20,000 nucleotides of DNA. Source: an uncultured virus (IMG/VR IMGVR_UViG_3300027770_000057). Its lineage: Duplodnaviria; Heunggongvirae; Uroviricota; Caudoviricetes. A program made the position numbers and the translations under genes. Under the pieces are notes generated by a model. It searched no databases and was not told the origin of the DNA. It was given only the letters and a program-made list of their open reading frames with translations. Location: positions 52,400 through 72,399 of the IMG/VR virus record IMGVR_UViG_3300027770_000057; one strand, written 5' to 3'. Within the stretch, counting starts at the first letter, position 1. Every line of letters begins with the position of its first letter. Positions 1-20,000 of the stretch are shown in pieces.

Positions 1-1821
1 TTCATAAGTGCTATCATAACTGTATTGTAAATAATTTCCTCCAGCCCTTAAATAAACATAACCTCTTCCAATAGGCCTTTCTTGCATTTCTAAAACATGA
101 GAACCACGCTCCTTGTTATCTTTTTGTGGTGCAGTTAACCTTAAAAATTGACTAGCTGTTTTTTCTTGATCGTTTCTGTCGCTCATGTAAAGTTCAAGGC
201 CATAACCACTTCTTAATTGAATATAAGCATTTGTTGCATTGCTCACAGGAAAATTATTCTCAGTCCTACATTCCATACTTTTTTGGAAAACGCCTTCATC
301 AATCATTTTAAATACATGATTACTAGTAGAATTCATGGTTATTCCACGATTTGAACCACCAGTGCCAGGACATTCAGATAAAGTTTCATCGCATAAAAAT
401 ATTTCATTGTTTAATGCAGATTTTATCCTTATTCCGTTATCAGCAGATCTTACTTTAGATGGTTGTTCATAATCAATCATTGAAATTGAATGACCTGTAC
501 AACTCTTCCAATATGTTCTTCCTAAATACTTATCATTACATCCAAAATCAAAAGATTCTAAAGACCTTTGCCATTCAGGTGTTCCTCTAGGTTCTTCAAC
601 GCTATCATCCATAACAAAAGTATGACCAGATATAGAAAGAAGTTGTATTCCTGTTTGGGGAAGATCACATTTGTTATTCTGAGGTGTCTGTGGTCCTTTT
701 ATTGGCCTACATTCATTTGCTGATTTAAAAAAAGGATTTGTTCCTTTTTGAGTATTTGCGTAAATAGTTCCTTCTGGAGTATCGGGATGACCACCAATTA
801 CATTTTCAGACTGCTTGCCACAACTTACTGGATTAGGGAAACCTTCTGGAGTTTCTTTTGAAAATGGTAAACCAGGTTCTATAATATCAGTTATATAATC
901 AAATCCTTTTGGTTCTTGGAAAGCAGTATCACTTTGTGGCGTTAAAGCAGTAACATCTTCATTGATATTTGGTTCTTTCGCATCAACATAACAATTTGTA
1001 CTACCATCTCTGGTTCCATCTCCACATTGAGGATGTGCCCATTGACCAGCGTAGTGTAAATGATCATCTTTAAAAATCATCCAATTACCACACCCAGATA
1101 AAAGCTCCATCCTTTTCCACTTCCTATTGCATTTACCATCACCATCAACCATTTTAAGCATGTGTTTTTCAGGAGTTTTAAAACCATAAATATTTGGAAA
1201 AGTAGCTCTTTTTAATGCATCTAAATTATTATCTATATCTGTAATTGATGTAATGTCATATCCATTATAACTTTCAGTATTCCAAGGAGGTAAAACTTGC
1301 GAGCCATTGTTAGGGCCAACTAAATAATTATTTCTTTTTCTTTCATATAAAACATCGTATTCTTCAACTGGTATACCCCAAGCATGGCTTCCATCAGCAC
1401 CTCTATCTCTTGTCCATGTTGTTCCAATATAATAAGCAGATTCTTTATTTCCATGCTCAAAAACTAAACAAACTGTTGATCCTGCTGGAGGAACCCATGA
1501 TGATCCAGAATCATCAAATCCTCCAAATGTACTAATTGGAAATGCCCATGGTAAAGCAGTTACTTCTATCGATTGATTATTTGCATTTCTTGGATTAACT
1601 AAAACTGGATTAAAATATCTTACTCTATTTTGCTTATAAATATCAAATGTATCTATTACAAGAGCAGTGTACATCCCAGTTATTTGCGTGTCTTGTTTTA
1701 CAGTATTAGAAGATTTGTTTAAGAATGTTTGAGGTATTTTGTTTACAGCTAAGCTTAATTCATTAATGTATTTTTCTAAAACTTTTAATTTGCTATCTAG
1801 ACTATTAATTTTATTGATCAT
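1..1821 (-). CDS. Baseplate central spike, T4 gp5/VgrG-like (OB-fold plus beta-prism repeats); 3' end lies beyond the window
   Basis: Not in the ORF track. I read an open minus-strand frame from ATG at 1821 to position 1 (607 codons, no stop). The N-terminal part has the gp5 OB-fold pattern: GMYTALVIDTFDIYKQNRVRYFNP...LPWAFPISTFGG...WVPPAGSTVCLVFEHGNKESAYYIG. It is followed by gp5-type hairpin repeats (SISGHTFVMDD, SCTGHSISMID, STSNHVFKMID, SGYGLELYMSD). AAGG precedes the ATG, and the gene follows the hub-like gene. Confidence 0.88.
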   Translation of the reverse strand, partial: MINKINSLDSKLKVLEKYINELSLAVNKIPQTFLNKSSNTVKQDTQITGMYTALVIDTFDIYKQNRVRYFNPVLVNPRNANNQSIEVTALPWAFPISTFGGFDDSGSSWVPPAGSTVCLVFEHGNKESAYYIGTTWTRDRGADGSHAWGIPVEEYDVLYERKRNNYLVGPNNGSQVLPPWNTESYNGYDITSITDIDNNLDALKRATFPNIYGFKTPEKHMLKMVDGDGKCNRKWKRMELLSGCGNWMIFKDDHLHYAGQWAHPQCGDGTRDGSTNCYVDAKEPNINEDVTALTPQSDTAFQEPKGFDYITDIIEPGLPFSKETPEGFPNPVSCGKQSENVIGGHPDTPEGTIYANTQKGTNPFFKSANECRPIKGPQTPQNNKCDLPQTGIQLLSISGHTFVMDDSVEEPRGTPEWQRSLESFDFGCNDKYLGRTYWKSCTGHSISMIDYEQPSKVRSADNGIRIKSALNNEIFLCDETLSECPGTGGSNRGITMNSTSNHVFKMIDEGVFQKSMECRTENNFPVSNATNAYIQLRSGYGLELYMSDRNDQEKTASQFLRLTAPQKDNKERGSHVLEMQERPIGRGYVYLRAGGNYLQYSYDSTYE

Positions 1822-1837
1822 TTAAAATACCTTGCTA

Positions 1838-3535
1838 TCAAAACTTCATAATGTTTATGCTGTATAATTCTAATGTAGTAGTGTAAGATCCAGAATTAAT
1901 TGTAGACCTGCAAGATTTTACTTGATAAACTTGAGATAATTCTTTATTACAAGCACTTTTAGCTAAAGATTCACATGCACCATTTTCATTTGTTGTTACT
2001 TTTACACAATATGGATCAATGAAAATAATTTTTATATATGGAGTCTTAAGCCAATTAACAGTATTGGCCCAGTAAGGGTCACCATGAATCTCAAGATCTG
2101 CTTTAATTGGCCCAACGATTGGTAAATTGTCTAAATCAACACCAGCTATTAAGTTTGCTTGTAATGTTTCAATTTTTATTGCAGCAATTCTAGAAGGAGG
2201 CGTATCATTCATTGTAGCTGGCGTTGGTGAAATATTTACACCTGGCCCATTGCTATAAGTACTTGTAACTGTTGGCTCTCCTGATTGACCAGTTTTTAAA
2301 TTTTTTAACCTTGAACAAGAAGGAATTTGAACAACACCTTGCCCAGTTCCAGATGGGCCTCCACCACCAGTTCCTGCTTTTAATTTTGGAGATTCATTAT
2401 TTTCTGGATTAACTCTAGCTAATGGAGTGGCTTGAAATTGAGTGTTAAATTTTATTACTGGACTACAATCACCACCACCAACAATGTAAGTTGGTATATT
2501 ATCATAGTTAGTTTCTCCTTTCTCACCTAAACACCAATTTGGTTTCCTGTCTTCTATCATTAAAATTGATGGCTTACCTTTAGAACCATTATCATAAGCA
2601 AAATTAAATCCTTTTTTGCTATTTGTTTGAAATCCATTTAAAAGTTCTCTGTAATATTGAAAAAGAGACAATCTGTTTGGATTAAAAACATTAAAAACTC
2701 CATTTTTCCCCCCTTGATCAGGCATGAATTCCCATTCCGTAATCTTTTGGTTAGGTTTTGTTGGAATTGTAACGAAAGCTACAGTTGTTAGACCATCTTC
2801 TTTTTTATTTTCACAATTAAATTTTGCAAATTTGTCTATTGCACCTTTTAATGCACCTTTTAATTTTTCGCTAAAAACAATGTTATCTAATCTAGATTCT
2901 TCAGTTTTTCCAAATCCATCAGTGAATTTAATAGAAACTTTATATACTCCAGCGTCTGATGAAACATTAACTGATTGCATTAGACCATAAATATATGGCC
3001 CAGATGTAGTTTCCTTACCGTCACTAATAATTTTGTAACTATTATTATTGTTACTAGTAGCTTTCTGCATTCCGTACTTATCTACAGAATCATTACATCC
3101 TCTTATAATCCAACCAATATCAATATAAGCTTTAGCTAATGAGGCATCTCCAGACTCATTTCCCATAATAAATTTATCCCACTTACAACCTTCTTTAGGC
3201 ACAATAGAAATTAATTTTTTAACATCATCAAAATCACAAGTAACAAGAGTTATATTTCCTTCAAAACTTGTACCAATAGTCATTTCAAAACTTTGAATAT
3301 ATGAGTTGTTAAATTTATATTCATTGTTACCAGCTGTTGTAACATTTTGACCAAGTGGATCTGCTGTTGAATATGCTTTATCTCCCAAAACAAATAGAAC
3401 ATAAGGAACATAAACACTGTTATCTTTTTTAGTAAAAGGTTCTTTTATTCCACCGCCATTTGTTATGTAATTGAATCCGCTACCGCTTGCACAGGCGTTT
3501 AAAACTTCAAAATTATTTTTGTTGTTACAAGGCAT
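1838..3535 (-). CDS. Baseplate hub protein (T4 gp27 / Mu gp44 / P2 gpD-like)
   Basis: 565-aa ORF. The C-terminal pattern ADLEIHGDP...IKIIFID...YQVKSCRSTINSGSYTTTLEL matches the terminal beta-barrel of hub proteins. It lies between the LysM/gp53-like gene and the spike, the canonical order. Confidence 0.7.
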   Translation of the reverse strand: MPCNNKNNFEVLNACASGSGFNYITNGGGIKEPFTKKDNSVYVPYVLFVLGDKAYSTADPLGQNVTTAGNNEYKFNNSYIQSFEMTIGTSFEGNITLVTCDFDDVKKLISIVPKEGCKWDKFIMGNESGDASLAKAYIDIGWIIRGCNDSVDKYGMQKATSNNNNSYKIISDGKETTSGPYIYGLMQSVNVSSDAGVYKVSIKFTDGFGKTEESRLDNIVFSEKLKGALKGAIDKFAKFNCENKKEDGLTTVAFVTIPTKPNQKITEWEFMPDQGGKNGVFNVFNPNRLSLFQYYRELLNGFQTNSKKGFNFAYDNGSKGKPSILMIEDRKPNWCLGEKGETNYDNIPTYIVGGGDCSPVIKFNTQFQATPLARVNPENNESPKLKAGTGGGGPSGTGQGVVQIPSCSRLKNLKTGQSGEPTVTSTYSNGPGVNISPTPATMNDTPPSRIAAIKIETLQANLIAGVDLDNLPIVGPIKADLEIHGDPYWANTVNWLKTPYIKIIFIDPYCVKVTTNENGACESLAKSACNKELSQVYQVKSCRSTINSGSYTTTLELYSINIMKF

Positions 3536-3536
3536 T

Positions 3537-3857
3537 TTATATAGTTCTAGGAACCCTTAAAGTAAGACCTGATTTAAATTCGTAAATATCTTTAATTCCA
3601 TTAAATTCCATTATGTACCACCAATAATCAACCGTTCCATAAGCTGCGTAAGAAACTAAATCAGGCCTGTATTCAGTAGAAGAATTTATTAATACAAATT
3701 TGTCATTTGAACTTGCTGGTATTGGTTTTCTTTTGTATGTTGAAAAAGTTAATTTATTATTATCACCATAATATAAAACTTTTGAATTTATATATCTACT
3801 TGAAAAATCAACAAACCTTTTTGTTGTAATGTCAGGATAAGAAATTTGATTTGCCAA
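3537..3857 (-). CDS. Baseplate wedge subunit, T4 gp53-like (LysM/tail X-type)
   Basis: Motif YRPDLVSYAAYGTVDYWWYIMEFNGIKDIYEFKSGLTLRVP is the typical gp53/LysM pattern. TTG start 5 nt after GGAGG. Confidence 0.85.
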   Translation of the reverse strand: MANQISYPDITTKRFVDFSSRYINSKVLYYGDNNKLTFSTYKRKPIPASSNDKFVLINSSTEYRPDLVSYAAYGTVDYWWYIMEFNGIKDIYEFKSGLTLRVPRTI

Positions 3858-3858
3858 T

Positions 3859-4380
3859 TTATCCTCCTGTTTCTAATATGTTCTTAGAACCTGGTAAATT
3901 AAAAGTTGCATAAACTACTTCAAATGATAATTCAACATCAAATTTCATTGGTAAAAAAGTCGCTTCATCCCACATAACATCAACTGGAAATTTAACATTG
4001 TAACTTTTTAAAACTGCACATAAAGGATTATCTCCAAGGAGATATCCACATTTTATGGTTACTAATGGAGGTGGAACCATCACGGTACTAGTACCTGAAT
4101 CAGGGTAAACTAAGCTTTCTAAAAATCTTAAATCATACAAATTGTACTGAGATTCTTCTTCGCTCTCAGCAAAAAAGTGAACACTCCAACTTATTGACCT
4201 TGTGTCACCATGAGAAAAAACTTTTAATGGTGCAGACCTACCGATGCCACTTTCGTCTGAATAATTAGCTTGTTTTTGATCACTAATATCAGGTAAAATT
4301 TTCATTTCTAAAGTTGTTTTACCTGATTTAATGTAGCAGTCTGTTAATCTTCTTAATTTACCGTTTACTGTTGCTTTCAA
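3859..4380 (-). CDS. Tail tube-fold protein / tube initiator (T4 gp48/gp54, eCIS Afp7-like)
   Basis: Motifs GRSAPLKVFSHGDTRSISWSVHF, PPPLVTIKCG and AVLKSYNVKF...WDE..LPMKFDVELSF are typical of tube-fold initiators. It sits directly upstream of the LysM gene. TTG start preceded by AAGGA. Confidence 0.75.
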   Translation of the reverse strand: MKATVNGKLRRLTDCYIKSGKTTLEMKILPDISDQKQANYSDESGIGRSAPLKVFSHGDTRSISWSVHFFAESEEESQYNLYDLRFLESLVYPDSGTSTVMVPPPLVTIKCGYLLGDNPLCAVLKSYNVKFPVDVMWDEATFLPMKFDVELSFEVVYATFNLPGSKNILETGG

Positions 4381-4409
4381 TTTATTTCCTTTTATTATTA
4401 TTATATAGT
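4381..4409. promoter_or_regulatory. 29-bp divergent spacer with a palindromic TATATA and the RBS of the tube-initiator gene
   Basis: TATATA at 4402-4407 lies 2 nt before ATG 4410 (+) and upstream of AAGGA-AATAAA-TTG (-). Confidence 0.3.
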
Positions 4410-5132
4410 ATGGAATTTACACAAACTAAATTAAAATTTATAGTTACTGGTACTGGTAGATGCGGAACATTGTATTTATCAAAATTATTATCTTTTTGTA
4501 ATACTTTTTGTGGTCATGAAACTATTTTTGATTATTCTTCATGGAACACAATTCTTCAGAGATTGTTTAATGATAAAAAACTAATTTTAAGTAAAATAGC
4601 AAAAGATACCTATGGAGATTACTTAGAAGATAAAAACATCGAAGCTGATTCTAGTTATATGGCAATGCCATACATACACCTTAATATATTCAATAGTTGT
4701 AATTTTATTCATGTAATAAGACATCCAGAAAATGTTATTAATTCGTTTTGTCATTATTTAAATTATTTTTACGATGAATCTTTTTTTTCTTTAAAAGAAT
4801 ATGATAAAAAATATTTAAATTTTATTTATAAAAATGTACCAGATATTAAAAAATATAAAAATCCTTATGATAGAGCAGCATATTTTTATCTCTATTGGAA
4901 TAATCAAATAGAAGAAAAATTAAAAAATAAAAATAAAATATTAATTAAAATTGAAGAAATTAAAAATAATAAATTATTAGAAGATTTTGTTGGAATTAAA
5001 GTACCTGATGATTTTGAAAAAATATCAACAAATAAAATTGAATATAAAAGATTTAAATTAAAAAATATAAAAAATATAAAAATAAGAAATGATATATTTA
5101 ATTTTTGTGAAAAACATGAATATAATTATTAA
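4410..5132 (+). CDS. PAPS-dependent sulfotransferase family protein
   Basis: 5'-PSB loop FIVTGTGRCGTLYLSKLL, then GHE, and the 3'-PB motif FIHVIRHPENVINSF. I chose ATG 4410 because the track start at 4371 overlaps the divergent gene and adds low-complexity residues. Confidence 0.8.
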   Translation: MEFTQTKLKFIVTGTGRCGTLYLSKLLSFCNTFCGHETIFDYSSWNTILQRLFNDKKLILSKIAKDTYGDYLEDKNIEADSSYMAMPYIHLNIFNSCNFIHVIRHPENVINSFCHYLNYFYDESFFSLKEYDKKYLNFIYKNVPDIKKYKNPYDRAAYFYLYWNNQIEEKLKNKNKILIKIEEIKNNKLLEDFVGIKVPDDFEKISTNKIEYKRFKLKNIKNIKIRNDIFNFCEKHEYNY

Positions 5133-5416
5133 TGAGAATAAACAACAAGAAAAAATTTAAGAAATATATTAAATCTTGTTTTTTTTGCAATGAAAGTAAC
5201 TTGAACTTACTTGATGTTCATAGAATTTATGAAGGTCATAAAGGAGGTGGATACTACCACGAAAATGTTTTAGTTATTTGTGCAAATTGCCACAGAAAAG
5301 TTCATGCAAGTGAAATTTATAATATTAAAAAATATAAATCTTATGGTGGTATTAGCTTGTTTCAAGTAATGTATTTTATTGAAGATAAAGAATATTTTAA
5401 GCCTTGTGATTATTAA
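5132..5416 (+). CDS. Small Zn-binding HNH endonuclease-like protein
   Basis: C16xxC19, LDVH30R31I, GG.Y...N45 and C50xxC53H54xxxH58. The start overlaps the sulfotransferase stop (TAATG at 5130-5134). Confidence 0.8.
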   Translation: MRINNKKKFKKYIKSCFFCNESNLNLLDVHRIYEGHKGGGYYHENVLVICANCHRKVHASEIYNIKKYKSYGGISLFQVMYFIEDKEYFKPCDY

Positions 5417-6021
5417 TCGCTTAATTTAAATGGAGCTTTTTTTCCTGCATTATTAAATTTTTCATTATCTGGTTTATCTTTTCTACCTTTTATATGTTTT
5501 ATGCTAAATGGCTTATCATCCATAGCATCGTTATGCTTTTCATTGTCTGGCTTATCTTTTCTACCTTTTATATGTTTTATGCTAAATGGATGCCCATCCA
5601 TAGCATCGTTATGTCTTTCATTGTTTTTTTTATGTTGCGTTGGTTTTAAATGACTTATATTAAAAAGACCACCATCTCCAGAAGCATTATGTTTCCAATT
5701 ATCAGTTGGTTTGCCATTGCCTTTTATGTGAGTTATTTTAAAAGGTGATTTTTCCCCAGCCTTATTGTGTATTTCATTATTATTGTTTGGTTGCTTTGGC
5801 TTTAAATGATTAATTTTAAAAGGATTTTTTTCGCCAATATTATTCCATAAACGATCATCTTTACTTATGTATAAAATTGCATCAGCAGAAGCTGGAATAA
5901 AATAAGCTGGTGGCAGTAAACATAATCCACCATATCCACATGGATACAGAAGTGTCTTTCCAGCAGTTGCACCTTCTACTATTTTATTTTCTTCTTGTAT
6001 TAGCCATTTTTTAAATGTCAT
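5413..6021 (-). CDS. Hypothetical protein with 5.5 His-containing 26-aa tandem repeats; possible internal head protein
   Basis: 202-aa ORF with N-terminus MTFKKWLIQEE. The C-terminal repeats follow HN.AG....PF.I.H(I/L)K.......N.. at an exact 26-aa period. Confidence 0.8.
   Translation of the reverse strand: MTFKKWLIQEENKIVEGATAGKTLLYPCGYGGLCLLPPAYFIPASADAILYISKDDRLWNNIGEKNPFKINHLKPKQPNNNNEIHNKAGEKSPFKITHIKGNGKPTDNWKHNASGDGGLFNISHLKPTQHKKNNERHNDAMDGHPFSIKHIKGRKDKPDNEKHNDAMDDKPFSIKHIKGRKDKPDNEKFNNAGKKAPFKLSD
5459..5613. repeat. Near-perfect 78-bp tandem duplication within the repeat-protein gene
   Basis: ttttcattatctggtttatcttttctaccttttatatgttttatgctaaatgg...catccatagcatcgttatg recurs 78 nt later with only a few substitutions. 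More diverged copies extend to about 5850. Confidence 0.9.
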
Positions 6022-6055
6022 GATGTATATATTGTTATTTTATATATTCTTACTG

Positions 6056-12913
<6,858 letters not shown>

Positions 12914-12937
12914 TAATTAGCCTTAAACATTATTATT

Positions 12938-13423
12938 TTATAATCTAGTTATTTGATCAGCGTTTATATTTGTATTGTTATTTATTTGATTACTAACATC
13001 ATTTCTAATAATACTTGCTTCTTTTGGTGTTAAAACTCTTGCAATTCCAATAATGTTTAAAAAAGCATCACAATCAAATATTTTAACGCTTCGCATTCCA
13101 ACTTTTTTATATTTCCTATAAGCTTTTATTATATATCCACTTCCTTTTACTAAATTGTATCCAAAGTTAGGATTTCCACAGGCATTGAATTTTTTGCCAA
13201 GAAGTTCTTTTATTGTATAAAATGTTAATGCGTGTATGTTTAAGCCAGAAATATATTTAGTAGTAAGCTTAGTTACTATTATGGTAGGATATGGGTCATG
13301 TTTAAAGAAGTCATATTTGAATGCAATTATAGAACCTTTTCCTAATGTTTTAGGCCCTAGTCTTTTAGTTGATTTACCAAAATCTTTTGGTAAATCTTTT
13401 GAATAGAAAGGATCTTCAGCCAT
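12938..13423 (-). CDS. DNA end protector protein, T4 gp2-like
   Basis: Pattern GSIIAFKY...D.YPTIIV...ISGLNIHAL...YNLVK...IIKAYRKYK resembles gp2 (F.Y, D.FPL, GLNLHY, K.Y). I placed the start at ATG 13423 (MAEDPF, 161 aa), 1 nt after the upstream stop, instead of the track's 13528. Confidence 0.65.
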   Translation of the reverse strand: MAEDPFYSKDLPKDFGKSTKRLGPKTLGKGSIIAFKYDFFKHDPYPTIIVTKLTTKYISGLNIHALTFYTIKELLGKKFNACGNPNFGYNLVKGSGYIIKAYRKYKKVGMRSVKIFDCDAFLNIIGIARVLTPKEASIIRNDVSNQINNNTNINADQITRL

Positions 13424-13424
13424 A

Positions 13425-13934
13425 TTAAAGACCAAATCCATTTTTGGAGTAAACTTGGTTTGAATAATCAGTACCAGTATTTCTAACAACGATTGAGCCA
13501 GCTTTATCACCAGCAGATTGACCATCAATAATTTTTCCCATTAATTCATCTTCTGCAAATTTAGAGTGTTTGAAAAACTTTCTAATTTCCAATGCAACTT
13601 CTTTAACTAATGTTTCAGTAGCTTCTTTTTTTTCAGCTTCGACATTACATATTTGATTGAATAAATCATTAATATCTAAAGCTCTAGCTAATCCATATGG
13701 TAAAGTTTCTTTTGTTTTGCAAACTTGAAATGACATAGTTTGACCATTTTCAAATATTCTAATTCCTTCAAAATCTAAATTATTCAAAGGATTAAAACAA
13801 AATATATATGGCTTTGATTCACCTAGAAAAGAATCTACTCTTAATCCATCTTTTTCAAGAATCTTTTTTACTAGATTAAGTCTTTCTTCTGTTTCTTTAT
13901 GTTGTGCAAAGGCAAATTCTAAAAAAGTTTTCAT
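13425..13934 (-). CDS. Hypothetical protein with a T4 capsid-targeting-like N-terminus
   Basis: 169-aa ORF tightly packed in the operon. It starts MKTFLEF. I recognise no catalytic motif. Confidence 0.75.
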   Translation of the reverse strand: MKTFLEFAFAQHKETEERLNLVKKILEKDGLRVDSFLGESKPYIFCFNPLNNLDFEGIRIFENGQTMSFQVCKTKETLPYGLARALDINDLFNQICNVEAEKKEATETLVKEVALEIRKFFKHSKFAEDELMGKIIDGQSAGDKAGSIVVRNTGTDYSNQVYSKNGFGL

Positions 13935-13937
13935 AGT

Positions 13938-15266
13938 TTAGCAATTTCTAAGCAACATTTCAGGTGCAGAAGGAATGCATCTTTGCAAAACTTTCAAATC
14001 ACTTGGGTTGCCATTATAAGGTATAGATTTAATGTTAATACCAGTAAAAGAATAAGCAGCTTCTTTTACAATTTCTTCACTGGCAATTAAAAATAGAACG
14101 CCATCTCTTCTTGCCATAAATTCTATATTTTGCTTAATAGGTTTTCCTGATTCATCAAGTTCACCAGTATCTTTTTGATATAATATTTTAACATCAGAAG
14201 CAGTAATAATATTATTATCTTTATCAATAATCGCTTCTGAGTTTTCATTTTCATAAAACTGAACAATTATCTTGCCTTTGTTATATGCAGATTTCAATGC
14301 TGTAGAAAGATCTAATCCCAGCATGAATATAGTTCCATCTTCATTAACAACATTTACTAAAAAAGACCTTTTTTTAAAGAAGCTAGAAATGCTATCAATT
14401 ATAATTCTTTTTCTTAGAATATCTTTTTCTTCAGGTGCTCCATTTTCTAATCTTTCTATTTCTGAATCAGATAGATATTTTTCTGGTTCATCAGCAGTCA
14501 TGAACCATCTTCCTAGATCAACAGATCCAAATTTAGAATTCATTCTAGTTGAAATCTTAATTGAATAATCTTTTTGATTAAATACTAAATCTTCATTTAA
14601 GCCACCAGATCCAACTTGAACTGATAACAGCAAGGAGGCTATGAATTTTCTATGTAGATCGCCTTTTAGTCCATGAAGTCCAATTAGCTTAATGAATACA
14701 TTTGCAACATCAGGAGAGCTTTGTAAGCTATTGATTATGTGGTTAGTCAAAGAAACAGAAGGATTGTTTTGATCTAATTCTTCTTTTATTAATTTTCTAA
14801 TTTCGTTAGATACTTTTTCAATATTAGCTTGTTGTCTTAAAAAGCAAATTTGAAGATTATCTTCAACAAACTTTCTACGATGTGGATCAAGATCATAATC
14901 TCTTACTTTTTGAATCATATTAATAAGTTTGTTTGTATCGCCTTTAATAGTTTCTTTAAAGTAATCACTTTCCCAAGTATCATAATCAAAGTCTTTTGCT
15001 TCTTCTGGCATATCAGGAGAAGCTGGATCATTTGATGGATCTGGTTTATCTGCTGGTTTTGGTTCAAGTTGTTCAGGGGCACTACCAGAGATTTTATCAT
15101 TTAAGTTTGCAACATTATTATCTTCTGATGGTGGCATTTTAGCTCCAGCACCTGGTAAAAATGCTTGTTGGGAATCTGATGGAACACCAGCAAGTGATTC
15201 AGGGCCACCGCCAACGACAGGATCTTGTTCATTAATTAGCCATGCTTCAAGAATCGATATATTCAT
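13938..15266 (-). CDS. Hypothetical protein with an acidic Pro-rich N-terminal linker; possible virion protein
   Basis: 442-aa ORF. The N-terminal WLINE is followed by about 75 aa of P/D/S/G-rich low complexity and then a globular region. Confidence 0.8.
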   Translation of the reverse strand: MNISILEAWLINEQDPVVGGGPESLAGVPSDSQQAFLPGAGAKMPPSEDNNVANLNDKISGSAPEQLEPKPADKPDPSNDPASPDMPEEAKDFDYDTWESDYFKETIKGDTNKLINMIQKVRDYDLDPHRRKFVEDNLQICFLRQQANIEKVSNEIRKLIKEELDQNNPSVSLTNHIINSLQSSPDVANVFIKLIGLHGLKGDLHRKFIASLLLSVQVGSGGLNEDLVFNQKDYSIKISTRMNSKFGSVDLGRWFMTADEPEKYLSDSEIERLENGAPEEKDILRKRIIIDSISSFFKKRSFLVNVVNEDGTIFMLGLDLSTALKSAYNKGKIIVQFYENENSEAIIDKDNNIITASDVKILYQKDTGELDESGKPIKQNIEFMARRDGVLFLIASEEIVKEAAYSFTGINIKSIPYNGNPSDLKVLQRCIPSAPEMLLRNC

Positions 15267-15696
15267 TTTTTTCTTTATCCTTTACATTATTAAGAGCTTC
15301 TATTATGGAGCGTCTATCTGTAATATGTATGTGATTCGTTTGATTTGTTAAAGCTTTAGAGTTATTTTTTTCTTTAATTTTAAGAGAAGTTAACAAATCT
15401 GCCATTTTAGTTTTTTTATCTAATATATCACTTTTAATTTTTGTTAAATTTACTACAGCTTCTTTAGAAGAGCTACTTACATCTCCTCCGTTAAAAACCA
15501 TATCTGTAAAATTTGATAAAAGGCCATCTACTTCAATTCTATCAACTCTAATATCTTCTAATATTTCTCTATACAAACCTAGTAAATATTCATCTCCAAT
15601 TAATCCTGTGTATTCTTCAACGACAGGCTGTTTGTTTTCTATATTTACAATTTCTGGTACGATATTATCTACTTCGTCACTTTTAATTTCATCCAT
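15247..15696 (-). CDS. Hypothetical protein, possible terminase small subunit (T4 gp16-like)
   Basis: 149 aa with RBS GAGGTG. An acidic N-terminus, a predicted helical hairpin (…KEAVVNLTKIKSDILDKKTKMADLL), a beta-strand TNQTNHIHIT and a short helix give the gp16-like layout. The function is inferred. Confidence 0.5.
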   Translation of the reverse strand: MDEIKSDEVDNIVPEIVNIENKQPVVEEYTGLIGDEYLLGLYREILEDIRVDRIEVDGLLSNFTDMVFNGGDVSSSSKEAVVNLTKIKSDILDKKTKMADLLTSLKIKEKNNSKALTNQTNHIHITDRRSIIEALNNVKDKEKNEYIDS

Positions 15697-15764
15697 AATA
15701 ATTCACCTCTAATATTATTTACTTTAAATTAATATAAAATTAACAAATTTGCCATAAATATAAT
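15697..15764. promoter_or_regulatory. Divergent intergenic region with TAAATA (T4 late-promoter-like) boxes on both strands
   Basis: ATAAATA at 15754-15760 (+) lies 4 nt before ATG 15765. TAAATA at 15716-15721 (-) lies upstream of the GAGGTG RBS. The AT-rich background weakens this evidence. Confidence 0.4.
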
Positions 15765-16250
15765 ATGGTTTTAAAAAATAATAATAATAATGATGCATTT
15801 CAAGCAAATTATAATTTCTTGCAACTTAGCGATTCTATTAAAGAAATTGCAGTTATGATTTCAAAAACTGATATTCATTTGGAAAATATAAAAGCTCAGC
15901 AATTTGAGTCTATAAAAAAAATCGAGAGAATTGAAGAATTTATGAATAATTTTTCAAATTTAGAAAATAAAATTAAAATTATAGAGCAAAAAGATTTGGT
16001 TATTATTAATAAAGAAATTGATTATCTTAAATCTGAATTTGATAAAGCAAAAGATTGCATTGATGAGTTATTTAAAAAAATTGATAGTCATAAGACTAAG
16101 ATATGGGAAGTTAAAGGAGACACAAGAGAAATTAAAGTTTTCAATGAAGATTTTAAAAGCAGGTTAAAGTTTATGGCAGATTTATTTTTTAAAATTGCAA
16201 TTGGATTATTCTTAAGTTTCGCAGCATATAAAATGGGATGGGAAAAATGA
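15765..16250 (+). CDS. Coiled-coil protein with a C-terminal transmembrane anchor (XhlA/holin-like topology)
   Basis: The K/E/I-rich heptad body ends in LFFKIAIGLFLSFAAYKMGW. Confidence 0.7.
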   Translation: MVLKNNNNNDAFQANYNFLQLSDSIKEIAVMISKTDIHLENIKAQQFESIKKIERIEEFMNNFSNLENKIKIIEQKDLVIINKEIDYLKSEFDKAKDCIDELFKKIDSHKTKIWEVKGDTREIKVFNEDFKSRLKFMADLFFKIAIGLFLSFAAYKMGWEK

Positions 16251-17524
16251 ATATATTTGAAAATGAAGATTACATGCCAAAAGTAAAATTACAGAAGAAG
16301 TCTACTGTTCCTTACTTGAAGCCATTTTTTGTAAATAGTCAGACTAATTCTGCTTTGCAGCCTATTATTGATAGTTTCAACAATTCTGATTCTGTAAATG
16401 TTGGGTATACGACTATAAAAAAAGATGGAGAGGAAGAATCTCCATCTTTGAAAAAGAAAACTATTTGGCTTACTGGAAGTTCTTTAAGAAATCATTTATC
16501 AAATGAAACATTTTACAATTACACTTGTGTAACAAATGCTTCTCCAGATGAAATTAAAATGATTTTAAATCAATCAAGTTATGATTTTCAGCAAGTTAAA
16601 CCTAAAGGAGAAATTGGAAATATAGAAAAATATAAAAATTTACCTGATGAAACTAATGATAAATATTTTTTTTATATAAGTAAAGTAGATGAGCAAAACA
16701 ACGAAATGGAAGTTACAGCATCTGTTTCTGGAAATCTTGTTTACATAAGTACTTTAAACAGCAATATTAAATTTAAAATTGGCAATGATAAACTTAGAAA
16801 ATTTACTTCATCTATTTCTGAAGATGCAAAAGGAAGAGATTTTTCTGTTAATGCTATTTATTTAAAGCTTAAAGATTCAAATGGCAACAACAATGATATT
16901 TCTGATCCTGTTGGAGGAATGCATGATATTGCCAACAATAATATTAAATTATTAAATTCAACTTCGTTTACATTTAAAACAAATCCAGCTTTGATTATTA
17001 CTTTTTGCGAATTAAGTTCAAAGTTTAATAAAGATAAAAAGATAGAAAGAAGTGATTTAGTTTCAATTAAAAAAAACATTGATAATTTTAAAGATTATCC
17101 AAAACTATTTATTAGAACTTTAAGAAATTCAGTTAATAGTTCATCTACTCCAATATTTAGTTTTTTAAATAATCTTTATATTACTGGGATGTTTGGAAAA
17201 ATGTTTTCAGGTCTTAAAATAAGTTTGCCTCACATGGGATTACCTAGATATTTTGATTTTGTAATTGGTTATTTATTACACGAGAATGAAAAAGAAAAAG
17301 TATCTATGGTTTTGTCTGAATTAGATTTTAATAAATTTGATATTAAAGAAGTTGAATTTACTATGGATTTAACAAAATGGATTAAAACAGAAGACGATTC
17401 AATACTTAAATCTTTGCTTGATAATCAAAACAATCAATCTATAAATAAAATATACAATTATTTAAAATCTTTTGGAAAAGATGTTATTTTTAAGAATGCA
17501 GCTAAAAAATATTTAGAAATGTAA
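16247..17524 (+). CDS. CCA-adding enzyme / poly(A) polymerase (class II nucleotidyltransferase) homologue with a degenerate active site
   Basis: Scaffold motifs IWLTGSSLRNHL...CVTNASPDEI, EDAKGRDFSVNAIY and DPVGGMHDI. The likely start is ATG 16247 (ATGA overlap with the upstream stop); the track start is 16238. Confidence 0.85.
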   Translation: MNIFENEDYMPKVKLQKKSTVPYLKPFFVNSQTNSALQPIIDSFNNSDSVNVGYTTIKKDGEEESPSLKKKTIWLTGSSLRNHLSNETFYNYTCVTNASPDEIKMILNQSSYDFQQVKPKGEIGNIEKYKNLPDETNDKYFFYISKVDEQNNEMEVTASVSGNLVYISTLNSNIKFKIGNDKLRKFTSSISEDAKGRDFSVNAIYLKLKDSNGNNNDISDPVGGMHDIANNNIKLLNSTSFTFKTNPALIITFCELSSKFNKDKKIERSDLVSIKKNIDNFKDYPKLFIRTLRNSVNSSSTPIFSFLNNLYITGMFGKMFSGLKISLPHMGLPRYFDFVIGYLLHENEKEKVSMVLSELDFNKFDIKEVEFTMDLTKWIKTEDDSILKSLLDNQNNQSINKIYNYLKSFGKDVIFKNAAKKYLEM

Positions 17525-17536
17525 TTATTTTAAAGT

Positions 17537-18385
17537 ATGCACTTTTTAACAATAGCAGAAGATACTCCTTATTATCAATGGCAAATTGAATTATTAATTG
17601 AATCGTTCAAGATGAAAAAACTTGAAGACAAATTATTCATATATCTTATAAAGACTGAAAATTCAGTTGATGGTATAAAAAACAACATTAATAGTCATCC
17701 TAATTTATTTTATTACAATTCAGATAGGATAAAAACTTGTAGTTTAAATTTTGATTTTCATCAATGTATTTTAAATTATAGAAATAATTTTCCACTAGAA
17801 AATTTTATGATTTTAGATACTGATAACTTATTAAAAAACATTGATGAATCTGATTTTAATTTACAAAATTTAGTTTATCAGATTGATCAAAAGGAAAACG
17901 ATGAGTTGTCTTTAATATTAAAACTATCAAGAAGTAAATATAATTATAGTTTTTATCCTATGACATCGATTATTTACTTTAGTGCATTTTATTCATATGA
18001 TTTTTTCAAATCTGCATTTTTAATACTAGAAGACTTAATTAAAATTTCTTTTTTTTGTAATATTGATAATGAAAAACATGAACCAGATTTAGATTTATAT
18101 AAATATTCTTATTTGATTCTTTCATTAATGTATAACATTAAAGTTAATCCTTCATATAAGCTTTTAAATTATGCATATGAAGGCACTGACATGGATGTAA
18201 ATTTTATTTCTTACAAGCATGATGTTAAACCTTACTTTTATAAAAAAAATTACTTTCAAAAGGATTTTAAAAATCTATCTTTGAGTTATACTGACCCATT
18301 TGAAAACATGTTAGATTTACCAGATTTTGTTGGTTGTTCTTTTATAAAAAGCATTGTTTTAAGTTATCAAAATTTTTCTGATTGA
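17537..18385 (+). CDS. Putative GT-A glycosyltransferase, HPAT/SGT1 (GT95/GT96)-like
   Basis: N-terminus MHFLTIAEDTPYYQWQIELLIESF resembles the H...S/T.E/D..Y..WQ...L..S motif of plant SGT1/HPAT domains. The DxD motif is FMILD94TD96. Confidence 0.6.
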   Translation: MHFLTIAEDTPYYQWQIELLIESFKMKKLEDKLFIYLIKTENSVDGIKNNINSHPNLFYYNSDRIKTCSLNFDFHQCILNYRNNFPLENFMILDTDNLLKNIDESDFNLQNLVYQIDQKENDELSLILKLSRSKYNYSFYPMTSIIYFSAFYSYDFFKSAFLILEDLIKISFFCNIDNEKHEPDLDLYKYSYLILSLMYNIKVNPSYKLLNYAYEGTDMDVNFISYKHDVKPYFYKKNYFQKDFKNLSLSYTDPFENMLDLPDFVGCSFIKSIVLSYQNFSD

Positions 18386-19461
18386 GTTAAAGCACTAGCT
18401 ACTACTTGATCCATATTATAATATTGATATTTTCCTAATCTTCCGCCAAATATAATTTGATCATCATTCATTAGGCTAACATATTTTTCATAGATTTCTT
18501 TATTTTTACTTGTTGGTACTGGATAATATGGTTCATTGCCTTCTTGAACATTATAATCCTGTGGATATTCTTTTGTTATCCATGATCCAGTTACTGTTTC
18601 ATCGTGAAAGAACTTAGATTCAAATATTCTAGTATAAGGTATTTTTTCATCTGTATAATTAATAATAGAATTTCCTTGATAATCATTTTTATGAAATGTT
18701 TCTTCAAATCTCAATGATCTATACTCAAGCAACCCATAAGAATAATTGAAATATTGATCTACCTTACCAGAGTAAATTATTTTCTTATAATTTTTTAAAT
18801 AAAAGTTTTTGTTTTCAAAGAAATCTGTATTTAAAATAACTTTGATTTTTGGATTATCTAAAAGTTTTTCAAATATTTCAGTATATCCATTTGTTGGTAT
18901 ACCTTCAAATTTGTCATCAAAATATCTATCATTGTAATTTAATCTAATTGGTATTCTTTTAATTATAGAAACTGGTAATTCTTTTGGATCTTTATTCCAT
19001 TGTTTTTTCGTATATCCTTTTATAAAAATTTCATAAAGCTCTCTGCCGATATTTGCCAAACAAAATTCTTCTAAGTTTTTAGGATCAGCTATACTTAACT
19101 TTTTATCTTCAAGGATACTCTTGGCATGGTCAGGAGTAATACAACCATAGACTTGATTTAAAGTAAAAAGATTTATTGGAAATGAATATAGTTTGTCTTC
19201 ATAAATAACTTTAGTATGTTGTTTTTTATTGTTAAATTTTACAATTCCATTCATGTATGACCAAATTCTTTGATTGTTTGTATGGAATATATGAGGGCCA
19301 TACTTGTGTACTGGTATATTATTTTTAATTTCAGTATAACAGTTGCCACCAAAATGATTTCTTTTGTCTAAGACATCTACAAAATATCCTTTTTTAGCTA
19401 ATTCGCTAGCTAATACTGAGCCATAAAGACCAGAACCTACAACAAGAATTTTATGCTTCAT
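18367..19461 (-). CDS. glf: UDP-galactopyranose mutase
   Basis: FAD-binding VVGSGLYG, GGNCY, HKYGPHIFHT, YTKKQW, RYFDDKFEGIP..GYT, LEYRSLRF, EPYYP and GRLGKYQYYNMDQVV. Confidence 0.97.
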   Translation of the reverse strand: MKHKILVVGSGLYGSVLASELAKKGYFVDVLDKRNHFGGNCYTEIKNNIPVHKYGPHIFHTNNQRIWSYMNGIVKFNNKKQHTKVIYEDKLYSFPINLFTLNQVYGCITPDHAKSILEDKKLSIADPKNLEEFCLANIGRELYEIFIKGYTKKQWNKDPKELPVSIIKRIPIRLNYNDRYFDDKFEGIPTNGYTEIFEKLLDNPKIKVILNTDFFENKNFYLKNYKKIIYSGKVDQYFNYSYGLLEYRSLRFEETFHKNDYQGNSIINYTDEKIPYTRIFESKFFHDETVTGSWITKEYPQDYNVQEGNEPYYPVPTSKNKEIYEKYVSLMNDDQIIFGGRLGKYQYYNMDQVVASALTQSEKF

Positions 19462-19999
19462 ATAATTTAATCTCTTCTGTTATTTCTTTATTATCGTTCA
19501 TTACGAAATCATCAATTGGTTTTCTATAATTATTTTTAATAAGGTTTTTGTTCATAATTGGTCTTGAAACGCCTATTAAGATTTCAGGGCCTTTATTATT
19601 GTAAATTTTATCAAAGTATTCTAAATTAAAATAAACATTTGATGAAATATTTTCCATATAAATATTTAATTTTTTATTATATTTAGGATTTTTATCACTT
19701 ATAGAAAGAAGAGTTTTAAAACCTTTTAAATCAATATTAATATTTATTTTTCTTGACACATCTCTACAGATATATTTATTATTAGATTGATGACAAAAAA
19801 ACGAAAGAAATATTTCTAGTCCTTTACCAAAATTTTCAGTTGATATATTAAAATCAATAAAATTACTTAATATATCTTTTCTTACAGCAAAACATCTAGG
19901 GTCAGGACATTTAATAATATTAAGTCCATAAAATTTATTAATATTATAATTTAAAGGATCATTGAAGTAAAAATATTTAGAATAATTTAAATTAAAATC
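19451..19999 (-). CDS. Partial CDS (5' end beyond the window), probable GT-A-fold glycosyltransferase-like protein
   Basis: The track's 102-aa ORF (GTG 19759) is in frame with 80 further stop-free codons to the window edge: ...IIKCPDPRCFAVRKDILSNFIDFNISTENFGKGLEIFLSFFCHQSNNKYICRD. This resembles the C-terminal half of GT2-like proteins (C.AVR..., GWG.D-type motif). It overlaps the glf start. Confidence 0.55.
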   Translation of the reverse strand, partial: DFNLNYSKYFYFNDPLNYNINKFYGLNIIKCPDPRCFAVRKDILSNFIDFNISTENFGKGLEIFLSFFCHQSNNKYICRDVSRKININIDLKGFKTLLSISDKNPKYNKKLNIYMENISSNVYFNLEYFDKIYNNKGPEILIGVSRPIMNKNLIKNNYRKPIDDFVMNDNKEITEEIKLYEA

Positions 20000-20000
20000 T

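Follow-up and report, generated by a model that had tools for sequence, protein, structure and literature searches.

A branch of huge-phage CCA-adding enzyme homologues appears catalytically stripped yet as constrained as housekeeping genes

Results

The locus and its neighboring genes

On the plus strand of the window (the whole 20,000-nt stretch of phage DNA analyzed here), an uninterrupted open reading frame (ORF) of 428 aa runs from 16238 to 17524, and residue numbers are counted from its opening at 16238. Its second in-frame ATG (16247–16249) overlaps the TGA (16248–16250) of the preceding gene as ATGA, in agreement with the translational coupling to a membrane-anchored protein that an earlier note on this DNA had proposed. 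The homologues P0006 and P0010 begin at a Met matching 16247, and a start there rather than at 16238 is likely (Table 1).

The upstream protein carries a single C-terminal hydrophobic stretch, with a Kyte–Doolittle 19-residue maximum of 1.84 at residues 136–154, which is conserved across 35 homologues (alignment A4); overall the protein is weakly conserved, with 17% mean column identity in the same alignment. By hydropathy alone, it is putatively membrane-anchored. Of 72 related loci, 69 have a homologue of this gene directly before the family gene, the two being −4 to +80 nt apart. Complex prediction for the two proteins gave a score of 0.00, which counts neither way.

The 282-aa protein encoded downstream had no Pfam or PHROG match. 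In the ESM Atlas it scored 0.97 to viral clusters in which 16–40% of members carry HPAT (PF23452), a lead toward a glycosyltransferase-like protein. In less degenerate relatives, the family gene is followed by a HAD_SAK_1 gene (E 2e-8 to 1e-15) whose product has intact DxDGT, MTGR, and (E/D)DR motifs. The 72-kb record that contains the window (14% complete) yielded no HAD_SAK_1 (PF10307) match and no tRNA genes; the cluster-6 gene adjoins instead.

At a distance of 3.3 kb from the pseudoenzyme gene are baseplate genes and a tape-measure-sized ORF of 2285 aa; in 13 loci, a tape-measure-sized gene follows on the same strand. We considered the highly conserved 442-aa neighbor (13938–15266) as a candidate tail sheath, but it gave no sheath or capsid fold match: a profile-versus-PDB search was empty, and Foldseek against PDB and BFVD returned nothing at E ≤ 0.001. 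A wide VIA search of this neighbor gave short helical matches and a restriction endonuclease (3ndh_B, Z 6.8, 164 aligned), and the ESM Atlas gave unnamed viral clusters only. Since the sheath assignment failed, we dropped the claim that the gene lies inside a proven tail module. In a promoter/terminator scan, promoter-like sites numbered 30 where 26.1 were expected, an uninformative result.

Table 1. Features of the locus, all on the plus strand, with the evidence for each
Feature	Residues	Position	Strand	Evidence
Upstream partner, 161-aa coiled-coil-like protein with C-terminal hydrophobic anchor		15765..16250	+	Synteny, alignment A4, hydropathy
CCA-adding/poly(A)-polymerase-like pseudoenzyme gene		16247..17524	+	PF01743, AlphaFold2 model, fold match, ATGA overlap
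N-terminal extension with inserted hairpin VGYTTIKKDGEEESPSLKKK	to 75	16247..16462	+	Alignments
Former motif A, GGxVRD to GSSLRN	80–85	16475..16492	+	Alignments; position 85 N/K/S within clade
Former metal-binding DxD to N94-Y-T96	94–96	16517..16525	+	Alignments
Head-domain insertion, QVKPKGEIGNIEKYKNLP...FFYISKVDEQNNE	~115–155	16580..16700	+	Alignments
Former third-carboxylate strand, E(I/V)(A/T)TFR type to YISTLN	169–174	16742..16759	+	Alignments
Motif B remnant, RRD to G199-R-D; R200 and D201 retained	199–201	16832..16840	+	Alignments
Motif C-like DPVGGMHDI, retained	223–231	16904..16930	+	D223, G227 invariant in alignment A2
Former templating motif D, EDxxR to T248-N-P-A-L252	248–252	16979..16993	+	Alignments
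Downstream gene, 282 aa, same strand block		17537..18385	+	Cluster 6, 28 ORFs of related loci

A full-length class II fold with most catalytic residues replaced

The earlier note had described a full-length ORF homologous to CCA enzymes, and profile and structure comparisons bear this out. The protein matched Pfam PF01743 (PolyA_pol) at residues 76–236 with E 3.6e-13 and 50.4 bits against a cut-off of 23, covering profile positions 1–125 of 126. Its AlphaFold2 model (pLDDT 94.8) superposed with residues 15–428 on residues 3–360 of the human mitochondrial CCA-adding enzyme TRNT1 (4x4w_B; VIA-align Z 24.0, rmsd 4.2, 327 aligned), giving the complete head–neck–body–tail architecture, while Foldseek matched it to 4wby at E 5.8e-11. 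Altogether, 27 class II CCA-adding, A-adding, or poly(A) polymerase (PAP) entries stood at Z 16–24, with the model aligned from residues 10 to 42 through 426–428. The gene is a genuine class II CCA-adding/poly(A)-polymerase homologue, with homology far above chance. All NCBIfam CCA/PcnB models scored far under their cut-offs (best 41.6 versus 305.65 bits; others 12–34 versus 290–702), PHROGs gave only a partial match (phrog_2244, residues 189–283), and a PADLOC search with the protein gave no match.

Five activity signatures are missing, namely motif A, DxD, the third carboxylate, the first Arg of RRD, and EDxxR, while motif C is present. The replacement readings listed in the earlier note (GSSLRN, N-Y-T, YISTLN, GRD, and TNPAL) were each found where it had placed them, as were the structural motifs it had called retained, TNASPDEI (99–106), RDFSVNAIY (200–208), and DPVGGMHDI. 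A phmmer alignment with Escherichia coli poly(A) polymerase (3aqm) set GSSLRN over GGGVRD and Y-N-Y-T over K-D-F-D, and Y169 aligned with the Glu of 10 canonical sequences and 7 intact family members. Only 2 of the 10 catalytic or templating residues scored are left, R200 and D201. Across the 102 sequences of alignment A2, R84, D196, R200, D201, and N205 are retained together with motif C; we take these five to be nucleotide/primer-pocket residues of the parent enzyme family. From the motif losses, the protein is predicted to be catalytically inactive.

E156 (invariant in alignment A1, 28 sequences), D196, D201, and D223 are candidates for alternative carboxylates that might reach the old metal site, and Asn94 might in principle still contact a metal.

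Elements specific to the huge-phage family

Two elements set the family apart from canonical enzymes. The N-terminal extension is missing from canonical enzymes, and family members with intact catalytic residues have it. No other part of the protein is so well conserved: 11 of the 35 invariant A1 columns fall within residues 18–74, and omega is 0.06–0.08. The head insertion occurs in every family group and in none of the canonical enzymes, and its K121, P122, Y132, L135, P136, F145, and D151 are nearly invariant in A1. The window's protein carries the whole family signature: the hairpin GY..TT..K..G...P.LKKK, RDH/RNH after motif A, and the insertion KP...Y..LP.

Basal and mid-clade members additionally carry an N-terminal leader, F..[YWF]h.h[RK]E, which had 0 internal control matches and is also common to the HAD and canonical CCA proteins of these phages. 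It resembles the capsid-targeting sequence of phage T4. The leader is absent from 18 of 18 rows of the clade that includes the window's protein, which itself begins M(GKM)NIFENEDYMPKVKL.

Catalytic residues were lost step by step

A tree of 58 rows (quick LG+G4 search, rooted on 10 canonical enzymes) placed the huge-phage family, including the window's protein, on one branch (SH-aLRT 100). Seven basal rows keep 9–10 of the 10 catalytic or templating residues. A nested clade of 41 rows (SH-aLRT 100) keeps 2–7, with D-x-D, R199, and R252 each kept in 0 of 41; its lowest pair, the window's protein and L004, keeps 2 and the other rows 4–7, while an 18-row clade that includes the window's protein (SH-aLRT 100) keeps 2–5. 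Two relatives, L016 and L019, read E-x-D. On this tree, where the lowest pair deviates in composition and the direction of change is set by the outgroup root, the catalytic loss is old, stepwise, and family-wide rather than private to the window's gene. Loss of DxD, RRD, and EDxxR is common to 10 of 10 members of the window's own clade and to L088–L091, with a milder form across the 41-row clade, so that the sharing of DxD and EDxxR loss among orthologues, on which the earlier note's reading turned, is borne out. No state more degenerate than that of the window's clade, at 2 of 10, was seen.

The dead-motif genes are under purifying selection

To quantify constraint, we analyzed dN/dS among orthologues with the same dead motifs. 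Values among L088–L091 were 0.068–0.108 at dS 0.17–0.53, these lowest omegas coming from a sister sub-clade at 65–68% identity to the window's protein, while pairs including the window sequence gave omega 0.19–0.21 at dS 1.1–1.3, near saturation. All four protein domains lay at 0.03–0.15. Neighboring genes gave 0.04–0.14, with 0.08–0.10 for a Glf-like gene and 0.04–0.06 for the most conserved neighbor, so the dead-motif orthologues (0.07–0.11) are on a par with the Glf-like neighbor and not near 1. Reading frames are unbroken in orthologues down to 66% identity and in family members down to about 25%. Within the clade, the old catalytic positions drift (85 N/K/S, 96 T/S/V, 248 T/I/V/A), and G80, R84, Y95, R200, and D201 are fixed.

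Because dead-motif orthologues evolve at rates like those of their neighbors, the gene is, on these rates, a selected pseudoenzyme and not a decaying one. Shared motif loss and low dN/dS together support the inference in the earlier note that an intact homologue is retained for a noncatalytic role. By the same comparisons, a whole branch of huge-phage "CCA enzymes" is catalytically stripped yet as constrained as housekeeping genes.

Second CCA enzymes and tRNA genes in related records

Over 7,284 nt, a 197.5-kb record matches the window at 100% identity. Four records encode a full-length canonical CCA enzyme in addition to, and separate from, their degenerate family member, which fits a role other than CCA addition for the degenerate copy. 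We rejected the rule that an active second CCA enzyme always stands beside the dead copy: of 16 relatives' records, 6 had a second PolyA_pol gene, neither of the 2 complete records had one, and two of the six accompany intact family members. Since a complete 533-kb relative with 59 tRNA matches carries the degenerate copy alone, a second phage CCA enzyme is no general rule.

Discussion

A probable binding protein derived from a tRNA nucleotidyltransferase

The protein most likely works by binding rather than catalysis, as judged from its sequence. On balance, we think it probable that the protein descends from a phage class II tRNA nucleotidyltransferase, has lost catalysis, and keeps its grip on an RNA 3′ end or a nucleotide. 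We infer such a grip, without addition, from the fold and from R84, D196, R200, D201, N205, and motif C, which are kept under selection. It is retention of the fold alone in the model that suggests RNA binding, tRNA or a tRNA-like RNA being the most likely ligand. The C-terminal half has a net charge of +6 and a pI of 9.2, values that did not set this protein apart from active or other family members, and we rejected them as a proxy for RNA binding.

The ancestor would have been an elaborated CCA-type enzyme of the huge-phage lineage, bearing the extra N-terminal module and the head insertion and encoded in an RNA-repair cassette of a small tail-anchored protein, the nucleotidyltransferase, and a HAD_SAK_1 RNA-end phosphatase. 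In one branch, the first metal-binding Asp, the first Arg of RRD, and the templating Arg would have been lost; next, in a sub-branch, the phosphatase neighbor and the N-terminal leader; and last, in the clade of the window's protein, nearly all remaining catalytic residues. Throughout, strong purifying selection would have held the whole head–neck–body–tail fold, the five pocket residues, and motif C. The present protein may then serve in binding, shielding, or targeting alongside the co-expressed membrane-anchored protein upstream, to which a functional link is suggested.

Alternative explanations

That upstream gene, linked in 69 of 72 loci and joined here by the ATGA overlap, also suits a different reading, namely that the fold has been maintained for a structural or tethering role, in a membrane-held or virion-borne subunit that binds proteins and has no RNA ligand. 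We regard this as possible, though unlikely. Conservation peaks in the N-terminal extension and head insertion and not at the old active site; the tape-measure-sized ORF and baseplate genes are near, with the same-strand arrangement in 13 loci; and the leader of basal and mid-clade members is shared with HAD and canonical CCA proteins. However, that leader is missing from the 18-row clade, the genes between the pseudoenzyme and the tape-measure ORF yielded no tail-protein identity (the 442-aa one had no sheath or capsid fold match), the upstream protein is weakly conserved at 17%, and the presumed nucleotide/primer-pocket residues are retained across all 102 sequences.

An improbable reading is that the dead enzyme serves in antidefense as a decoy or inhibitor, mimicking a CCA enzyme or a tRNA-bound state and so sequestering or blocking a host factor, either one directed against tRNA 3′ ends or a sensor of tRNA damage. 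Strong selection despite lost catalysis would suit it, as would the ancestral RNA-repair cassette, of a kind linked to host RNase conflict (PMC7824862). Against it, no host target is known, the PADLOC search was empty, and the gene is syntenic and present in 72 of 72 loci, although the loci were fetched through the gene itself and the presence count is circular. Defense and counterdefense genes are usually variable and patchy.

It is more improbable still that the protein is a rewired enzyme, catalyzing nucleotidyl transfer or another reaction with family-specific residues such as H86, Y95, E156, and K178 standing in for the classical triad. These four residues are invariant in A1 and lie in or beside head-domain strands, and two relatives read E-x-D. 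But the four residues are already present in triad-keeping members, which makes them family features and not replacements; all five signatures have gone together in the window's clade; and the drift of old catalytic positions among close orthologues has the look of relaxed constraint at a dead site. Simple decay, a pseudogene open by chance, has nothing in its favor beyond the residue losses themselves and is refuted by the dN/dS of dead-motif orthologues, the frames intact to 66% identity among them and to about 25% in the family, the confident model, and the conserved synteny.

Wider implications

Carrying the retained-grip reading further, we can picture a core gene of ~500-kb phages in which a tRNA-end repair enzyme, perhaps virion-carried, became a pure tRNA-end binder, its chemistry lost before the leader and the phosphatase; the final form, with its membrane-anchored partner, would hold, shield, or sort phage or host tRNA 3′ ends during infection. 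This fuller scenario is speculative, and we consider it doubtful. If true, it would constitute a new kind of viral control of the tRNA pool without catalysis. The stripped branch points to a selected noncatalytic activity on tRNA or RNA ends in phages with about 60 tRNA genes, and counts of phage translation and repair capacity taken from annotation would be overstated. With one fold shared by members that keep anywhere between all 10 and only 2 of the 10 catalytic residues, the family is a natural, finely stepped series that may be used for studying how pseudoenzymes originate and what function outlives catalysis.

Comparison with known systems

Annotations routinely treat large-phage CCA-adding enzymes as active in tRNA maturation or repair, a usage found in PMC7162821 and PMC7824862, and the latter assigns jumbo-phage CCA-adding enzymes and "Swiss-army-knife" HAD phosphatases to RNA repair after host RNase attack. 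Our literature searches, which ran outside bioRxiv supplements and most subscription journals, found neither a description of catalytically dead phage CCA-enzyme homologues nor a public name for the N-extended huge-phage nucleotidyltransferase family.

Among enzymes of known structure, TENT5/FAM46, MenT toxins, CD-NTases, and ANT(2'') have the Pol-beta-like head fold in common with the window's protein, but they are much weaker matches (FAM46, Z 10–11; MenT, CD-NTase, and ANT, Z 5–6) than the class II CCA-adding, A-adding, and PAP enzymes of PF01743. With the latter (TRNT1 4x4w/8cbm, Thermotoga maritima 3h3a/5hc9, 3aqm, Aquifex aeolicus 4wby/4wc2, and Geobacillus stearothermophilus 1miv), it shares the head–neck–body–tail fold over nearly its whole length (Z 20–24, 305–332 aligned), the order of motifs, the Gly and Arg of motif A, the TNA(S/T)P(D/E)E helix, R-D with FxxNA in motif B, and DPxGG in motif C. 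Unlike them, it has 8 of the 10 catalytic or templating residues replaced, carries an extra N-terminal module with a hairpin and a head insertion of ~35 residues, falls far below every NCBIfam equivalog cut-off, and is a phage protein encoded beside a tail-anchored membrane protein.

The closest comparison lies within the family. Intact members (L065, L066, L070, L071, and L072, in records of up to 527 kb) share with the window's protein the N-terminal extension, RDH, the head insertion, the hairpin GY..TT..K..GE..P.LKKK, and the small tail-anchored gene upstream, but have GGAVRD, D-x-D, FEIATFR, a GDGR(T/R)PD loop, RRD, EDxxR, and the leader, and most are followed by HAD_SAK_1 and SprT-like genes, which the window's gene is not. 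Half-degenerate members of the NYD/NRD/EDPxT type are, like it, strongly conserved and without the first Asp, the first Arg of RRD, and the templating Arg, whereas, unlike its clade, they keep GGAVRD, one DxD Asp, the leader, and the HAD phosphatase neighbor.

A degenerate nucleotidyltransferase with an intact fold

The gene singled out in the earlier note lies in an ORF of 428 open codons, and the start proposed for it, position 16247, is reasonable, since the homologous proteins P0006 and P0010 begin at a Met matching this second in-frame ATG, which also shares an ATGA with the stop codon of the preceding ORF. All eight motif strings quoted there were found in place when residues were numbered from 16238. 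Sequence comparison firmly places the protein among the class II nucleotidyltransferases, as proposed: Pfam PolyA_pol matched residues 76-236 (E = 3.6e-13; 50.4 bits against a cutoff of 23), phrog_2244 "tRNA nucleotidyltransferase" matched residues 189-283 only (5.6e-10), and a phmmer alignment with Escherichia coli poly(A) polymerase placed GSSLRN on GGGVRD and Y-N-Y-T on K-D-F-D.

An AlphaFold2 model built from a 102-sequence alignment was very confident (mean pLDDT 94.8, pTM 0.90). When it was compared with the PDB using Foldseek, the top 46 rows were all CCA-adding, A-adding, or poly(A) polymerases (best 4wby, E = 5.8e-11). Superposition with VIA-align on human TRNT1 (4x4w_B) gave Z 24.0 and rmsd 4.2 over 327 aligned residues (model residues 15-428), and 27 CCA/A-adding/poly(A) polymerase entries scored Z 16-24. 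Scores were much lower for FAM46 proteins (Z 10-11) and lower still for MenT, CD-NTases, and ANT(2'') (Z 5-6). Based on these matches, the head-neck-body-tail architecture is retained whole in the predicted structure.

Catalytic residues are lost in nested grades

To grade the loss, ten residues were scored (D85, D94, D96, E169, R199, R200, D201, E248, D249, and R252), all of which are present in each of the 10 canonical enzymes serving as outgroup. After rows at least 90% identical were dropped, 58 of 83 remained for a quick IQ-TREE analysis (LG+G4, no mixture model) rooted on the 10 canonical rows, a root on which the direction of residue change depends. The family was monophyletic on one branch (SH-aLRT 100), and its members sorted into nested grades. 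The seven basal rows score 9-10 and carry an FRxDxxxGDGRxPD loop, which is replaced in a 41-row clade (SH-aLRT 100) where no row has D-x-D, R199, or R252 and two have E-x-D. Nested within it is an 18-row clade (SH-aLRT 100) scoring 2-5, and within that the window's protein and its relative L004, both of deviant composition, score 2, with R200 and D201 alone remaining. The catalytic loss is shared by orthologues, DxD being lost across the 41-row clade and the 2-of-10 state being common to loci L088-L091 (65-68% identity to the window's protein). Class II nucleotidyltransferases require the DxD carboxylates, RRD, and EDxxR, so the protein would be unable to add CCA.

Of 16 relatives' records, 6 hold a second PolyA_pol gene. 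In G003, G005, G007, and G012 this extra copy is a canonical enzyme of full length that accompanies a degenerate family member; the other two are short forms of 229-253 aa beside intact members (L094 in G010; L095 in G008), comprising head and neck only, with GGFVRD, DLD, RRD, and EDSLR. Neither of two complete genomes yielded a second PolyA_pol gene; their tRNA matches numbered 59 and 63. No tRNA genes were found in the window's 72-kb record.

A probable dead site in a constrained protein

Among L088-L091, Nei–Gojobori dN/dS was 0.068-0.108 at dS 0.165-0.530; between the window and these loci, omega was 0.19-0.21 at dS 1.1-1.3, which is near saturation. Neighbors in the same loci gave 0.076-0.099 (Glf-like gene), 0.042-0.064 (448-aa protein), and 0.095-0.142 (279-aa downstream gene). 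By domain, omega was 0.06-0.08 in the N-extension, 0.05-0.09 in the head, 0.03-0.12 in the neck, and 0.09-0.15 in the body/tail, so that all domains are under constraint. Within the ten-member clade of the window's protein, old catalytic positions drift (85 N/K/S, 96 T/S/V, and 248 T/I/V/A), while G80, R84, N94, Y95, R200, D201, and P250 are fixed. Together, low omega in every domain and drift at the old catalytic sites point to a dead active site within a still-needed protein.

A class II fold has therefore been kept full-length by purifying selection while catalytic and templating residues were stripped in nested steps. The earlier note's suggestion of a retained pseudoenzyme holds up on low dN/dS, fold, and shared motif loss, and we consider it very probable that the protein is selected and does not add CCA. 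Since R84, D196, R200, D201, N205, and motif C are conserved across the 102 sequences and the tRNA-binding architecture survives, the protein would still hold some ligand in its former pocket and along its body/tail; we lean slightly toward its acting by binding the 3' end of an RNA or tRNA, or a nucleotide. The first rival is a pure protein scaffold, or a virion or membrane role, to be set beside those conserved residues and the hydrophobic-tailed neighbor described below. An anti-defense decoy is a second, and a rewired enzyme, to be weighed with the missing D-x-D, a third. Simple decay fits the residue losses and is very improbable given the low omega.

Neighboring genes and an N-terminal leader

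In 69 of 72 loci, the gene immediately before the nucleotidyltransferase encodes a homologue of the window's 161-aa upstream protein (gaps -4 to +80 nt). This protein is coiled-coil-like, weakly conserved (mean column identity 17%), and hydrophobic at its C terminus; the suggested coupling agrees with the shared orientation and ATGA overlap, and the tail is a predicted anchor. The four-gene block on the other side shows equal synteny. One of its members encodes a 442-aa protein (60% column identity; 47-85% identity across the lineage; omega 0.04-0.06) that searches matched to no family and, with confidence, to no fold; only a weak restriction-endonuclease-like resemblance was seen (3ndh_B, Z 6.8, 164 aligned), the nearest named Atlas clusters being SmaI, HinP1I, and ThaI at 0.78-0.79.

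Features of the window
Feature	Coordinates	Strand	Remarks
Pseudoenzyme ORF	16238-17524	+	
Upstream 161-aa protein	15765-16250		
442-aa protein	13938-15266	-	Most conserved neighborhood gene; Pro/Asp/Glu-rich disordered N terminus
UDP-galactopyranose mutase	18367-19461		Pfam GLF 1e-73
Possible HPAT-like glycosyltransferase (cluster 6)	17537-18385		Atlas lead only
Sulfotransferase-like ORF, weak	4371-5132		Below cutoff
2285-aa ORF, probably tape measure	6056-12913	-	17 consecutive Gly; multiple hydrophobic segments; no family match found
Phage_base_V	1-1821		Adjoins 2285-aa ORF
Baseplate-wedge PHROG	3537-3857		Adjoins 2285-aa ORF
Cluster 5 ORF	12938-13528	-	
Cluster 4 ORF	13425-13934	-	
202-aa protein	5413-6021	-	Repeated units of type ...KHN.A...PF.I.HIKG..; no family match found
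Small HNH-endonuclease-like ORF	5132-5416	+	PHROG HNH about 2e-5; Pfam HNH below cutoff

The window also holds a sugar-related gene cluster (17537-19461 and 4371-5132). The HNH-like ORF is inserted on the opposite strand in the baseplate/tape-measure block. Called from their first start codons, the cluster 5 and 4 ORFs overlap by ~100 nt just upstream of the tape-measure-sized gene, either a mis-set downstream start or a programmed overlap.

Downstream of the nucleotidyltransferase gene, basal and half-degenerate (mid-clade) loci carry a gene for an RNA-repair phosphatase of the HAD_SAK_1 family (Pfam E 2e-8 to 1e-15; DxDGT, MTGR, and (E/D)DR intact), a SprT-like gene, and the cluster-6 gene. 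The HAD and SprT genes are missing from this position in the 18-row clade, and PF10307 was not found in four of its incomplete records (14-38% complete). The motif F..[YWF]h.h[RK]E forms a leader at the N terminus of basal and mid-clade proteins. It was seen in 34 family ORFs and is absent from the 18-row clade, the window's protein included; examples of the leader within loci L020-L073 are L043:4926-4970 and L046:5194-5260. Since the regular expression came from the family, only hits outside it are independent: two HAD_SAK_1 proteins, the separate canonical CCA enzymes L076 (1387-1430) and L077, and a 99-aa ORF elsewhere in the window's own record (G000, 13217-13516). Internal control windows gave no matches. 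The leader resembles the phage T4 capsid-targeting sequence with its (L/I)xE protease site; if it acts likewise, the phage head may carry RNA-repair proteins.

Comparison with known enzymes

Phage CCA enzymes are treated as active repair enzymes in section 3.4.9 of PMC7824862 and in PMC7162821, and our literature search found no description of dead phage homologues. The window adds the furthest stage of degeneration in the series, a nested order for the residue losses on a rooted tree, and the coincidence of leader and phosphatase-neighbor losses. Relatives numbered 27 at E <= 0.001 among 5025 candidates, and an exhaustive search gave 159 representatives (48 at E <= 1e-10). The 72 loci lie in viral contigs of up to 533 kb (the record containing the window spans 72.4 kb, an estimated 14% complete), and the carriers are a lineage of huge phages. 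Several traits set the family apart from canonical enzymes: the N terminus is extended and includes a hairpin insertion (GY..TT..K..G...P.LKKK), motif A is followed by His, Tyr separates the two metal positions, and some 35 residues are inserted in the head.
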